From an uncultured Desulfobacteraceae bacterium (lineage in GTDB: Bacteria > Desulfobacterota > DSM-4660 > Desulfatiglandales > HGW-15): DNA of 64,000 bases. The DNA lies in NCBI GenBank assembly GCA_964580575.1, contig CAZOLJ010000015.1, forward strand, positions 1,329-65,328, written 5' to 3'. The position numbers and the translations under genes are program-made. This document shows positions 1-64,000 of this stretch, one piece after another. The notes under the pieces were generated by a model. That model saw nothing but the letters and a program-made list of their open reading frames with translations. It was not told the origin of the DNA and made no database searches. How positions within the stretch are numbered: position 1 is the stretch's first letter; each line of letters opens with the position of its first letter.

Positions 1-347
1 ATGCCGCATATATGGGCCTTGTCAATTTTCAGGGCATCGAGCAAGCCGACCGCATCAGCGGCCATGTCCTCGATCGTGTAAGGAGGGGTGACCTTCTGGC
101 CGCTCATCAGCTTGCGGATGATATCCATAACGTCAGGCACGCCCGCCTCATCGAACTTTGTCGAAAGCCCTGCATCCCGGTTGTCGAACCGGATCACATA
201 CAGGCCCGTTTCGGCAAGCTGCCCGCAAAATTCCTCGTCCCAATAAATCAGCTGGGCACCCAGCCCGATAATGAGGAGGATGGGGGGCGAGGAAGGGTCG
301 CCGAAGGTTTCATATTCAATATTGATACTATTTGCTTTTGCTTGCAT
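1..347 (-). CDS. Alpha/beta hydrolase, 5' part (runs off window start)
   Basis: Manual translation from ATG at 347 with AGGAGG RBS: MQAKANSINIEYETFGDPSSPPILLIIGLGAQLIYWDEEFC...VIRFDNRDAGLS...AHICGM, typical of an alpha/beta hydrolase N-terminus. Absent from the ORF track because no stop lies in the window. Confidence 0.85.
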   Translation of the reverse strand, partial: MQAKANSINIEYETFGDPSSPPILLIIGLGAQLIYWDEEFCGQLAETGLYVIRFDNRDAGLSTKFDEAGVPDVMDIIRKLMSGQKVTPPYTIEDMAADAVGLLDALKIDKAHICG

Positions 348-503
348 AGGATTTCCTCCTAACAAACCATATCTTGTTTTGAAACCACGATCAATATCGC
401 TTTCTTGAGGCGGACGGATTGTTCTCTCCGGGCATGGCCATGACAGTGCAGCAGACGAGAGTGGGTGGGGCTCCTGTTGACAACCGAGAAGGCCGTTTTC
501 TGC

Positions 504-2534
504 TCACCTCACAGTCTCCAGGGCAAAGCGGAACGGTATGAATTCAAAGGCGGTGATGGCGAGATCTACGGGTCGTTGGTTTCCGCTCTTTCCAAAGGTG
601 ATGGAAATCTCCCTGATCCCCCGGAGAGCGGGTGTTGCAGGAAGAACGATTTCCCTGGTTTCTTCCTTTCCCTCCGTGGGCTTGAAACGGAGGAGGATTT
701 CTATGGGAATAGTTGGCGGAGGAAGGGGATCATCCTTCGCCCTCCTGAAGGAAATCTGAGCATCCGCCTCCTGTCCCTCTGATCGATATCGCAGAACCAG
801 TCTTCCGTTGGAGAGGCTGATGGTCCGATCCCCATGCACAACGAACCGGTTCCCGGCAGCCAGGAGGTTCACCCGGTCCCCGGGCTGGTAAAGCATCTCA
901 AGGTCCCGTGACAGGCTTCTGTGTTCGAGATACCGCTGCATGTTTTCCTGGGCGGAGCCGATCCCCCCAAGAATCAGAGACAGTGTGTGAACGGTTGTCT
1001 GGTAGGGGATCCTCTCGTTCCTCGATGTGTTCCAGCCTTCCCACGGGCCGTGGTCGGTGAAGAGCCCTGAGATCATGGGCCAATGCTCTTCCAGAAATTT
1101 CTCCACTTTGTCAGGGGCGATCGTGTAGGCGACGCCCAGGGTGTAAAGGGATGGCGCATGGGTGATGAGGGGCTTGTCGGTGACGGCGATGTCGGGTATC
1201 CCGATGAGCCCTGTGTACTCGGTTCCCTTGCCGCTGTAGGCCTCGGACAAAAAGCCAGGGAGGTTTCTTTGGCCTGAAAAATCGAGTTCCACATCCACGA
1301 GGGTTTCGAGTGTTTTTCTCCATCCAGGGTTTCTCATTTCCTGCATAAAGAGAGAAAGCCCGAGGAGCTGAAAAGCCGATCCCTCCCATGCGGCAGGCAC
1401 GTACGCTTCCCTCCCGGAAAAAAAACTGTACGGCTTGACCTTGAACCCTGCGTTCCTAATGGATGCTTCCGGAAGTCCGTACCGCAGGACGGCGAATATC
1501 CATGGCCCGCGGAACTCGTTGATGAAGTAATTCATCTGCCCGGTGATCCAGTTTCCCCGGCCGTCGTCCCAGCCGACAAAACGGTCCACCGTAGCATCCC
1601 AGCCGAAGAAAAAGGTGCCGGTCTTGGGGTCGAAAAGATGGGAATAGCCCTCTTTTTGAAGCTCGATAAAGCGCTCCATCTCCCCCCTTAAGGAGACGGC
1701 CCTCGGATCATGCCGGATCTCGGGCCGCAGGAGCGCGCCCACCGACTTGGCGAGAGAGGAGGTGAGATTGACGTTGTCGCCGAATATGATCGTGACAACC
1801 CGTTGATCCAGGATCCCCATGATTCTGGATGTGAGGGGGTCATGCGAATAGGGAGCAAGGACCCCGTCAAAGAACGCTGCGCCATATTTCTCGGTTCGGC
1901 GAATTCGGCCTTTTCGGCCGTTGTCTTCTTCCAGGATCCAGCCTTTTTGCACCAGCGCTCGCCAGACGGCATGGCCCGTGTGATCGCCAAAGGCGTCGAT
2001 GAGCTTTCTTCTTTCGATGGATTCCCGGAGGGGTCCGGTTCTTTTCCCGGCTTCCAGACCCAGGAAATTGACCAGCAGCCCCTTGGCCGCAAGGGATGGG
2101 TTCCTCTGATCTTCCCGCAGGTTCTTTACAGCGAGAGAGAGGCTGCTCATTGCCGATTCTCTGGAAAGATAAGGGTTGTCCGCATAGCCTGCGACGATGT
2201 TGGCCAGGAGCTCAATCCAGGTGCCGATGGCCGTCAGTTGCGTGAAGGAGCGAAGAAAGAGCCCGTTTTGGGGTTCCTGGTTCCAGCCTTCCACCGGATA
2301 CCCGGACACAGGCTCTATGATCCCGTGGGCAGGGTCCAAATAGCAAAACGCATTCGCCAGCAGGAGCCGCATGTGGTTGTGGCCGGGAGAGACTTTGGGG
2401 AAGGATTGCCCTGTCATCGGTTTTTGGCCGAAAGAGGGCGGCGCGACGGTGCACAGTGCCAGCGTCAGCACGATGACAACAACAAAGAGCGGTAGTTTCT
2501 TCTTTGTGACAGGTTTCAGGTAATACAATGTCAC
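504..2534 (-). CDS. Secreted protein with a putative glycoamylase-like / Cgs-type (alpha/alpha)6 glycoside-active domain
   Basis: 676 aa with an N-terminal signal peptide. Motifs AWEGSAFQ, GFLSEAYS, GIPDI and APSLYTL resemble WSGSMFE, GISESAY, GVPGL and IAPYAT of the glycoamylase-like domain of cyclic beta-1,2-glucan synthases. The CDS is confident; the function is tentative. Confidence 0.5.
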   Translation of the reverse strand: MTLYYLKPVTKKKLPLFVVVIVLTLALCTVAPPSFGQKPMTGQSFPKVSPGHNHMRLLLANAFCYLDPAHGIIEPVSGYPVEGWNQEPQNGLFLRSFTQLTAIGTWIELLANIVAGYADNPYLSRESAMSSLSLAVKNLREDQRNPSLAAKGLLVNFLGLEAGKRTGPLRESIERRKLIDAFGDHTGHAVWRALVQKGWILEEDNGRKGRIRRTEKYGAAFFDGVLAPYSHDPLTSRIMGILDQRVVTIIFGDNVNLTSSLAKSVGALLRPEIRHDPRAVSLRGEMERFIELQKEGYSHLFDPKTGTFFFGWDATVDRFVGWDDGRGNWITGQMNYFINEFRGPWIFAVLRYGLPEASIRNAGFKVKPYSFFSGREAYVPAAWEGSAFQLLGLSLFMQEMRNPGWRKTLETLVDVELDFSGQRNLPGFLSEAYSGKGTEYTGLIGIPDIAVTDKPLITHAPSLYTLGVAYTIAPDKVEKFLEEHWPMISGLFTDHGPWEGWNTSRNERIPYQTTVHTLSLILGGIGSAQENMQRYLEHRSLSRDLEMLYQPGDRVNLLAAGNRFVVHGDRTISLSNGRLVLRYRSEGQEADAQISFRRAKDDPLPPPTIPIEILLRFKPTEGKEETREIVLPATPALRGIREISITFGKSGNQRPVDLAITAFEFIPFRFALETVR

Positions 2535-2735
2535 AGTGCCCTTTCCCTTTCCAACAGTGCGTTTCTTTGGACTGGATGCCTTCTTAGAGTGAGCTTACCG
2601 ATCTCCACCTAGTCTTTTTCCAGGAGACCTCGAGCTGGTATCCTGCTTGTTGTGCAGGACTCCACAAAATCCGATGATGAAGCGCCCCGACCAAGACCAC
2701 AAATGACGACAGAGCAAATCCCTTGGCTCCCTTGT

Positions 2736-3437
2736 TCAGATCTTCAGTCTGTGGACTTCCACACGATCGGCCTGTTTCTCCGCTCTGAGCGCAAAGTCGT
2801 ACACATCGCGCTGAAGGCAGATCAGAGGATCTTCGGGTGGGAAATAAGCCTCGTCCCTTCGAAGGAAGCGCTGCGTGGTTTTGTGGAAAACGATTTCCCT
2901 CAGCGCCTCGTTGTGATCGTAGGATCCGTTGCCCAATAAATGAGACATATAGCGGACACACCACTCGTCTTCCGGCGCTATCTCCTTGGCCTCCCAGCCC
3001 ATGGCCACAAGGCTCACGGTCTCCGGCTTCTTGGAGAGAATGTACTTGGCCGTGGCGCCGGCCAGTGCGTAGCTCCCCAGCAGGACTTCGTCGGCCGCGT
3101 CGAGCGCCAGAAGCGCGCCCTGGACGCCGGAACTCGTCCTCTGGAGAACGGTCCTGCCCTTGAAGAATTCAGGACCTTTCTGCAGGATTTCGCTGGGGGA
3201 ATTTCCAAAGTCGAACCCCTTGATAGGAATGCCGCTGACTTCGCCCACGAGGATAAGGGCATTATCCTTTTTTTTCAATGCAAAGGCCTGTTCAGGGGTC
3301 GCAATCAGAAAAAGCTTCTCAACGCCCATGGAGAGGAGAAGGGGAGCGCAGGTGAAGGCGCGAAACACATCGATGATCACCGCCACCCCTCTTGCCGCAA
3401 GGGCACCGTTGTACAGACTGTCACAGATGATTTTCAT
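2736..3437 (-). CDS. comB: 2-phosphosulfolactate phosphatase (ComB) family
   Basis: IDVFRAFT, GNSPSE and RTSSG motifs; 233 aa. Confidence 0.8.
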   Translation of the reverse strand: MKIICDSLYNGALAARGVAVIIDVFRAFTCAPLLLSMGVEKLFLIATPEQAFALKKKDNALILVGEVSGIPIKGFDFGNSPSEILQKGPEFFKGRTVLQRTSSGVQGALLALDAADEVLLGSYALAGATAKYILSKKPETVSLVAMGWEAKEIAPEDEWCVRYMSHLLGNGSYDHNEALREIVFHKTTQRFLRRDEAYFPPEDPLICLQRDVYDFALRAEKQADRVEVHRLKI

Positions 3438-3486
3438 GGGTTAAATGCTTCTCCTTAGGAATTTGATCTTACTGCCGCCCAAGAAT

Positions 3487-3538
3487 CCCCTCTGTTTCCC
3501 CCTCCCCTTTATCCCCTCCGCCAGGGGAGGGGAAAAGA
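3487..3538. repeat. C-rich/G-rich REP-like palindrome
   Basis: cccctcc-gcca-ggggagggg hairpin in the intergenic gap; same family as the palindromes at 33701, 40508 and 48521. Confidence 0.5.
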
Positions 3539-3580
3539 GTTGACCGGCAGCCTCCAGGCCTGCTTTTGGTTGGGTTCGTA

Positions 3581-5490
<1,910 letters not shown>

Positions 5491-5636
5491 CTAGGCAAAA
5501 GGCCCGGTGAAAGTCTTTATTCCCCTCAGAGGGTTTTCATTCCCGGACAGACAAGGCTTGCCCCACTGGGAACCCGAAGGACTCTGAAACATGGAAAATG
5601 AAACACCCCACTCCTGTCTTGAAAATCACCCCCTCT

Positions 5637-6638
5637 CTATCTCCTTAGTCCGCATCCCCATGACGGAGGTGGTTCCCTTTGTCGGTCTTTTTCTCGCGTT
5701 GATCTCGCCAGCAGGCTGGTGGCGGTGTCCACCTCCGTGATGAGAACGTTGAGAAGTTTGCCCTTCAACGCCCCGAAGATCCCATCCACCTTATCCTGCC
5801 CGACGCCCACACCGATTTTGTGCTTGATCCTTCTGAGTTCATCCAAGGTCAGCCCGATCGTGCGATCATCCAACTCATGCCAGCATTCCTTCCCGTTGGC
5901 ATCAAAGAAACGGCCGCAAATCGCACCCACGGCTCCGGCGTCTCTGAGTTTCACCGTATCGTTCTTGCTCAGGAAACCGGATTTCCAGAGCAAGCCTTCG
6001 GCGCCGATCAAGCCCACGCCGAAAAGGACGAGGTCCGCCTTTTTCGCCAGCCCCAGGGTTTCCTGGATCTTTTTTTCTTTGAACAGGGTATTTCGAAGAG
6101 CCCGGGTCCTAACAATCACGGGAGCCGGAATGAGATAGGCTTTTGCTCCGAGTTTCTGGCCAAGCGTCATGGTCAGAGCATTGTTGTCGGTGCCTTCGAT
6201 GGTGCCAAGTCCGCCCCCGATCTGCACCAGACTGAGATTTTTGGCTTCAACCGGATCGAGCTCTTTGACCACGTGGTAGACGGTGTGACCCCAGGTCACT
6301 CCGAGCACATGGTACCGGTTCAATATCTCCCTCAGATACTGAGCTCCGGCCAGCCCGACGTGATCCAGGTCGGACTGGTTGCCGAACCGGTTGACCTTCA
6401 CCACGATCGCCTTGTCCAAACCGAAAGTTTTGACCAGTTCTGTTTCGATTTCAGTGATGTGGATCATGGGGTCATGGATGGTCACCGTGACGACGCCTCT
6501 TCTCTTGGCCTCTTTCAGGATTCTGCTGATCTTGAAGCGGCTGTAGCCCAGGAGTGTGGAAATGTGTTCCTGGGTCTTTTCCTCTTTGTAGTAGAGGTAA
6601 CAGATTTTCAGAATGTCCCGATCGCTGATCTCACGCAT
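5637..6638 (-). CDS. SorC/DeoR-type sugar-binding transcriptional regulator (LsrR-like)
   Basis: N-terminal HTH (YLYYKEEKTQEHISTLLGYSRFKISRIL) and a sugar-binding domain (GVTWGHT, GAVGAICGRFFDANG). Confidence 0.9.
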   Translation of the reverse strand: MREISDRDILKICYLYYKEEKTQEHISTLLGYSRFKISRILKEAKRRGVVTVTIHDPMIHITEIETELVKTFGLDKAIVVKVNRFGNQSDLDHVGLAGAQYLREILNRYHVLGVTWGHTVYHVVKELDPVEAKNLSLVQIGGGLGTIEGTDNNALTMTLGQKLGAKAYLIPAPVIVRTRALRNTLFKEKKIQETLGLAKKADLVLFGVGLIGAEGLLWKSGFLSKNDTVKLRDAGAVGAICGRFFDANGKECWHELDDRTIGLTLDELRRIKHKIGVGVGQDKVDGIFGALKGKLLNVLITEVDTATSLLARSTREKDRQREPPPSWGCGLRR

Positions 6639-6684
6639 AGGTCGCGCCCGCAGTGTTCGAGAAAGGGTTGGCTGTAAACAGCGG

Positions 6685-6850
6685 TTACGCCGTCAAGGAA
6701 CGAAGTTCCTTCACAGAGCTCTTGCATACCTGAAGAATGAGCTTGATGTCCGTCCCAAAGCCGAGGAACTTCATGCCCTGATCGATCCAGTACTTCGCCT
6801 TGTCCACTGATCCTGTGCGGATGCCGGGGATGATGCCCTTGTCCCGGCAC
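6685..6850 (-). pseudogene. 3' remnant of an HpcH/HpaI aldolase-family gene
   Basis: An alternate frame reads CRDKGIIPGIRTGSVDKAKYWIDQGMKFLGFGTDIKLILQVCKSSVKELRSLTA*, resembling an HpcH aldolase C-terminus. Confidence 0.55.
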
Positions 6851-7120
6851 ACAGACTACCACGCGGTGATCCGTGGCTGCATCCACATCCACATTGTTGA
6901 GACCGCCGCCTGTGCGTGAGACGACTTTCAGCCGCTTGGCCTTGTGGAGCATTTCCCTGGTCACTCGAGTGGCCGTGCGAAGGATCAGCGCATCCGCCTC
7001 TTCAAGAAGACGGCCGGCAATGGCGTCCGACGGATCGGGGCTCACCACGACGTGAGCTTTAGCCTCGCGAAGCTTGATGGCAGATTCTTCGATCGGTTCG
7101 GAAAGCAGAATGGTATTCAA
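6851..7120 (-). pseudogene. 5' fragment of a D-isomer 2-hydroxyacid / phosphoglycerate dehydrogenase
   Basis: MNTILLSEPIEE...ADALILRT...LKVVSRTGGGLNNVDVDAAT...VVVC, then similarity is lost abruptly; the NAD-binding domain is missing. Confidence 0.7.
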
Positions 7121-7143
7121 GGAATGGACCTCTGGTCAAAAGC

Positions 7144-7186
7144 TGAGATGCTCAGATGTGCATGACATGCACATCTGAGTATCTCA
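7144..7186. promoter_or_regulatory. 21-bp-arm palindrome overlapping a minus-strand promoter (candidate operator)
   Basis: tgagatgctcagatgtgcatg-a-catgcacatctgagtatctca (1 mismatch); TTGACA on the minus strand at 7204-7199. Confidence 0.55.
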
Positions 7187-7274
7187 CAAGCTTTTTTTTG
7201 TCAAGCAAAAAGTGGATGGCAGGAGTCCCGAACTCGAAATCCGCGGATGATAAGGATAGGTTCGGGGGAGGAAC

Positions 7275-7838
7275 CTAAATCACCATCAGGAAAGCATAGC
7301 GGTTCATCGCCTGAGCGTAATTCGTGAGAGGCTCGATGGGGAAGCCGTACTTTTTCACGGTAGAATAAACATCAACGGCCATGGACTCAGGCGAGGGTCT
7401 CGCGGTTCTCGGCACTTTGCATTTGCCCCGCTCCCCTGAACATTCCGCACAAAGACTGCAGCTGTCCATGAAGAGCATAAAGGCTTTTTCAAATCCGGAG
7501 AGAAACACGTCCCTTTCGAGCTTGGACAGTTTCATGTTGACTCCCCTGGACCAGGCATGCCGGTCTTCAGGCTTTTTGACCTTTTTCGGAAAATGGAGAA
7601 CGGCGGCCTCAGAATACTCCTTGAAAAACCTTTCGCACTCCGCAACCGACGGGGTGTTCGGCGGGCACGTGGCATTGCGGCCGTATTCCCCGCACCCGAA
7701 GGTGCACTTCATCCTCACCCACTGCGAGACAACGATGTCCCTCGGATCGATCCATTTGAAGTCTGAGATGCCGTGCTCCTGAAACAGCGCCTCCAGTTCT
7801 TTCCTTTTTTTCTTTCCTAACGCCTTTCTCTTTGCCAT
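7275..7838 (-). CDS. DUF2284-like predicted metal-binding protein
   Basis: KCTFGCGEYG..TCPP, CSLCAEC and RPSPESMAVDV motifs. Confidence 0.8.
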   Translation of the reverse strand: MAKRKALGKKKRKELEALFQEHGISDFKWIDPRDIVVSQWVRMKCTFGCGEYGRNATCPPNTPSVAECERFFKEYSEAAVLHFPKKVKKPEDRHAWSRGVNMKLSKLERDVFLSGFEKAFMLFMDSCSLCAECSGERGKCKVPRTARPSPESMAVDVYSTVKKYGFPIEPLTNYAQAMNRYAFLMVI

Positions 7839-8072
7839 GTCTCACGCTCCTTTCTTTCAGAGAAAGCCCAGCCGCCTTATGGCACAGAGCAATCTACTCG
7901 ATGGGCAGCCCCTTGAGCAAGAGAGAATTCGAGGGCACGCGTCCGTAGCGAAGGGTCCGTGCATCGACCGGGCAGATCTTTTGCAAAGGATGGACTTTGG
8001 CGTCTATACGGCTTAATATGGTTTAGCGCTGAAAAACGCTGTCACTTAGCATGGGAATACGGAGGAGCTCGC

Positions 8073-8684
8073 TTGCGAATACTCACCGTCTCAGATCGAG
8101 TCGAGCCGGTCCTCAATGACCGGGAGTCGCCGTCTCGTTTCCCTGGGGTGGAATTGATCCTGTCCTGTGGAGATGTGCCTCCTGAGTACCTTTCCTTCTT
8201 GAGGGGGATCTTCGGGGTGCCCCTTTACTATGTCTTAGGAAACCACGATATCCGCCACGACTCAAAGCCGCCGGAGGGGTGCATCAATCTCAACCGGGAA
8301 CTTGTGTCGTTCAAGGGCGCGAAGATGCTGGGATTGGAAGGATCCCGCTGGTACAACGGCGGCCCTTATCAGTACACGGAGCGGCAAATGAAATGGACCG
8401 TGACGGCGCTCAGGCCGACCCTGTGGAGGCGGGGAGGCGTGGACCTTGTGCTGACTCATGCACCGCCCCGCTATGTTCAGGACGCGGAAGATCCCTGCCA
8501 CAGGGGATTCAGGAGTTTTCGGTGGCTCATTGACAAGTATTCCCCCCGGTATTTTGTCCACGGCCACATTCACGGCTTTTTCTCCGATCCCTCCCAGCGA
8601 GTGACCGTCATCAACAAAACCAGGGTGATCAACAGCTATGGGCACTTCATTTTCGACATCGAACCTGGGGCGATGGCTCAGTAA
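8073..8684 (+). CDS. Calcineurin-like metallophosphoesterase
   Basis: Motifs VSD, SCGD, GNHD, THAPP and GHIH; TTG start at 8073 with a GGAGGA RBS. Confidence 0.9.
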   Translation: MRILTVSDRVEPVLNDRESPSRFPGVELILSCGDVPPEYLSFLRGIFGVPLYYVLGNHDIRHDSKPPEGCINLNRELVSFKGAKMLGLEGSRWYNGGPYQYTERQMKWTVTALRPTLWRRGGVDLVLTHAPPRYVQDAEDPCHRGFRSFRWLIDKYSPRYFVHGHIHGFFSDPSQRVTVINKTRVINSYGHFIFDIEPGAMAQ

Positions 8685-9747
8685 GGTTTTCGGGCCGAAG
8701 AGACGCTCAAAGGCCGAGGAGATCAAATCCTTCCGGGAGAACCTGCAGGAGGACGAGGCATTTGATACCAGAGACTTGGGCACCCGGCCGGTCCGCCTTG
8801 AAAAGATCGTCGGGAGTGTGGGGAGGTATCACGATTTTGACAGCACTTTCCAGTTGAAAGACCATCTGCCCCATGAAAGGCTGGAGAGTGTCAAGAAAAT
8901 GATGCGGGAGGGAAAGCCCCTCCCTCCGGTCGAGCTTTACCAGTTCAGGGACGAGTACTACGTCCTCGACGGTCACCACCGGGTTTCGGCGGCGAAAGAA
9001 TTTGGCTACGGAGAGATCGAAGCCCGCATCGTGCAGGTGATTCAGGCCGATGACACCTTGGAAAACACGCTCTATCGGGAAAGGGGGGATTTCAATGAAA
9101 AGGCAAAGCTTCCGGAACTCATCGAACTCACAGAAGTAGGGCGATACGGCCATTTGGAGCAACAGATTCTCAAGCACCGGGGCTTTCTGGAGCAGGAGAG
9201 GAGGTCGCCCGTTTCGTTCCAGGGTGCCGCTCTGGACTGGTACAAAACCATTTACTTGCCTCTCGTGGCGGCAATCAAGAAAGGGAACCTCATCGAATCA
9301 TTCCCCAACCGCACCCTGGCCGACCTTTACGTGTACATTTCATGGCACCAGTGGGAAAAGGGATCGACCCGCAAGTACGGGATTGGCATCGACCACTTGA
9401 TTCCAAAAGATATGGAGGCGTTCCGAAAAAAAATGTCCGAAAAAAAGGGGCAGGAATACCCGGAAATGAAAAGGGAGATCACAGCCTTTGTCCTGATGAA
9501 TGTTTCGGCCAAGCGGGAGTACAAGATCATAGACAAGCTCTACGAGCTGGAAGAGGTTCGGGAAATCCACTCGGTTCACGGGGAATTCGACGTCATCGCC
9601 AAGATCGTCCTCACCCGTGATCTGCTCGCCTCGGATGCGGAGACCATCGGCCAATTCGTTCATAACCAGGTAAGGCAAGTGCCAGGCGTGGTGAGCACCC
9701 AGACGCTCATTCCCGGGACCTCTAAAATCAAGAAGGAGTCGACCTGA
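8638..9747 (+). CDS. ParB/Srx-like domain + DUF4032-like region + Lrp/AsnC ligand-binding (RAM) domain fusion
   Basis: LPPVELY...YYVLDGHHRVSAA (ParB/Srx); AALDWYKTIYLP...FPNRTLADLYVYI (DUF4032-like); AFVLMNV...VREIHSVHGEFDVIAKI (AsnC C-terminal). Overlaps the phosphoesterase stop. Confidence 0.75.
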   Translation: MGTSFSTSNLGRWLSKVFGPKRRSKAEEIKSFRENLQEDEAFDTRDLGTRPVRLEKIVGSVGRYHDFDSTFQLKDHLPHERLESVKKMMREGKPLPPVELYQFRDEYYVLDGHHRVSAAKEFGYGEIEARIVQVIQADDTLENTLYRERGDFNEKAKLPELIELTEVGRYGHLEQQILKHRGFLEQERRSPVSFQGAALDWYKTIYLPLVAAIKKGNLIESFPNRTLADLYVYISWHQWEKGSTRKYGIGIDHLIPKDMEAFRKKMSEKKGQEYPEMKREITAFVLMNVSAKREYKIIDKLYELEEVREIHSVHGEFDVIAKIVLTRDLLASDAETIGQFVHNQVRQVPGVVSTQTLIPGTSKIKKEST

Positions 9748-9858
9748 CGACATCACGGCGCAGCGTAGCCGCAACAAGGACCTCCTTTGCACTCACCTTA
9801 TCTCTCTCCTCCGCCGTCGGGCATGATCGTGGGAGAAGAGCTTCAACCTGGATGGTTC

Positions 9859-10815
9859 TCAGTTTCTCGGGTGATGACACTCCACGAGGTGGCCGTTTTC
9901 ACGGGTGGGTTCGGGCGGGACCTCCCGGCAGACTTGGATCGCTTCGGGGCAGCGGGGATGGAAGGTGCACCCAGGCGGGGGATCGATGGGATTGGGATAG
10001 ACGATGCCGAGGTGTGTTTCGGGAAGCCCGAGCCCGGGCTCGGGGGTGAGGACGGAAGCGAGCAAGGCCCGGGTGTAAGGATGTCGGGGGTTTCCGAAGA
10101 TCGCCCGTGTTTCCGCCTCTTCGACGATCCGTCCCAGGTACATGACCGCCACCCGGGAGGCCATGTGCTCGACAACGGCAAGGTTGTGGCTGATCAGGAG
10201 GTAGGTGAGGCCGAAGTCCTTGCGCAGATCCATGAGGAGGTTCAGAATCTGGGACTGAACCGACACGTCCAGGGCCGAGGTCGGTTCATCGCAGATGACG
10301 ATTTCGGGCCGCATGATCAAAGCCCTCGCGACGGCCACGCGTTGTCGCTGGCCGCCTGAAAGCTGGTTCGGAAAACTGTTCTTGAGCCGGGGGACAAGCC
10401 CGACGATTTCCATGATTTCCTCAACCCGTCCCTTCCACGATCCGGGGTCTCCAACCTTGTGAACCCTGAGCGGAAGGGAGATGATGGATCTCACCGATTT
10501 ACGCGGGTTGAGGGAAGCGTAGGGATCCTGAAAAACCGGTTGAATCCTGCGGGCAAGCTCGGTGCGGCTAATTGCGGACACATGCTTCCCGTCGAGGAGG
10601 ATGCTGCCGCCCGTCATTTCCTCCAGCCTGAGAATCAGTTTCGCGATCGTGCTTTTTCCGCACCCGGACTCTCCCACCAGTCCGAGGACCTGACCCTTTT
10701 CCACGGACAGGCTCACGCCGTTTACCGCTCTGAGGGGGCGCTTGCCCTTGAGGAGCCCCATGCCCACCCTGTAGGTCTTGGTGAGGTTCCGGATCTTCAA
10801 GACAGGTTTGCTCAC
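9859..10815 (-). CDS. Oligopeptide/dipeptide ABC ATPase (OppF/DppF type)
   Basis: [25 protein letters not shown] and the C-terminal GCTFHPRC motif; the GTG start at 10815 overlaps the upstream stop (GTGA). Confidence 0.92.
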
Positions 10816-11942
10816 GTCGACCTCCCTCTGAGGTTCTGCGCGCAGGTCTCGGGACTCAGGAGACACCGGTAGGCCCGGTCGTTCGATATCTCCCGAAGCA
10901 CAACGTTTTCCGCCGCGCAGGCGTTGGAAAGGAACGCACAGCGATTGCGAAAGGCGCATCCCTTCAGATCCCCGATAGGCGTTGGAACGACCCCCGGAAT
11001 GGAGCCCAGGTGCTCTCCGGGTTTGGTTTTTCCAGGGATGGGAATACAGCCCAGAAGTCCCTGGGTGTAAGGGTGGAGAGGGTTGTCGAAAATCTGGAGC
11101 GCTTCACCCGATTCCACGACCTCGCCGCAGTACATGACGTTGACCCAATCCGCCACCCTCGCGACGATGCCGAGATCGTGGGTGATCAGGAGCAGTCCCA
11201 TCTGAAACTCTTTCTGGAGCGAGGCGAGGAGGGAGAGGGCTGCTTCCAGAAGCACGGCATGGGCGATTTCCAGCGTGGCGATGACGATCAGGTTGTTGAG
11301 GACGTTGGGCATCAACTCGGTGAAGAGGATCCGGGGCGTGGAGCAGCCGATGGCCTTGGCCGCGCTGATGTAGTCGCTGGAGCGGATCTGCTGGGTCGAG
11401 GAGCGCATGACCACGGCGAAGCGGTCCCAGATGAGCAGACCCAGGACCAGGATGATGACCTTGAGTGACCCTCCGATCAGGGCGACGACAGCAAGGGCGA
11501 CCAGGACAACAGGCATGGACAGACGGGTGGTGATCAGGAAACTCACGACCATGTCGACCCGGCCCCCGAAGTACCCGGCAACGATGCCCAGGGAGACACC
11601 GATCAACCCCGAAAGGATCATGGCGGAGACCCCGATGAGGAGGGAGATGCGGGCGCCGTAAATGAGGCGGCTTAGATAGTCCCGCCCCAGGTTGTCGGTC
11701 CCCATCGGGTGGGCCCACGTCCCCTTCTCGTGCCAGATCGGATCCACCAGGCGGTTCCCCAGATCCTGGCGATAAGGGTCATGGGGGGCCAGCGCAGGGG
11801 CAAGAAGTGCCACGAGAAGAAGGAAGCAAAGGACCCCGGCGCCGATCATGAAGCCCTTGTGGGCCAGGGTGCGCCGGCGAAGAATCTCTCCCGGGGACGG
11901 GAATTCGACCTCTTGAATGTGTCCTGCGGCTTGCTCGGACAT
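10812..11942 (-). pseudogene. In-frame chimera: DppC-type permease N-part fused to DppD-type ATPase C-part
   Basis: Permease sequence (HPMGTDNLGRDYLSRLIYGARISL...LEAALS) switches near 11235 to ATPase sequence (LLASLQKEFQMGLLLITHDLGIV...HPYTQGLLGCIP...GCAFRNRC). Walker A, signature and Walker B are absent. Confidence 0.8.
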
Positions 11943-11949
11943 GGCTTTA

Positions 11950-13308
11950 TCACCCGACCCGGATGCGGGGATCCAGAAACGCGTTGAGAAGATCGGCCAG
12001 AAACGTCAAAACCACGTAAAACATAGACACCAGGAGCACGATGGCCTGAACCATGGGGAGGTCGGCCCGGGCAATGGACTCGTAGCCGAGGAATCCTACG
12101 CCGTTGATGGCAAAAATCGTTTCGATGACCAGCGAGCCTCCCAGCATGGCCTTGATGCCCACGGCCTGGAGATAGCCCACCATGGCCTCTCCGTACTGGC
12201 GGTCCCGGTACCCGTAGAAGTCTACCTCGAAGCCGTTGGGATAGCCGGCCTCCGCGAGAAGTTTCTTTGCCTTTTCGGGATTGAACTCGTACTTCATCAC
12301 GTCATCGGTGCAACCGAACTGGGAAGGAAAACAGGCGGCGTGAACCACGCGGGACTCGCCGCCCACGAGGTTCCTGCTGATGGCCTCCCGATCGATGGCG
12401 TAATTCACGGCCCTCCGCACCCTCAGATCCTTGAACGGGGTGTCTCCCGCTCGGCCCGTGACATCCATCTGGAGGAAGGCGATGCGCATGTCCTCACCCC
12501 TCAGCACGTTGATCCCCTTTCCCTTTTCAAGGTTGGCCGCCTGTTCCGGGGTCAGCATGTAGATCCAGTCGAGCCCGCCGGTCATCAACTCGGCCATCTG
12601 GGTGGTCATCTCCGGGATGGTCCGCTGGACCAGTTTGCCGATGGCGGGCTGTCCCTTGGGGCTGTCCTTGAAATAGTTCTCGTTCTTCACGAAAACGATC
12701 CTCTTGCCCGGCTCGATTTCCTTGACCTTGTAAGGGCCGGTGCCGACGGGCTTCTGCCCGAAGCCCTTCGGCCCGACCTTGGCGTAGTACTCGTTCGGGT
12801 AGATGGGAACGTTGCCTCCAAGGTATTCGAGGGCGGCCGGGAAGGGCTTCTTGAGATAGAGCTTCACCTTGTAGGGGTCGAGTTTCTCCGCCTTCGCCAT
12901 CCAGTCCACGTTCTGCTGGACGAGCACCTTGTTTTCAGGGTTCGTCACATAGTTGATGGTGTAGACCACATCGTCGGCGTCGAACGCCTCACCGTTGTGG
13001 AAGGTGATGCCCTGCCGGAGTTCAAACTCCATGGTCGTGGCGTCGATCCACTTGTAGGACTTGGCCAGAAGGGGCTTGTACTCATAGGTGACAGGGTCAC
13101 GGAAGATCAGATCGTCGAAGATGTGGTGGCTGACGATCATCCCTTCCCGGGCCGTGTTGTAATACCGGTCCATGGTTTCAAGTTCCTTGGTCCACGCAAA
13201 GTTCAGGGTGTCGTCCTTCTTGCCGGCCCCGGCGGTGGACAAAAAAGACGCCCAACAAATGACGACGAGAGCGCATGCAAAAATGGTCGACAGAATCCTT
13301 CTACACAT
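11950..13308 (-). pseudogene. In-frame chimera: DppA-type substrate-binding protein fused to the C-terminal part of a DppB-type permease
   Basis: Signal peptide MCRRILSTIF...; family-5 SBP motifs (VGTGPYKV, DLRVRRAVNYAIDRE); switches near 12150 to LGGSLVIETIFAINGVG...LADLLNAFLDPRIR. Confidence 0.8.
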
Positions 13309-13471
13309 GGCCGTACCCTCCTTCGTTGGCATGACAGAGCATTCCTTGGCGTCGCCCACGCAAAGTGCCAGCGCATCCCCCTTGAAACACCCAGAATAAA
13401 ACCATGAAGGTTTACTCGCTTTCCCTTCCCTGTTGAGGCGTCGGAAGGTCGCTCCGAGCAAAGACACCGCG

Positions 13472-13547
13472 CGAAACAAAAATTTCAAAGCAATTGTTTA
13501 TGAACCGAATATTTCAGCCGGTACCATTCCCTGTGGGCACGTGTCAA
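13472..13547 (-). promoter_or_regulatory. Promoter of the peptide ABC operon with two RpiR-type boxes
   Basis: TTGACA on the minus strand at 13547-13542; boxes cgaaacaaaaatttca (13472-13487) and tgaaccgaatatttca (13501-13516). Confidence 0.6.
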
Positions 13548-13583
13548 CAAAAAAGAGTTTTCCACCGCGAAAAAATTCCGGGT

Positions 13584-14765
13584 TCACTTCGAGCCGGCCC
13601 CAAGGTAGCGCCTGACGGCCTCGTAGAAAACGTTTGCTCCGATTTCGAGGACTCTTTCATCGATGTCAAAGTAGGGGGAGTGGAGGGGATGCGCCCCCCC
13701 CTGCTCCCTGTTGGAACAGCCCAGACGCATGATTGCGCTGGGGCGCTGCAGTGCGAAATAGGCGAAATCCTCGGAGGCCATGACAGGGGGCAGGTAAGCA
13801 ACGTTGGCCTTCCCCAAGACATCCATGGACGTTTCATAAAGCAATCTGGCCACGGTTTCATCGTTCACGCAGAGAGGGCATCCTTCACGAAGCTGGAACC
13901 GTGTGTTGACCAGAAAGGTCGGTTCCAGTCCTTCAGCGATCTGCCTCAGCCGTTCGATAACGCGCGCCCGAACCTCGCCTGAGAGGGCTCGCACGGTGCC
14001 CTCGAGGTAGGCGAACTCCGGGATGACATTGGGTGCGTCGCCGGCTGTGAACTTTCCGACGGTCACGGCGGCCGCCTCAGTAGGCTTGACGTTCCTCGCC
14101 GCGATGCTCTGCACGGCCGTGACAAAGGAAGCCCCGGCCACGACAGGATCGATGCCCTCCTCCGGCCGGGCCCCGTGAGCGCCCTTTCCCCGGATGGCCA
14201 GTTCGAAGACATCGGAGGAGGCGTAGCCCAGGCCTTGGAACACGCCCACCCTCCCTACGGCGAGGTCGGTCGACATGTGTCCGGCGATGATGCAATCGAC
14301 CCCGGGGTTGTCCAGAACCCCCCTTTCAATCATGGCCTTTGCACCCGAGCCCCTCTCCTCTGCGGGCTGAAAAAGAAACTTCACGTGGCCTCGAAGAGAG
14401 GATCCGAATCCGGTGTCCTGGATTTTCCTGGCGACCCCAAGCATGATGGCAGTGTTGGCATCGTGCCCGCAGGCGTGCATCACGCCGGGATGTCGCGACT
14501 TGTAGGGCACCTCATTCAACTCGGCAATGGGCAGGGCGTCGATGTCCGCCCGGAGCGCGATGGTCGGCCCTTCTCCGGTGCCGCTGATCAGACCCACGGC
14601 TCCGGTCGTGCCCGGAAAGGTTTGCACCGGGATGCGGGCGTCGGAAAGGATTTCGACGATTTTTTCGGTGGTCTTGATTTCCTCGTGGGCGGTCTCCGGG
14701 TGCGCGTGGAGGTACCGCCGCACATCCACAAGCCATTGAGAAAATCCGGGATGCGACTCAGGCAT
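13584..14765 (-). CDS. M20D amidohydrolase (hippurate/IAA-amino acid hydrolase family)
   Basis: RRYLHAHPE, ALRADIDALP, MHACGHD, FQPAEE and SEDF motifs. Confidence 0.92.
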   Translation of the reverse strand: MPESHPGFSQWLVDVRRYLHAHPETAHEEIKTTEKIVEILSDARIPVQTFPGTTGAVGLISGTGEGPTIALRADIDALPIAELNEVPYKSRHPGVMHACGHDANTAIMLGVARKIQDTGFGSSLRGHVKFLFQPAEERGSGAKAMIERGVLDNPGVDCIIAGHMSTDLAVGRVGVFQGLGYASSDVFELAIRGKGAHGARPEEGIDPVVAGASFVTAVQSIAARNVKPTEAAAVTVGKFTAGDAPNVIPEFAYLEGTVRALSGEVRARVIERLRQIAEGLEPTFLVNTRFQLREGCPLCVNDETVARLLYETSMDVLGKANVAYLPPVMASEDFAYFALQRPSAIMRLGCSNREQGGAHPLHSPYFDIDERVLEIGANVFYEAVRRYLGAGSK

Positions 14766-14791
14766 ACGGGGCTAGGACCTCCTTTTTTCTG

Positions 14792-14870
14792 TTGACACGT
14801 CGTCCCGAAGGGGGTGTAATGAGGGTGAAATATATATTTCAAAATATTAAGGATTGCAACAATTATTTCA
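14792..14870 (+). promoter_or_regulatory. Sigma70 promoter and two RpiR-type operator boxes
   Basis: TTGACA(14792)-17 bp-TGTAAT(14815); perfect palindrome tgaaatatatatttca (14826-14841) and tgcaacaattatttca (14855-14870). Confidence 0.7.
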
Positions 14871-14874
14871 CACT

Positions 14875-15831
14875 ATGGCGAACCATAAGCTCCTGGATCG
14901 TATTCGGGCCCTCCAAAAGCTGACCCCCGGCGAGGCCAAGATCGCCGACTTCCTGTCCCGCCGCTTTCCCGAGACCGTGTTCGATAATGTGACCACCATC
15001 AGCCAGAAGAGCGGTGTGAGCAAGGCCACCGTGGTTCGCTTCATCTCCCGCCTCGGCTACAGCAGCTTCTACGAGTTCCGAAATCAGCAGCGGCACGAGG
15101 TCGTCTCACGGCTGGAATCCCCAGTCCAGAGGTACAGCCTCAAGAAGAGGCAACTGATGGGGGAAGGGGAGGACATTCTCGGCCAGAACTTCGCCTACAT
15201 CATGAAGAACCTCAGGCACACCCACGCCCGGACCGACCCGAAGACGTTCCGGGAAGTCGCCCGCCTGATCGCCGATCCCAAGGGGGAACTCTTCATCATG
15301 GGGCAGCGCACGTCCTATGCCCTGGCCTACCTTTTCCATGTGCTCCTGGGATATCTGCGACCCAGGATCACCCTGCTCGATCCCCAGACCTCCGTGCTTC
15401 CGGATCGACTCGTCGACGTGACCCCGAAGGACACGCTTTTCGTCATTTCCCATCGCCGCTATGCCACGCTGACGCACAAGGTGGCCGAGACCTTTGCAGA
15501 CGCCGGCGTCAGGATCATCCTGCTCACGGACAGCGAGTTCTCCCCCCTGAGCTCCCTGGCTCACCTTCAGCTCGTCGTCCCTTCCGAAGGCCTTTCCATT
15601 TTCCAGAGCTACTGTGCCGCGTCGGCGCTGCTCGAATCCCTGGTCATCGCAGCCCTCCAGTTTTGCGACGAAAGGATTTTCGATCGGTCCGAGAAGGCGG
15701 AGAAGCTCTACGAGCATTTCGACACCTTTTCCGCAGGGAAGAGGACGACCCCTTCCAGGGCGGAGAAGCTCAGGGAAAGGATCAAAGGGCAAAGCAGGAA
15801 AACAGGGAAGGGAGAAAAGACCGGCGCATGA
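14875..15831 (+). CDS. MurR/RpiR family transcriptional regulator
   Basis: LTPGEAKIADF...ISQKSGVSKATVVRFISRLGYSSF HTH plus a SIS domain. Confidence 0.92.
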   Translation: MANHKLLDRIRALQKLTPGEAKIADFLSRRFPETVFDNVTTISQKSGVSKATVVRFISRLGYSSFYEFRNQQRHEVVSRLESPVQRYSLKKRQLMGEGEDILGQNFAYIMKNLRHTHARTDPKTFREVARLIADPKGELFIMGQRTSYALAYLFHVLLGYLRPRITLLDPQTSVLPDRLVDVTPKDTLFVISHRRYATLTHKVAETFADAGVRIILLTDSEFSPLSSLAHLQLVVPSEGLSIFQSYCAASALLESLVIAALQFCDERIFDRSEKAEKLYEHFDTFSAGKRTTPSRAEKLRERIKGQSRKTGKGEKTGA

Positions 15832-16931
15832 GGATAGAACGAGTCGACCTCATCTTCGTGCGCATGCCCCTCGTTTCCCCTTTCGAGACCAGCAACAACC
15901 GCGTCTCCGAGCTCGACAAGCTGCTCCTCAAGGTCTACACCCCGGAATGGAGTGTCTATTCCGAGTGCACGGCCGACCCCAGACCGTTCTACTCCTATGA
16001 AACGGTTGGAACCGCTGCGTTGATCCTGAAAGAGGTTTTGCTCCCCGAGATTTTGGGCAAGAACCTGGAAGGTCCGGCGACTTACGTGAAAATGACCGCC
16101 CGCTTCCGGGGTCACCCCATGGCCAAAGCCGTCGTGGAAAATGCCCTGTGGGTGCTCTCGGCCCTGGGGCAGGGGAAACCTCTCGCGGTCATCCTCGGGG
16201 GACAAAAGCGGAGCATTGCAGCGGGGGTTTCCATCGGCATTCAGGATACGACGCAGGATCTGAATCGGACGATCGCCACCTATCTGGATGAAGGTTATCG
16301 GAGAGTCAAGATCAAACCGGGGAAAGATCTTTCCGTCGTGGAAGCGGTGCGCAGGAGTCACCCCTCTCTCCCGCTGATGGTCGATGCCAACGGCGCCTAT
16401 CGCCTGTCCGACAGCGCGCTTTTCGAAGCCATGGACGGCTGGGGCCTGATGATGATCGAGCAACCCCTCGCTCCCGACGATGTCGTGGAGCATGCCAAGC
16501 TTCAGGCCCGTGTAAAGACGCCGTTGTGCCTCGATGAGTCCATTCAAAATCCCTATTTCGCGCAGGTTGCCGCCGAGCTCGGGGCCTGCAGGATCATCAA
16601 CATCAAGCAGGGCCGGGTCGGGGGCCTGTCGGCAGCCAAAGAGATCCATGATGTCGCCCAGGCGAATCGGATGGGGGTGTGGTGCGGGGGGATGCTGGAG
16701 ACAGGGATCGGCAGGGCGGTGAACGTGGCGCTTGCCTCCCTGCCCAATTTTGTATACCCCAACGATATTTCGGCCTCGAAGCGGTACTGGGAGAGAGACA
16801 TCATCGATCCGCCTTTTTACCTCAACCCTGATGGGACCCTCGATGTTCCCTCGGCAGCGGGCCTCGGCGTCACCGTGGACGAAAGGGCACTGGCCCGTGT
16901 CACCCTGGCGCGTGAAGTGATCCGTTTGTAA
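15828..16931 (+). CDS. o-succinylbenzoate synthase / N-succinylamino acid racemase (enolase superfamily)
   Basis: KIK motif, VDANGAY, MIEQP, CLDES, INIKQGRVGGL and WCGGMLETGIG; ATGA overlap with rpiR. Confidence 0.88.
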   Translation: MRIERVDLIFVRMPLVSPFETSNNRVSELDKLLLKVYTPEWSVYSECTADPRPFYSYETVGTAALILKEVLLPEILGKNLEGPATYVKMTARFRGHPMAKAVVENALWVLSALGQGKPLAVILGGQKRSIAAGVSIGIQDTTQDLNRTIATYLDEGYRRVKIKPGKDLSVVEAVRRSHPSLPLMVDANGAYRLSDSALFEAMDGWGLMMIEQPLAPDDVVEHAKLQARVKTPLCLDESIQNPYFAQVAAELGACRIINIKQGRVGGLSAAKEIHDVAQANRMGVWCGGMLETGIGRAVNVALASLPNFVYPNDISASKRYWERDIIDPPFYLNPDGTLDVPSAAGLGVTVDERALARVTLAREVIRL

Positions 16932-16959
16932 TCTCAGCCCCTTCCTCCCGTCGAGGGTT

Positions 16960-17110
16960 ACCTGTTGGTCAAAAAAAGAAAAAAATTTTCTTGACATTAA
17001 TTTTCTTATTTGCTAGCAGATAGCCTAACAATTTTCATAAAAACAAAAAAAGGTATAAAATATACTATAATTATTTTACTTTATTTGTATTGTTGGGTCA
17101 GCATATTGTC
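16960..17110 (+). promoter_or_regulatory. AT-rich regulatory region upstream of the Lrp gene
   Basis: Sharp AT enrichment and TTGACA at 16991; AT-rich tracts are typical of Lrp-bound DNA. Confidence 0.4.
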
Positions 17111-17133
17111 AAAATGCAAAGTGAGGAGATCCG

Positions 17134-17607
17134 TTGGCTGAGGAGCTCGACACTCTCGACAAAGAACTCATTCGTCTTCTCTGCAAAGACGGACAAGCCC
17201 CCGTGGCGGATCTGGCGAAGCGGCTTTCTGTTACGACACCGACTGTACGCACCAGAGTCAAGCGATTGATCAAGTCAGGACTCCTCAGAATTGCCGGAAG
17301 CATCAATACCCAGAATCATCCCGAACTGATTTCCGCCCTCGTTGCCATGAAGGTACAGTCTTTCGGCAAGCTCGAGGAAGTGCTGCAGAAACTGGAAAGC
17401 ATCGATCAGGTCATTTGGGCGGGGGTCGTCACGGGACGGTACGACATCTTTGCCGAGGTGGTGGTGGCGGGTGGCATCGCGGAACTGCACGCGCTCATTA
17501 CCAATATCATCCCCCGCGTGGGCAAGGTGGTCCAAACGGAAACCTTTGTCCTCACGAGGTCGGCAAAGAAGTGGATATCGATGCCTCAAGGGATGAAAGA
17601 GTGGTAA
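17134..17607 (+). CDS. Lrp/AsnC family transcriptional regulator
   Basis: LDTLDKELIRLL..DG...LAKRLSVTTPTVRTRVKRL HTH; VTGRYDIFAEV. Confidence 0.92.
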   Translation: MAEELDTLDKELIRLLCKDGQAPVADLAKRLSVTTPTVRTRVKRLIKSGLLRIAGSINTQNHPELISALVAMKVQSFGKLEEVLQKLESIDQVIWAGVVTGRYDIFAEVVVAGGIAELHALITNIIPRVGKVVQTETFVLTRSAKKWISMPQGMKEW

Positions 17608-17671
17608 GAGGGTTGCGTGGAAGAAAGAGAATGGGTGGCGTAGCAGGAGAGGCACGCGGAGGTTCAACGCT

Positions 17672-18871
17672 TTGAGGATTGCCGTATTAGGAGGGCTTGG
17701 GCTTCAAGGCAGGGCGGCTCTTGTCGCACTCAGCCGTAGGCGTTCAGTCGACCAAATTATCTGCGCGGACCTTGGCACGGAGATCCCGGAGAAGGTGCGT
17801 TTCATGGTGGACCTCAAAAAAACAAGGTTCGAGAAGATGGACGCCTCTTCAAAGGACGATCTCGTGGTCCTTCTCAAGGAGGACGTGGACGTGGCTCTCG
17901 AATTCCTGCCGGTGCCCCTCCTGCCAAAGGCTTATGAAGCAGCCATCGAGGCGGGGGTCGGACTCGTGGGCACGAGCTACGGCCAGACCATCCGCCACCT
18001 TCATGATCGCGCGCTCGACGCGCGCGTTTCTCTCATGCCGGAGTGCGGACTGGACCCGGGGATCGACCTGGTCGTGTGCGGCCACGCGGTAAAAGAGTTC
18101 GACGAACTGCACGTGCTGAATTCTTACTGCGGAGGCATTCCCGAGAAAAAGGCCTGTGACAATCCCCTGAAATACAAAATCTCTTGGAACTGGGATCTGG
18201 TCCTCCGCGCTCAGAAGCGGCCGGCGGTCCTGATCAAAGGCGGACGGAGGGTGGAAATCGCCGCGGCGGATCAGCATGACAACGATATGATCGGGGCCAT
18301 CGATTTTCCCGGTTTGGGTGAGCTGGAGTCCATACCGAACGGAGATGCCGCTTTTTACACCGACCTTCTCGGCGTGACGCGGACCATCCGGGAGACCGGC
18401 CGTTACGCGCTGCGCTGGCCCGGTTGGTGCGCCTTCTGGGCGCCCTTGAAAAAGCTGGGTTTCCTGTCCGATGAGCCCTTGGACATTGGAGGCTGCCCGG
18501 TAACCCCCCACCAATTCGTGGTTCAGCTTACAGAGCCGCAACTGCAATTCCGCGACGACGAGAAAGACCTGGTGGTGATGCGCAACCTGTTCCGAGGTCT
18601 CAAGGGCGGCAGGCGGAAAACAATCATCACGGACTTGTTCGTCGAACGGGATCTCGGCACAGGCCTCCTTGCCATGAACCTGAGCGTCGCCTATCCTGCA
18701 ACCATCGTGGCATGCATGATCGGGAACGGGCAGATTGCAAAGAAAGGAGTTCTTTCGCCTATGACAGACATCCCCTACGACATTTTTATGATGGAGCTCT
18801 CTCGTTGTGGAATCGTGGTCAACGAACAAATCCATTATGAAGACCCGCAAATCATGGAGCTTCATTCTTAG
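17672..18871 (+). CDS. Saccharopine dehydrogenase / lysine-6-dehydrogenase family protein
   Basis: GGLGLQG Rossmann motif, ECGLDPGID, SYCGGIP, YKISWN and LRWPGW. Confidence 0.85.
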   Translation: MRIAVLGGLGLQGRAALVALSRRRSVDQIICADLGTEIPEKVRFMVDLKKTRFEKMDASSKDDLVVLLKEDVDVALEFLPVPLLPKAYEAAIEAGVGLVGTSYGQTIRHLHDRALDARVSLMPECGLDPGIDLVVCGHAVKEFDELHVLNSYCGGIPEKKACDNPLKYKISWNWDLVLRAQKRPAVLIKGGRRVEIAAADQHDNDMIGAIDFPGLGELESIPNGDAAFYTDLLGVTRTIRETGRYALRWPGWCAFWAPLKKLGFLSDEPLDIGGCPVTPHQFVVQLTEPQLQFRDDEKDLVVMRNLFRGLKGGRRKTIITDLFVERDLGTGLLAMNLSVAYPATIVACMIGNGQIAKKGVLSPMTDIPYDIFMMELSRCGIVVNEQIHYEDPQIMELHS

Positions 18872-18889
18872 GGTTCGGGAGTGGTAGAG

Positions 18890-20092
18890 ATGGAGACCCG
18901 ACAATACATAGAGCTGGAAGAGAAATACGGCGCGCACAACTACAAGCCCCTCGACGTGGTTCTGAGCAGGGGGCAGGGGGTGTGGGTTTGGGATGTGGAG
19001 GGGAAAAAGTATCTCGACTGTCTCGCCTCCTACTCGGCCGTGAACCAGGGACACTGCCACCCCAGGATCATGGAAACCATGATCGAGCAGTGCCGAAAGC
19101 TCACCCTGACCTCCCGGGCTTTTCGAAACGATCAGCTGGGACTTCTCTACGAGGAGCTGTGTCAACTCACCAACTCCCACAAGGTCCTCCCCATGAACAG
19201 CGGCGCCGAGGCCGTGGAAACCGTGATCAAGGCGGTGCGCAAGTGGGGCTACAAGGTGAAAGGGGTGCCCAAAGATCAGGCCGAGATCATCGCCTGCGAG
19301 AACAATTTCCACGGCCGCACCATCACCCTCGTGGGATTCAGCACGGAAGAGCACTACCGCGAGGGTTTCGGCCCCTTCACGCCCGGGTTCAAGATCGTCC
19401 CCTTTGGCGATGCCGAAGCCCTGGAATCGGCCATCACGCCGAATACGGTGGGTTTCCTCGTGGAGCCGATTCAAGGGGAAGCGGGGATCATCCTCCCGCC
19501 CGAGGGGTACCTGAGAAAAGCCAAGTCCATCTGCGAGAAGAACCAGGTGGTCCTGATCCTGGACGAGATTCAGACCGGTCTGGGCCGCACCGGCAAGCTT
19601 CTGGCGGAGCAGCACGAAGGGATCGAGGCGGACATCAGCCTGATCGGCAAAGCCCTTTCCGGCGGCTTTTACCCCATATCCGTCGTCCTGTCCAACACGG
19701 AAGTCCTGGGCGTGCTTCGGCCGGGAGAGCACGGCAGCACCTTCGGAGGCAATCCGCTCGCCTGTGCTGTGGCGAGAACCGCTCTCAGAGTGCTCATCGA
19801 AGAGGGGATGATCGACAATTCCGCGGCCATGGGGGCCTATTTCCTGGGTGAGCTGAAGAAAATCAGGAGTCCCCTCATCAAGGAGGTGCGCGGCAGGGGT
19901 CTGATGATCGGCGTGGAGCTCTTTCCGGAAGCAGGAGGGGCCCGTGTTTACTGCGAGAAACTCATGAGTTTTGGGATCCTTTGCAAGGAAACCCATGATC
20001 ACATCATCCGCTTTGCCCCGCCCCTCATCATTACGAGGGAAGAAATCGACTGGGCATTGGAGAGGATCGAAAAGGTTTTGGCGAAGCACTGA
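18890..20092 (+). CDS. rocD: Ornithine--oxo-acid aminotransferase
   Basis: [58 protein letters not shown] and [15 protein letters not shown]. Confidence 0.93.
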
Positions 20093-20122
20093 ACACATCG
20101 AGAACCATCAACAGGAGGAGGT

Positions 20123-20485
20123 ATTGCCGTGCTCCTCGGCTCCACCGGCGAGACCGATGCCAAGAAAGCCTTCCCGAACGCAGAACTCAAATCGTACAAG
20201 GGCGGCGGTCCGCTCCTGATCGATGCGGTGCTCAAGTGCCATGCGGACATCGGTGTCAACGACGGTTCAGCCGTGACCGGGCAGATGGCGAGCTTTCCGC
20301 CGAACAGCATCCGGATCTTTGAGGGCATGCTTTCCAAGTCGCCTCTTTCCTTTGCAGTGCGATATGATTCCACGGACCTCCTTGAGTGGATCAATCTTTT
20401 CTTCCTTCACATCAGCCTCGATGGAAGACTGGAGCAGAACCTCAACTACTGGGTCAACACCATGGACTGGAAGAAAGACCACTGA
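20123..20485 (+). pseudogene. C-terminal half of a polar amino acid ABC substrate-binding protein
   Basis: A strong RBS (aggaggaggt) abuts IAVLLGSTGE...ADIGVND...PLSFAVR..DLLEWINLFF..DGRLEQNLNYW. No signal peptide or N-lobe. Confidence 0.75.
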
Positions 20486-20657
20486 GAACTGAGAAAGGAA
20501 TAGGCGCCCGGGAACAGGGTATTTGGATCCCTCTTGGTGGGTGGGCAGAGACCCCCTTCAGGTGGGTAAAGTCCACCCCTATATCAGGGTGGTCAAATCT
20601 TGATCCAGTCCCATGCCGGGATCTTTGCCAAAGGGTGAAAACGGATAGGTTAGGATC

Positions 20658-21323
20658 ATGCTGGAGACCTTCAATTTCAGAGTCATCATCGAATACCTGC
20701 CCCTCTACTGGAAATGCTTTCTTGCGACCCTCTGGCTTTCCGGCGGGAGTTTGCTGGGCGCGCTTGTCGTGGGGGTCATTGCCTGCGCCATGCGCCTCAG
20801 CGAGTCGCGAATCATCTCGAGGGTGGCGGGCGTATATATCGAGAGCATCCGTTCGACCCCGTTGCTGGCCCAGCTCTACTTCTTCTATTTCGGTCTGCCC
20901 TCACTTGGCCTTCGCATGCCGGAAGAGGCGACAGGAATTCTCGCCCTCACGCTGAACAGCGGCGCTTACATGGCTGAAATCATCCGGGCCGGGGTTCAGT
21001 CCATTGCCTACGGCCAAATCGAAGCGGCCATGTCCTCGGGCTTGAGCTACCTTCAACGCATGCGGTACATCGTTCTTCCGCAGGCTCTGGGGGTGTCCAT
21101 TCCTCCCATGCTTGGCCAGGCCATTGTTCTGGTCAAAGACTCGGCGCTTCTCTCTCTGATTTCAATCGTCGAGTTGACCCGGGCAGGGCAGATATTGACT
21201 TCGGAGCGATTCATGCCGGCTGAGGGCTTCTTGACCACGGCGGTTTTCTACCTGATTATCTATTACATTCTTAAAGCATTTTCTCACTGGTCACAGAAAC
21301 GCCTCATTTTTCGTGGGGCCTAA
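20658..21323 (+). CDS. Polar amino acid ABC permease
   Basis: YIESIRSTPLLAQL, AYMAEIIRAG, IVLPQA and VKDSALLS. Confidence 0.93.
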   Translation: MLETFNFRVIIEYLPLYWKCFLATLWLSGGSLLGALVVGVIACAMRLSESRIISRVAGVYIESIRSTPLLAQLYFFYFGLPSLGLRMPEEATGILALTLNSGAYMAEIIRAGVQSIAYGQIEAAMSSGLSYLQRMRYIVLPQALGVSIPPMLGQAIVLVKDSALLSLISIVELTRAGQILTSERFMPAEGFLTTAVFYLIIYYILKAFSHWSQKRLIFRGA

Positions 21324-21343
21324 AGAGGGGGCTTAGAAAAGAC

Positions 21344-22012
21344 ATGTGGGGTCTTTATTTCGAGCAGCTGGTCCAGAGCATCCCCTTCTTCTTGAAGGGG
21401 CTCTGGATGACTGTGGCCGTATCCGGATTGAGCCTGGTCGCCGGGACCGTCCTCGGCTTTGTGTGGGGAGTCATCCGCGCAGGCAGGGGCAAGGTGCTGA
21501 AGCGAATCATCGGGGCCTGGGTGGACCTCATTCGCGGAACCCCTTTCCTGGTGCAGGTTTTCATCTTTTTTTTCATCCTGCCTGAGGCAGGGATCCAGCT
21601 TGAAGCTTTTCCTGCGTCAGTGATCGCCCTCACGAACCTCTCCGCCTGCTTCATCTGTGAAATAGTGGCGGGGGGCATTCAGTCGATCCCCTCAGGGCAG
21701 AGAGAAGCGGCTACGGCGTCGGGTCTATCGTCCTATCATCAGCTGAGATACATCATTCTACCTCAAGCCATGCGCACCATCCTGCCGCCTCTCGTGGGGC
21801 AGTATGTGTTGCTCATTAAAGACTCCTCCGTGGTGTCGGCCATCGGTGTCACCGATGTGACAAGGGTCGGATGGTTGACCGTCCAAAGGATCCCGGAGGG
21901 GATCATGGTGTTCGGATTGGTGGGGATCCTGTATTTCTTGATTTGCTATCCGCTGATCCAGCTTTCGAACTCGCTGGAGAAGCGGATGACCGTGGTGACA
22001 ACCAAGCTGTAA
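21344..22012 (+). CDS. Polar amino acid ABC permease
   Basis: [27 protein letters not shown] and IKDSSVVS. Confidence 0.93.
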
Positions 22013-22025
22013 GGGGAGCGCACTC

Positions 22026-22754
22026 ATGATCCGGTTTTCGAAGATCAACAAATGGTTTGGTGATCTGCATGTCTTGAAGGACATTAACCTGAACGTCGAA
22101 GCAGGGGAGGTAGTTGTGGTATGCGGGCCGAGCGGCTCGGGGAAGAGCACCTTGATCCGTTGCATCAACCGCCTGGAACCCATTCAGCAGGGCGAACTTG
22201 TCGTGGACAATATGAAAGTCCACGACAAAAAAACCAACATGACCAGAATAAGGGCCGAGATCGGCTTTGTGTTCCAGCAATTCAACCTATATCCCCACAT
22301 GACGGCCTTGGGAAACGTCACCATTGCTCCCGTAAAAGTGCGTAAAATGAAGAAGAATGAAGCGGAAAAATTGGGCCGGGAGATTCTGGAACGAGTCGGT
22401 CTGGGCGCCAAGGCGGATAGCTACCCGGCCCAGCTGTCCGGGGGACAGCAGCAGCGGGTTGCGATTGCTCGGGGACTTTGCATGCGGCCCAAAATAATGC
22501 TCTTCGACGAGCCCACGTCCGCGCTGGACCCGGAAATGATCAATGAGGTTCTGGACGTCATGCGGGACCTGGCCAAGGAAGGCATGACCATGATGGTGGT
22601 GACCCATGAGATGGGGTTTGCCCGGGAAGTGGCCAACCGGGTCGTCTTCATGGACGAGGGGCAGATCATCGAAGTGGCTCCTCCCAATGACTTCTTCAAG
22701 AATCCCAGGACCGAGCGGGCCAAGCTGTTCCTGAGCAAGATTCTGACCCACTAG
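22026..22754 (+). CDS. Polar amino acid ABC ATPase (GlnQ type)
   Basis: [29 protein letters not shown] and VTHEMGFA. Confidence 0.95.
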
Positions 22755-22896
22755 GAGACAGCCGATTGGATTTGAACTGTAGCCTAAGCGGGCCCCTATC
22801 AGGGAGGGAATTCCTGGGATAGTCGGAAATGCTGTCGGGGGAATGGGTAAGGAAAACACACGAGCCGAGTCCACAAGACATGGAAGGGAGGTTTTC

Positions 22897-24000
22897 ATGA
22901 TTGATACCATTGCCGTTATCGGCGCCGGCAACGGGGGGAAAGCGAGTGCTGTTGATCTCACCCTCCAGGGCAAGCGCGTCCGCCTCTTCGAATTCCCCGA
23001 GTTCAAGAGCAATATCGAAGGACTTGTCGAGCACCCCACCCTGACGGCCACCGGGGCTGTGGCCGGAGAGGGTCGCCTTGATCTTGTGACCACGGATCTT
23101 TCGGAAGCCGTGTCCGGTGCGGACACGATCATGGTCTGCACTCAGGCGCTGGTTCATGACCGGACAGCGCAGGATCTGGCTCGCCTGGTTGAACCCCATC
23201 AACTCGTGATCCTCAACCCGGGTTCCACGGGTGGGGCCCTGCTCTTTGCAAAGAGGTTTCGGGACTCGGGGCTTAAAAAACTCCCCACCTTGGTCGAACT
23301 GGCGACGTTGACCTATGGTTGCCGGGGGCGAGGGTCCACCGTCCATATTCCGGTCAAGGTGAACCGCGTCCTTTACGGCACTCTTCCGGCCGGAGCGGCG
23401 GCGCGGGTGGGGCCTGGACTTGAAGCCCTCTACCCGGGCTTGCGCCGCGGTGCGAGCGTTCTGGAGGCAGGACTGAACAATGCCAATCCCGTCATCCACC
23501 CTCCCATCACGATGCTCAATTCGGCGCTTATCGAGCGAGAGGGGGACCGGAGGTTCTTTTACGGCGACGGCGTCTCCCCTGCAGTGGCGCGGCTCATCAG
23601 GAAACTGGACGGAGAAAGGATGGCCCTTCTGCGCGCCCTCGGTTACCCCGCGCAACCGGACCCCGTGACCTCCGTGGAACAGGGGTACGCGACCAGCACG
23701 GATTACCACGACTGTTACAGGCACGGCCCGGGATTCGCAGAGTTCCGCTTCCCGAACACCCTCGACAATCGCTACTTCCACGAAGACATCGGCATGGGTC
23801 TCGTGCTGTTCAGCTCTCTCGGAAAGATGCTCAAGGTGCCCACGCCCGCGTGCGAAGCGGTGATCAGAATGGGAGAGATTTTGATGGACAAGGACTATTC
23901 CGTAAAAGGACTCCGCACTGCCGAATCCCTCGGGATTGCCGGGCTGACTCTCAAAGAGTTACACGTTTACCTGGAAACAGGGGAAATGCCCCTCCACTGA
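22897..24000 (+). CDS. NAD/NADP octopine/nopaline (opine) dehydrogenase family
   Basis: GAGNGG, ILNPGSTGGAL, NANPVIHP, FYGDG, RYFHEDI and LGKMLKVPTP. Confidence 0.88.
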   Translation: MIDTIAVIGAGNGGKASAVDLTLQGKRVRLFEFPEFKSNIEGLVEHPTLTATGAVAGEGRLDLVTTDLSEAVSGADTIMVCTQALVHDRTAQDLARLVEPHQLVILNPGSTGGALLFAKRFRDSGLKKLPTLVELATLTYGCRGRGSTVHIPVKVNRVLYGTLPAGAAARVGPGLEALYPGLRRGASVLEAGLNNANPVIHPPITMLNSALIEREGDRRFFYGDGVSPAVARLIRKLDGERMALLRALGYPAQPDPVTSVEQGYATSTDYHDCYRHGPGFAEFRFPNTLDNRYFHEDIGMGLVLFSSLGKMLKVPTPACEAVIRMGEILMDKDYSVKGLRTAESLGIAGLTLKELHVYLETGEMPLH

Positions 24001-24167
24001 CACCTGGCTCGCTCCCTCAGCCTTCCCCTCTCCCCCGAATGCGGGGTAAAGAAATGGGGTCAAACGGAACCGAATGCCATGGTTGCGGCTTCCGCCGACC
24101 CGTGAGCGCCGAAGCTTCGGCGGAGGTGTTTGACGCGCTGCGTTTTTCGCGTGCTCTGCGAAGAAGC

Positions 24168-25199
24168 CTAGCGCAGGACAGCGGCCAGCTCTGCCGCCTT
24201 CGGGAAAAGCCCGAAGATCCCGCCGGTGTGCAGAAAAATGATCTGATCTCCGAAGACCCTTGCATCCCGGCGAAGCTCCTGAACCATGCCGAAGAAGGCT
24301 TTGCCTGTGTAAACGGGGTCGAGAAAAAGGCCTTCGGTTGAGGCCAGTTCGACGATAAGGGAGAGCTCCTCCGGTCGTGACTGGGCATAGCCCAGCCCCA
24401 CATAGCCGTCCAGGATCTCGATGTCCGACTCCCGGGAAAAAGAGATGTCGAGCCTGTAGCGAGAGATGCAGTCTTCGCAGATTTTTCCGATCGCTTTGAC
24501 GAAGTAATCCCGGTCGTCGCAAACATTGATCCCAACGATTCTTGCGTTCAGACCCAGAAGCTTTGTCCCCAGAATCAACCCTGCCGTGGTGCCTCCGGAT
24601 CCAGCGGCGTGGAGGATCGTCGTCCGTCGGCTGCTGCCGCGGGGGAGTTTCTTGATGTCCTGCTTCAGTTCGGCGGCGGCGTGAATGTAGCCCCAGGCAC
24701 CGAGGGCATTGGATGCGCCCTCGGGGATCACGTAGGGTTTCGAGCCTGCCCGGCGAAGGCGGTCAGCTTCTCGGGCAAAGATCTCCTCTCGCCTTTTGTA
24801 TTGCTCCGGCGTAATCCACACGATATCACTCCCTGCCAGCCGATCCAGCAGAAGGTTACCTTCAAGCGCAGGCGGGTTGAAGGGGTCCGGGGTTCTGAGA
24901 ATGAGACGAGAGCGCAGCCCCAGCCTTGCCGCTGCCACGGCGGTAGCGCGGCTGTGGTTGGATTGGGCGCCGCCGCAAGTGAGCACGATGTCTGCTGTTT
25001 GATTCAGGGCATCGGCAAGCACGAATTCGAGCTTGCGAACCTTGTTCCCTGTCAGTTCCACGCCGGTGAGGTCGTCCCGTTTGACGTAGAGATCAACCCC
25101 GAGCTTCCCGCTCATTGGTTTGAGCGGCTCAAGAGGAGTGGGAATGTTCGCCAACGGGATGCGGGGCGGATAGGGAATAGAGGCGGCTTTGGACGTCAT
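24168..25199 (-). CDS. D-cysteine desulfhydrase / ACC deaminase family PLP enzyme
   Basis: YVKRDDLTG..LTGNKVRKLE, GGAQSNH, IPEGAS, LDPVYTGKAF and FLHTGG. Confidence 0.9.
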   Translation of the reverse strand: MTSKAASIPYPPRIPLANIPTPLEPLKPMSGKLGVDLYVKRDDLTGVELTGNKVRKLEFVLADALNQTADIVLTCGGAQSNHSRATAVAAARLGLRSRLILRTPDPFNPPALEGNLLLDRLAGSDIVWITPEQYKRREEIFAREADRLRRAGSKPYVIPEGASNALGAWGYIHAAAELKQDIKKLPRGSSRRTTILHAAGSGGTTAGLILGTKLLGLNARIVGINVCDDRDYFVKAIGKICEDCISRYRLDISFSRESDIEILDGYVGLGYAQSRPEELSLIVELASTEGLFLDPVYTGKAFFGMVQELRRDARVFGDQIIFLHTGGIFGLFPKAAELAAVLR

Positions 25200-25311
25200 G
25201 GCAGAACCTCGCGGAGCAAGATTTTTAGGTCTAGCATCATATAGAAAAATGGAATAGGAATAAAGAGGTTTGGAGCCAGAATTGAGCAACATGAAGTGAG
25301 GACTGCCGGTT

Positions 25312-25638
25312 ATGTTTCTTGGACCTGATGATGTGGACCATCATCAGGACGACTACCTCGGCCTGCTGAAGAGCCGCGGGATCGACATCGTCATTGACTT
25401 GAGCGTCAATGAAACCAGAGCCATGCTTGTCGCATCGGACAGGGCAGGGGTCACCGGGAGCTGCCTGCAGGTCGCGGCTGGGCTTCATGCCGCTTTCCGG
25501 ACGGTCGTTGAGGACCCCTTGGAAAAACGGGTGTACTTCGTTGAAGACCTGCTCGGAACAACCTGCGAGCGCCTCATGATGGCCAACCTTCCCATGCAGC
25601 ACGTGGTGGTTTCGAAGAAGCAAACTGCTGTCGGCTGA
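25312..25638 (+). CDS. Hypothetical protein
   Basis: 108 aa with host-like codon usage on the plus strand; no recognised motif. Confidence 0.45.
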   Translation: MFLGPDDVDHHQDDYLGLLKSRGIDIVIDLSVNETRAMLVASDRAGVTGSCLQVAAGLHAAFRTVVEDPLEKRVYFVEDLLGTTCERLMMANLPMQHVVVSKKQTAVG

Positions 25639-25745
25639 AGCCGACAGCTTGAGGGACAGAGGCAAAAAGGCACACAGGGACAATAGGGATAGGGCAGAAA
25701 GGGTTTTCTGCTTTGTGCCTTTGCATCTTTGTCCCTTTGCCTCTT
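25627..25745. repeat. Palindrome plus octamer-periodic inverted repeat, copy 1
   Basis: gctgtcggct-ga-agccgacagc followed by GGCACAAA-like units and their inverse TTTGTGCC-like units; 25627-25657 is the exact reverse complement of 51089-51119. Confidence 0.75.
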
Positions 25746-25759
25746 TCTTGTGGTGAATC

Positions 25760-28123
25760 CTAGCTTTTGGCCAGCAGGGCAGGCGGGAAGTACAAAGAAA
25801 ACACGGTTCCTGCTGATTGATGACAGTCCTGAGTTCCCGAGCAGAACGGGCACTGGCTGATCCTGCCGGGGCAGACATCCGTGTCCTTGAGCAGGTGCTT
25901 GCACCTCGCAGAGGCCATGTCGATCTGGAAATGGTAGCGTTCGGAGAAGATCTTCATTCTGAGAAGATCGGCTCCTTTCCCGCCGGCATTGAAATCAAAG
26001 GGCCTTTTCGACGAGTAGGCCATGGTGTTCTGGGTGTGAAAGAAGCCTTCAAAGATCCTTTTCTGCGCCTCTTGGGGGATGCCGACCCCATAATCGTGAA
26101 CCAGGAGCAAAGCCCCTTCGCCCTTGGCCTGAACCGCAATCTCTATCCTCCCTTCATCCGGCGTGTTTTCAACGGCATTCTTGATCAGCCCGTCGATCAC
26201 CTTCTGAAGGACCTCCTGAGGGATAAAGATAGGCGGTGCAGGGTCAATCTGAGTGAGGATCTCCACCTGGCGATGGGAAAAAGAGGGGCGCAGGGTTTCT
26301 AACCTGTCTTTCAGCACCCGATCCAGCTGAAGGTTCACAGGGGTGGATTCCTTGGGGCCGAAAAGGTCGTCGATCTTTTTCCGAAGCCGTTCGACCCCCT
26401 TGTCATTGCCCGTCTCCTGGGCCAGGAGAACAGCCAGTTCGTCGGAGCACTGATCGAGCAGGAGGGACAGCATTCCATAGGGTTTGCACTGGCGATCCTC
26501 CATGATGTCTTCCACCTGAATCTGAATGGCCTCCATGCGATCGAGGTTTCTCTGAGCCATGTCCACAAAGGGTTTCCAGGTGGCTTCCGGCAAGGTCTCC
26601 ATCTTTCTCCTGAGCACGGCGAGGGCGCCTGAAAGAATGGAGACGGGCGTCCTCAGCTCGTGGGAGAGGTGATTGATCGCCTTGTCCTTGGCCCGGTTGA
26701 GGCTGGTTACCTCGTCGTATGCTTTCTTGAGCTCCGCGGAAACCCGGGCGTTCTCGATGGAGAGGGCTACTGTTCCTGCGATCATTTCGAGCAGGTCGAC
26801 ATCGGCCTGGACAAAGTCTCCCTCTTTTTTGTTGATCGCGCAAAGCACCCCTCTGATTTGCTCATGGCCTCTGAGAGGCACGAGAGCGAGGTTCCGGGTC
26901 TTAAAACCGAGCTTCTTATCCCTCTGTTCATGGATATGTCGATCTGTGGAGGTATCGGACACTATCATGGGTTCCCCTGTCTTGATCACTCTGCCTGCCA
27001 GAAGCTGATCCATGGGGAAACGAGCCTCTTTTACTCTTCTCTCTATGTCGGAGGTGTCATAGGCCGCCCCCAGGATAAAGAATTCCTTCTTTTCTTCGTC
27101 GAGCAGGATGGTCACACACCCTTCGGTGTTGAGAAGTCTTTTCACCTCTCCGTTGACGTAGTCGAGAAGATCTTCGAGATTTGGATATCTTGGCAGAGCC
27201 AGGCTGATGTGAAGCATGGCTTCGTTGATCCGTGCGATTTGCTTCTCCTGCGTGATATCGCGGAATATGGCGATGACGCCGGAAGGTTCTTCCCCCGATT
27301 CCGAGAAGACTGCGGCCCGGATGGCGACATCCAGTATTCGTTCCTCTTTGGTCAGTCTCCGCGACTCGTGGCGGACCAGGATCTTGTCCCTGTAGAGGCG
27401 TTTTAGATTCTCGACGGTTTCCCGTTTGGCCTCTTCAGGCACGAAGGGTATTTTCCTGCCCTCGAGGTCATCGAGCGTCCACCCGAGAACTTTGGTGAAG
27501 CCGGGATTGAGGTAAATGGGGAACCCTTCCATGGTAAAGACACCGATGGGGTAGGGGACGAAGTCCAGAAGGGTTCTAAAACGTCTCTCCGAATTGCGGA
27601 GAGCCTCTTCGGCCAGCCGGCGTTTGGAAACGTCCTGGAACGTTTCGATAGCTCCCACGATCTCGCCGGTTTCATCGATCAAAGGAGCTGCGGTGAAAAA
27701 CAGCCACTGGCCGTTTTCTCCGAGGCTCGAGAAAAAGAGTTCCGCTTCGTACCCTCCTTCCACAAGCACGGACTTTCGACATCGTTTTCCGAAATGCTTG
27801 AGGATTTCTTCTGCAGGAATACGGTCGACGATGTAGTCGACCATGGCGGGGCTGGGCTCTTTGTAAAAGGTCATCCACTGGTTGCTCGTGCCCACCATTT
27901 GGTACGCAGGAATTCCCCTTAGCTTTTCGTAAGCCTTGTTACAGTGGGTGATGACGTGGTTCTTGTCGATCACAAGGGCGGGAATGGCGCTGCTCTGGAT
28001 AATGAGGGAAAGCCTCTTCTCGACCTGCTTCAGAGTCTCCACCTCCCTCCGACATTCGGAGAGTTCTCTTTCCAGCAGGCTCACTTGGCTTGCGAGATGC
28101 TCAGGGGGTTGCTTGGTCGTCAC
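25760..28123 (-). CDS. PAS-PAS-GAF sensor histidine kinase with a Cys-rich insert in the HATPase domain
   Basis: H-box SHELRTP, N-box LIKNAVENT, G1 DYGVGI and G2-like AGGKGADL; PAS and GAF segments. Confidence 0.9.
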   Translation of the reverse strand: MTTKQPPEHLASQVSLLERELSECRREVETLKQVEKRLSLIIQSSAIPALVIDKNHVITHCNKAYEKLRGIPAYQMVGTSNQWMTFYKEPSPAMVDYIVDRIPAEEILKHFGKRCRKSVLVEGGYEAELFFSSLGENGQWLFFTAAPLIDETGEIVGAIETFQDVSKRRLAEEALRNSERRFRTLLDFVPYPIGVFTMEGFPIYLNPGFTKVLGWTLDDLEGRKIPFVPEEAKRETVENLKRLYRDKILVRHESRRLTKEERILDVAIRAAVFSESGEEPSGVIAIFRDITQEKQIARINEAMLHISLALPRYPNLEDLLDYVNGEVKRLLNTEGCVTILLDEEKKEFFILGAAYDTSDIERRVKEARFPMDQLLAGRVIKTGEPMIVSDTSTDRHIHEQRDKKLGFKTRNLALVPLRGHEQIRGVLCAINKKEGDFVQADVDLLEMIAGTVALSIENARVSAELKKAYDEVTSLNRAKDKAINHLSHELRTPVSILSGALAVLRRKMETLPEATWKPFVDMAQRNLDRMEAIQIQVEDIMEDRQCKPYGMLSLLLDQCSDELAVLLAQETGNDKGVERLRKKIDDLFGPKESTPVNLQLDRVLKDRLETLRPSFSHRQVEILTQIDPAPPIFIPQEVLQKVIDGLIKNAVENTPDEGRIEIAVQAKGEGALLLVHDYGVGIPQEAQKRIFEGFFHTQNTMAYSSKRPFDFNAGGKGADLLRMKIFSERYHFQIDMASARCKHLLKDTDVCPGRISQCPFCSGTQDCHQSAGTVFSLYFPPALLAKS

Positions 28124-30927
28124 TTCTTCACCCCTCCCGGCTCGGCGAGCGAGGCGGGCGGAAAAAAGATCGTGAAGGCGGTCCCGCCGGACGCGTGGCA
28201 GTTCTCAATCCTGGAGCAATGAGGACATTGACTGATCCTGCCCGGGCACACGTCTGTGTCTTTGGCAAGGAATCGGCACCTGGAGGAGACCATGTCCATC
28301 TTGAAGTTGTATCTCTCGGAAAAAATTCTCATGCGCAAAAGGTCTGCGCCTTTGCCGCCGGCATTGAAGTCGAAGGGCCTCTTGGAAGAATAGGCCATGG
28401 TATCCTGGGTTGTGAAGAATCCCTCGAAGATCCTTCTCTGGGCATCTTCCGTGATGCCGACCCCATAGTCCCTGACGACGAGTTCCGCCCCCTCGGTTTT
28501 CTTCCTCACATGGATTTCGATTTTCCCTTCATCCGGTGTGTTCTCGATGGCATTCCTCACCAAACCGTCGATCACTTTATTCAACACATCGGGGGGAAGA
28601 AAGATTGCGGGTGTCGGCTCAAAACGGGTGGTCAGGTCCAATTCCCTGTGAGCGAAGTGAGGCTTGAGCTGCTCGATCCTTTCCTTGACCTCCTGTTCCA
28701 GCTTGAGCTCTTTTGAAGCCGTTTCTTTCACAGTGAACAGGTCATCCACCCGCTTTCGGATCTTCTGGATCACGGCTTTCTCTCCGCACTCCTCAGCCAG
28801 GAGGGTCTCCAGTTCGTCGCCGCACTGCTCGATCATGGAGGTGAGAAGTCCCCGGGTCCTGTACTGCTTGTTCTCCATGATGTCCTGCACCTGGTACTGG
28901 ATGTCCACCACGCGATCGAGATTTCTCTGCAGCCTTTCGAGGGTGGGTTTCCAGGTCTCCTGGGGAAGGGCCGCGAGCCTGCGGGTCAGAATGTTGAGGG
29001 ACCCGGACAGAATGGCCACGGGCGTTCGCAGTTCGTGCGACAAATGATTGATCACTTTGTCCTTGGCGCGGTTGAGGCTCGTCACTTCCCGGTAGGCGTT
29101 TTTCAGTTCATGGGAAAATCTCGCGTTTTCCAGGGAGAGCGCCACGGTTCCGGCGATCATGCTGAGCATCTCAATGTCCGTCTGGTCAAAGAGGCCCTCT
29201 TTCTTGTTGATGGCGCACAGAGCACCGATCATGCGATCGCTGCTCTTCAAGGGCACGAGGGCCAGGTTCCTGGTCTTGTACCCCAGCCTCCTGTCCCTCT
29301 CTTCGTGGAGCGATCGGTGCGTGGAGGTGTCGTTCACGATCATCGGTTCCCCTGTGCGGATCACCTCTCCGGCCACGAGCTCGTTCATGGAAAACCGGAT
29401 CTCCCTGGCCCTTTTTTCGGTGTCCATGTCGTCGTAGGCAGCGCCGAGGATGAAGAGATCCCCTTTGATTTCGTCATGGAGGATCGTGAGGGAGCCTTCG
29501 GTGCCCAGAAGCGCTTTGACCTCGCTGTTGATGTAGTAGAGGAGATCCTGCAGGTCCGGGTACTCGGGCAGGGCCATGCTGATTCGGAGCATGGCTTCGT
29601 TGTTCCGGGCGATTCTTTTTTCCTGCGTCACATCCCGAAGGATCACCAGCTCGCCCTCCGGCTCGGCTTGGGACACGGAGAAGACCGCCGCTCGCAGAAT
29701 GACATCGAGGATGCGGCCGTCCTTGGTCATCCGTTTGGTCTCTTCCCGGAGGATCACCTTGTTCTCAAAGAGCTGCTTGATCTCCCGGGTCGTTTCACGC
29801 TCCATGCCGGGTGGCACATAGGGAATCGTTCGACCTTCCAGTTCGTCCAGGCCCCAGCCGAAAACCTCTGAGAAGGCCGGGTTCAGATAAGAGACCTTCC
29901 CCTCCAGGGTGAACACCACGATCGGATAAGGAGCGAAATCAAGGAGCGTCCTGTACCTCTTTTCAGAATCCCTGAGAGCCTCCTCCGCTCGCCTCCGTTC
30001 GGTGACATCCTGTAATGTCTCGATGGCGCCTGTGATTTTCTTGTCGCCATCCATCAAGGGCGCTGCCGTGAAGAAAAGCCACTTTCCTCCGCTGCCCAGG
30101 TCCGGGAAGAAATCCTCCACTTCATAGGCTCCGTCTATGACGCGGGACTTCCTGCACCGGTCTCCATAGCACTGCCTCATGTCTTCTTCGGAGGCTCCGT
30201 CCACAATGAAGTCGGCCATCACGGGCCTTTCTGAAGTGTAAAAAGCCATCCACTGAGCTCTCGCTCCTATGATCTGGCCGGCGCGGATTCCCGTCAGGTT
30301 CTCGAAAGCCCTGTTGCAATGGACCATGGTGTGGTCGGCGTTGATGACAAAGGTGGGGATGGAGGTTCCATGAACCATTTGAGAGAGTCTCTTCTCGCTC
30401 TCCAGGAGAGCCGCTTCCATCTCTCTGTTTTCCGTGACGTCCTGCAGGGTTTCGATGGCGCCGATGAGGTTCGCTTCCGCATCCCGAAGGGGCGCCGCCG
30501 TAATGAACAGCCACTTCCCTTTTTCTCCCATCCTTGGGAAAAAGGCCTCGGCTTCGTAAGCTCCTTTGATGACTTTGGACTTTCGACATTTCCTGCCGTA
30601 ATACCAGACCATTTCTTCTTCAGGAGCCTGGTCCACAATGAAGTCGGCCATGTACGGCCGGGCCGAGGCGGCGGCATCCAACCACTCTTTGCTCCCGAGG
30701 ATCTGATCGGCTGAAACTCCAATGAGGTTCTCAAACGCCTTGTTGCAGTAAGTGATGGTGTGATCCATGTTGATGACGAAGGTGGGTATAGGGCTTCCCT
30801 GGATCATTTGGGGCAAAAATCGCTCTTTTTCTCCAAGGGCCTGTTCTGCGACTCCGGCTTTGGCCGCCTCTTTTTCAAGCTCATGGATTCTCCTTTCCAG
30901 TTCCTCATAGGTCGGCTTGATGGCCAT
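28120..30927 (-). CDS. PAS x3-GAF sensor histidine kinase, paralog of the adjacent kinase
   Basis: KPTYEELERRIHELE start with a GGAGG RBS; SHELRTP, LVRNAIENT, DYGVGI and AGGKGADL; GTGA overlap with the downstream kinase. Confidence 0.9.
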   Translation of the reverse strand: MAIKPTYEELERRIHELEKEAAKAGVAEQALGEKERFLPQMIQGSPIPTFVINMDHTITYCNKAFENLIGVSADQILGSKEWLDAAASARPYMADFIVDQAPEEEMVWYYGRKCRKSKVIKGAYEAEAFFPRMGEKGKWLFITAAPLRDAEANLIGAIETLQDVTENREMEAALLESEKRLSQMVHGTSIPTFVINADHTMVHCNRAFENLTGIRAGQIIGARAQWMAFYTSERPVMADFIVDGASEEDMRQCYGDRCRKSRVIDGAYEVEDFFPDLGSGGKWLFFTAAPLMDGDKKITGAIETLQDVTERRRAEEALRDSEKRYRTLLDFAPYPIVVFTLEGKVSYLNPAFSEVFGWGLDELEGRTIPYVPPGMERETTREIKQLFENKVILREETKRMTKDGRILDVILRAAVFSVSQAEPEGELVILRDVTQEKRIARNNEAMLRISMALPEYPDLQDLLYYINSEVKALLGTEGSLTILHDEIKGDLFILGAAYDDMDTEKRAREIRFSMNELVAGEVIRTGEPMIVNDTSTHRSLHEERDRRLGYKTRNLALVPLKSSDRMIGALCAINKKEGLFDQTDIEMLSMIAGTVALSLENARFSHELKNAYREVTSLNRAKDKVINHLSHELRTPVAILSGSLNILTRRLAALPQETWKPTLERLQRNLDRVVDIQYQVQDIMENKQYRTRGLLTSMIEQCGDELETLLAEECGEKAVIQKIRKRVDDLFTVKETASKELKLEQEVKERIEQLKPHFAHRELDLTTRFEPTPAIFLPPDVLNKVIDGLVRNAIENTPDEGKIEIHVRKKTEGAELVVRDYGVGITEDAQRRIFEGFFTTQDTMAYSSKRPFDFNAGGKGADLLRMRIFSERYNFKMDMVSSRCRFLAKDTDVCPGRISQCPHCSRIENCHASGGTAFTIFFPPASLAEPGGVKK

Positions 30928-31032
30928 GATGAAAAACCTCCGAGTCCAATGAATAAACCAAGTGCGGTAGGGCGTCAAAAACAACCATATTACAGGAGAA
31001 TCGAAATCTCAATCCCCAATCAGCCGGAAACC

Positions 31033-31048
31033 TGGCATGGCATTAGCT
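31033..31048 (+). promoter_or_regulatory. Possible sigma54 promoter
   Basis: TGGCAT-GGCAT-TAGCT: GG-N10-GC spacing is correct, with one deviation from the TTGC consensus. Confidence 0.3.
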
Positions 31049-31148
31049 ACAGCCCTTCCTGCCTCAGAGGCGGACCGGATTTCCCTGTTGAATCCCAAGC
31101 GGCACTTGGTGTTATAATTACTGTCAATGACTGAGCAGAGAGGACCAC

Positions 31149-31422
31149 ATGATATCTGGAGAGACAGACAGGATGCTCATTGGATTGGCGAAGATCGAGA
31201 CGGGACTCTCCAGGGTCTATGAGAAGCTCTCCGGGAAAACCCGCCGGGGTCAAAGCCGACACCCGGAAGCACAAGATGGTCTTGATCGATTACGCAAGAG
31301 GCATCAAGGAGTTCTGCCGCCCCTGCTCCACCCTCAACTCTTATTGGGGTGAAGGGTTGACAGATTGTTGGAATGCCCTTAAGCTGTCTAAACGATTTTT
31401 GCCATTCTGGGTTCACACCTAG
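31149..31422 (+). pseudogene. Disrupted or chimeric small gene
   Basis: MISGETDRMLIGLAKIETGLSRVYEKLSGK (weakly ferritin/rubrerythrin-like helix), then coding-like sequence continues in another frame (KHKMVLIDYARGIKEFC). Confidence 0.3.
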
Positions 31423-31462
31423 AACCTGCGGAAATGGATTTTCACTCAGAAGGAGGTCAGCC

Positions 31463-31999
31463 ATGAAGGATGCGTTGAGGGTGGTTCTCGTCGTGCTGTT
31501 TGTCGTTTCGTTCTTCCCCGCAGCGGCATGGGCAGGCGCGGAAATGGGCCAGGTCCCGTCCAAAGTGGATTTGAAAGATCCTTTGGGCGGCCGTCTTGAC
31601 GGCAAACCCTGGAGCAGCGATGAACTCAAGGGGAAAGTCCATGTGCTCTTCTATGTGGACCCGGATGAAAAGGACACGAACAACGACGCGAGCGAAGCCA
31701 TTGACAAGGAGAAGTTCCCGGCAGAGAAGTTTCAGTCCGTGGCGATCATCAATATGGCCGCGACCTTCATGCCCAATTTCCTGATTTCCTCCTCTGTCAA
31801 GGAAAAGCAGGAGAAGTACCCCAGGACCCTGTACTTGCGCGACTACAAGAAAGTGCTTGTTCAGGAATGGAAGCTGGCGGATGACAGCAGCGATATTCTT
31901 GCTTTCGACAAGTCAGGCAAGATCATCTTCCGAAAAGACGGCAAGCTGTCCCCGGAGGAGATTCAGAAACTCATCAAGGCGATCAAGGATAACCTGTAG
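31463..31999 (+). CDS. YtfJ-like exported thioredoxin-fold protein
   Basis: Signal peptide ending AAWA; VLFYVDPDEKDTN and LADDSSDILAFDKSGKIIF; AGGAGG RBS. Confidence 0.65.
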   Translation: MKDALRVVLVVLFVVSFFPAAAWAGAEMGQVPSKVDLKDPLGGRLDGKPWSSDELKGKVHVLFYVDPDEKDTNNDASEAIDKEKFPAEKFQSVAIINMAATFMPNFLISSSVKEKQEKYPRTLYLRDYKKVLVQEWKLADDSSDILAFDKSGKIIFRKDGKLSPEEIQKLIKAIKDNL

Positions 32000-32080
32000 A
32001 GAACGTGAAGGGCAGCCAAGGCTGTGCCCTTCACGGTTTTTATGCCTTCTCGGTTTGCCTGTGAATCCAGGCTCCCTGAA

Positions 32081-32953
32081 TCACTCCAGGATTTCTCCAG
32101 ATAACTTCTGCAGTATCCGATACTCTATGCTGTCGAAGGAGTAAAAAGGCTTGACGGTTGTCAAGGCCTTATGCTCCAGGATCTGTCCGGTTTCGGTATC
32201 CAGCAGAGCGTACCCATGCAGGGAGAATCTGTATCTTCTCTCCTTTCTGGATGTGCAGACAAAGTCCTCTTCCATCACGGCCACAATCACCTTGCGACCT
32301 TTGAAGGAGCCGAACCCTCTCGTCGCATAACCGATTTTTTCCTTTGGAGGAGAGCACTGTGGAGCGCCCCACAGGTTCTCATAAGCCTGGAGTGCGGCGC
32401 TCATATCCGTCTCTAAAAGAAGACTTCCCTCTTGGACCGGAGAGACGGGGAGCACCGCGGAAAAGCTCCTGAACTGTGACCCGACCAGGACCCTGATCTG
32501 CTCAAAGAGGCGCTTTTCTTCCGGGGAACTGACTTTCATCCCGACGGGTGCGATTTCAAAGTCTTTGGTGGCCCCCTGCTTGTCCCTGCGAGCCCTGAAT
32601 TCCATAAGTGGAGAATTGCCGGTGCTGATCTTTTCCTCCCCCATCACGGCGTTTTCAAGGCTAAATCCCCATAAAAGGGAGTCTCCCGCAGCCGATACCC
32701 TGAGCCGGCCGTAAAGCTCTCCGGAGAAAAATTCATCCTTGTCTCTTACGTTGGTGTGGATTCCGAGTTGGGCGGACAGCTTCACCGCCACAGGCCGATA
32801 TTCGAGAGGAACAGGCGTTTGGATCGATGAAAAGCGGCCTTCGTACATGGGCAAGGTCTTGCTCGAAAGCTCTTCCTGCATGGGCGGGATCGTCTCTGCA
32901 CAGGCGCTAATAAACAAAAAAGCAACGATGATGCAGTATGTTCTGGCGATCAT
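32081..32953 (-). CDS. Hypothetical lipoprotein
   Basis: Lipobox-like FLFISAC; 290 aa. Confidence 0.65.
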   Translation of the reverse strand: MIARTYCIIVAFLFISACAETIPPMQEELSSKTLPMYEGRFSSIQTPVPLEYRPVAVKLSAQLGIHTNVRDKDEFFSGELYGRLRVSAAGDSLLWGFSLENAVMGEEKISTGNSPLMEFRARRDKQGATKDFEIAPVGMKVSSPEEKRLFEQIRVLVGSQFRSFSAVLPVSPVQEGSLLLETDMSAALQAYENLWGAPQCSPPKEKIGYATRGFGSFKGRKVIVAVMEEDFVCTSRKERRYRFSLHGYALLDTETGQILEHKALTTVKPFYSFDSIEYRILQKLSGEILE

Positions 32954-32975
32954 AGGTTGTACCGATGGGGTTATC

Positions 32976-33437
32976 TCATTTGGGTTCAGCGCTCGACATC
33001 AGGGTCCTCAAGACATCCTCTTTCCCGATAATCCCTACAAGCTTTTTCCCTTCCACCACAGGAAGGGTGTGGAAATTCTTGTCCACCATGAGAGTCGCTA
33101 TCTCCTCGATGCTGGTTTCAGTCTGAACCGTGACCGGGTAAGGAGTCATAGAGTCAGCGACCGTGGTGGCTGCGATCTTCTGAAAAGCTTTTTCGAAGTG
33201 CTTGGCCGATCGCAAAGGAATAAAACCATCCAGGAGAGTGAATAGGGAGGGGATGGGGAGTTCCTTCTGCTGGGCAATCAAGTCACTCTGGCAAAGGATC
33301 CCCACAAGCCGTCCTGAGTCCACGACCGGAACCCCATTGATCCCTTTTTCAAGAAGGATTTCTGCCGCTTTTGTGATTTCCGTCTTCGGGGACACGGTAA
33401 TGAGCTCTTTCGTCATGATGTCCTTGGCCTTGATCAT
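32976..33437 (-). CDS. CBS-domain pair protein
   Basis: AKDIMT..LITV...GVPVVD.G.LVGIL; TVADSMT..PVTV...LPVVE..LVGII. Confidence 0.92.
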   Translation of the reverse strand: MIKAKDIMTKELITVSPKTEITKAAEILLEKGINGVPVVDSGRLVGILCQSDLIAQQKELPIPSLFTLLDGFIPLRSAKHFEKAFQKIAATTVADSMTPYPVTVQTETSIEEIATLMVDKNFHTLPVVEGKKLVGIIGKEDVLRTLMSSAEPK

Positions 33438-33473
33438 TTCTCCAACTCCCTGCGCCGGAGCGCGAAAGAAATG

Positions 33474-33646
33474 AAGCTCTCCGCAGCAAACTGCGGGGTA
33501 TCAGAGCGGAATTGCGCCGAAGCCAACCCGCCTTCGCTCTTAGAGCTACGGCGCGGTTCACCTCGCCATTTTATCGGGCCGAAGCCTTGGCGAAGGCCGA
33601 TCATCCCTGAATCAAGCTACAAGGTATTCCGGCGAAGGCGAATAAA
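33474..33646. mobile_element. Non-coding palindromic element resembling a non-autonomous IS200/IS605-type (PATE-like) element
   Basis: aagctctccgcagcaaactgcggggtatc...aagctacaaggtattccggcgaaggcgaataaa, containing a ccgcag/ctgcgg hairpin; no transposase nearby. Confidence 0.45.
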
Positions 33647-33700
33647 AGGGGCTCCACCATAGCTTTATTAATCGTCTCGGAATAGTATTGACTATGCGCT

Positions 33701-33754
33701 CCCCCTCACCCTGCCCTCTCCCCCAGGCTTGGGGGAGAGGGCAGGGTGAGGGGG
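33701..33754. repeat. Perfect 25-bp inverted repeat (REP-like)
   Basis: ccccctcaccctgccctctccccca-ggct-tgggggagagggcagggtgaggggg. Confidence 0.85.
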
Positions 33755-33896
33755 CGTCGCGATGTAAAGACAATTGTGGGACCATTAATAAAAGACATTA
33801 TGCGACAAAAGTCGGAATTTCACAAGACTTGATTAGCGCTCATGCCCCTGATACAAAAGGAAAAGGGCAGGGCGGACCGGAACGCCGTGGAGGAGG

Positions 33897-34730
33897 TTGA
33901 TGGCTAAGATCGGAATCGCTCTTGGCGGAGGCGGAGCCAAAGGATTGGCCCATATTCCCATTCTTGAAGTGTTTGAGGAATTGGGGATCCGACCGGTGTG
34001 TGTGGCGGGCACCAGTATCGGTGCCATTCTCGGGGTGCTTTACTGCTCAGGCATCCCGCCGAGCCAAACCCGTCGCGAACTGACGGAGGCCAGCCTTTCC
34101 GGGGAGGAGAGGTTGAGAGATCTCTTGGGCAAGCGTGAGATTCTCAAATGGCTCGACTTCGCTCGGTTTCAATTCGATGGAAGCGCGTTGTTGAGAAGTG
34201 ACAGGGTCATGGACATCCTCTTCAGGGATCTGGAACCCCGCCGATTCGAGGACCTTCACACGCCCTTGAAGGTCGTTGCCACGGATTTCTGGGCGCGTGA
34301 ACCCGTTGTCCTGGATCGGGGTGAACTCATCCCTGCGCTGAAAGCCTCCATGGCTGTGCCCGGGGTTTTCCCACCTGTGGAGATCGAGGGTCGTTTGTTG
34401 GTCGACGGCGGCATGGTCAATCCCATCCCTTATGATCTGCTGCCTCAGCAGTGTGACATCACCATCGCCGTTGATGTAGCCGGAAGGCGGACGTCTTCTT
34501 CGGACGCGACCCCCTCCATGGCAGACCTCGTTTTCAATGCTTTCCAGATCGCCGCGCGGAGCATCGTGCAGGAGAAATTGTGCCGCGTGAAGCCGGACAT
34601 CTATGTTGAGCCGGACATTGAGGACATCCGGCTCCTTGAATTTTACAAAGCGGCACAGGTGTTTCGTCAGGCTCAGCCTGCGAAAGAGCAGTTCAAGCGC
34701 GAACTGGAATTGAAGTTGGCGAGGTTTTGA
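33897..34730 (+). CDS. Patatin-like phospholipase
   Basis: GGGGAKG, GTSIG and DGG motifs. Confidence 0.92.
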   Translation: MMAKIGIALGGGGAKGLAHIPILEVFEELGIRPVCVAGTSIGAILGVLYCSGIPPSQTRRELTEASLSGEERLRDLLGKREILKWLDFARFQFDGSALLRSDRVMDILFRDLEPRRFEDLHTPLKVVATDFWAREPVVLDRGELIPALKASMAVPGVFPPVEIEGRLLVDGGMVNPIPYDLLPQQCDITIAVDVAGRRTSSSDATPSMADLVFNAFQIAARSIVQEKLCRVKPDIYVEPDIEDIRLLEFYKAAQVFRQAQPAKEQFKRELELKLARF

Positions 34731-34732
34731 CG

Positions 34733-37015
34733 ATGAAGCCCTTGGCTTTGGAAGAGAGTGAGGTTCTTTTCGGGTCGGATCCCCTTCAGGGGATCGTGGC
34801 GGTTGAACCTTCAGGGGACAAGACTATGCGCCTTTTTCTGAGGCACGGGAAAAAACGGGTCGCCCAGGAGGAGCCGTTCGTCTCCTTCATCCTGGTGGAG
34901 GATGAAAAGCTCATGAAGGGTTTCAAGAGCCCCTACAGGGCCGAACATCTCTCTGCAGCCAACGAATACAGGGTTCTCGCGCTCTTCGAGGGCTGGGAGG
35001 CGTGTCAGAAGGCGAGAGACCATCTTCAGAAACGAACCGGGGAGAGTGCCTCATCGCCTCAAGCGCCCTACCTCTATGTTGCCGATCCGGTCCACCAGTT
35101 TCTGCTTCTCACCGGCAAAACGCTTTTCAAAGGGCTTGCTTTCAAAGACCTTCACCGGATGGCTCTCGATATTGAAACCGCCTGCGCTCCCGGATTTGAA
35201 TTCTCCAACCCGGAAAGAGAGGAGGACAGGATTCTCTCCATCGCTCTGATGGACAATCAGGGCTATTGCGAAGTGATCTTCGGAAAGGACATGGAAGAGA
35301 AGAAAATGCTTGCCTCCCTTGGCGAGAGGATCACCCGGCTCGACCCGGACGTGATCGAGGGACACAACCTCTTCAACTTCGATCTCGAGTACCTCAGGGC
35401 AAGGGCGAAGCGGCACGGGGTCCCTTTGGCGTGGGGCAGGGACGGGAGTTCCCCGCGTATCCGGCGGTCCCGGTTCACGGTGGCGGAGAGAATTATCGAT
35501 TTCACACGCATGGACATTTTCGGCAGGCACGTGGTGGACACTCTGTTTTTGCTCCAGTACTACGATGTCACGGCGCGGGAAATGGAAAGCTATGGTCTCA
35601 AAGCGGCCGCTCAACACTTCGGCCTGGCAGAGGAAGGCCGCACCTACATCGAAGGGAAGGACATCCAGTGGTTCTTCGACCATGACCCGGAGTCGCTCAA
35701 AAAATACAACCTCGAAGACGCGAAGGAGACCCTCGCCCTGTCGGAATTGCTGGGGTATCCCTTTTTCCTGCAAGCCAGGATCTTCCCTTACTCCTACCAG
35801 AACATTTTTGTCCGCGGAAACGCCACCAAGATCGATGCCCTTTTCCTTAGAGAGTACTTGAAGCAGCGTGCTTCCGTCCCTAGGCCCAAAGGCGGCGGGG
35901 AGTTTGAAGGAGGCTACACCGATGTGTTTGTGACGGGGGTAGTGCATCATGTGGTCCACTGCGATGTGGCTTCCCTCTATCCCTCGATTATGCTTGCCTA
36001 CGGCCTCAAGCCTGCGGGCGATACCCTCAATGTCTTTCTTCCCCTGCTTCGTGATTTGAGAGAGTTCCGCCTTGAAGCAAAGAGTCGGGCCAAGGAGGCT
36101 GAAGCCCCCCATGAACACGACTACTACGAGGCGCTGCAGCAGACCTTCAAGATCCTGATCAATTCCTTTTACGGCTACCTCGGCACGGAGCTTCATCATT
36201 TCGCGGACCAGGAGCTGGCCGCTGAGGTGACCCGCAAGGGGAGGGAGATTATTCACAACATGATCGAGTGGCTCAGAAAAGAAGGCGCAACTCCCGTGGA
36301 GATCGACACAGACGGCATTTACTTCCTCCCACCGGAGCGCGTGAAAACGGAAAAGCAGGAGAAGGAACTGGTGGCACGCCTCAACGAGAGCCTGGCAGAA
36401 GGAATTGAAGTCAGCATGGACGGGCGGTACAAGGCCATGTTCTCCTACAAGAGGAAGAATTATGCCCTTCTCGACGAGAAGGGCGGCCTGATGATCAAAG
36501 GGAGCGCTCTTCGATCAAGGGGGATGGAGAAATACCTCAGGGAATTCCTCTCGGAAATGATTCGTTTGCTCCTGGAAGGCAGGGCAGGGGAGATCGAGGG
36601 GTTGCTGAAAAAGGCCATGGCCAGGCTCGAACACCATCAGTTCCCCATTTCCGAGTTAGCGAAAACAGAGGCCCTCAGTGAGTCGCCGGTCATTTACAAA
36701 GAGAAAGTGAAGCAGGGAAAACGAAACCCCGCAGCACTCTATGAACTGGCCCTTGCCTCGGGACGTTCGTACCGGGCCGGCGACCAGCTTTCCTATTACG
36801 TGACAGGGGAGACCAAGAAAGTGAAGGTCTACGAAAACAGCAAGCTGGCTTCCCAATATAATCCTGCGAGCCCCGATGAAAACGTTTCCTACTACCAGGA
36901 CAAGCTGCTCGCTTTCATCGAGAAGTTCAAGGAGTTCCTGCCCAAGGGGGAAACGTCGTTAACCAAGGAACCCAAGAAAGCGAAGAAGCCCCGCACTAAA
37001 GCCCAGGGCACGTGA
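34733..37015 (+). CDS. polB: Family B DNA polymerase with 3'-5' exonuclease domain
   Basis: Exo motifs DIET, HNLFNFD and YNLED; polymerase motifs DVASLYPS, KILINSFYG and IDTDG. Confidence 0.9.
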   Translation: MKPLALEESEVLFGSDPLQGIVAVEPSGDKTMRLFLRHGKKRVAQEEPFVSFILVEDEKLMKGFKSPYRAEHLSAANEYRVLALFEGWEACQKARDHLQKRTGESASSPQAPYLYVADPVHQFLLLTGKTLFKGLAFKDLHRMALDIETACAPGFEFSNPEREEDRILSIALMDNQGYCEVIFGKDMEEKKMLASLGERITRLDPDVIEGHNLFNFDLEYLRARAKRHGVPLAWGRDGSSPRIRRSRFTVAERIIDFTRMDIFGRHVVDTLFLLQYYDVTAREMESYGLKAAAQHFGLAEEGRTYIEGKDIQWFFDHDPESLKKYNLEDAKETLALSELLGYPFFLQARIFPYSYQNIFVRGNATKIDALFLREYLKQRASVPRPKGGGEFEGGYTDVFVTGVVHHVVHCDVASLYPSIMLAYGLKPAGDTLNVFLPLLRDLREFRLEAKSRAKEAEAPHEHDYYEALQQTFKILINSFYGYLGTELHHFADQELAAEVTRKGREIIHNMIEWLRKEGATPVEIDTDGIYFLPPERVKTEKQEKELVARLNESLAEGIEVSMDGRYKAMFSYKRKNYALLDEKGGLMIKGSALRSRGMEKYLREFLSEMIRLLLEGRAGEIEGLLKKAMARLEHHQFPISELAKTEALSESPVIYKEKVKQGKRNPAALYELALASGRSYRAGDQLSYYVTGETKKVKVYENSKLASQYNPASPDENVSYYQDKLLAFIEKFKEFLPKGETSLTKEPKKAKKPRTKAQGT

Positions 37016-37152
37016 GGGGCAAGGAGGAACGCCAGTATCACTTTGGCTTTTGTCGACTTGGCCAATCTCTCCATGGGCAGGACCCTGAATAGCGCTTCTC
37101 CAAGATCCTTGTGCCCGTGCAGCGAGCTGCTTAAGGTCGCCACCCGCCGTGC

Positions 37153-37416
37153 TCATTCCCCCAGATAATCGATAAGGAGGATCCAGAGCCTCTCCCACCC
37201 TTCCCTGTCGACAACCGGCATGAAAAGCCCCGTTTGAAAGGAATAATCGCCGCAGAAGCTCGCAATCTCAGGGTGTTTCCTCTTCACGTCCTCCCAGATC
37301 ACGCCGGCACGCTCCGAGTGAGTCAAAGCTCCAATGGCGTCGAGCACAGACACCTTCCCATCAGGGGTGAATCTCACGGGATCGCCGTCAAAATTCACAA
37401 CAAGATTTTGCTCCAT
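37153..37416 (-). CDS. Small Bro-N-like protein
   Basis: VRFTPDGKVSVLDAIGALT...WEDVKRKHPE...PVVDREG resembles a Bro-N DNA-binding domain; AAGGAGA RBS. Confidence 0.5.
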   Translation of the reverse strand: MEQNLVVNFDGDPVRFTPDGKVSVLDAIGALTHSERAGVIWEDVKRKHPEIASFCGDYSFQTGLFMPVVDREGWERLWILLIDYLGE

Positions 37417-37767
37417 CGCTAGGTCTCCTTCACGGCTGGCCGTTGTCAAGATGTTGCCGGATGTCCCATCTTCGGCAATGGGAACCCTTCGGCTTCAATC
37501 TCATCGTACAAAAGGAACCTTGCCGAGACATTTCCTGAACATTACAGTTTGGTTAGGTTTTCGAAGACCCGATCGGCTTGCCTCGGAAGGAATGGGCGGT
37601 AGCAAGTCGCAGAAAAACCGTTAGTAAGTGAAGGGATGGACTCGCAAGAAGTCGCGTTCACCCTTCGATACCCTGGTCGCCTTTTACCAGCCTCAGGCTG
37701 GCTGGCGCCGCCGAAGGCGGGTAAACCTCAGGGTGAACGGCTATGGCTGCGTGTAAGTACTTGAATC

Positions 37768-37841
37768 TCCGTTCATGGTGAGCGGTTCGACTTCGCTCAC
37801 CGCCCTGAGCAGGTCGAAGGGGTATCGAACCATGAACGGAA
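37768..37841. repeat. REP-like hairpin carrying a nested second hairpin
   Basis: tccgttcatggtgag[39-nt insert]gtatcgaaccatgaacggaa; the uninterrupted form occurs inverted at 39933-39968. Confidence 0.7.
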
Positions 37842-37876
37842 AAGCGATTTTTGACCTTTTGCGAGACCGTCAAAGT

Positions 37877-38081
37877 ATGACGGCAAAGACAAATCCAGGC
37901 AGCGATCACAGAGGCTTCATGACGATCTTTCGGGCCCTGGCGCACAGGAACTGCCGGCTTTTTTTCAGCGGCCAGAGTATCTCTTTGGTGGGCACATGGA
38001 TGCAACAGATCGCGACGAGCTGGCTCGTGTTTGACCTGACCCACTCGGCATTCCTGTTAGGGATCGTGAACTTTGCCAGCC
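37877..38081 (+). pseudogene. 5' fragment of an MFS transporter
   Basis: FRALAHRNCRLFFSGQSISLVGTWMQQIATSWLVFDLTHSAFLLGIVNFAS, then similarity ends. Confidence 0.8.
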
Positions 38082-38309
38082 GAACATCGGACAGGGTTGG
38101 CGCCTTTTCCGGAGTGACTGGCGGGAGGGCGCCTTCTTTTCACGGTTTATCTATGGGGGAAACCCCTGGCCCCAAGCGAATGCGAGGGGAACAGCGGGAG
38201 GGGGCAAGACTCCCCCGTAAATAAGCCGTAGAAAAGACCAGCCCGGGAGCCCTTGGAACGCAGGAAAAGGTGCCAGCCCTGTCCAGAGTGCTCGGTCCCA
38301 TGCAAACAC

Positions 38310-38494
38310 TTATGAACGTTACTGATCGATGGAATCAACACAAGTTTTCCTGGTGGGACGCCTTGATCCTTTCTGCCGCACAAGTGGGTGAATGCCGTTA
38401 TCTCCTTTCAGAGGACCTCCAGGAAAATCAGGAGCTCGGAAACCTTAGGGTCGTCAATCCTTTCCGAAAAACCCCGGCCTCCCTCCATCCCTGA
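38310..38494 (+). pseudogene. 3' fragment of a PIN-domain (VapC-like) gene
   Basis: FSWWDALILSAAQVGECRYLLSEDLQ...VVNPF; the N-terminal catalytic Asp region is missing. Confidence 0.7.
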
Positions 38495-38522
38495 ACACCG
38501 CGTGAGACCATGAGCTAATGAG

Positions 38523-39692
38523 CTATGCTTTTTGATTCCCTTTCCAGAGAGGAGACATGCTCCGGAGTCTCTCGATTATGGGCGGGAGCTTCTGAAGCGC
38601 ATAATCAATTTCTTCTTCCTGGTTGTAGATGCTCAAGCTGAACCGGATTGATCCTTGGGCCGTGGTTGGCGTGAGTCCCATGGCCAAGAGCACATGGGAG
38701 GGTTCGAGAGAGCCGGAAGAACAGGCAGAGCCTGTGGAGGCGCAAATTCCTTCAGCGTCCAGGGAAAGAAGTATGGATTCACCTTCCACAAACTCAAAAC
38801 TGATGTTGCTGGTATTCGGCAGACGGGGCACCGCACTCCCATTCGCCCTGGTGTGCGGGATGTTCTCAAGGATTTCTTTTTCGAGTTTATCCCGCAACCC
38901 CTTCACCCTTGTGTTTTCCTCATCCAGGCGGAGAGCAGCCAATTCGCAGGCCTTCCCGAGCCCGATGATGGCGGGCGTGTTCTCGGTTCCCGCGCGGCGA
39001 TTCCTTTCCTGGTGCCCGCCGATGACGTAGGGTTTGAATTTCAATCCTGTTCGGGTAAAGAGCACCCCGATCCCCTTGGGAGAGTGGAGCTTGTGACCCG
39101 AAAGGGATAGCATGTCTACGGCGCTGTTGTGAAGGTTGATCGGGATTTTCCCCAAAGCCTGAACCGCATCCGTGTGAAAAAGGATATCCTTTTCCCTGGC
39201 CATTTCCGCCGCCTTTTCGATGGGGAAGATGACGCCTGTCTCATTGTTGGCCCACATCAGACTCACAATGGCCGTATCCGGGGTGAGACTCCTGGCGTAA
39301 AGCTCCATGTCCAGTTCTCCCTGGCTGTTCACAGGGACTTCGGTCACACGGTAACCCTGTTTTGCAAGGTGCTGGCAGAGAGACCTTATCGCAGGGTGTT
39401 CCACCGGGCTGGTGACGATATGGCGTTTTTCCGGATAAGCGGCAAGGGCCGATCGAACCGCGGCATTGTCGCTTTCGGTTCCGCCACTCGTGAATATGAT
39501 TTCCCCGGGCCTGGCTCCCAGAAGGCCTGCCACCTGCTCGCGAGCCTCTGCGACTTTTTCCGCGACTTGCCCGCCAAAGGAATGGGCGCTCGAAGGGTTC
39601 CCGTAAAGCTCGTGAAAATAGGGAAGGATCGTATCAAGGACTTCAGGCGCTACCTGAGTCGTTGCATTGTTGTCGAGATAAATCGTTTTCAT
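38523..39692 (-). CDS. nifS: Cysteine desulfurase (NifS/IscS group I)
   Basis: IYLDNNATT, FTSGGTESDN, HTDAVQA, SGHKLHSPKG and STGSACSSGS. Confidence 0.93.
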   Translation of the reverse strand: MKTIYLDNNATTQVAPEVLDTILPYFHELYGNPSSAHSFGGQVAEKVAEAREQVAGLLGARPGEIIFTSGGTESDNAAVRSALAAYPEKRHIVTSPVEHPAIRSLCQHLAKQGYRVTEVPVNSQGELDMELYARSLTPDTAIVSLMWANNETGVIFPIEKAAEMAREKDILFHTDAVQALGKIPINLHNSAVDMLSLSGHKLHSPKGIGVLFTRTGLKFKPYVIGGHQERNRRAGTENTPAIIGLGKACELAALRLDEENTRVKGLRDKLEKEILENIPHTRANGSAVPRLPNTSNISFEFVEGESILLSLDAEGICASTGSACSSGSLEPSHVLLAMGLTPTTAQGSIRFSLSIYNQEEEIDYALQKLPPIIERLRSMSPLWKGNQKA

Positions 39693-39932
39693 TCGTGTAT
39701 CCTTCCAAGAAAAAAACCGCACTAACATACTCTTTTTCCCGCAGCCGCTTCAACATAATCATTTTCAAGCTCTTGGGCAAACTCATCCTGCTATTGACAT
39801 TTCTTCCATAACCTACTATTGAGTCTCAATTATTCTCGCTAGGATCAGGTTCAAGGGATCGAGGAGTTTTATTTGGGTGTCCTGTTCTTCTATCAACTGA
39901 ATAATGGTCTTATGAGAAGTCAGAAGAATTCG

Positions 39933-40022
39933 TTCCGCTCATGGTTCGATACCTCACCATGAACGGAAACCCAAATACTCACGCCACACATCGCCCGTTC
40001 GCCCTGAGGTATCGAAGGGTGA
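39933..40022. repeat. Composite REP-like element
   Basis: ttccgctcatggttcgatacctcaccatgaacggaa plus gcccgttcgccctgaggtatcgaagggtga; related to 37768-37841. Confidence 0.65.
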
Positions 40023-40062
40023 AAGGGACGTTCTGCATAAACATTGAGGAGAGGAGATTATT

Positions 40063-40503
40063 ATGAAAGTTCCCCAGTACGTCACGGTTGAAGAAGTCAA
40101 AAGGGTATGCAAAGAACTCAGGATCAGCGATTGGACAAAGAAGAAAGCTCCGAAGGTGTCACCAAGGGAAGCAAAGGTGGTATTGTCCGAAGTCAACAAG
40201 GAAAAGATGAAGATCGATTATAAAGACTTTGGCGAAGGACTTCAAGTGGAGCTTGAACATGGCATGACTTTCAAAGACGCCAATGTGACCAATAACCACC
40301 CGGTCCTCACCGGGCTCATTGTGCTGGCCCATTTCAAAGAATCTCTGGACTACTACAAGCTCCTGGAGGTCGCTGAACTCGAGGGGGACCTGGTGAAGGC
40401 CGTTGCCAGAGGCAATGCGGAAAAGATCAAGAACTACTATAAGAGATTGGCTGCGGCAAGGATCACTCTGAGCCAGGCGGAGCTGAAGCGAATCGGGAAA
40501 TAA
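40063..40503 (+). CDS. DUF5661-like protein
   Basis: GLQVELEHG...NVTNNHPVLTGLIVLAHFKESLDYY. Confidence 0.7.
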   Translation: MKVPQYVTVEEVKRVCKELRISDWTKKKAPKVSPREAKVVLSEVNKEKMKIDYKDFGEGLQVELEHGMTFKDANVTNNHPVLTGLIVLAHFKESLDYYKLLEVAELEGDLVKAVARGNAEKIKNYYKRLAAARITLSQAELKRIGK

Positions 40504-40507
40504 AAGA

Positions 40508-40557
40508 CCCCCTTTCCCCTCTCCCCCACGTCGCGGGAGAGGGGATGGGTGAGGGGG
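40508..40557. repeat. C-rich/G-rich REP-like palindrome
   Basis: cccctctccc-ccacgtcgc-gggagagggg, directly after a stop codon. Confidence 0.6.
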
Positions 40558-40604
40558 CTGAATGGCAACGGATCAAACGCTTTCGTATTCGGCGGGGGAA
40601 AGCC

Positions 40605-41138
40605 ATGACTCTTGAAGTGGATCGGAAAGCCTTTCGAGATCTCAGCTACGGTCTTTACATTGTTACATCCTTCAAAGGGGAAAGGCTCAACGGGCAGATC
40701 GTGAACACGGTGATCCAGGTAACCTCTGAGCCGCCCCGGGTCGCCGTGATCATCAACAAGAAGAACCTGACCCATGAGTTCATTGTGAAAAGCCAGGTTT
40801 TTGCCGTGTCCGTGCTTGAAGAATCGGCGCCCATGGCTTTCTTCGGGCCTTTCGGTTTCAGGTCAGGCCGTGACCTGGACAAACTCGCCAAGGTGAGCTT
40901 CAAGAAGGGAAGCACGGGTTGTCCGCTCATTACCGAGCACTCTCTTTCCGTCATGGAGGCGGAGGTGATCGATCGGATCGACCTTGGCTCGCACAGCATC
41001 TTTGTCGCCGACGTGATCAGCTCGGAAGTGCTGAAACCCGGTCGGCCCATGACTTACCACTACTACCACGAGCAACTCAAGGGCAAGTCGCCTAAGAATG
41101 CTCCGACCTTTGAGCCTCCTGCGGGCAAAGGTCAGTGA
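40605..41138 (+). CDS. Flavin reductase-like (flavoredoxin-type) protein
   Basis: LSYGLYIVTS, NGQIVNTVIQVTSEPP, FGFRSGRD.DK and GSHSIFVADV. Confidence 0.88.
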   Translation: MTLEVDRKAFRDLSYGLYIVTSFKGERLNGQIVNTVIQVTSEPPRVAVIINKKNLTHEFIVKSQVFAVSVLEESAPMAFFGPFGFRSGRDLDKLAKVSFKKGSTGCPLITEHSLSVMEAEVIDRIDLGSHSIFVADVISSEVLKPGRPMTYHYYHEQLKGKSPKNAPTFEPPAGKGQ

Positions 41139-41198
41139 AACCTGAATCCACCGTCTAATTCCTGAAACCTGAGCCAAGAGCACGTTACCAGGAATTCT

Positions 41199-41321
41199 TG
41201 ATCACCAGCAAGGCGTCAGATGCAAGGCGCCGAGGAGCGATGACTGAGGCGTATGGAGCAATACGCCGCAAGAAGGAGCGAGCGAAGGCAACGCCGCAGA
41301 GGATGCCTTGATGGTGAATCA
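41199..41321. mobile_element. MITE-like element with imperfect terminal inverted repeats
   Basis: tgatcaccagcaaggcgtc ... gatgccttgatggtgaatca, with an internal aggcgtat-ggagca-atacgcc hairpin. Confidence 0.5.
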
Positions 41322-41672
41322 GGGTGAAACCTCTTGACTTCACGAGTTAGCATCTGCTAAAAATCGCCATGCTTCAAAAAGCAAGGAAGCTTTTTGAACA
41401 ACATCTCCCTTACACAGTTCTTCTCTAAACGAAAAAGCGTGTGATTTAGGCGGAATGGTCGGGCCTCTCCCAGGGGCAAAACCGTGCTCCTTACGTGCAG
41501 CTCCGGCCATGTGTCCTTTTTTAACCTTTCTGCTAGGGAAGGAAAAATGGCAGACTTCGCCGTCCTATCCTTGTGTGTCAGGATCTGGGACTCCCAGGTC
41601 TCGAAGCACATCGTTTCATCGTCAATGGTCGGGCCTTTCAAAACCAAACAAAACAGAAGAGGAGGTCGCATC

Positions 41673-42965
41673 ATGAAAAGAACTATTCGAGTGGTGGCTT
41701 TGGTGTTTCTGTTTGCCGGGTGTCTTTTGTTCATGCAGCCCCAGGATGGGTTCTGTGCCGATCCCATCATCGTGGGGGTGCCGACCTCCTTGTACACCCC
41801 TTTTGGCAGCTATGGCCTCAAAGCGGTGAACCTCGCTGTGGAGGAAATCAACGCAAAGGGAGGAGTCAATGTGGGAGGCCAGAAAAGACCCATGAAGGTC
41901 GTAGTTTCGGATACCCGCGGCGGTGAGCCGGGCGTCCCGGTTCACGATGCGCTCATGGCCTACGAGAAATTGCTCACCGAGCAAAAGCCCCATGCCATTG
42001 TGATCGGTGCCTTTCGCTCCGAAGTGTTAATCGCCGCTATGGACCTGGTTGCCAAGTACAAAGTTCCGCAGCTCGGAACCATCGCCCAGACCCCCGTTTT
42101 CCAGGCGCAGTTCAGGAAGGACCCGGTGAAATATAAATACCTTTTTAGGGCAACGACGGATGCGCTGATCGACGCTGGGTACATTGCCCACACCCTTGAC
42201 ATGCTTAAAAAGGACTTCGGCCTGGATAAAATTCTTCACATTTACCAGGACACGGCGTGGGCCAAGGGATTTGCAGGAATGTTGCAGAAGCACTGCAAAG
42301 AGACAGGCTGGACCGAGGTCGGGTACGAAGCGTATGCAGACGGAGCCTCGGATTTCTCCCCTGCATTGAGCAAGGCGAAGGAGGGCAAAGCCCAGGTGAT
42401 CGGGATGGTGTGGGATGTTCCCCTGGGCGCAGGGGTTTTTGCCAAACAATATGTGGCCATGAAAGTGCCCTCCCTTCTCGTGGGCTTCATCCCGCCCATG
42501 GGCTCGCCCATGGCGCCTAAAGCTGTAGGACCTGATGTAGAGTACAGCATGACTGTGGAATTCCCGGTCGGGGCTAGCCTTGCTCTCGCCAAACTCCCGA
42601 AGACAGGCGAATTCCTGGACAAGTTCAAAAAGAAATATGGGGAACTGCCCGAACCTCCTGCGGTGAATTCCTCCGCCTATGACTCCGTCTTTGTTCTGGC
42701 TTCCGCCATCGAGCGGGCCGGAAGCCTGGATCCCGACAAGCTTGTAGAAGCCCTGGAGAAGACCGATTATGCGGGCGTCTCGGGAAGAATCAAGTTCAAC
42801 CAGGACCACATCATGGTCTTTGGCGAAAAGAGTGCCGATGAGACCGGCGTGTGTGTGGTTTTCCAGTGGCAAAAGGGCAAGGATGGGGTCTTGAAGAGGG
42901 TTCCCGTGTACCCCGAATTTCTTGCTGAAGGAAAGATCATGTTGCCTCCCTGGATGAAAAAGTAA
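41673..42965 (+). CDS. Branched-chain amino acid-type ABC substrate-binding protein
   Basis: Signal peptide; AVNLAVEEINAKGGV, DFSPALSKAK and LVEALEKTDY.GVSGRIKF; GGAGG RBS. Confidence 0.9.
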   Translation: MKRTIRVVALVFLFAGCLLFMQPQDGFCADPIIVGVPTSLYTPFGSYGLKAVNLAVEEINAKGGVNVGGQKRPMKVVVSDTRGGEPGVPVHDALMAYEKLLTEQKPHAIVIGAFRSEVLIAAMDLVAKYKVPQLGTIAQTPVFQAQFRKDPVKYKYLFRATTDALIDAGYIAHTLDMLKKDFGLDKILHIYQDTAWAKGFAGMLQKHCKETGWTEVGYEAYADGASDFSPALSKAKEGKAQVIGMVWDVPLGAGVFAKQYVAMKVPSLLVGFIPPMGSPMAPKAVGPDVEYSMTVEFPVGASLALAKLPKTGEFLDKFKKKYGELPEPPAVNSSAYDSVFVLASAIERAGSLDPDKLVEALEKTDYAGVSGRIKFNQDHIMVFGEKSADETGVCVVFQWQKGKDGVLKRVPVYPEFLAEGKIMLPPWMKK

Positions 42966-43075
42966 AGGACGGTACACGGTACAGGGTGCACGGTCTGCGG
43001 CAAATACGGGTGTTGGGGTGAATGGTTTTGACCGTGCGCCGTGGGCCCTGTGCCCTGCGCCTTCTTCAGTGCACC
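42966..43075. repeat. Heptamer-periodic inverted repeat between SBP and permease genes
   Basis: acggtac/acggtac/agggtgc/acggtct units answered by ccgtgcg/ccgtggg/ccctgtg/ccctgcg. Confidence 0.55.
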
Positions 43076-43097
43076 TTGAACCACTTGGATTCGGTTT

Positions 43098-43964
43098 ATG
43101 AGCCTTTTGATTTACGGCCTGATCAACAGCGTGATTCTCGCCCTGTATACTGTAGGGTTCAGCCTCTGTTACGGGATCAGCGGAATAGCGAACTTTTCCC
43201 ACGGAGCTCTCTACATTCTGAGCGGATTCACCGCGTGGAACCTGCTTAACCTGGCAGGACTGCCCTTTTACCTGTCCGCAACTTGTGCGGTTCTGATCAC
43301 GGCGCTGCTGGGATTCCTTTTTTACTGGGTGCTCCTCCTGCGCATCCGCGGGATACCTCTGGCGGAACTGATCGTCACGTTTGCAGCGGGAGTGGCTATT
43401 TTGGAACTCCTCATGTGGAAAGGCTTCTACGGGATGCGTTACAGCCTCCCCATTTTTCTGCGAGGCGGGTTGGATATCGGGGAGGTGTCGATTGACTATC
43501 AGCGCCTTTTCGTGCTTATCACCGGCGTCGCCTTGGTGGTCCTGCTTTGGCTCTTTGTGCACCATACCCGGATCGGTCTCGCCTTCAGAGCCATGGCGCA
43601 GAACGAACGCACCGCTTTGTCCGTGGGAATAGAGTCGGATTGGATCGGCTCCTTGAGCATGGCCTTGGGCGGAGCCCTGGCTGCGTTAGCCGCCATGGTC
43701 GTCTTGCCTTTGGGCATGATGGAATCCTCCATCGGGCTGGAAGTGCTGATCTACGCTCTTGCCGTGGCCATCGTCGGCGGTTTGGAAAGCACCCTGGGCA
43801 TGGTGGTGGGGAGTTTCATCATCGGTTTCGGACAGATCGCTGCAGCCAGGTACATCGGGGCCAAGTGGATGATCATTGCACCCCTGGCGGCGATCGTCCT
43901 GGTGCTGGTGATCAAGCCTTCAGGGCTTTTCGGGAAATACAAGGAACTGGAAGAAAGGGTCTAG
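43098..43964 (+). CDS. livH: Branched-chain amino acid ABC permease
   Basis: GFSLCYGISGIANFSHG, TRIGLAFRAMAQN and AIVGGLES. Confidence 0.9.
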   Translation: MSLLIYGLINSVILALYTVGFSLCYGISGIANFSHGALYILSGFTAWNLLNLAGLPFYLSATCAVLITALLGFLFYWVLLLRIRGIPLAELIVTFAAGVAILELLMWKGFYGMRYSLPIFLRGGLDIGEVSIDYQRLFVLITGVALVVLLWLFVHHTRIGLAFRAMAQNERTALSVGIESDWIGSLSMALGGALAALAAMVVLPLGMMESSIGLEVLIYALAVAIVGGLESTLGMVVGSFIIGFGQIAAARYIGAKWMIIAPLAAIVLVLVIKPSGLFGKYKELEERV

Positions 43965-43965
43965 C

Positions 43966-44982
43966 TTGGCAGAGACAACGGTTCAACATCGCAGGAAAAG
44001 GCTGGACAGAGGGATCAAAGCCAGAACCGACACGATCTTTGTCATCGCTTCCATGAGAGATACGCTTTATCTCCTCCTCCCCAGGGTCTTGCCGGTCGTC
44101 GCGCTGCTCATCTTCCCGCTCTTTTTCACAGGATACTGGGGCAAGGTCCTGGTCTTTGCATGCATGTACGGTCTCCTCGCCTTGAGCTGGGATTTCATGG
44201 CGTCCTGCGGTCTTTTTTCCCTGGGTCAGGCCCTTTTCTTCGGTATGGGGGCGTACATTGCCGGAACGTTGAACCACTATTTTCACATCCCTCCGATCAT
44301 CACCGTGCCGGTTGCGACCCTGGGCAGCGGTCTCTTGTGCGCGCTTCTCCTTGGCCCTGTGGTGAGGCTGAAGGGAGTCTACTTTGCCATGATCACCCTC
44401 ATGCTCCCTCTCCTCTTGAAAAAAATGATCGACACAACGGGCATCTTCGGCGGCACCCACGGCCTTTCCGCCCTGTCCCCCTTCCCGAGTGAACTCCTGG
44501 CAACCTATCTCGCTGTGGTGGGTTTTCTCGCGTGTCTTTTCCTTTTCAGGCGGGTGATCAATTCCGACTACGGCCTGGTCTTGAGGGCGATCCGGGACGA
44601 CGATCGGGCCGTGATGAGCGGGGCGATCAACATCTACTGGCGGAAGATCCAGGCGGTCTTCATCTCCGGGGCGGTGGGCGGTTTTGCCGGGGCCCTGATG
44701 ACCCACCATTACCAGTTCCTCGGGATGTCGGCTTTTGCCCTGGACTATTCCATTCTGCCCGTGGCTGCCGTGGCGCTTGGCGGCCAGGGAACGTTTGCAG
44801 GAGCCGCCATCGGGAGCCTGATCCTTGTGCCCCTGTCCGAGTCCCTCCGGGCTCTGGGCGGGCTGAGGATGGCCATCTACTGCGGGATCCTGATTGTGAG
44901 CATCATCGGTCTTCCGGAGGGGATCTTCCATTACATGGCGAGAAAGTATCATCAGTTCGAGAAGACGGTCGAGGTGAAGTGA
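43966..44982 (+). CDS. livM: Branched-chain amino acid ABC permease
   Basis: GLFSLGQALFFGMGAY, RLKGVYFAMITL and YGLVLRAIRDD; TTG start. Confidence 0.9.
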   Translation: MAETTVQHRRKRLDRGIKARTDTIFVIASMRDTLYLLLPRVLPVVALLIFPLFFTGYWGKVLVFACMYGLLALSWDFMASCGLFSLGQALFFGMGAYIAGTLNHYFHIPPIITVPVATLGSGLLCALLLGPVVRLKGVYFAMITLMLPLLLKKMIDTTGIFGGTHGLSALSPFPSELLATYLAVVGFLACLFLFRRVINSDYGLVLRAIRDDDRAVMSGAINIYWRKIQAVFISGAVGGFAGALMTHHYQFLGMSAFALDYSILPVAAVALGGQGTFAGAAIGSLILVPLSESLRALGGLRMAIYCGILIVSIIGLPEGIFHYMARKYHQFEKTVEVK

Positions 44983-44984
44983 GC

Positions 44985-45746
44985 ATGGAACCAGAGCCCC
45001 TTCTGAAGGTGAATGGTCTTAAGAAAAGCTTCGGAGGTGTTCTCGCCGCCTATGACCTGAGCTTCGATCTGAAACGGGGGGAGTTTGTGGGAGTCATCGG
45101 GCCCAACGGTTCAGGAAAGACAACCCTGGTCAACCTGATCACGGGATTCGTGAAACCCGATTCAGGGGAGGTTCTGTTCAAAGGGAAGAATATCACCGGC
45201 AAGATGCCTTACACCATTGCCGGGCTGGGAATCTCCCGCACCTTCCAGATGGTGAGGCTCTTCTACAATCTCCCGGCCTACAAAAACCTCATCATTCCCC
45301 TTTGCTCGTCCAGATCCAAGAAACTCTGGGGGGGCAAATACGGCGAACGGGACGACGTGGCCATTGACCTGCTGGACGACATGGGATTTGAAAGAGACTC
45401 CCAGGTCCCTTACAAGACTGCAGGCAGTCTTCCTCACGGATACTTGAAGCGGCTGGATCTGGCGCGGGCGCTTGCCTTGCGGCCGGAGGTGCTCATTCTG
45501 GATGAGCTTTTCTCCGGCATGTCCATGTCGGAAGTGGCGAGCACCTTGCCTCTCATAGAGAAATTCAACGAAGAGGGCCTCAGCATTATCATGATCGAAC
45601 ACCGGCTCAAAGAGCTCTTTCGAGTAGTGGACCGGGTCCTCGTCCTCAACTACGGGATGAAGATTGCTGACGGCGCCCCTTCGGAGGTCATGGAGAGAGA
45701 AGAAGTCAAAAAGGCTTATCTGGGTATTCATATTGACCTTGTGTGA
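44985..45746 (+). CDS. livG: Branched-chain amino acid ABC ATPase
   Basis: GPNGSGKTT, GISRTFQ and LARALALRPEVLILDE. Confidence 0.92.
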   Translation: MEPEPLLKVNGLKKSFGGVLAAYDLSFDLKRGEFVGVIGPNGSGKTTLVNLITGFVKPDSGEVLFKGKNITGKMPYTIAGLGISRTFQMVRLFYNLPAYKNLIIPLCSSRSKKLWGGKYGERDDVAIDLLDDMGFERDSQVPYKTAGSLPHGYLKRLDLARALALRPEVLILDELFSGMSMSEVASTLPLIEKFNEEGLSIIMIEHRLKELFRVVDRVLVLNYGMKIADGAPSEVMEREEVKKAYLGIHIDLV

Positions 45747-45808
45747 CATGGCCGGGTAATGAAAAACGCCCATCTGTCGAGCTGAGGGTTGGTATAAAAG
45801 TGGCTGCA

Positions 45809-46552
45809 ATGCTCGAAGCAAAAAATCTCATGGTGTTTTTCGAAAACGCCCTTGCGTTGAACGATTTCTCGCTTGAAGTCAGGGAAGGAGAAATCGTTGC
45901 TGTTCTGGGGTCCAACAGTGCGGGCAAGACGACCCTGATGAACACGATATCCGGCCTCATCGTGGACATGGAGAAAAAAGAAAGACGAAGAGGCGGCTTG
46001 AGAATAACGGTGATAGGAGAAGTTCGCTATGAGGGAGAGGAAATCCTTCACCTGAAGCCGAGCGCGAGAGTCAGGAAGGGCATTGTGCTCAGCCAGGAGA
46101 GACATCCTATTTTTCGTGACAGCGACGTTTATGAGAATCTGAAAATTGCAGGGTATCTCCATCCTGGCAGAGAGGTCAAAGGAAGGGTCGAGACGGTTTT
46201 CGGACTTTTCCCGATTCTCAAACACCTCAAGAAACGCAAAGCCGGGTTGCTCAGCGGAGGGGAGCAGCAGATGCTGGCCATCGGGATTGCCCTTGTGGCA
46301 GGACCGAGATTGCTTCTGATGGATGAACCGCTCCTGGGGTTGAGTCCCCTGCTTCAAGCAGAACTCGCCCGAGCCGTTCGAGACATTCGAGGAAGAGGCA
46401 TCACCATCCTGTTGACCGAGCAATTCGCGAGACCGATCATGCCGATTATCGACCGGGGATACGTGATCGAGAACGGGTTGCTCGTCCTGGAAGGGACCAG
46501 AGAAGAACTGATGGACAACCCGGAAGTGCGTTCTGCGTATATGGGAGTGTAA
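45809..46552 (+). CDS. livF: Branched-chain amino acid ABC ATPase
   Basis: GSNSAGKTT, LSGGEQQMLAIG and LLMDEPLLGL. Confidence 0.92.
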   Translation: MLEAKNLMVFFENALALNDFSLEVREGEIVAVLGSNSAGKTTLMNTISGLIVDMEKKERRRGGLRITVIGEVRYEGEEILHLKPSARVRKGIVLSQERHPIFRDSDVYENLKIAGYLHPGREVKGRVETVFGLFPILKHLKKRKAGLLSGGEQQMLAIGIALVAGPRLLLMDEPLLGLSPLLQAELARAVRDIRGRGITILLTEQFARPIMPIIDRGYVIENGLLVLEGTREELMDNPEVRSAYMGV

Positions 46553-46558
46553 GCGTCA

Positions 46559-48205
46559 ATGACGGAACCACGGACAGAGACCATCTACGGCTCATTTGAG
46601 GAGACGGCACAGCGCTTTCCCGGCCGCGTGGCCATGATCTATCTGGATGAGAGGATTCGCTATCAGTCTCTGAAGGACATGGTTCTCCGCCTCTCCGCCT
46701 CCTTGCTCCGGCTGGGCATCCGGGAAGGGGACCGGGTGGTGCTCTACCTTTTCAACATGCCTCAGACCATCATCGCCTGGCTGGCCCTTGATCGACTGGG
46801 CGCGATCGTGGTGCCTGTCGCCCCGGTTTACTCTTCGCAGGATCTGCGCTATCTCGTCAATGATGCCGGTGCGGAAACCATCTTTTGTATGGACAGCAAT
46901 TTCAACTATGTGAACGAGATTCTCGGTAAAACTCCTCTTCAAAGAGTGATCGTCACCAATATGCTGGACCTGGTGAGCGGGTGGAAGCGCCTTGTGGCCA
47001 GAGGGTTTGACCGGGTGTCCTGGGGAAGTCTCCCTGCGGGGAAACACATTTCCCATTTCAAGGCACTGCTGAACAAGGGCCGGCCCTCCGAGCTTCCTCC
47101 CTTTCAAGGAAAGGGCGGCGAGAGGACGGCGTTGGTGCTTTACACAGGAGGAACAACGGGTTTTCCCAAGGGCGTCCCTCTGTCCGAAGGGCTTTTCCTT
47201 TACCGCGTGCGCGAGTGGAGGAGGGCCAGTGAGGCCGCCGTCCCCAAAGGAGAGTGCGTCGCGGCGCTTGCCGCCCCGTTGTACCACATCATTGGAGAGA
47301 TGGACGCCATGGCTCCCCTGATCATCGGGGGAGAGACACTTCTCATGTTCCCGAGAGTGGTGCTGGATGCTCTGATGGACCACATCCAGCGCTACAGGGT
47401 GACCACTATGTTCGCTGTCCCCGCACTCTACAGGATGATCCTCGAGCATGATCGCGTGGACTTCTATGACCTGTCTTCCCTCCGGTATTGTGGGACAGGG
47501 GGTGACGTGCTGCCGCCGGAGGTCGGCATTCGATGGCTCAATAAATTCAAAACGCCTCTTTACCAGGGATACGGAACCACCGAGTTCTGCGGCGCCATCT
47601 GCATGTCTTATGCTGAGGAGGGGATTCCGCCTGTAGGCTCGGCAGGCAGGATGCTCCCGGAAAGCCGGTGGAAACTCGTGGACCCGGATTCCCTCGAACC
47701 CATGCCCCCGGGAGAGCCGGGTGAACTCCTGGGCACCTCCCCGCACGCGGTAAAGGGATATTGGAACAAGCCCCAGGAGACTAAGGAGTGCTTCATCGAA
47801 ATCGACGGAGAGATCTGGTACAGAACCAAGGACATCGTCCGAATCGACGAGAAGAACCGGTTGTTCTACCTGGATCGATCGGTCGATATGATCAAGCACA
47901 AGGGTTACCGAATCGCCGCTGCGGAAATCGAAAGGGTGCTTCAGGAACACCACGCGGTTCTGTCTGCTTGTGCGGTCGGTGTTCCTGATGAAAAGATGGG
48001 AGAACGAATTAAGGCCTTTGTCGTCCTCAAGACCGATTCAAGGGGCGTGAGCGGCTATGAACTCACGAAATGGTGCCGAGAGAGACTGGCCCCCTACAAG
48101 GTCCCCCACTACATCGAGTTCAGAGACATGCTCCCCAAATCCAAAGTGGGAAAGATGTTGAGACGTGAGATAAGAGATGAGGAGAGGAGGAAGCAGACGG
48201 CCTGA
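46559..48205 (+). CDS. AMP-binding acyl-CoA synthetase (long-chain/aromatic acid--CoA ligase family)
   Basis: YTGGTTGFPKG, QGYGTTE, WYRTKD, DRSVDMIKHKG and PKSKVGK. Confidence 0.93.
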   Translation: MTEPRTETIYGSFEETAQRFPGRVAMIYLDERIRYQSLKDMVLRLSASLLRLGIREGDRVVLYLFNMPQTIIAWLALDRLGAIVVPVAPVYSSQDLRYLVNDAGAETIFCMDSNFNYVNEILGKTPLQRVIVTNMLDLVSGWKRLVARGFDRVSWGSLPAGKHISHFKALLNKGRPSELPPFQGKGGERTALVLYTGGTTGFPKGVPLSEGLFLYRVREWRRASEAAVPKGECVAALAAPLYHIIGEMDAMAPLIIGGETLLMFPRVVLDALMDHIQRYRVTTMFAVPALYRMILEHDRVDFYDLSSLRYCGTGGDVLPPEVGIRWLNKFKTPLYQGYGTTEFCGAICMSYAEEGIPPVGSAGRMLPESRWKLVDPDSLEPMPPGEPGELLGTSPHAVKGYWNKPQETKECFIEIDGEIWYRTKDIVRIDEKNRLFYLDRSVDMIKHKGYRIAAAEIERVLQEHHAVLSACAVGVPDEKMGERIKAFVVLKTDSRGVSGYELTKWCRERLAPYKVPHYIEFRDMLPKSKVGKMLRREIRDEERRKQTA

Positions 48206-48598
48206 TGGCCCCTGCCGATGTCTAAATAAGTCCAATCCTGTATTCTTCCTCTCACAGCTTCTGAACGAGAATCAAAAGTAATTTTCCTATCTCTGCCGGG
48301 AAATCCAAAGCATTCAGAGCAGTTTCAAGTGTCGGCTCCAACTTAGAGTCTGCGGCATGCCTCTTGCTTTTCCAATGCGCTTTCTTCGCCCCATCTTTGG
48401 TCCATGCCGCCAATGAGCTCCGACGTTCCTGACGGTTCATTCCTTGACTTCCCAGACGCTTATCTGCTAACAAAAAGAAATCTGTTTCGTAGCGGGACTA
48501 TTGCGAATATCTGGTCTTTGTCTCCCCTTTGAAAAAGGGGGGAGGGGATTCGGAAAAGCCGGATCATGATCATCATAAGCAAAGGAGGGAAACAAATC

Positions 48599-48886
48599 AT
48601 GGAAGACGGAGAAAGGAAACTCTCGGAACAGGAATTCGTCATCAGGGCGATCAGGAAACTTCGTAAACCTCCTTACAAAGGCATCCACTCCGTTTACAGT
48701 GGATTCAACAAGGCTTTCAAGGATTACTTCAATGCCAATCCTGTGGAGGCGACCACAAGGCTGGCCCAGGAGGGCAAAATTGTGACCCGGCCCGTGAAGG
48801 GGGGCGTGATGCTGTACGTGCCCGAAGAAGCCCCGGCATCCCGGGGAACGGAAGATGTGCTGGGCAAGATTCTCGGAGACGATTAG
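48599..48886 (+). CDS. Conserved-looking small hypothetical protein
   Basis: GGAGG RBS; EFVIRAIRKLRKPPYKGIHSVYSGFNKAFKDYF. Confidence 0.65.
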   Translation: MEDGERKLSEQEFVIRAIRKLRKPPYKGIHSVYSGFNKAFKDYFNANPVEATTRLAQEGKIVTRPVKGGVMLYVPEEAPASRGTEDVLGKILGDD

Positions 48887-48946
48887 ACCAAGCGGATTTT
48901 GACCGGACCAATGGACGGGCCTCGGGTGGGGGAAGGGTGAAGATCT

Positions 48947-50383
48947 ATGGAGCATTTTGCCCTGTGCGCAGCCGCCGGTCTGGTGGTGGGCGGGATCATT
49001 GCATGGCTCCTTGCGAAAGAACGAACCCGAAAGGAGCTTGCCGGTGCCCTTGAAGCAACCTTCTCTCGCGCGGGCGCGGCGGAAGGCAAAGCCTCTGCTC
49101 TGGATGCGACTCTCGCTGAACTTCGAAAACAGATGGAAGAGCAACACTCCAGGGCAGAAGAGGATCTCCGGTCCCTGAGAGAACGCTTTGCCGGGGAACA
49201 TGAAGCGCGGGTCAAGGCCGAAACGGAGCGCAAGGAGGTCCTCGATCGTCTGGAAGAAGAGAAACAACTCCTTGCCCAAGCCCGGGAGAAGCTGACGGAC
49301 GCTTTTAAGGCCTTGGCTGGAGACGCCCTCAGCAGCAGCAACGAGCAGTTTCTGAATCTCGCAAGGGGGGCTTTTGAAAAGATCCTCGCGGAAGCCAAGG
49401 GCGATCTTGGCAAGAAGCAGGAAGCCATCAACGGCCTGGTGAGACCCCTCTCCGAATCGCTCAAGCAGTTTGAAGAACACGTCCGGCAGCTCGAAAAGAG
49501 CCGCCAGGCGGCCTACACGAGTGTCGAGGAGCAGCTCAAAACACTTTTCTCGACCCAGCAGCAGCTTCAAAAAGAAACGAGAAACCTGGTCACGGCCTTG
49601 CGGACCCCGCACATCAGAGGCCGATGGGGTGAGATCACTCTTCGCAAAGTCGTCGAGCTGGCAGGGATGTCGGAGCATTGTGACTTCACCGAACAGGTAT
49701 CGGCGACCTCTGAAGAGGGTCGCATCCAACCGGACCTGATCGTCCATCTCCCTTCGGAGCGGGAGATCGTGGTGGACGCGAAAGTGGCTCTGGACGCGTA
49801 TCTCAATGCGCTCTCCGCGGAGAATGAAGAACAGCGCACTGCCTATCTCGAAAACCATGCGAGACAGATAAGGAGTCACATGAGTCGCCTCGGAGGCAAG
49901 GCGTACTGGCAGCAGTTCAAGAGGGCGCCTGAGTTTGTGGTCATGTTCATCCCCGGAGAGTCTTTTCTTGCCGTGGCTGCACAGGTTGACCAGACGCTCA
50001 TTGAAGACGGCATGAAGGTCGGCGTCATTATTGCGACCCCGACGACTCTCATCAGCCTGCTCAAAGCCGTGGCTTACGGGTGGCGCCAGGAGCAGATCGC
50101 CAAGAGCGCTCAATTGATCAGCGATCTCGGCAAGCAGTTGCACGAAAGAATGCGCGTGATGGCAGAACACATCGCAGGCATTGGAAGAGGCCTTGAAAAG
50201 GCCAGTGAGGCCTACAACAGTGCGGTGGGGTCTCTGGAGTCAAGGGTGCTGCCTGCGGCGCGGAAGTTCAAAGACCTGGGCGCGGTGTCGGGTGCTGAAA
50301 TCCCTGTTCTCAGCCCCGTTGAGAGCACCCCGCGCAGCCTGCAGCCTCCTGAACCGAACGAAATCGGTGACAAGGACGAATGA
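48947..50383 (+). CDS. rmuC: DNA recombination protein RmuC
   Basis: [33 protein letters not shown] and [20 protein letters not shown]. Confidence 0.93.
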
Positions 50384-50394
50384 AAAACGGTATT

Positions 50395-50595
50395 CACCAT
50401 GGAGGCACAGAGCACACAGAGAAAAGCGTTTTCATTTGCCGGGAGATACCGGCGAATGAAAAGGTTTTGTGCTGATACCAATGTTCACAGGCTGGTGGGG
50501 ATAACGTGTCACGCATTTACCAGAGGGTCTATTTTCGCCTGTCGGTATCTCCCGATAGGCGAAAAAAAAGAGGTCCTCCTCTGTGCCCTCCGGTG
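50395..50595. repeat. Intergenic element with inverted termini and two internal inverted hairpins
   Basis: caccatggaggcacagag ... ctctgtgccctccggtg; internal gggagatacc / ggtatctccc. Confidence 0.6.
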
Positions 50596-50616
50596 ATAAT
50601 GTTTTTTGGGGCAGGC

Positions 50617-50994
50617 ATGAAAGAAGAAATCAAGAAAAGGATTCTGGACGCTCTCGGCAAGATCCCGGAGGGATACCTCAGTGATCTGGTGATCAAAGAA
50701 ACGATCCGGTGTGTTCTCTTCGGCTGGCTCAAGGAGCAAGGCCTGATCCCGGTGCCTGCTTTTCGCAATCCCCGCTATCCCGAAGGGCCTGCGGACATCG
50801 TGGGAACCAAGCCGGGGCCGGTGATCGAAATCGCTTTTCGATCCAATCCCGCGATCGAGCTGGAAGACGTCAAGAGCCTGGACAGGGTGCCTGCCGAGAA
50901 GAAGTTCGTGATCACTTTCTCCAAGCTCCAGAAAAAAGTCGAGATGAGCACCTTTTATCTGAAGCCGGGGGTTGAACACATTCATCTGTATTGA
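50617..50994 (+). CDS. Hypothetical protein, possible PD-(D/E)xK-like fold
   Basis: 125 aa; the pattern P.AD.VG...IEIAF recalls the restriction-endonuclease-like fold (weak). Confidence 0.55.
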   Translation: MKEEIKKRILDALGKIPEGYLSDLVIKETIRCVLFGWLKEQGLIPVPAFRNPRYPEGPADIVGTKPGPVIEIAFRSNPAIELEDVKSLDRVPAEKKFVITFSKLQKKVEMSTFYLKPGVEHIHLY

Positions 50995-51002
50995 ACAGAG
51001 TG

Positions 51003-51119
51003 TAGGCACAAAGGTGCAGAGGCACAGAGGCACAAAGGGAGAAGGAGAATGGTTCTTCTGCTTAGTGCCTTTGCCCCTCTGTCCCTTTGTCCCTCAAGCT
51101 GTCGGCTTCAGCCGACAGC
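51003..51119. repeat. Palindrome plus octamer-periodic inverted repeat, copy 2 (inverted)
   Basis: aggcacaa/aggtgcag/aggcacag/aggcacaa...tttgcccc/tctgtccc/tttgtccc, then gctgtcggcttcagccgacagc. Confidence 0.75.
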
Positions 51120-51122
51120 GGT

Positions 51123-52181
<1,059 letters not shown>

Positions 52182-52350
52182 TCAAATAAAGCATCTCTAC
52201 CCTGAAAGGCAAAAAAAATAAAGCTCTAATTTTGTCGGAGCTTGACACAGGGGGAGGGCTCAGGCACCATATCCCAGTCCCTTCGAGCCTGTTTCTCCGG
52301 TCAGGGGCGAGAGTTGTTCCATCATGAGGGAGGAGGAGCCGGACTGAAGA

Positions 52351-53175
52351 GTGGGGAGAGATAAGGGAACGTGCAATCTCGTGGACCGACCGGGCCCCGT
52401 GACAAAGAGGGTGTTCTTTAGGCGGGGTGCAGGTCTCTGCGTTGCGCTGTTGTTCCTTGTCGGGGGTGGGTGTGCCACTAAACCCCCAAGCCCTCCAAAG
52501 CCGCCTCCTGCACTGCCCGGCAAAGAAGTCCCTCGCATGGGGTACTCGATTCAGGTCGGGGCCTTCACCACCGTGGACAACGCGATTCGCCTCACCGAGT
52601 CCCTGGAAAGGCAGGGCATGAGCGCCTACTACTTTCACCACAAGTCTGGCCTGTTCAAAGTCCGTTTCGGTGATTATGCTACTCGAGAGGCCGCCCGCAT
52701 GAAGGCGGAAGCTCTGGTGCAAGCCGGCGTTTTCACCGAGTACTACATCGTGAGCCCTGAAGACTATGCGCTGGCAAGGGTCAGGCTCTACGGGGAATCC
52801 ACGGTGAGGAACGAAATTGTGGAAACGGCCGAGAGGTTTATCGGCCTCCCTTACCAGTGGGGCGGGTCTTCGGCTGAAGAAGGTTTTGACTGCAGCGGAC
52901 TCACGATGGCGGTCTATCAATTGAACGGCCTTAACCTGCCCCGTTCTTCAAGGGACCAGTACTCCATCGGCGACCCGGTTGGAAGGACTGAGCTCGCAAA
53001 GGGCGATCTGGTCTTTTTTGCCACAAAGGGCCGGGAAAAAGTCTCCCACGTCGGAGTGTATGCCGGTGATGACCGGTTCATTCACGCTCCCGGAAAAGGC
53101 AAGACCATCAGGGTGGATTCTCTTGCAGGCAGGTACTTCGTGGCCCGGTATATGGGTGCGAGAAAATATCTTTAG
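52351..53175 (+). CDS. SPOR-domain NlpC/P60 (C40) peptidoglycan endopeptidase lipoprotein
   Basis: Lipobox GGGC; YSIQVGAF SPOR; PYQWGG, FDCSGL and HVGVY...FIHA. The start position is uncertain. Confidence 0.9.
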   Translation: MGRDKGTCNLVDRPGPVTKRVFFRRGAGLCVALLFLVGGGCATKPPSPPKPPPALPGKEVPRMGYSIQVGAFTTVDNAIRLTESLERQGMSAYYFHHKSGLFKVRFGDYATREAARMKAEALVQAGVFTEYYIVSPEDYALARVRLYGESTVRNEIVETAERFIGLPYQWGGSSAEEGFDCSGLTMAVYQLNGLNLPRSSRDQYSIGDPVGRTELAKGDLVFFATKGREKVSHVGVYAGDDRFIHAPGKGKTIRVDSLAGRYFVARYMGARKYL

Positions 53176-53203
53176 AGTCATGTTTCAAGAAGGAGGTCCG
53201 ACC

Positions 53204-53530
53204 ATGCATCCTTTCGAACAGCTTTATGAGTTTTCAGCTTCAGTCGGTGCCCTGGAGGGGTTCGTCTATAAGAGGCCTGATGTGGAAGCGGCCACGATAG
53301 AGAAATGGGTTGAGAACCTGGAAAAAGCCTATAAGCTGCTTCCGGAAGAGGTTCTGAAAGAAATTCAACCGGCTCTGGATGGAACTCTGGGAAGGGCGGT
53401 GAAGTCGGTCAGCACGGTGCTTGGAGACCGGCACGTTCTGGTTGCGAAATTGAAGGCCATGGTGAAAGGACCCCTTCCTTCCTCGGCGGACGATTTCCGG
53501 AAAAAGAAATGGTTTCAGAAGCAGGGTTAG
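53204..53530 (+). CDS. Hypothetical protein
   Basis: AGGAGG RBS; MHPFEQLYEFSASVGALEGFVY...; 108 aa. Confidence 0.65.
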   Translation: MHPFEQLYEFSASVGALEGFVYKRPDVEAATIEKWVENLEKAYKLLPEEVLKEIQPALDGTLGRAVKSVSTVLGDRHVLVAKLKAMVKGPLPSSADDFRKKKWFQKQG

Positions 53531-53564
53531 AATCTTAGATCGTAACTTCTCTGCTACTTGCGGA

Positions 53565-53650
53565 GAAGTTGGAGGTTGGAGGTCAGAGGTTGGAGGCAAG
53601 AACGGTTTTGCCTCAAACCTCAAGCGAAGCGATCCTCAAGCCTCAAACAG
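53565..53650. repeat. Heptamer-periodic inverted repeat
   Basis: gaagttg/gaggttg/gaggtca/gaggttg/gaggcaa ... cctcaaa/cctcaag/cctcaag/cctcaaa. Confidence 0.6.
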
Positions 53651-53749
53651 CAGGCCAGATTTTGGTTGCGGCCAAAGGCCTGCATTGGGGGTTGAAGGAA
53701 CTCCATGTTGTTTCTGAAAAATAGTACCGGAAAAGCCGGGGATGGCGGC

Positions 53750-54418
53750 ATGGCGTTGGAGGGGCTTATTTTTGACCTGGACGGGACGCTCATCGACTCC
53801 GTTGGGACTTATTACATCATGATGGAGTCGGTATTTGAAAGGCTCCATTGGCCCCGGGTGTCCAGAGAGGTGATGCGAAAAGCAATAAAAGACGGCGGGT
53901 TCGACTGGGACTTGGTTCTGCCGACCGGGGCCGGGCGCACGACCGAGGAGCTGATTGCCTCAGCCAGGGAAGTCATCACAGAGATGTATCCTCGCGTATT
54001 CGAAGACGACGTGGACTTGGTGCCTGGAGCGGAGCACCTTCTTAAAAAGCTTCATGATCGCAGCGTGAAACTGGGGCTGGTGACTTCCACTCTTGGAAGG
54101 TTCATCGAGTTCAAACTCATCCCGTTGAAAAAATGCGGGCTCCGCGACCTGTTTCAATCGGTCATCACCCTTGACGACGTGAAAAACAGAAAACCCTCCG
54201 GAGACCCTTTGGTGGAGTGCGCGAAGAGGCTCGGGGAGCACCCCGAAAAATGCGCTTACGTGGGGGATGCGACCGTAGACATCGTGGCTGGCAAGGCTGC
54301 GGGGATGAAGACCATCGCCGTGTTGACCGGGGTGGATGATTACGAGGCGCTTAAAGCAGAGGACCCCGATATGATCCTCGAGAGCGTCTCTCAGTTGACG
54401 GAACGACTGAGCGAGTGA
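53750..54418 (+). CDS. HAD-family hydrolase (phosphoglycolate phosphatase-like)
   Basis: IFDLDGTLIDS, KP, VGDATVDI and GKAAGM. Confidence 0.92.
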   Translation: MALEGLIFDLDGTLIDSVGTYYIMMESVFERLHWPRVSREVMRKAIKDGGFDWDLVLPTGAGRTTEELIASAREVITEMYPRVFEDDVDLVPGAEHLLKKLHDRSVKLGLVTSTLGRFIEFKLIPLKKCGLRDLFQSVITLDDVKNRKPSGDPLVECAKRLGEHPEKCAYVGDATVDIVAGKAAGMKTIAVLTGVDDYEALKAEDPDMILESVSQLTERLSE

Positions 54419-54431
54419 AACAGGAGATCTT

Positions 54432-55262
54432 ATGCTTCAAAAGTTCTGGATTCATGAGTTGACCCGGCCGGCCTTCGCGGAATGGCTGGAGAGCGAAAAA
54501 TCACCGGTCGTGATTATCGGCCTCGGCAGCGTGGAGCAGCACGGCCCTCACCTTCCCCTGGGCACGGACAGCCTGACGGCATGGGAACACGTTCACGAAG
54601 TCGCGAGGCGATCGAACAGCGTCTGCCTTCTCCCGTGCTTTCCGGGGTACTCTCCGCATCACATGGGTTTCCCGGGAACCATCACCTTCAGCGAAGGAAC
54701 CCTTGTTGCGGTGTTGATGGACACCATCGGAAGCCTTGCCCGTCACGGGATCAAGCATTTCCTGATCATGAACGTCCACGGGGGAAACACGAACATCGTC
54801 AATTTGGCCGCCCAGTTGGCAAAGAGAGAATTCAAAGTGATGGTGGCCGCTCCGACCGGTCCGAGTGACACCGAGCTCGGCAGGCTTCATGCGGACAAGC
54901 AGAAGAGACACTGGGATGTGCACAGCGGGCCCACGGAGACAGGGACCGCGCTTCATCTTTTCCCAGAGCTGGTGGAGATGGAAAGGATCGAGGGGTGGGA
55001 AGCGACGCTGAAACTCGATCCCAAGCTCATGGCGTTTTTGGATCCTGACCGAAAGGATTTCGAAATGGTGAACCAGGTTTTTCGGGCCTGCGTCGAGCCC
55101 GACACGGATGATTTCACGTCCAGCGGCGTCTGGGGAAAGAATGATCCCCGGGAGGCGGACCCTGAAGAGGCCAAGGCGCGGTTTGAAGAGAAGGTCACCT
55201 TCCTGGTGGAGTTCATCAAAGTCTGGAAGACCATTCCCATTCCTCCTGCCTTCGAAAATTAG
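54432..55262 (+). CDS. Creatininase / creatinine amidohydrolase family
   Basis: GSVEQHGPHLPLGTD, NVHGGN and HSGPTET. Confidence 0.9.
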   Translation: MLQKFWIHELTRPAFAEWLESEKSPVVIIGLGSVEQHGPHLPLGTDSLTAWEHVHEVARRSNSVCLLPCFPGYSPHHMGFPGTITFSEGTLVAVLMDTIGSLARHGIKHFLIMNVHGGNTNIVNLAAQLAKREFKVMVAAPTGPSDTELGRLHADKQKRHWDVHSGPTETGTALHLFPELVEMERIEGWEATLKLDPKLMAFLDPDRKDFEMVNQVFRACVEPDTDDFTSSGVWGKNDPREADPEEAKARFEEKVTFLVEFIKVWKTIPIPPAFEN

Positions 55263-55498
55263 CCGGTTGCTGAAAAGCGCCCATCTACGGCGTTGCCCAG
55301 CCGGAGGCTGACAAGCCTCATCCCTTCCCGTGTCAAGCACGGGACAGGCTTGTTGCGACGCACTGGACTGTACGACTCACTCCTCGGCCCGCCGGAGGCG
55401 GATAAGGATTGTTGGGCGCCTTGTTTCTGAGCGTTTTTGAGCAACCGGCGGAGAAGGACCTTTGCACCGTCCTGCTGAAAGGGAAAGACGTTAATCTT

Positions 55499-55990
55499 AT
55501 GAAGAAGCATCTTGCTGAAATCATCATCCCCAAAGAAGCAGCCGTGTTCTTTCTGGACGAGCACGGCTACTGGCGCCACAAGGAACAGGGAAAATTCGAG
55601 CACAGGAAGATCATCAATTACTTCCACTCCTGCATTCGAAAAGACGAAAACGGGTATCACCTCAGACAAAGGCTTGGCGATCGTGTTGAAAAAGTCTACT
55701 TCCACTACGAAGACACAGCGTTGTTTGTCATTGATGTGATCAAAGCGGAAGAGATTCACCTGTTGTTGAACACACAGAAAAAGATCAAGCTCAGACCCAA
55801 GAAGCTTTTCGTGATTGACGACAATCTCTATGTGAACTCGGGACAGCACAGGATCAAGTTCACGGATAACAGCCTTGTCCGACTCTGGGATCTGCTGAGT
55901 TACGAGGGAGATGACTATTTCATCACCGTGAAGGGGCAGCGCCACAAGATCAGGCAGATGGAGAAGGAAACCCTCGGATATGAAGTTTGA
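55499..55990 (+). CDS. Hypothetical protein (DUF1285-like)
   Basis: FFLDEHGYWRH...FEHRKIINYFHSCIRKD...VEKVY..YEDTALFV. Confidence 0.55.
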   Translation: MKKHLAEIIIPKEAAVFFLDEHGYWRHKEQGKFEHRKIINYFHSCIRKDENGYHLRQRLGDRVEKVYFHYEDTALFVIDVIKAEEIHLLLNTQKKIKLRPKKLFVIDDNLYVNSGQHRIKFTDNSLVRLWDLLSYEGDDYFITVKGQRHKIRQMEKETLGYEV

Positions 55991-56121
55991 TGGGTTCGTA
56001 AAAAGCCCCAAGGTCGTCACTCCCGCGGAGGCGGGAGTCCAGAAGAGTTTGCTAGGACTGGATTCCCGTCTTCGCGGGAATGACAGAAAAGGGCATTTCC
56101 TGACTTCTTGCGAAACCAGCA
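55988..56121. mobile_element. MITE-like element with an internal REP-type hairpin
   Basis: Ends tgatgggttcgtaaaaagcc / gacttcttgcgaaaccagca; internal gtcactcccgcggaggcgggagtccag...ctggattcccgtcttcgcgggaatgac. A lone related end lies near 37633-37652. Confidence 0.65.
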
Positions 56122-56150
56122 GCTTTCACCTCCCAAAAACGTCGCTGAAG

Positions 56151-57878
56151 ATGATGAACAGATTTCTGCTGCTCTGTACCTGTGTAATGCTTCTTTTTGC
56201 CTCGGGGTGCGCCCGCAGTTCACCCCTGATGAGCCCGATCTTGAAGAGATCTGATCCTTTCTCGGATAACATCAAGGACTACCAAAGCCTGACCCTCACG
56301 AAACCGGAACCAGTGAACTCCGGCGTTCGGCTGGTTGCGGGCGATGCCTTTACCCTGCTGCCCCGGGAGACACGCACCAGAGAAACCCTGAGGTACAGAA
56401 TAGGGGATGAACCCGCTGTGGCCGGCGGAAAGTATCACCACATTGCCGGGTCCTCGGGATATCTTTTTTTGAGCGTCGAGCCCTCCCAGCAAGTGAAGTC
56501 CTTCAAACCCATGGACGTGGAAATCCTCGTGTGGAAGAGAGCCGACTGGCTCCAGATCGCCGCCTTCTTCGAGACCATGAAAAAAGACCACCCGAACAGT
56601 CCTTCAGTGGCGGTAGCTCATCATGAGGCGAACCTTCGGTATGAAGCTGACGCGGCCTTCAGAAAGACCTCGGAACGCATAGAGGAGGCCAGGAAGCAGT
56701 GGGAGGAGGAGAAAGAGAAGACCGCGGTGCTTTCCAAGCAACTGGAGGACAAGGAGAAAAGGGAAAGAGCCTTGATGGGAAAACTCGCAGAGGGAGCCAA
56801 GATCCCGCCGGTGATCCTGGTGGTTTCGCCCAGAGAGGGGTGGGAAACCGAGGCGACCGCCGTGGCGCTCTCAGGAGTGATCCAGGATGACCAGGGGCTG
56901 GAGGCTCTGGAGATATCGATCAATGACGAAAAGCTCAAGACCTATTGGGTAGGAGTGGACCCCTCATCAGGGCAGGAGGCGGCAAAGCGGCTGGAATTCC
57001 AGGAAAGGGTCCCGCTTCGAACGGGAGAGAATCGAATCAAGATAAACGCTGTGGATGTGGAAGGTTTTTTTGCAGAAAAAATAATCAGCGTGCGAAGTGT
57101 CGAGAAGAAGAGGAATGTTTGGGCCGTGGTCATCGGCGTCAACAGCTATCCCAATGTGAGGCGGCTGAAGTACGCGGTGAACGATGCCATGGTCTTTTCC
57201 AATCATCTGGTAGAGTACAACCAGGTCCCGAAAGAGAATGTGGTCCTGCTCCTTGACGAGGAGGCCAATCTGACCCGTCTCAGAAGTGCCCTGGGCGTCT
57301 ATTTGAAGAATAAGGCTTCTAAGGAGGATATGGTCATCATTTATTTTGCAGGTCACGGCGCGACAGAGCGGGAGGCGACCAGCCCTGACGGGGACGGACT
57401 GGAAAAGTATCTACTGCCTTACGATGTTGACCCCAAGGAACTCTACGCGACGGCTCTGCCTATGGAAGAGATCTCCCGCCTCTTCAGCCGAATCCGATCG
57501 GATCGGCTGGTTTTCATTGTGGACACCTGCTACAGTGGGGCGAGCGGGGGCAGAACGATCAGCGTGGCGGACCTCAGGGCCGGCATCTCGGACGGCTTTC
57601 TGGACCGAATCACGGGCGGCAAAGGGAAGATCATCCTGACCGCAAGCGGTGCCAACGAAGTCAGCGCCGAGAGCGATGAACTTCAGCACGGCATCTTCAC
57701 CCACTTCCTCATCAAGGGGCTTCAGGGACAGGCCGATTCGGACGGCGACGGACTGATCACCGTGGATGAAGTGTACACCTACGTCTCCAAGCAGGTCCCT
57801 CAAGCGACCAACCAGGAGCAGCATCCGGTCAAGAAAGGGATCGTCGAGGGCCCCCTAATCCTGAGCATCGTGCGATGA
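56151..57878 (+). CDS. Caspase-family (peptidase C14) lipoprotein with coiled coil and Ig-like domain
   Basis: Lipobox FASGC; WAVVIGVNSY, YFAGHG (His) and DTCYSG (Cys). True start is likely 56151, after the MITE. Confidence 0.88.
   Translation: MMNRFLLLCTCVMLLFASGCARSSPLMSPILKRSDPFSDNIKDYQSLTLTKPEPVNSGVRLVAGDAFTLLPRETRTRETLRYRIGDEPAVAGGKYHHIAGSSGYLFLSVEPSQQVKSFKPMDVEILVWKRADWLQIAAFFETMKKDHPNSPSVAVAHHEANLRYEADAAFRKTSERIEEARKQWEEEKEKTAVLSKQLEDKEKRERALMGKLAEGAKIPPVILVVSPREGWETEATAVALSGVIQDDQGLEALEISINDEKLKTYWVGVDPSSGQEAAKRLEFQERVPLRTGENRIKINAVDVEGFFAEKIISVRSVEKKRNVWAVVIGVNSYPNVRRLKYAVNDAMVFSNHLVEYNQVPKENVVLLLDEEANLTRLRSALGVYLKNKASKEDMVIIYFAGHGATEREATSPDGDGLEKYLLPYDVDPKELYATALPMEEISRLFSRIRSDRLVFIVDTCYSGASGGRTISVADLRAGISDGFLDRITGGKGKIILTASGANEVSAESDELQHGIFTHFLIKGLQGQADSDGDGLITVDEVYTYVSKQVPQATNQEQHPVKKGIVEGPLILSIVR
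57807..57878 (+). repeat. 72-bp direct repeat, copy A (caspase 3' end)
   Basis: accaaccaggagcagcatccggtcaagaaagggatcgtcgagggccccctaatcctgagcatcgtgcgatga. Confidence 0.9.
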
Positions 57879-58068
57879 GCAGTCCGGATGCCGCTGTTTA
57901 AATGAATCTGACCAGAGGGACCGGTGAGACTTCTTTAGGGGTCATCTCTGAGCTACGCTCGCGCCATTCTTCTGATATCGATGGAGTTTGCATGGTGAAG
58001 GTCCTGGAGGCGGTGCGGCAGGGAAGGGCTAGTGCGGATTCGCGCCTTTGCGAGAGCGATCTTTTTTC

Positions 58069-58377
58069 TCAGGCGGCATGGAGTTCGGCAAGGGAAGTAA
58101 CTTCCCGCTCGATCCTACTGGAAAGCGATTCCTCTGCAACAGTGAGGTCGTAATGGGTTTGCAGATTCATCCAGCTCTGTGCGTCGGTTCCAAAAAATCG
58201 GGCCAGACGCAACGCCGTATCCGCGGTAATCGCCCTTTTTCCTGCGACGATTTCTCCGATTCGGCGTTGGGGCACGCCAATGGACTTGGCAAGCCGATAT
58301 TGAGTGATGTTCATGGGCTTGAGGAAATCCTCCAGCAAAATTTCACCGGGATGCACCGGCGGCATATTTCTCTTCAT
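58069..58377 (-). CDS. higA: HigA antitoxin (HTH, addiction module)
   Basis: PPVHPGEILLEDFL...ITADTALRLARFFGT..WMNLQ..YDL. Confidence 0.93.
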   Translation of the reverse strand: MKRNMPPVHPGEILLEDFLKPMNITQYRLAKSIGVPQRRIGEIVAGKRAITADTALRLARFFGTDAQSWMNLQTHYDLTVAEESLSSRIEREVTSLAELHAA

Positions 58378-58389
58378 CAGGGTACTCCT

Positions 58390-58674
58390 TCAATGGTAAT
58401 CGGTAATTTCAACATCATGGGCATGGCCGTCTTGCCAATGAAAGCAGGTCCTCCATCGGTCATTGATCCTGATGCTCCATTGGCCTTCTCTATCGCCGGA
58501 AAGCTTCTCCAGTCGGTTTCCCCCCGGCGGGACTCGCAGAAAGGTCAGTGTCGCTGCGCCGTGGATCTGTGTCAGCTTGCGCAAGGCCACCCTCTGTATT
58601 TCCTTCGGAAAGCGGGCGGCCAATCGGCCATGAAAGATTTTCTCTGTCTCTTTGCAGCGAAACGACTTGATCAT
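58390..58674 (-). CDS. higB: HigB toxin (RelE family)
   Basis: MIKSFRCKETEKIF...NRLEKL.GDREGQWSIRINDRWR; toxin-first gene order. Confidence 0.93.
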   Translation of the reverse strand: MIKSFRCKETEKIFHGRLAARFPKEIQRVALRKLTQIHGAATLTFLRVPPGGNRLEKLSGDREGQWSIRINDRWRTCFHWQDGHAHDVEITDYH

Positions 58675-58784
58675 CGCCAGATACTAACAAGCGGCATTAG
58701 TATTGTCAAGCATTAGTATCCCCCCGTTTTCTAGACAGCTGGCGGTCATTATGCATGCTTTGGACAACCTTTTGGCGACGATCC

Positions 58785-58856
58785 ACCAACCAGGAACAGC
58801 ATCCGGTCAAGACAGGGATCGTCGAAGGTCCCCTGGTCCTGAGCATCGTGCGATGA
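58785..58856 (+). repeat. 72-bp direct repeat, copy B
   Basis: accaaccaggaacagcatccggtcaagacagggatcgtcgaaggtcccctggtcctgagcatcgtgcgatga; 6 mismatches to copy A. Confidence 0.9.
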
Positions 58857-59014
58857 AGATCCTAAAACTGATTCTCGGCCTGATCGCGGCACCGGCAGTG
58901 GTCGTCTCCGGCTTTATTTGGGGATATGCACCTCTTCGAGACGGGCGACTGGAGCTGAAGAACACCAGGTTCACGCTGGATTTTCGTCTTGATTCTCCAA
59001 CGTTTTTCAATTAG
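58853..59014 (+). pseudogene. Short or truncated exported-protein start coupled to repeat B
   Basis: ATGA overlap; MKILKLILGLIAAPAVVVSGFIWGYAP... (signal-peptide-like) ends after 53 aa. Confidence 0.4.
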
Positions 59015-59145
59015 TCTAACAAAATATAGAAAGACCTTCCAACACCCGTTGCGATAGGAGAGCGGCGTCAAATTCAAGAATAGGGAAGGGTCAAGGGTGG
59101 ATTTGAGTTTGCGTACTCGGGGAACGAGAATGGGAGGATGGAACA

Positions 59146-59370
59146 ATGGAAAAAGTAACTGTTGATGTCAGTGAGGCGCAGACCCACCTTAAAGAGCTTG
59201 TAGATCGGGTCAACGCCGGAGCCCAGGTCATCCTCAGCGAAAATGAAAAACCGATCGCTCGGATTGTGCCTGTTTCGGAGAAAATTGCGGGACTGCACGC
59301 CGGTTCGATCTGGACAAGCGAAGACTTCGACGAAGCGCTGGCCGATACCTTTTGGACGCAAGGGAAATGA
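59146..59370 (+). CDS. Phd/YefM-type antitoxin
   Basis: VDVSEAQTHLKELVDRVNAG..VIL....PIARIVP. Confidence 0.85.
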   Translation: MEKVTVDVSEAQTHLKELVDRVNAGAQVILSENEKPIARIVPVSEKIAGLHAGSIWTSEDFDEALADTFWTQGK

Positions 59371-59753
59371 GACTCCTTCTGGACACTCACGTATTCATCT
59401 GGTGGGATAGTGAACCTGGGAAGCTATCGCCCCAGGCCTTGGGGTTGTGCCAGGATCCCAGCAATGAACTCATTCTGAGCGTAGTCAGCCTCTGGGAAAT
59501 CCAAATCAAGTCTCAAATGAATAAAGTCAGACTCCGCCTCCCGCTTTCCGACCTCGTTCAAGGCCAGCAAGAAACCAATGGTATGACCATTCTCCCTCTC
59601 ACCGCCTTCCACGTTTACGGCTTGGATGGCCTGCCTTCCTACCACAAGGATCCATTCGATCGAATGCTTATTGTCCAGGCAAGAGTCGAAAAGCCGAGTC
59701 TTGTGAGTAGCGATGGGATAAGCAGGAGATATCCGATAGAGGTTGTCTGGTAG
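59367..59753 (+). CDS. vapC: VapC/PIN toxin
   Basis: LLLDTHVFIWW, SVVSLWEI and HKDPFDRMLIVQA; ATGA coupling with the antitoxin. Confidence 0.9.
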   Translation: MRLLLDTHVFIWWDSEPGKLSPQALGLCQDPSNELILSVVSLWEIQIKSQMNKVRLRLPLSDLVQGQQETNGMTILPLTAFHVYGLDGLPSYHKDPFDRMLIVQARVEKPSLVSSDGISRRYPIEVVW

Positions 59754-59800
59754 CCCGAACCATTTCGCCGTCGAGACGTCGCCCGGAAGCTTTTAAATAA

Positions 59801-59932
59801 GGTCATCCTTCAGGGACACGGTTCAATGCGTGGAAGAAAATCTCCGAGAAATACTTGAGAGTCACGTATTTCGAGGCAGAAGAGGAAACGATTGTTTTGA
59901 CCGCCGTAAAGAGGAAAAAGGGATGGAGGTGA
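59801..59932 (+). pseudogene. 3' fragment of a DUF4258-like toxin gene
   Basis: Manual frame after an in-frame TAA: GTRFNAWKKISEKYLRVTYFEAEEETIVLTAVKRKKGWR*, directly upstream of the DUF2283-like gene. Confidence 0.55.
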
Positions 59933-59938
59933 TCAGAA

Positions 59939-60157
59939 TTGAGAATTGAATATGATAAGGATGCGGACGCCTTGTATATCCAGCTAAGAGAAGCGTACGT
60001 GGAAGACAATGTTGACATTGAAGAAGCCATCACAGTGGACCTTGATGAAAACAGGCATGTCGTGGGGATTGAAATCCTGGATGCCAGCAGGAAACTTTCT
60101 CTTAGCGATATGGTCAACATTTCCATCGAGAATCTCCCTCTCGAAAACGTTGTCTAG
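59939..60157 (+). CDS. DUF2283-like putative antitoxin
   Basis: MRIEYDKDADALYIQL...VDLDENRHVVGIEILDAS. Confidence 0.85.
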   Translation: MRIEYDKDADALYIQLREAYVEDNVDIEEAITVDLDENRHVVGIEILDASRKLSLSDMVNISIENLPLENVV

Positions 60158-60177
60158 GGTACGAGAACCGCGGACTG

Positions 60178-61665
60178 TTACGATTCTTTGGCGCGGGTCA
60201 GCTTGGCGATTTTGCGGAAATGATGGCCGTAAATCGCGAAGGTCACCGAGAGCGGTAATAACCGGGGCCGGCGAAAAAAAGTCCACAACAGGATCTTCCA
60301 GTACTGGAATCGCTCTCTGCCGAGAATCCCCAGGCGGATGATGGAACGAAAGAATCCCACCAGAGCGTGAAAATTCATGGGGGTTGTGATCTTCGGCGCT
60401 TTGTACTCCCTGAGAAAGGTCATGGCCCGCTTATAATAGGGCTTGGGCGAATAAATATGCTGAAGGATACTTCGGTATCCTTCACGCAACGCAGCGTTGC
60501 CCATCTTGGAAAGGATGTTGGTTGAGCCGTCCACGTTGTCTCCGGACATAAGGCCGATCAGTCGGCCCTCCCGTCTCATGCGCTCATAGAGTTTGGTCCC
60601 CGGGGGAGCGTTCAACAGTCCGACCATGGCCGTCACGATTCCGCTTTTCTGGATGAACTCGATCTGCCGCTGAAAGATGGAGGGGGTGTCGTTGTCGAAT
60701 CCTACAATGAAGCCTCCCTGCACTTGAAGCCCGGCCCGCTGCATAAGCTTCACGCTCTCGATCAGGTCCCGGTTCTTGTTCTGCTGTTTGTTGCACTCCG
60801 CGAGACTCTCTTCACTGGGCGTTTCGATGCCGATGAAGACCGAGTCAAACCCGGCCTTGACCATCATCTCCATGAGAATTTGGTCATCGGCCAGATTGAC
60901 CGAGGCTTCTGTGTTGAAGGGGATCCCTCTCTTCCCTTGTTGCCACTGAATGAGAGCAGGAAGAAGGTGGGCCTTGAGATAGGCCTTGTTCCCTATAAAG
61001 TTGTCGTCCACAAAAAACACAGGGCCCCGCCAGCCCAGATTGTAAACCCCGTCCAGTTCCGTAATAATCTGTTCAGCCGTTTTGGTGCGCGACCGGTGCC
61101 CGAACAATGCGGTCACGTTGCAGAACTCACAGTTGAAAGGACACCCCCGCGAAAACTGGAGGCTCATGGAAGCGTAGTGTTTCAAATTCATCAACTCCCA
61201 CATGGGAGCAGACGTTTCTTGAATATCACAAAAATCCGATGTCTCGTAGAGGGGCTTAGCACAACCCTTTTGCATGTCTTCCAGAAAAGGCGGAAGGGTC
61301 AATTCAGCTTCATTGAGCACGAAGTGGTCCACCTCAGCGAACTGACCGTGTTCGCTGGTGAAGAGCGGTCCTCCTGCGATGATTTTGAGGCCCGCACGCT
61401 TGCAGCGGGCAATGACCTCGCGCGCCGATTCTCGTTGCACCACCATGGCGCTGATGAAGGCGCAATCCGCCCAGGCCAGATCTTCTTCAGTGAGCTTGGC
61501 CACATTCAGATCCACCAACTTCAAGGACCATTCCTTGGGCAGCATCGAGGCGATGGTCAATAAGCCCAGCGGAGGAAATGCCGCTTTCTTGTGAATGAAT
61601 TTCAGCGCGTGCTTGAAGCTCCAGAAGGTGTCGGGGTACTGCGGATAAATCAGAAGGGTTCGCAT
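60178..61665 (-). CDS. B12-binding domain radical SAM protein (DUF4070-like C-terminus)
   Basis: PPLGLLTIA, IAGGP, SRGCPFNCEFC, FFVDDNF and VFIGIET. Confidence 0.9.
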   Translation of the reverse strand: MRTLLIYPQYPDTFWSFKHALKFIHKKAAFPPLGLLTIASMLPKEWSLKLVDLNVAKLTEEDLAWADCAFISAMVVQRESAREVIARCKRAGLKIIAGGPLFTSEHGQFAEVDHFVLNEAELTLPPFLEDMQKGCAKPLYETSDFCDIQETSAPMWELMNLKHYASMSLQFSRGCPFNCEFCNVTALFGHRSRTKTAEQIITELDGVYNLGWRGPVFFVDDNFIGNKAYLKAHLLPALIQWQQGKRGIPFNTEASVNLADDQILMEMMVKAGFDSVFIGIETPSEESLAECNKQQNKNRDLIESVKLMQRAGLQVQGGFIVGFDNDTPSIFQRQIEFIQKSGIVTAMVGLLNAPPGTKLYERMRREGRLIGLMSGDNVDGSTNILSKMGNAALREGYRSILQHIYSPKPYYKRAMTFLREYKAPKITTPMNFHALVGFFRSIIRLGILGRERFQYWKILLWTFFRRPRLLPLSVTFAIYGHHFRKIAKLTRAKES

Positions 61666-61857
61666 GAATTTCTATTCCTCTATCGCTCTCCGGTCTTGCA
61701 GCCGGCCTTTACAGTTATGTTGAAGCGTTGAATGATACCTATTGAGCAGGGATTGTGTGACGAGTGTAGAAACTTTTCCTTTTACCGGGGACAAGAAGAG
61801 ACGGAGTTCTCGAAGAGAAAACCTATCACTGACGGAACACCAACCGGTCTGAATGTC

Positions 61858-61900
61858 AAAAGAGGGCACCCTATCTCGATGCGACAGGGTGCCCTTTTTC
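61858..61900 (-). terminator. Probable intrinsic terminator of the csp gene (bidirectional-looking)
   Basis: agggcaccct...agggtgccct stem with T/A runs on both sides, 16 bp past the csp stop. Confidence 0.65.
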
Positions 61901-61915
61901 AGTTTAGGTCAGCCG

Positions 61916-62116
61916 TTAAACCGGTGTGACGTTGGCTGCGGCCGGGCCTTTTTTCCCTTGCTCAATGTCAAAGGTGACTTGGTCGCCTTCTCTGAGCGAC
62001 TTAAAGCCGGTTCCCTTGATCGCTGAATGATGAACAAATACGTCAGGACCGCCTTCTTGAGCAATAAACCCAAAGCCCTTCTGGTCATTAAACCACTTTA
62101 CTGTTCCATTGGCCAT
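61916..62116 (-). CDS. cspA: Cold-shock protein (CspA family)
   Basis: [15 protein letters not shown] and DVFVHHSAI. Confidence 0.95.
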
Positions 62117-62429
62117 AGTGACAACCTCCTTTCAAAAGATTCTAATAGTTTCTAACTTCAGGCTGCCACTCTTGACAAATGGATTTTCCCTCAGAAGGAA
62201 ACCGGCCCGCGTACAGCGCCAAGCCTTCTTAGTGATAAGGTAAATTTTAAGCTTCTTTTAATCAAAGTCAAGCTATTTAAAATTTACTTGTGGAAGATAC
62301 CTTTTGCCCGAAATCCGCAATTGCTTGATGTTTGGTGTTTGTTTGGGTAAAAGGGAAGCGGTGCTTTGCTTGATTTCCGCAAAGAAGAGAAAGCCTATCT
62401 CACAACCCTAAAGGCGAAAGGAGTGAGTC

Positions 62430-63569
62430 ATGGAATTCGGTTTGCCCCGTGTCAGTGAAATGATGGTCAAGTCGGCCAGGGATTTCTGCTCCCGCGAAGT
62501 GCCGCGCATCGATGCGTACATGATGGAGCACGACGATTATCCCCAGGATATGCTGCAAACCTTTGCCAAGGCCAGAATGCTGGGCCTTGTCGTTCCAAAG
62601 GAGGTTGGGGGTGTTGGAACCACCAACCTGAATTTCATTCTCCTGTGCGAAGAGCTGGGCCGCACAGGCTCCACGTCGTTTCTCCCCATGATGATGAACA
62701 ACAGTGTTGCAGAGACCATCCACTTCTTCGGATCTGAGGAGGTGAAGAAAAAATTCATCCCACCTCTTTGCGACGGGACCGCCTGGGCCACGACCGCGTT
62801 TACGGAGCCGGGAACCGGGTCCGATCCCCGGGCCCTCACGTCTACGGCTGAGGTCGACGGGGACGGCTTTGTGCTGAACGGCACCAAGCGCTTCATCAGC
62901 ATGGGCAACAAACCCGGATATGGGATCTACTATGTCAGGGACGCCACCCTCCAGGCTGAGAAGAAGGATGTGACTGCCTTTGTGGTGGACAAGAAATCCG
63001 AAGGGTACTCGTGTTCCGGACACTATAGGATGATGGGCCTTGAAGGATCGGACACGTGCGACGTGTTTCTGAAGAATGTCCGCGTGCCCAAGGCGAATAT
63101 CCTGGGGACTCCGGGCGACGGATTCAGAATTCTGCTCCGGTGGATCGCAGGGGAGAGGATTCAGCAGGGAGCTTGCATGGTCGGCACAGGGCAGGCGGCT
63201 TTGGATGAATCCATCAAATACTGCAAGGAAAGAGTGGTCGGAAAGACCCCCATCGGTTACATGCAAGGATTCACGTGGATGCTGGCGGAAATGAAGTCAA
63301 AGCTGGAGGCCTGCCGGTTGCTGGCTCTGAGGGCGGCCTGGAAGTGGGACGAAGGCCAACCGTTTGAGACGGATTCCTCGGAGTTGAAAGTCTTCACCAC
63401 ACCCACGATCCAGGAAATCACGAGAATGGCCGTTCAAATCCACGGGTCCTATGGTTACAGCAAAGAGTACAAGGTGGAAAGGCTGCATCGGCTGGCCATG
63501 CACCAGGGAGTGGTCGCCTCGAGCCTGGAGATCAACAAAACCATAGCGGGCATGGCTCTCTTGCGGTGA
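62430..63569 (+). CDS. Acyl-CoA dehydrogenase
   Basis: AFTEPGTGSD, LNGTKRFIS, MMGLEGSDTCDV and QIHGSYGYSKEYKVER. Confidence 0.92.
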   Translation: MEFGLPRVSEMMVKSARDFCSREVPRIDAYMMEHDDYPQDMLQTFAKARMLGLVVPKEVGGVGTTNLNFILLCEELGRTGSTSFLPMMMNNSVAETIHFFGSEEVKKKFIPPLCDGTAWATTAFTEPGTGSDPRALTSTAEVDGDGFVLNGTKRFISMGNKPGYGIYYVRDATLQAEKKDVTAFVVDKKSEGYSCSGHYRMMGLEGSDTCDVFLKNVRVPKANILGTPGDGFRILLRWIAGERIQQGACMVGTGQAALDESIKYCKERVVGKTPIGYMQGFTWMLAEMKSKLEACRLLALRAAWKWDEGQPFETDSSELKVFTTPTIQEITRMAVQIHGSYGYSKEYKVERLHRLAMHQGVVASSLEINKTIAGMALLR

Positions 63570-63692
63570 ACAAAGAAAGGGACAAAGGAAGACAGGGACA
63601 AAGATACAAAGGGTAAAGGAAAAAGGAAAAGACAGAAGACCTTTATCCTTTTACCTTTTTCCTTCATTTGCTTTGTGCCTTTGTCCCTTAGC
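63570..63692. repeat. Purine/pyrimidine periodic inverted repeat (GGGACAAA-like units)
   Basis: gggacaaa...gggacaaa...tttgtgcctttgtccct; same unit family as 25627 and 51003. Confidence 0.6.
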
Positions 63693-63729
63693 TTAAGCTG
63701 ATAGCGGTTGACTTCATAAAGAGATGGCT

Positions 63730-64000
63730 ATGAATACCATTGTCTGTATCAAGCAAGTTCCCAATGTGAAAGAGGTGAAGTGGGATCCCGTCACAGGATC
63801 CCTGATCCGCAAAGGCATTCCCAGCATCATCAACCCCAATGACCGCAATGCGATAGAAACGGCGCTCCAGATGAAGGAACAGCACGGCGGCGAAGTGACC
63901 GTCCTTTCCATGGGGCCTTCCCAGGTGGAAGAGGCTCTGCGCGAAGCCCTGGCCATGGGCGCGGACAAGGCCGTTCAGCTCACAGGCAAGGATTTTGCCG
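63730..64000 (+). CDS. etfB: Electron transfer flavoprotein beta subunit (runs off window end)
   Basis: Manual translation: MNTIVCIKQVP...INPNDRNAIETAL...VTVLSMGP...ALREALAMGADKAV. Confidence 0.93.
   Translation, partial: MNTIVCIKQVPNVKEVKWDPVTGSLIRKGIPSIINPNDRNAIETALQMKEQHGGEVTVLSMGPSQVEEALREALAMGADKAVQLTGKDFA

Follow-up and report, generated by a model that had tools for sequence, protein, structure and literature searches.

To our knowledge, the histidine kinases that sense redox state or metals read their signal in input domains, be these PAS, GAF or periplasmic. The Fe-S sensor kinases follow this arrangement, with a [4Fe-4S] cluster in a PAS domain of NreB, a [2Fe-2S] cluster in AirS, and a cluster in the GAF domain of the chloroplast sensor kinase CSK/Hik2. 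In each of these soluble or cytoplasmic kinase modules the cluster is bound by four cysteines, and kinase activity depends on whether the cluster is intact. The adenylate kinases of Gram-positive bacteria and of Desulfovibrio carry a Cys4 metal site in the LID, with a CxxC...CxxC spacing and a structural role only.

A different location was reported for SrrB of Staphylococcus aureus, a HisKA-type kinase (PDB 6paj) with a redox-sensitive disulfide in its ATP-binding domain (PMC8774646, citing Tiwari et al. 2020). The oxidised form retains about 60% activity, and the cysteines are not conserved even within staphylococci (PMC8774646). SrrB was the only described case found in the literature search in which redox sensitivity belongs to the catalytic domain and not to an input domain. 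Outside the kinases, the Fe-S cluster loop of endonuclease III and MutY has the pattern Cys-X6-Cys-X2-Cys-X5-Cys, and for a long time the cluster in it was regarded as no more than a structural element (PMC11138216, PMC11722440).

The window analysed here, a stretch of 64,000 nucleotides from an uncultured Desulfobacteraceae bacterium, encodes two sensor histidine kinases, HK1 and HK2 (Table 1). They are class I enzymes (HisKA plus HATPase_c) with the H, N, G1, F, G2 and G3 boxes intact. Both pass the Pfam cut-offs, with E values of 7e-8 and 3e-8 for HisKA and 42-45 bits for HATPase_c (cut-off 26.4). Across the two proteins, the N box reads NA[VI]ENTPDEG, and the phospho-acceptor histidine of the H box is conserved in more than 90% of the cysteine-loop kinase family described below. 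The TGA stop codon of HK2 and the GTG start codon of HK1 overlap in a shared GTGA, read off the sequence. The proteins are 60% identical over 768 positions, and a homologue of HK1 with equal length (P0001) is 96% identical to it. Gene conversion between HK1 and HK2 was rejected, as the genes share only about 70% nucleotide identity and contain no identical tract.

Table 1. Features of the two-kinase locus (positions in the window; residue numbers refer to the respective protein)
Feature	Position	Strand	Description	Basis
HK1	25760..28123	-	787-aa soluble sensor histidine kinase: PAS x2, GAF, HisKA, HATPase_c with Cys loop	ORF, Pfam
HK2	28120..30984	-	954-aa soluble sensor histidine kinase: PAS x3, GAF, HisKA, HATPase_c with Cys loop	ORF, Pfam
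HK1 input region	26753..27583	-	PAS (residues 181-294) and GAF (residues 315-457)	Pfam
HK2 input region	29128..30795	-	PAS x3 (best stretches 64-187, 343-452) and GAF (477-619)	Pfam
HK1 H box	26645..26671	-	HLSHELRTP (residues 485-493); H488 is the phospho-acceptor	Pfam, sequence
HK2 H box	29020..29046	-	HLSHELRTP (residues 647-655)	sequence
HK1 N and G1 boxes	26078..26179	-	NAVENTPDEG and DYGVGI; catalytic residues intact	sequence, family alignment
HK1 F box, lid and G2 box	25964..26053	-	F box (FEGFF), lengthened ATP lid (HTQNTMAYSSKRPFDF), variant G2 box (NAGGKGADL)	sequence, family alignment
HK2 F box, lid and G2 box	28339..28428	-	F box, lid, variant G2 box	sequence
HK1 cysteine loop R740-H768	25820..25906	-	RCKHLLKDTDVCPGRISQCPFCSGTQDCH	pLDDT 93-98
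HK1 loop Cys codons	C741 25901-25903; C751 25871-25873; C758 25850-25852; C761 25841-25843; C767 25823-25825	-	C761 facultative	
HK1 G3 box S770-A-G-T773	25805..25816	-	directly after the Cys loop; family consensus S-G-G-[TS]	
HK2 cysteine loop R902-H930	28195..28281	-	RCRFLAKDTDVCPGRISQCPHCSRIENCH	
HK2 loop Cys codons	C903 28276-28278; C913 28246-28248; C920 28225-28227; C923 28216-28218; C929 28198-28200	-	C923 facultative	
HK2 G3 box	28180..28191	-	SGGT	sequence
GC-rich hairpin, then T-rich tail	25627..25648	-	112 nt after the HK1 stop	consensus scan; count of such sites in the region not above shuffles

The original prediction, made for positions 25760-28300 (HK1 in full, and HK2 at its C-terminal end), held that both kinases carry a cysteine-rich insert in the ATPase domain where ordinary kinases have only a short hairpin. 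Translation returns both cysteine peptides letter for letter, with the common motif RC-x9-CPGRIS-x-C-x2-C-x5-CH. The insert also lies where it was placed, between G2 and the last strand: it follows the G2 box with its helix (NAGGKGADLLRMKIFSERY) and the penultimate strand (FQIDMAS), and it directly precedes the G3 box (SAGT/SGGT). In keeping with an insertion, 143 residues align over the 104 positions of the Pfam HATPase_c profile. At this position, the 28 other histidine kinases of the same genome read 'I.V.S-xxGxG[TS]-F', and the distance from the serine at the strand end to G-T is 4-5 residues in them and 33 in HK1. From G1 to the C-terminus these 28 kinases have 0-2 cysteines, and the six members of the family in this genome have 4-7. 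Five of the 12 cysteines of HK1 fall within 27 of its 787 residues; together with the conservation in homologues, this clustering indicates that the motif is not a product of chance.

Two further peculiarities that had been pointed out in the same domain are borne out. The ATP lid is extended, the distance from the F box to G2 being about 5-6 residues longer than in the 28 ordinary kinases, and the G2 box does read G-K-G-A-D-L; in 141 of 143 family members the second Gly of GxGLGL has given way to Asp or Glu. Near-invariant residues of the lid and G2 region in the family are Y703, F711, A713, G714, G715, G717 and L720 (HK1 numbering).

Conservation of the loop was assessed in 143 sequences taken from clusters at 50% identity and reaching down to 37% identity. 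In this family alignment, four of the five cysteines are invariant (C741 in 141 members, C751 in 142, C758 in 143 and C767 in 140, in HK1 numbering). The motif is kept in 120 of the 120 closest homologues and in about 140 of the 143 diverse representatives, with a spacing of C-x9-C-x6-C-x8-C (9/6/8) that is constant in nearly all of them. R740, P752 and G753 are near-invariant as well, acidic residues beside the ligands (D749, E/D765-766) are conserved, and the family consensus can be written as R-C-x9-C-P-G-x4-C-x8-C, followed by S-G-G-[TS]. The proposal of a unit of five cysteines and a histidine stands only for C741, C751, C758 and C767, and the larger ligand set was rejected on conservation. 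C761, the CxxC partner, is present in 73 of 143 members, with Ile or Val elsewhere and at least 14 state changes on the family tree; the histidine lacks conservation, its position after the last cysteine being occupied most often by Leu, Arg and Phe. A cysteine pair in the PAS domains of HK1 and HK2 is confined to close homologues (0 of 150 representatives).

The cysteine motif sets apart a discrete family of kinases, found mainly in Desulfobacterota. The family comprises at least 189 clusters at 50% identity and is present in 42 of the 301 sampled genomes of the phylum (about 14%), frequently in several copies per genome; its named relatives are nearly all Desulfobacterota MAGs. The genome to which the window belongs contains six family paralogs, which score at E <= 6.5e-54 with a match reaching residue ~192 of 198; its other 28 kinases score at E >= 5e-10 and align only up to residue ~110. 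When the C-terminal 86 residues were searched by tblastn in 72,556 plasmids, nothing matched.

A Pfam scan of ten diverse family members found PAS and/or GAF domains directly upstream of the kinase core in all ten. The cysteine site is a hallmark of the kinase core that is paired with many different inputs. The original prediction went further and placed sensing in this site rather than in an input domain. That claim does not hold, since all members examined have retained PAS and/or GAF, HK1 and HK2 themselves carrying 2-3 PAS domains and a GAF domain; therefore, no extra sensor is needed to explain these proteins.

In the AlphaFold model of the DHp and catalytic (CA) domains (pLDDT 88.8), the loop is predicted with a pLDDT of 93-98 as coil and one short helix between the last two strands, and the 26-residue stretch held by the cysteines is almost entirely coil. 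An isolated 48-residue loop fragment is also predicted to fold (pLDDT 85.5). Outside the loop, the model is that of an ordinary kinase, and a Foldseek search with it returned HK853, ZraS, WalK, CpxA and MprB at the top, with E values of about 1e-13 to 1e-10. The 48-residue loop model gave no PDB match at E <= 10 in Foldseek, a query this short having little power. Sequence searches of the PDB with the CA domain and with the family profile yielded ordinary kinases only, with all alignments ending before the loop. Since no solved look-alike of the loop emerged from this search, there is no structural precedent for either Zn or Fe-S, and the loop was not found described in any Pfam or NCBIfam model, in a solved structure or in the literature.

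With the canonical HisKA/HATPase_c kinases (Thermotoga HK853, WalK/YycG, ZraS, PhoR and MprB), HK1 and HK2 share all six boxes and, in the model, the four-helix-bundle type of DHp domain and the Bergerat ATP-binding fold. Sequence alignments from the family to these proteins end at the ATP lid, before the loop. Unlike them, the family has a turn before G3 that is about 28 residues longer and contains four invariant cysteines, a lid lengthened by 5-6 residues, a G2 box of the form G-x-G-x-[DE]-L and a DHp domain modelled with two extra helices. In NreB, AirS and CSK the cluster lies in the N-terminal input domain, whereas the Cys4 site of HK1 and HK2 is in the catalytic domain by G3, separate from PAS and GAF; the four cysteines that NreB has in its N-terminal PAS domain are not found there, as the invariant cysteines of both kinases lie after G2. 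SrrB comes closer: it is of the HisKA type, its cysteines lie in the catalytic ATP-binding domain, and they make its activity depend on redox state (PMC8774646). It has, however, two cysteines that form a disulfide, without an insertion or a metal, in contrast to the four invariant cysteines in a dedicated loop, and the 6paj chain aligns to the family only as far as the lid.

As had been proposed, the most economical reading of four invariant cysteines with fixed spacing in a stretch of almost pure coil is a metal or Fe-S site within the catalytic domain. Sequence and model together make a metal centre of some kind in the Cys4 loop very likely. It is also likely that the four thiolates bind one metal centre that is an obligatory structural part of the ATP-binding domain in this Desulfobacterota-centred family. 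We infer metal binding, the identity of the metal and its coupling to nucleotide binding from the same data. Given a metal, an Fe-S cluster has roughly an even chance and Zn2+ slightly less than that, and the two may be called about equally likely. The flanking acidic residues suit neither type of centre well, and sequence alone cannot separate Zn from Fe-S motifs (PMC11138216).

The specific reading that survives best, held tentatively and somewhat below an even chance, is a structural Zn(Cys)4 staple without a signalling role, which would only stabilise the enlarged G3 hairpin and would have been acquired once in the lineage. Small Cys4 loops, such as this one of 27 residues, are by base rate more often zinc sites, and the loop is modelled as a compact unit. 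The four cysteines are never lost and are present with every input architecture, which is typical of structural sites; invariance of this degree among paralogs that differ in their inputs speaks for a structural role and is no evidence of a sensing one. Half of the family has a knuckle-like CP[FHY]C element. The LID of adenylate kinases offers a parallel, as there, too, four cysteines and their metal pin down an excursion from a nucleotide-binding phosphotransferase in some lineages, ordinary residues taking their place in others, but the LID site differs in its CxxC...CxxC spacing, its fold and its exclusively structural role. The 9/6/8 spacing is harder to accommodate: it lacks a CxxC pair, which is unusual for Zn(Cys)4, and where zinc ribbons or knuckles would have two CxxC or CPxCG knuckles, the loop has at most the single C758/C761 CxxC, whose partner cysteine is dispensable and was repeatedly gained or lost. 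In addition, the loop model matched no zinc-ribbon or knuckle structure in the Foldseek search, short as the query was, and, to judge from the organism names, the hosts inhabit settings in which sulfide holds free zinc at very low levels.

The alternative metal would be a [4Fe-4S] or [2Fe-2S] cluster labile to O2, NO or redox change, which, in line with the original prediction of direct control, would act directly on both ATP binding and autophosphorylation and make the catalytic domain a redox sensor alongside PAS and GAF. This is a somewhat doubtful reading, for which several hints can be named. The invariant ligands lack a CxxC knuckle, strict anaerobes make up nearly all of the named relatives, the loop lies directly against the G3 box, and hydrophobic or aromatic residues at positions 743, 744, 755, 760 and 761 could shield a cluster. 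The cysteine spacing of HK1 and HK2 includes the C-x2-C-x5-C of the FNR and Wbl sensors, and NreB, AirS and CSK are precedents for histidine kinases under Fe-S control. SrrB adds a redox-sensitive catalytic domain (PMC8774646). A further hint, by analogy, comes from the spacing C-x6-C-x2-C-x5-C, which in HK1 (C751, C758, C761, C767) and HK2 (C913, C920, C923, C929) is identical to that of the [4Fe-4S] loop of endonuclease III and MutY, likewise short and mostly irregular (PMC11138216). The hosts of the two loops are nevertheless unrelated folds, HATPase_c here and the C-terminus of an HhH-GPD glycosylase there. The third cysteine of the pattern (C761) is missing in half of the kinase family, including the paralogs L005 and L006 of the same genome, and the extra upstream C741 is invariant. 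The loop is also short for one that would have to enclose a cubane, the kinases have no linked genes for Fe-S assembly or redox functions and no neighbour is conserved at 80 related loci, and a structural role explains the invariance in all paralogs equally well.

A metal-free dithiol/disulfide switch, in which one or two reversible disulfides would lock or release the G3 hairpin, is improbable. The cysteines are clustered, and SrrB sets the example of a disulfide that can tune activity from the ATP-binding domain (PMC8774646). A single disulfide, however, does not need four invariant, rigidly spaced cysteines in a coil loop, and the reduced form, normal for the cytoplasm of a strict anaerobe, would leave about 26 strongly constrained residues without a core. 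The SrrB cysteines are not conserved even among staphylococci, whereas those of the loop are invariant in the family (PMC8774646). Also improbable is a docking surface for a partner protein (a response regulator or the DHp domain) with incidental cysteines, for although the six paralogs are all orphans without a receiver domain nearby on their contigs, so that partner specificity must be encoded in the kinase core, and two extra DHp helices are modelled in the family, this leaves unexplained why invariance falls on exactly the four cysteines, the remaining positions of the loop vary freely among the 143 members, and no neighbour gene is conserved.

Returning to the metal centre, a mechanism can be outlined. 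In this family the tight hairpin turn before G3 is exchanged for a loop of about 28 residues with almost no regular secondary structure, held by the four cysteines, and the centre would sit beside the G3 box, the family-specific lid and the G2 box, near the nucleotide pocket. If O2, NO or peroxide removed or oxidised the centre, the G3 hairpin would unfold, ATP binding and autophosphorylation would stop, and signals from PAS and GAF would pass only when the cytoplasm is reduced. Such putative redox gating of the kinase is plausible, and a real signalling consequence of this kind is possible rather than probable. Its most specific form, an O2- or NO-labile Fe-S cluster packed against the G3 box whose integrity is a precondition for nucleotide binding and forms an AND gate with PAS and GAF, is rather unlikely.

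Whatever its chemistry, the putative metal site would be hard-wired into the ATP-binding domain across a whole kinase family, unlike the disulfide of SrrB, which is poorly conserved. Were it redox-labile, a strict anaerobe would be able to shut down several signalling pathways at their catalytic step once the cytoplasm is oxidised, a design principle that would be new to two-component systems. An Fe-S gate would be the first cluster in the catalytic core of a histidine kinase and not in an input domain, and all members of this orphan-kinase family of sulfate-reducing bacteria, six of them in this genome, would have it in common. A structural zinc would still be an undescribed, diagnostic signature, and the loop, together with the variant lid, the G2 box and the extra DHp helices, would define a subfamily fit for a Pfam or NCBIfam model of its own.

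Regarding the gene neighbourhood, HK1 and HK2 are orphan kinases without an adjacent response regulator gene. The genome has 81 receiver domains, none of which is on the contig of the window (C15), and a receiver gene occurs within 6 kb at 14 of 80 related loci. Neighbour clustering at these 80 loci revealed no conserved partner genes, the best candidate being a second small kinase at 18 loci. A link of the kinases to sulfide supply through the adjacent PLP enzyme (D-Cys desulfhydrase/ACC deaminase family) was dropped because this enzyme is not a conserved neighbour. Antisense ORFs (e.g., 25817-26302 and 26660-27406 on the plus strand) were set aside as by-products of the G+C-rich coding strand, since homologues back the minus-strand genes throughout. 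Rfam detected no RNA element in 24000-32500, and the scans for promoters and terminators did not exceed shuffles; the hairpin listed in Table 1 is the probable end of the two-gene unit.

The ATP-binding (CA) domains of two neighbouring soluble sensor histidine kinases, HK1 and HK2, contain a cysteine-rich loop between the G2 helix and the G3 box. The loop strings quoted in the original prediction were found exactly in both proteins, with the pattern C-x9-C-x6-C-x2-C-x5-C-H, and the proposed placement holds: the loop follows the G2 box, a helix and the penultimate strand (FQIDMAS), and leads straight into G3 (SAGT/SGGT) and the final strand. As an internal control, the same query was used to retrieve the genome's 28 other histidine kinases. 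They are short at this position, as had been claimed, reading '...I.V.S-xxGxG[TS]-F.v.lP', with 4-5 residues from the strand-end Ser to G-T versus 33 in HK1. Between the G1 Asp and the C-terminus, the controls have 64-85 residues, exceeded only where a receiver domain comes after, and 0-2 cysteines, versus 108-130 residues and 4-7 cysteines in kinases sharing the loop (the family). The extended ATP lid (5-6 residues shorter from G1 to G2 in the controls) and the altered G2 box (GGKGADL versus GTGLGL) were likewise confirmed. Because of this longer C-terminal region, Pfam HATPase_c fits 143 residues onto 104 profile positions.

Features of the kinase pair and its surroundings in the window
Feature	Position	Strand	Description
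PLP-dependent enzyme	24168-25292	minus	Pfam PALP; directly downstream of HK1, beyond the hairpin
Hairpin after HK1	25648-25627	minus	GC-rich, with T-rich tail; sequence scan
HK1	25760-28123	minus	ORF, 787 aa
HK1 Cys loop	25820-25906	minus	R740-H768; exact string in sequence
HK1 DHp region	26356-26731	minus	residues ~465-590
GTGA tetranucleotide	28120-28123	minus	TGA stop of HK2 overlapping GTG start of HK1
HK2	28120-30984	minus	ORF, 954 aa; co-directional with HK1
HK2 Cys loop	28195-28281	minus	R902-H930; exact string in sequence
YtfJ_HI0045-family protein	31373-31999	plus	divergent, upstream of HK2; no link to kinases seen
Patatin-like phospholipase gene, then immediately family-B DNA polymerase gene	33897-37015	plus	polymerase with exonuclease domain

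Conservation was assessed in a CA-region alignment of 143 sequences: HK1, HK2 and 141 representatives that share 37-63% identity with HK1. In HK1 numbering, C741 (141/143), C751 (142/143), C758 (143/143) and C767 (140/143) are essentially invariant, and in virtually all sequences they are spaced by 9, 6 and 8 residues. R740, P752, G753, I/V755 and S756 beside them are near-invariant, and the G3 box follows as S770, G771, G772 and T/S773. The proposed site of five cysteines and a histidine is thus reduced to four cysteines. C761, the second Cys of the CxxC, occurs in 73 of the 143 sequences and is otherwise Ile (30) or Val (26), while H768 is variable (Leu 30, Arg 17, Phe 17). On a family tree built without the loop columns C761 changes state at least 14 times, which makes the fifth cysteine facultative; the own-genome paralogs L005 (CPFIKDKEDC) and L006 (CPFIKSREEC) are of the four-Cys type. 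Y703 and F711 of the family-specific lid and an acidic D/E719 in G2 (141/143) match the cysteines in conservation. Another own-genome paralog, L004 (region G000:C22:34011-34592), has an extra C-terminal tail past the last strand with two further cysteines (…DDKSCAPAESEEKNEPVCPDIFA).

With the HK1 CA region as query, 2830 protein clusters built at 90% identity passed a cut-off of E <= 1e-5, and the best 120 of these all have the motif. An exhaustive HMMER scan over 1.84 billion representatives (50% identity) gave 189 proteins at E <= 1e-30. The count rises to 608 at E <= 1e-10, and at E <= 1e-3 there are about 41,000 generic kinase matches. The own genome has six members, HK1, HK2 and four on other contigs, all with E <= 6.5e-54 and alignments reaching the query end; 44 orders of magnitude in E separate them from ordinary kinases, which aligned only to the F box. 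Across the phylum, the family occurs in 42 of 301 evenly sampled genomes (31 of 201 genera), often in several copies. The best 80 loci in species-representative genomes come nearly all from MAGs named Desulfobacteraceae, Desulfobacterales, Desulfatiglandales, Desulfosarcina, Desulfobacula, Desulfotignum, Desulfarculaceae or Thermodesulfobacteriota, apart from one Candidatus Vecturithrix and a few with no label beyond 'Proteobacteria'. A single copy is present in 2 of the 9 genomes of the small Vecturithrix phylum. A search of 72,556 plasmids found no match to the C-terminal 86 residues.

An AlphaFold2 model of HK1 residues 465-787, based on a 100-sequence alignment, reached a mean pLDDT of 88.8 and a pTM of 0.83. 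Its CA part forms the usual alpha/beta sandwich, with Foldseek matches to HK853, ZraS, WalK, CpxA and MprB (E 2e-13 to 1e-10). The loop (model residues 276-306, pLDDT 93-98) lies between the last two strands as coil interrupted by a single helical turn (I-S-Q) and by a short helix, T764-S770, bearing C767. Since C741 comes immediately after the penultimate strand, C741 and C767 would stand at the base of the excursion, with C751 and C758 inside. A 48-residue fragment of the two strands and loop still folds alone (pLDDT 85.5); as a short query, it gave no Foldseek match in the PDB. Sequence and profile searches of the PDB yielded no solved kinase aligned across the loop. The DHp (the HisKA dimerisation/phosphoacceptor region) exceeds the usual length by about 48 residues, and the model has four helices (466-510, 513-541, 547-571, 576-588) between GAF and CA where two are usual; the segment is kept across the family (consensus RNLxRLxxIQxxxxDI).

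A stretch of about 26 residues that is nearly devoid of regular secondary structure, with few invariant residues other than cysteine and four rigidly spaced invariant cysteines, points to a metal-stabilised mini-domain. This reading is further favoured because these proteins are cytoplasmic in strict anaerobes, where one would not expect structural disulfides. The metal site claimed for the catalytic domain is therefore very probable, whichever metal it holds.

The predicted centre may be an Fe-S cluster. No CxxC knuckle occurs among the invariant ligands, whereas one is present, so far as is known, in nearly all structural Zn(Cys)4 sites. The family is restricted to anaerobes, and positions 743, 744, 755, 760 and 761, which are hydrophobic or aromatic, offer potential shielding for a cluster. 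HK1, HK2 and half the family also match the Cys-X6-Cys-X2-Cys-X5-Cys pattern of the endonuclease III / MutY [4Fe-4S] loop (PMC11138216). The centre may equally be a zinc site: the base rate for small Cys4 loops favours zinc, the loop is short, and C761, the third cysteine in the endonuclease III-like pattern, is dispensable. Zn and Fe-S motifs are inseparable from sequence, and Fe-S sites have repeatedly been mis-called zinc (PMC11138216). The lack of paired knuckles speaks against zinc-ribbon proteins, and the position of the invariant cysteines outside the PAS domains against NreB-type Fe-S kinases.

HK1 has two PAS domains and HK2 three, followed in both by GAF, HisKA and HATPase_c; Pfam found no transmembrane or receiver domain. 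NCBIfam gave only generic partial matches (PhoR, PnpS, AtoS and similar), all far under cut-offs. With all defining boxes and the fold present, HK1 and HK2 are bona fide HisKA/HATPase_c kinases, and since their catalytic boxes are all intact, family members are, as judged from sequence, working kinases and not pseudokinases. The suggestion that the site replaces input-domain sensing did not hold, as HK1, HK2 and 10 of 10 diverse members scanned have GAF and/or PAS directly upstream. The predicted site belongs to the kinase core and does not stand in for a sensor. A structural requirement is argued first, because the four cysteines are invariant across paralogs with different inputs. As the loop is contiguous with G3 and accompanied by a remodelled lid and G2 box, loss of the predicted metal centre would be expected to prevent nucleotide binding. 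A gate responding to redox state or O2, added to the PAS/GAF signals, would be a reasonable consequence, and it is proposed only tentatively.

Each N-terminal PAS domain also carries a Cys pair (HK1 C61/C115; HK2 C80/C133 and C223/C272). Its pattern, 'HCN[KR]A ... about 50 residues ... CRKS', occurs in 59 of 120 close homologues and 0 of 150 diverse family representatives, and may mark a lineage-specific cofactor or redox site.

The nearest functional precedent found is S. aureus SrrB, reported to have a redox-sensitive, metal-free disulfide of two cysteines in its ATP-binding domain, poorly conserved even among staphylococci (PMC8774646); the present family instead has four invariant cysteines. 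Neither a Pfam or NCBIfam model nor a published description of the loop was found in the databases and literature searched, where this feature of HATPase_c kinases is so far undescribed.

All six own-genome paralogs are orphans: of the 81 receiver domains in the genome, the window's contig carries none, and only 14 of 80 related loci have a receiver gene within 6 kb. No neighbour gene is conserved across these 80 loci, including the PALP enzyme, whose sequence suggests a D-cysteine desulfhydrase / ACC deaminase. HK1 and HK2 are 60% identical in protein over 768 positions and about 70% in DNA, and nucleotide comparison revealed no identical tracts shared between them. The overlap of their reading frames suggests translational coupling of the two paralogs. 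Among the 78 related loci whose kinase was clustered (80 kinase ORFs), only about 2 show a tandem arrangement within 6 kb, one example being the related locus L007.

Follow-up and report, generated by a model that had tools for sequence, protein, structure and literature searches.

A HigBA toxin-antitoxin (TA) module in the genome of an uncultured Desulfobacteraceae bacterium is enclosed by two copies of the 3' end of a gene encoding a caspase-like protease. This arrangement, found in the 64,000-nucleotide stretch of DNA analysed here (the window), raises the question of how the module came to lie between two such copies and where the second, downstream copy comes from. Of the explanations considered, we lean towards recombination that is driven by homology at the conserved caspase 3' end, needs no integrase and takes place in a hotspot of TA turnover.

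Organization of the caspase-higBA locus

The caspase-like protease gene (Peptidase_C14) extends over 55980..57878 on the forward strand and contains PF00656 at residues 381-617, while the NCBIfam family NF047832 is matched below cut-off. Its true start is probably at about 56148 (MMNRFLLLCTCVMLLFASGC, a lipoprotein-type signal), since the proteins of relatives align from about residue 55 onward only and their genes encode 585 amino acids. The last 23 codons plus stop of this gene form copy A of the repeat (57807-57878, forward strand), which is functional and mosaic between lineages. Copy B (58785-58856, forward strand) is a non-functional caspase 3' end fused by an ATGA overlap to the start of a hydrolase gene. 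A repeat search returned A and B as a single 72-nt direct repeat, 92% identical and with the copies 978 nt apart, in which the caspase-end sequence ACCAACCAGGARCAGCAYCCGGTCAAGA... flanks the higBA cassette on both sides. A 29-nt core of the repeat occurs just twice in the 64-kb window, in A and in B (chance expectation 0), and the longest perfect match between the two copies is 20 nt. A recount confirmed six differences in 72 positions, four synonymous (GAG>GAA twice, GGC>GGT and CTA>CTG) and two non-synonymous (AAA>ACA, K>T; ATC>GTC, I>V). The ATGA of B opens an ORF of 53 amino acids (58853-59014) and that of A opens 8 codons only, as had also been described. The repeat length of 72 nt holds for the window and not for every lineage: the copy B of the L014 type is about 15 nt longer upstream, contains an in-frame TAG and misses the final ~24 nt.

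A non-coding spacer (57879..58068) runs from the caspase stop codon to the higA stop codon; it holds an ORF of 83 amino acids lacking a Pfam match, and in the group of the window, L024, L028 and L029 it is where the exchanged cassette begins on the left. The antitoxin gene higA (58069..58377, reverse strand; HTH_3) matches the equivalog TIGR02607 antidote_HigA with 114.8 bits (cut-off 47.7) as well as PF01381. The toxin gene higB (58390..58674, reverse strand) encodes a member of the RelE/ParE superfamily, for which PF05015 covers residues 2-91 of 91 (E 3e-13, 50.4 bits, cut-off 27) and for which 5324 homologues were found. The toxin gene is read first, with higB running from 58674 to 58390, a 12-nt gap and higA from 58377 to 58069 behind a promoter of their own, an order typical of higBA operons. 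A promoter scan placed this promoter, TTGACA-17-TAGTAT, at 58709..58681 on the reverse strand (feature 58681..58722), just upstream of higB. Two direct GCATTAGTAT repeats (58694-58703 and 58710-58719) flank the -35 element and likely serve as the HigA operator. Position 58722 is a recurrent rearrangement breakpoint, seen in L026, L030 and L039. From the higB promoter to copy B extends a filler, U (58723..58784), which has no significant match to the caspase gene; in L029, L034 and L041 it runs on into an incomplete ORF whose end resembles that of the DUF4258-like partner of DUF2283.

With its HigB/RelE-fold toxin, HigA-type HTH antitoxin and inverted gene order, the pair is most likely an ordinary working type II module. 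HigB would act as a ribosome-dependent mRNA nuclease restrained by HigA, HigA would in addition repress the TTGACA-17-TAGTAT promoter, and the addiction effect would favour keeping the insert. Two more distant higBA loci (L031 and L032) lack convincing gene-end repeats, so bracketing by gene ends is not general for the HigBA family.

On the right side, copy B leads into the N-terminal remnant of a hydrolase gene (58853..59014, forward strand), which consists of 46 homologous codons and 7 unrelated ones. The rest of the hydrolase is replaced by a segment (58987..60177, forward strand) that contains phd (59146-59370; PF02604), vapC/PIN (59352-59753; PF01850), a short toxin-like remnant without Pfam match (about 59797-59932) and a DUF2283 gene (59939-60157; PF10049). 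The short ORF before DUF2283 is called a DUF4258-like remnant on account of its position and of an intact 77-aa counterpart in L039. Homology of the window to the insert-free relatives L006 and L007 breaks off at 58986/7 and returns at 60178, where the conserved right flank, a gene encoding a B12-binding radical SAM protein (rSAM; 60178..61665, reverse strand; PF02310, PF04055, PF13282), is found in all long relatives. An Rfam scan of 55000-61000 gave no match.

The empty site and the architectures among relatives

If the module is an insertion, relatives lacking it should carry the end of B joined directly to the reading frame beginning MKILK, and such an empty site exists. In L006 the caspase end passes through the same ATGA overlap into the MKILK... 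start of a full-length protein of 331 amino acids, an alpha/beta hydrolase (PF00561), and a tblastn search with this protein matches the window at 58853-58990. By this homology, the window ORF is the truncated start of an alpha/beta hydrolase gene. L007 has an empty site as well, with the order caspase-hydrolase-rSAM, and in L030 the caspase gene passes without interruption into the truncated hydrolase remnant that the window also has. The 72-nt repeat is single-copy in L006, in L007 and at the L030 caspase. The junctions in L006 and L030 bear out the proposal that B is the caspase end of the original caspase-hydrolase junction.

About 13 related architectures were recovered, all from metagenome contigs or metagenome-assembled genomes, among which single chimeric contigs are possible. 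The fullest insert is that of L039, in which two TA operons, higBA and a DUF4258-like/DUF2283 pair, lie between the repeats (up to ~1.45 kb). The left junction of B varies by lineage and consists of filler U, of a DUF2283 remnant plus spacer, or of 15 extra caspase bases. A B-less variant joined to the DUF2283 end, suggested by an X4 contig, was rejected, as the longer contigs L028 and L040 place B after the remnant. At 2.2 kb downstream of its empty site, L030 contains the order U-repeat-spacer-higA, which is the window unit circularly permuted, and both junctions of this permuted unit were confirmed in error-free contigs from independent runs. One contig of run X23 switches from one L030 repeat copy to the other within 31 nt common to both, a joint that is probably a k-mer artefact. 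For the window region, neither excision nor empty-site joints were found in the Logan contigs of the runs holding this DNA.

The link between caspase and cassette is, judging from these arrangements, positional and not functional, since L035 and L038 keep the cassette with the caspase gene cut down to ~140 nt and L030 has its cassette elsewhere. The suggestion that the protease gene is guarded by the TA module finds no support.

Exchange of the cassette and mosaicism of the repeats

Between the window and its relatives, synonymous divergence (dS) amounts overall to 0.0-0.15 in higBA against 0.3-1.6 in the flanks. For L029, dS is 0.84 in the caspase gene and 0.69 in the rSAM gene, compared with 0.028 in higA and 0.00 in higB. 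Corresponding values are 0.78 in the flank against 0.03/0.05 in higBA for L028 and 1.04 against 0.15/0.10 for L025, and for L035 the flanking genes reach 1.56 (rSAM), 1.04 (acyl-CoA dehydrogenase) and 0.66 (HAD) against 0.056/0.113. In five lineages (L029, L028, L025, L024 and L035) higBA is 10 to 30 times less diverged at synonymous sites than the neighbouring genes. Measured in this way, the higBA cassette is much younger than its flanks. Its edges are sharp: the left identity switch falls within ~13 nt of the caspase stop codon in the comparisons of the window with L024, L028 and L029, and the right edge of the young segment lies at 58771-58783. The young age of higBA and the jump in identity at the caspase stop show that the cassette was exchanged between diverged lineages.

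The repeats carry a second record of recombination. Changes private to the non-functional copies comprise six that are non-synonymous or create a stop and two that are synonymous, the pattern of a decaying relic, and the remaining A/B differences are states found in functional caspase alleles elsewhere. The idea that B had been selected as a caspase C-terminus holds in this sense, as the differences between A and B are states of functional alleles and not drift. As most of them are alternative functional alleles, one of the two copies may well be foreign; gene conversion blurs this signal, and 72 nt offer too few sites to tell whether this would be A or B. In L035, a private K>Q change is present in both A and B, as is a 6-nt deletion, and from such shared changes A and B are seen to undergo gene conversion. 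Within one lineage, L034 differs from L029 and L041 in a 5-nt patch inside A, and the spacer start of L040 is mosaic. Mosaic patches, gene conversion and the variable left junction of B appear to fit homologous recombination better than a fixed site-specific crossover.

Alternative origins of the duplicated caspase end

A serious, if rather unlikely, alternative is that the cassette is what remains, in the manner of a CIME, of a site-specific integrative element (an ICE, IME or prophage), which used the caspase 3' end as attB and left A and B as attL and attR. Like e14 at icd, such an element would have carried a replacement for the C-terminus; it would have lost its integrase and all else but the addiction modules, and would now be moved in trans only, by a related integrase. 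It would account for direct repeats that restore the target gene and stop exactly at the stop codon, for relatives with empty sites, for sharp cassette edges at the repeats together with movement between diverged hosts, and for the attP-like permuted junction in L030. The two TA operons that alone make up the insert of L039 are what addiction-driven decay would leave, and CIMEs and e14/icd-icdC are documented precedents.

The search for mobility genes speaks against such a descent. No integrase lies between the repeats, in agreement with the original observation, and a Pfam scan of 37 non-overlapping window ORFs (about 53 ORFs of 120 amino acids or more being listed) detected no integrase or transposase domain. 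The gene tables of related contigs, covering the ~13 architectures, list neither an integrase or excisionase nor any other gene for mobility in the vicinity of the site, and the larger, integrase-bearing island that had been expected at this site occurs in none of them. The genome, metagenome and viral collections searched held no related autonomous ICE or IME at the same site, the cassette promoter/operator sequence was absent from the viral contigs scanned, and inspection of the junctions by eye revealed no convincing Xer/dif-like or attC-like sites. A mosaic, gene-converted repeat with a variable left B junction would also hardly be expected from a single fixed crossover.

It appears improbable that the module arrived by a single illegitimate insertion that duplicated its own target and was then inherited vertically only, the low divergence of higBA reflecting constraint. 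Restriction-modification (RM) addiction modules are indeed known alone between target duplications of 46-420 bp, some of which overlap gene 3' ends, and L014 and the window co-diverge (dS 0.32 in the caspase gene, 0.24 in higA and 0.20 in higB; spacer 77% identical). However, vertical inheritance does not accommodate the 10- to 30-fold lower dS of higBA in the five lineages named above. Constraint offers no explanation either, because lineages with a flank dS of 0.7-0.8, whose caspase 3' part is 84-93% identical to that of the window, retain 95-96% identity in the non-coding spacer too; in L025 and L014 spacer identity is 74-77%. By these comparisons the vertical-only part of this explanation is largely refuted. 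Self-duplicated copies would moreover begin identical, yet most A/B differences are allelic states.

That B is left over from a deleted tandem caspase paralog, with higBA once standing between two full genes, is very improbable. The L014-type copy B does reach ~15 nt further upstream in the caspase register; beyond this 15-nt stretch, local alignments in search of a decayed caspase upstream of B were no better than shuffles, and in no lineage does the sequence upstream of B show significant similarity to the caspase. None of the relatives has two caspase genes, and the single caspase of the insert-free relatives is fused to the hydrolase exactly like B. An assembly artefact, in which merged strains duplicated the caspase end, may be dismissed: although the data are metagenomic and the X23 contig illustrates such a jump, the A-higBA-B arrangement is the same in five independent public assemblies (ENA, JGI, Logan; 0 to 3 base differences over up to 7 kb compared), is spanned by one 12.5-kb contig of even depth and recurs in many diverged lineages.

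Proposed homologous recombination at the caspase 3' end

Under homology-driven, integrase-independent recombination, to which we give somewhat better than even credence, the zone bounded by two core genes, the caspase and the B12-radical-SAM gene, would be a hotspot for the gain, loss and exchange of small TA modules. The 72-nt repeat would be the scar of a recombination event that placed two alternative haplotypes in tandem: a TA-bearing one, consisting of caspase end A and higBA and originally also of the DUF4258-like/DUF2283 pair, and the ancestral caspase-hydrolase operon, whose caspase end would survive as B. The topology would be that of a Campbell-type insertion, in which a caspase 3' end on incoming DNA recombined with that of the resident gene, so that an intact caspase gene was rebuilt and the second end copy stayed behind downstream as a non-functional relic. 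As the unit has no recombinase, host homologous recombination would do the work, using as homology arm the final ~70 nt of the caspase gene, which are unusually well conserved. The same arms would later have let higBA alleles swap between diverged lineages and would have let A and B convert each other, and this interconversion would keep B coding-like. We infer that the process depended on RecA and passed through a circular or linear intermediate; the order of events given here is likewise a reconstruction.

Some observations weigh against this account. A longest perfect A/B match of 20 nt is short for RecA-mediated exchange, the end of the repeat exactly at the stop codon is typical of elements that are obliged to restore a gene, and a site-specific system would also give a fixed left edge such as the one at or next to the stop in three comparisons (L024, L028 and L029). 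Of the original interpretation, the derivation of B from the original operon, the functional nature of the alleles and the absence of an integrase stand, while the larger integrase island and the guarded protease are not supported.

A bolder version can be put forward tentatively, namely that higBA resides in a minimal, recombinase-free selfish element that uses the 3' end of its target as a portable homology arm and homes across a dS of ~1. It may travel as a ~1-kb circle by means of host recombination, its arm being kept coding-like by exchange with functional alleles.

Significance and comparison with known systems

The swapping of TA cassettes at a conserved gene end is of interest, and precedents are known in e14/icd, in CIMEs and in the long target duplications of RM systems. 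The locus is a well-resolved natural case of TA modules spreading between diverged chromosomes without a mobility gene, and the dozen or so intermediate architectures traced include a site without the insert, a permuted unit, relics in decay and a target gene that was lost. Should the caspase end indeed act as a homology arm, the accumulation of TA modules at particular hotspots between genes would be explained as well. In annotation, short pseudo-C-termini beside TA pairs should be considered as recombination scars, and adjacency of a caspase and a TA pair should not be taken as a sign of a functional link.

Chromosomal (super)integrons carry higBA and other TA cassettes as small pairs with their own promoter, mobile within a variable array. 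In contrast to these cassettes, the window insert has neither attC-type sites nor IntI, and the repeat on either side of it is part of a host gene.

The e14 element, a prophage of ~15 kb that has a site-specific recombination system of its own and is excised upon SOS induction, resides at icd of E. coli K-12. As in the window, e14 (and phage 21) sits in the 3' end of a protein gene and supplies an alternative 3' end that keeps the gene intact. Like copy B, the other end copy persists downstream as a C-terminal pseudogene fragment, icdC, and most differences between the icd and icdC ends, as between A and B, are synonymous or conservative; when the icd and icdC ends recombine, a chimeric but functional gene results (PMC13626634). 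The window insert differs from e14 in its size (0.9 kb, and ~1.45 kb at most in L039), its TA genes, the absence of a recombinase and the mosaic conversion tracts in the repeat. CIMEs are integrated units that have kept attL and attR and lost the genes for integration and transfer (PMC5704250). The structure of the window insert fits this pattern as known from decayed streptococcal ICEs and IMEs, with A and B as possible att sites. Unlike for CIMEs, no parental ICE or IME, related integrase or accretion with a functional element was found, and the arms are long, imperfect and mosaic.

In RM systems, "insertion with long target duplication" (Nobusato et al., 2000; Furuta et al., 2010) produces direct repeats of 46-420 bp, of which the genome without the insert has one copy; some of these repeats extend over the 3' end of a gene (PMC2853133). 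The window resembles these cases in that an addiction pair stands alone in an insert below 20 kb, with no mobility gene and with a repeat of more than 30 bp that is single-copy without the insert. It differs in that its cargo consists of TA modules exchanged among diverged lineages, and in that its repeat copies carry different functional alleles instead of a fresh self-duplication. If the homology-arm reading is correct, long target duplication, a behaviour described so far for RM systems only, would extend to TA systems.

The higBA locus and its flanking repeat

A repeat search recovered a 72-nt direct repeat at 57807-57878 (copy A) and 58785-58856 (copy B) with 92% identity between the copies, and its 29-nt core has no further occurrence in the 64 kb (chance expectation 0). 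Copy A corresponds to the final 23 codons plus stop of a caspase-like ORF (Peptidase_C14). Between the copies lie the toxin-antitoxin (TA) genes higA (58069-58377, minus strand; TIGR02607 equivalog, 114.8 bits) and higB (58390-58674, minus strand; PF05015), with a promoter (TTGACA-17-TAGTAT, 58709..58681) that is flanked by two GCATTAGTAT repeats. The six differences between A and B are four synonymous changes, K>T and I>V. A 53-aa ORF begins at the ATGA of copy B, while the ATGA of copy A opens just 8 codons. The arrangement was found in five independently assembled public assemblies with 0 to 3 base differences over the compared stretch (up to 7 kb), and one 12.5-kb contig of even depth spans the locus; the repeat around higBA is thus real, and a misassembly is ruled out.

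A dispersed short repeat element (translation ...VTPAEAGVQ...LDSRLRGNDRKG) occurs at 55262-55298, 55353-55451 and 55978-56113 and at unrelated spots in related loci (L006, 8062-8192 and 19490-19533; L007, 239-365; L013; the end of L025). It is within this element that the 632-aa caspase ORF starts; the likely true start lies near 56148 and gives a lipoprotein-type signal MMNRFLLLCTCVMLLFASGC. Elsewhere in the window (33897-37012), a family-B DNA polymerase gene (PF00136 and PF03104) comes immediately after one for a patatin-like phospholipase.

The caspase-hydrolase junction

Two GTDB species representatives (L006 and L007) have caspase proteins with 92-93% identity. In L006 a 331-aa alpha/beta hydrolase (PF00561), beginning MKILKIMLGL..., follows the caspase end through the same CGATGA overlap, and the originally predicted direct joining of the caspase end to MKILK... 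without higBA is therefore present in this genome. The gene order in L007 is caspase, hydrolase, radical SAM, without TA genes. Homology of the window to both loci ends at 58986/7 and restarts at 60178, the stop of the B12-binding radical SAM gene (60178..61665, minus strand). On alignment, this break identifies copy B as the caspase end proper to the ancestral caspase-hydrolase junction and the MKILK ORF of the window as the first 46 codons of the hydrolase, the remainder of which has been replaced by phd-vapC and a DUF2283 module.

In the usual layout the hydrolase start shares an ATGA with the caspase stop. With the insert lying between the two genes, L027 (1182-2156) still has a whole hydrolase and L028 (1426-2372) one that is split over two reading frames; in the window (58853-59014) it is cut to 46 codons and in L030 (1594-1700) it is still shorter. 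These graded states suggest that the hydrolase decays once its coupling to the caspase is lost. The phd-vapC leader in the window (59014-59145) is homologous to the leader (1700-1815) of a 674-aa PAS-histidine kinase-receiver gene in L030, so that different cargo is attached to one upstream sequence and one hydrolase truncation point (58987). At 59797-60157 of the window, DUF2283 is preceded only by the C-terminal remnant of a partner gene (...YLRVTYFEAEEETIVLTAVKRKKGWR) with an in-frame stop upstream, and this remnant gave no match in a Pfam search; L039 (reverse complement, about 950-1410) encodes an intact 77-aa DUF2283 partner (MKPIRYTRHARHRMRWRRISEDEV...). Between hydrolase and radical SAM gene, L006 (12902-14099) contains a 224-aa ORF with a weak alkaline-phosphatase match and a LipB/LplA catalytic-domain fragment, and L039 an LplA-B gene and an MFS transporter, showing that the zone is variable in more than its TA genes.

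Arrangements in related loci

Relatives were gathered via HigB and HigA homologues and a scan for the cassette operator, every comparison being based on metagenome contigs and MAGs. The search yielded about a dozen additional arrangements, all of them from uncultured deltaproteobacterial contigs. In L039, caspase-A-spacer-higA-higB continues with a DUF4258-like gene (77 aa, intact), DUF2283, 29 nt of spacer and B; with two TA operons in ~1.45 kb, this insert is probably the most complete one. In L028, L025, L040, L042 and L043, DUF2283 is reduced to its last ~30 nt before B. In L014-L022 and L027, B stands directly after the higB upstream region, is interrupted by an in-frame TAG and lacks the final ~24 nt, and the hydrolase is intact. 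L029, L034, L041 and L024 are devoid of both B and hydrolase, and in L035 and L038 the caspase is cut to its last ~140 nt, with higA-higB-filler-B kept and adjoining the radical SAM gene. These junction types arose through deletions, the order of which is inferred.

L030 contains an empty site, in which the caspase is directly fused to a hydrolase remnant truncated in the same way as that of the window, and 2.2 kb downstream, past the PAS histidine kinase gene, a unit composed of filler (58727-58784), repeat copy, spacer, higA and promoter, with higB deleted. Judged from its order, this unit represents a circular permutation of that in the window; both junctions of its repeat copy are backed by error-free contigs from independent runs. 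In sequencing run X23, a 554-nt contig links this repeat copy to the caspase's own copy (3920 -> 1538) through a 31-nt identical stretch, a joint that could mean that the hydrolase remnant-kinase-filler segment exists as a circle or in tandem, but is more likely to be a k=31 assembly artefact. In L026 (1-700), unrelated DNA that contains an ORF read by eye, from its translation, as an IS4-like transposase directly borders the higB start and promoter (58667-58722). Breaks at 58722/58723 are seen in three arrangements (L026, L030 and L039).

Age of the cassette

Compared with the window, L029 has a dS of 0.84 in the caspase and 0.69 in the radical SAM gene, against 0.028 in higA and 0.00 in higB (2/136 synonymous sites). 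The corresponding values for caspase against higA and higB are 0.78 against 0.03 and 0.05 in L028, 0.34 against 0.04 and 0.02 in L024, and 1.04 against 0.15 and 0.10 in L025. In L035, dS reaches 1.56 in the radical SAM, 1.04 in the acyl-CoA dehydrogenase and 0.66 in the HAD gene, against 0.056 in higA and 0.113 in higB. The values of L014 (caspase 0.32, higA 0.24, higB 0.20) are compatible with co-divergence. The non-coding spacer (57879-58068) shows 95-96% identity to the window in L024, L028 and L029, and protein constraint therefore cannot be the cause of the low divergence. Column by column, the left edge between diverged and near-identical DNA coincides with the caspase stop codon (57876 to 57889) in these three loci and lies at about 58010 in L025 and L014; the right edge falls at 58771-58783. 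The dS contrast, the near-identical spacer and the sharp edges together show that the cassette is younger than its surroundings and that the higBA unit was exchanged horizontally between lineages. A caspase-end copy adjoins the unit in all cases and is the caspase gene's own 3' end except in L030.

Divergence of the repeat copies

In five non-functional copies, the base states absent from every functional caspase allele amount to six non-synonymous or stop changes, two synonymous changes and one deletion, which is the pattern expected of neutral decay. All other A/B differences match states in functional alleles of other lineages; those separating A from B are four synonymous changes and I>V in the window, nine synonymous changes in L025 and six in L028. 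The original prediction was right in that B diverged like coding sequence, since A and B carry different functional alleles with slight decay of B on top. The two copies also act on each other. In L035, A and B share a K>Q change and a 6-nt deletion, each of them private; a 5-nt patch within A sets L034 apart from L029 and L041, whose flanks are the same; and the spacer start of L040 is mosaic. These features are short conversion tracts. The left junction of B is variable, too: the window, L030 and L035 have a 61-nt filler there, other loci a remnant of DUF2283 with a spacer, and the L014 type a further 15 caspase bases, apart from which no significant caspase similarity was found upstream of B.

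Origin of the insertion

In topology, the product matches a Campbell-type insertion. A DNA molecule with a caspase-end copy beside the TA genes would have recombined with the resident caspase end, restoring a whole caspase (A) and leaving the second end copy (B) joined to the hydrolase; the identical product would result from a circular intermediate or from a linear fragment of which one end joined illegitimately. The driver would be host homologous recombination with its anchor in the final ~70 nt of the caspase, a stretch conserved far better than the remainder of the gene, and the same process would account for later allele swaps, losses and the permuted copy. The insert would have been lost from, or never present in, L006 and L007, with L030 retaining an empty site. 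We hold this course of events, including the later swaps, losses and permuted copy, to be slightly more probable than not, as a long, imperfect, mosaic and inter-converting repeat without a recombinase favours host homologous recombination.

The main rival, a decayed site-specific element, i.e., a CIME (as defined in PMC5704250) similar to e14 at icd and its icdC fragment (PMC13626634), is rather unlikely: the repeat ends exactly at the stop codon, the left edge is sharp and the TA genes are the sole cargo, all as such an element would have it, but the repeat is mosaic and no integrase-bearing relative was found. An integrase or transposase domain was found neither at this site in the gene tables of the relatives, where a search for a larger integrase-bearing island had been suggested, nor among the 37 window ORFs scanned against Pfam. 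A single ancient event with purely vertical descent thereafter is contradicted by the dS contrast between higBA and the flanking genes. Deletion of a tandem caspase paralog, an alternative raised originally, is rejected, as none of the relatives recovered has two full caspase genes and caspase similarity upstream of B is confined to the 15 bases of the L014 type.

The adjacency of caspase and TA genes appears to be positional only, because the cassette is still there in L035 and L038, in which the caspase is deleted, and sits away from the caspase in L030. Among known systems, e14 and phage 21 at icd show the same geometry and coding-like divergence of the two ends, but they carry their own recombinase, which the window insert does not. 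CIMEs are among its closest precedents, as is the "insertion with long target duplication" of restriction-modification addiction modules, which are flanked by 46-420-bp repeats, in some cases over gene 3' ends, and have no mobility genes (PMC2853133). New in comparison with these precedents are the TA modules as cargo, the series of intermediates and an exchange that can be demonstrated between hosts diverged to a dS of as much as ~1-1.5.
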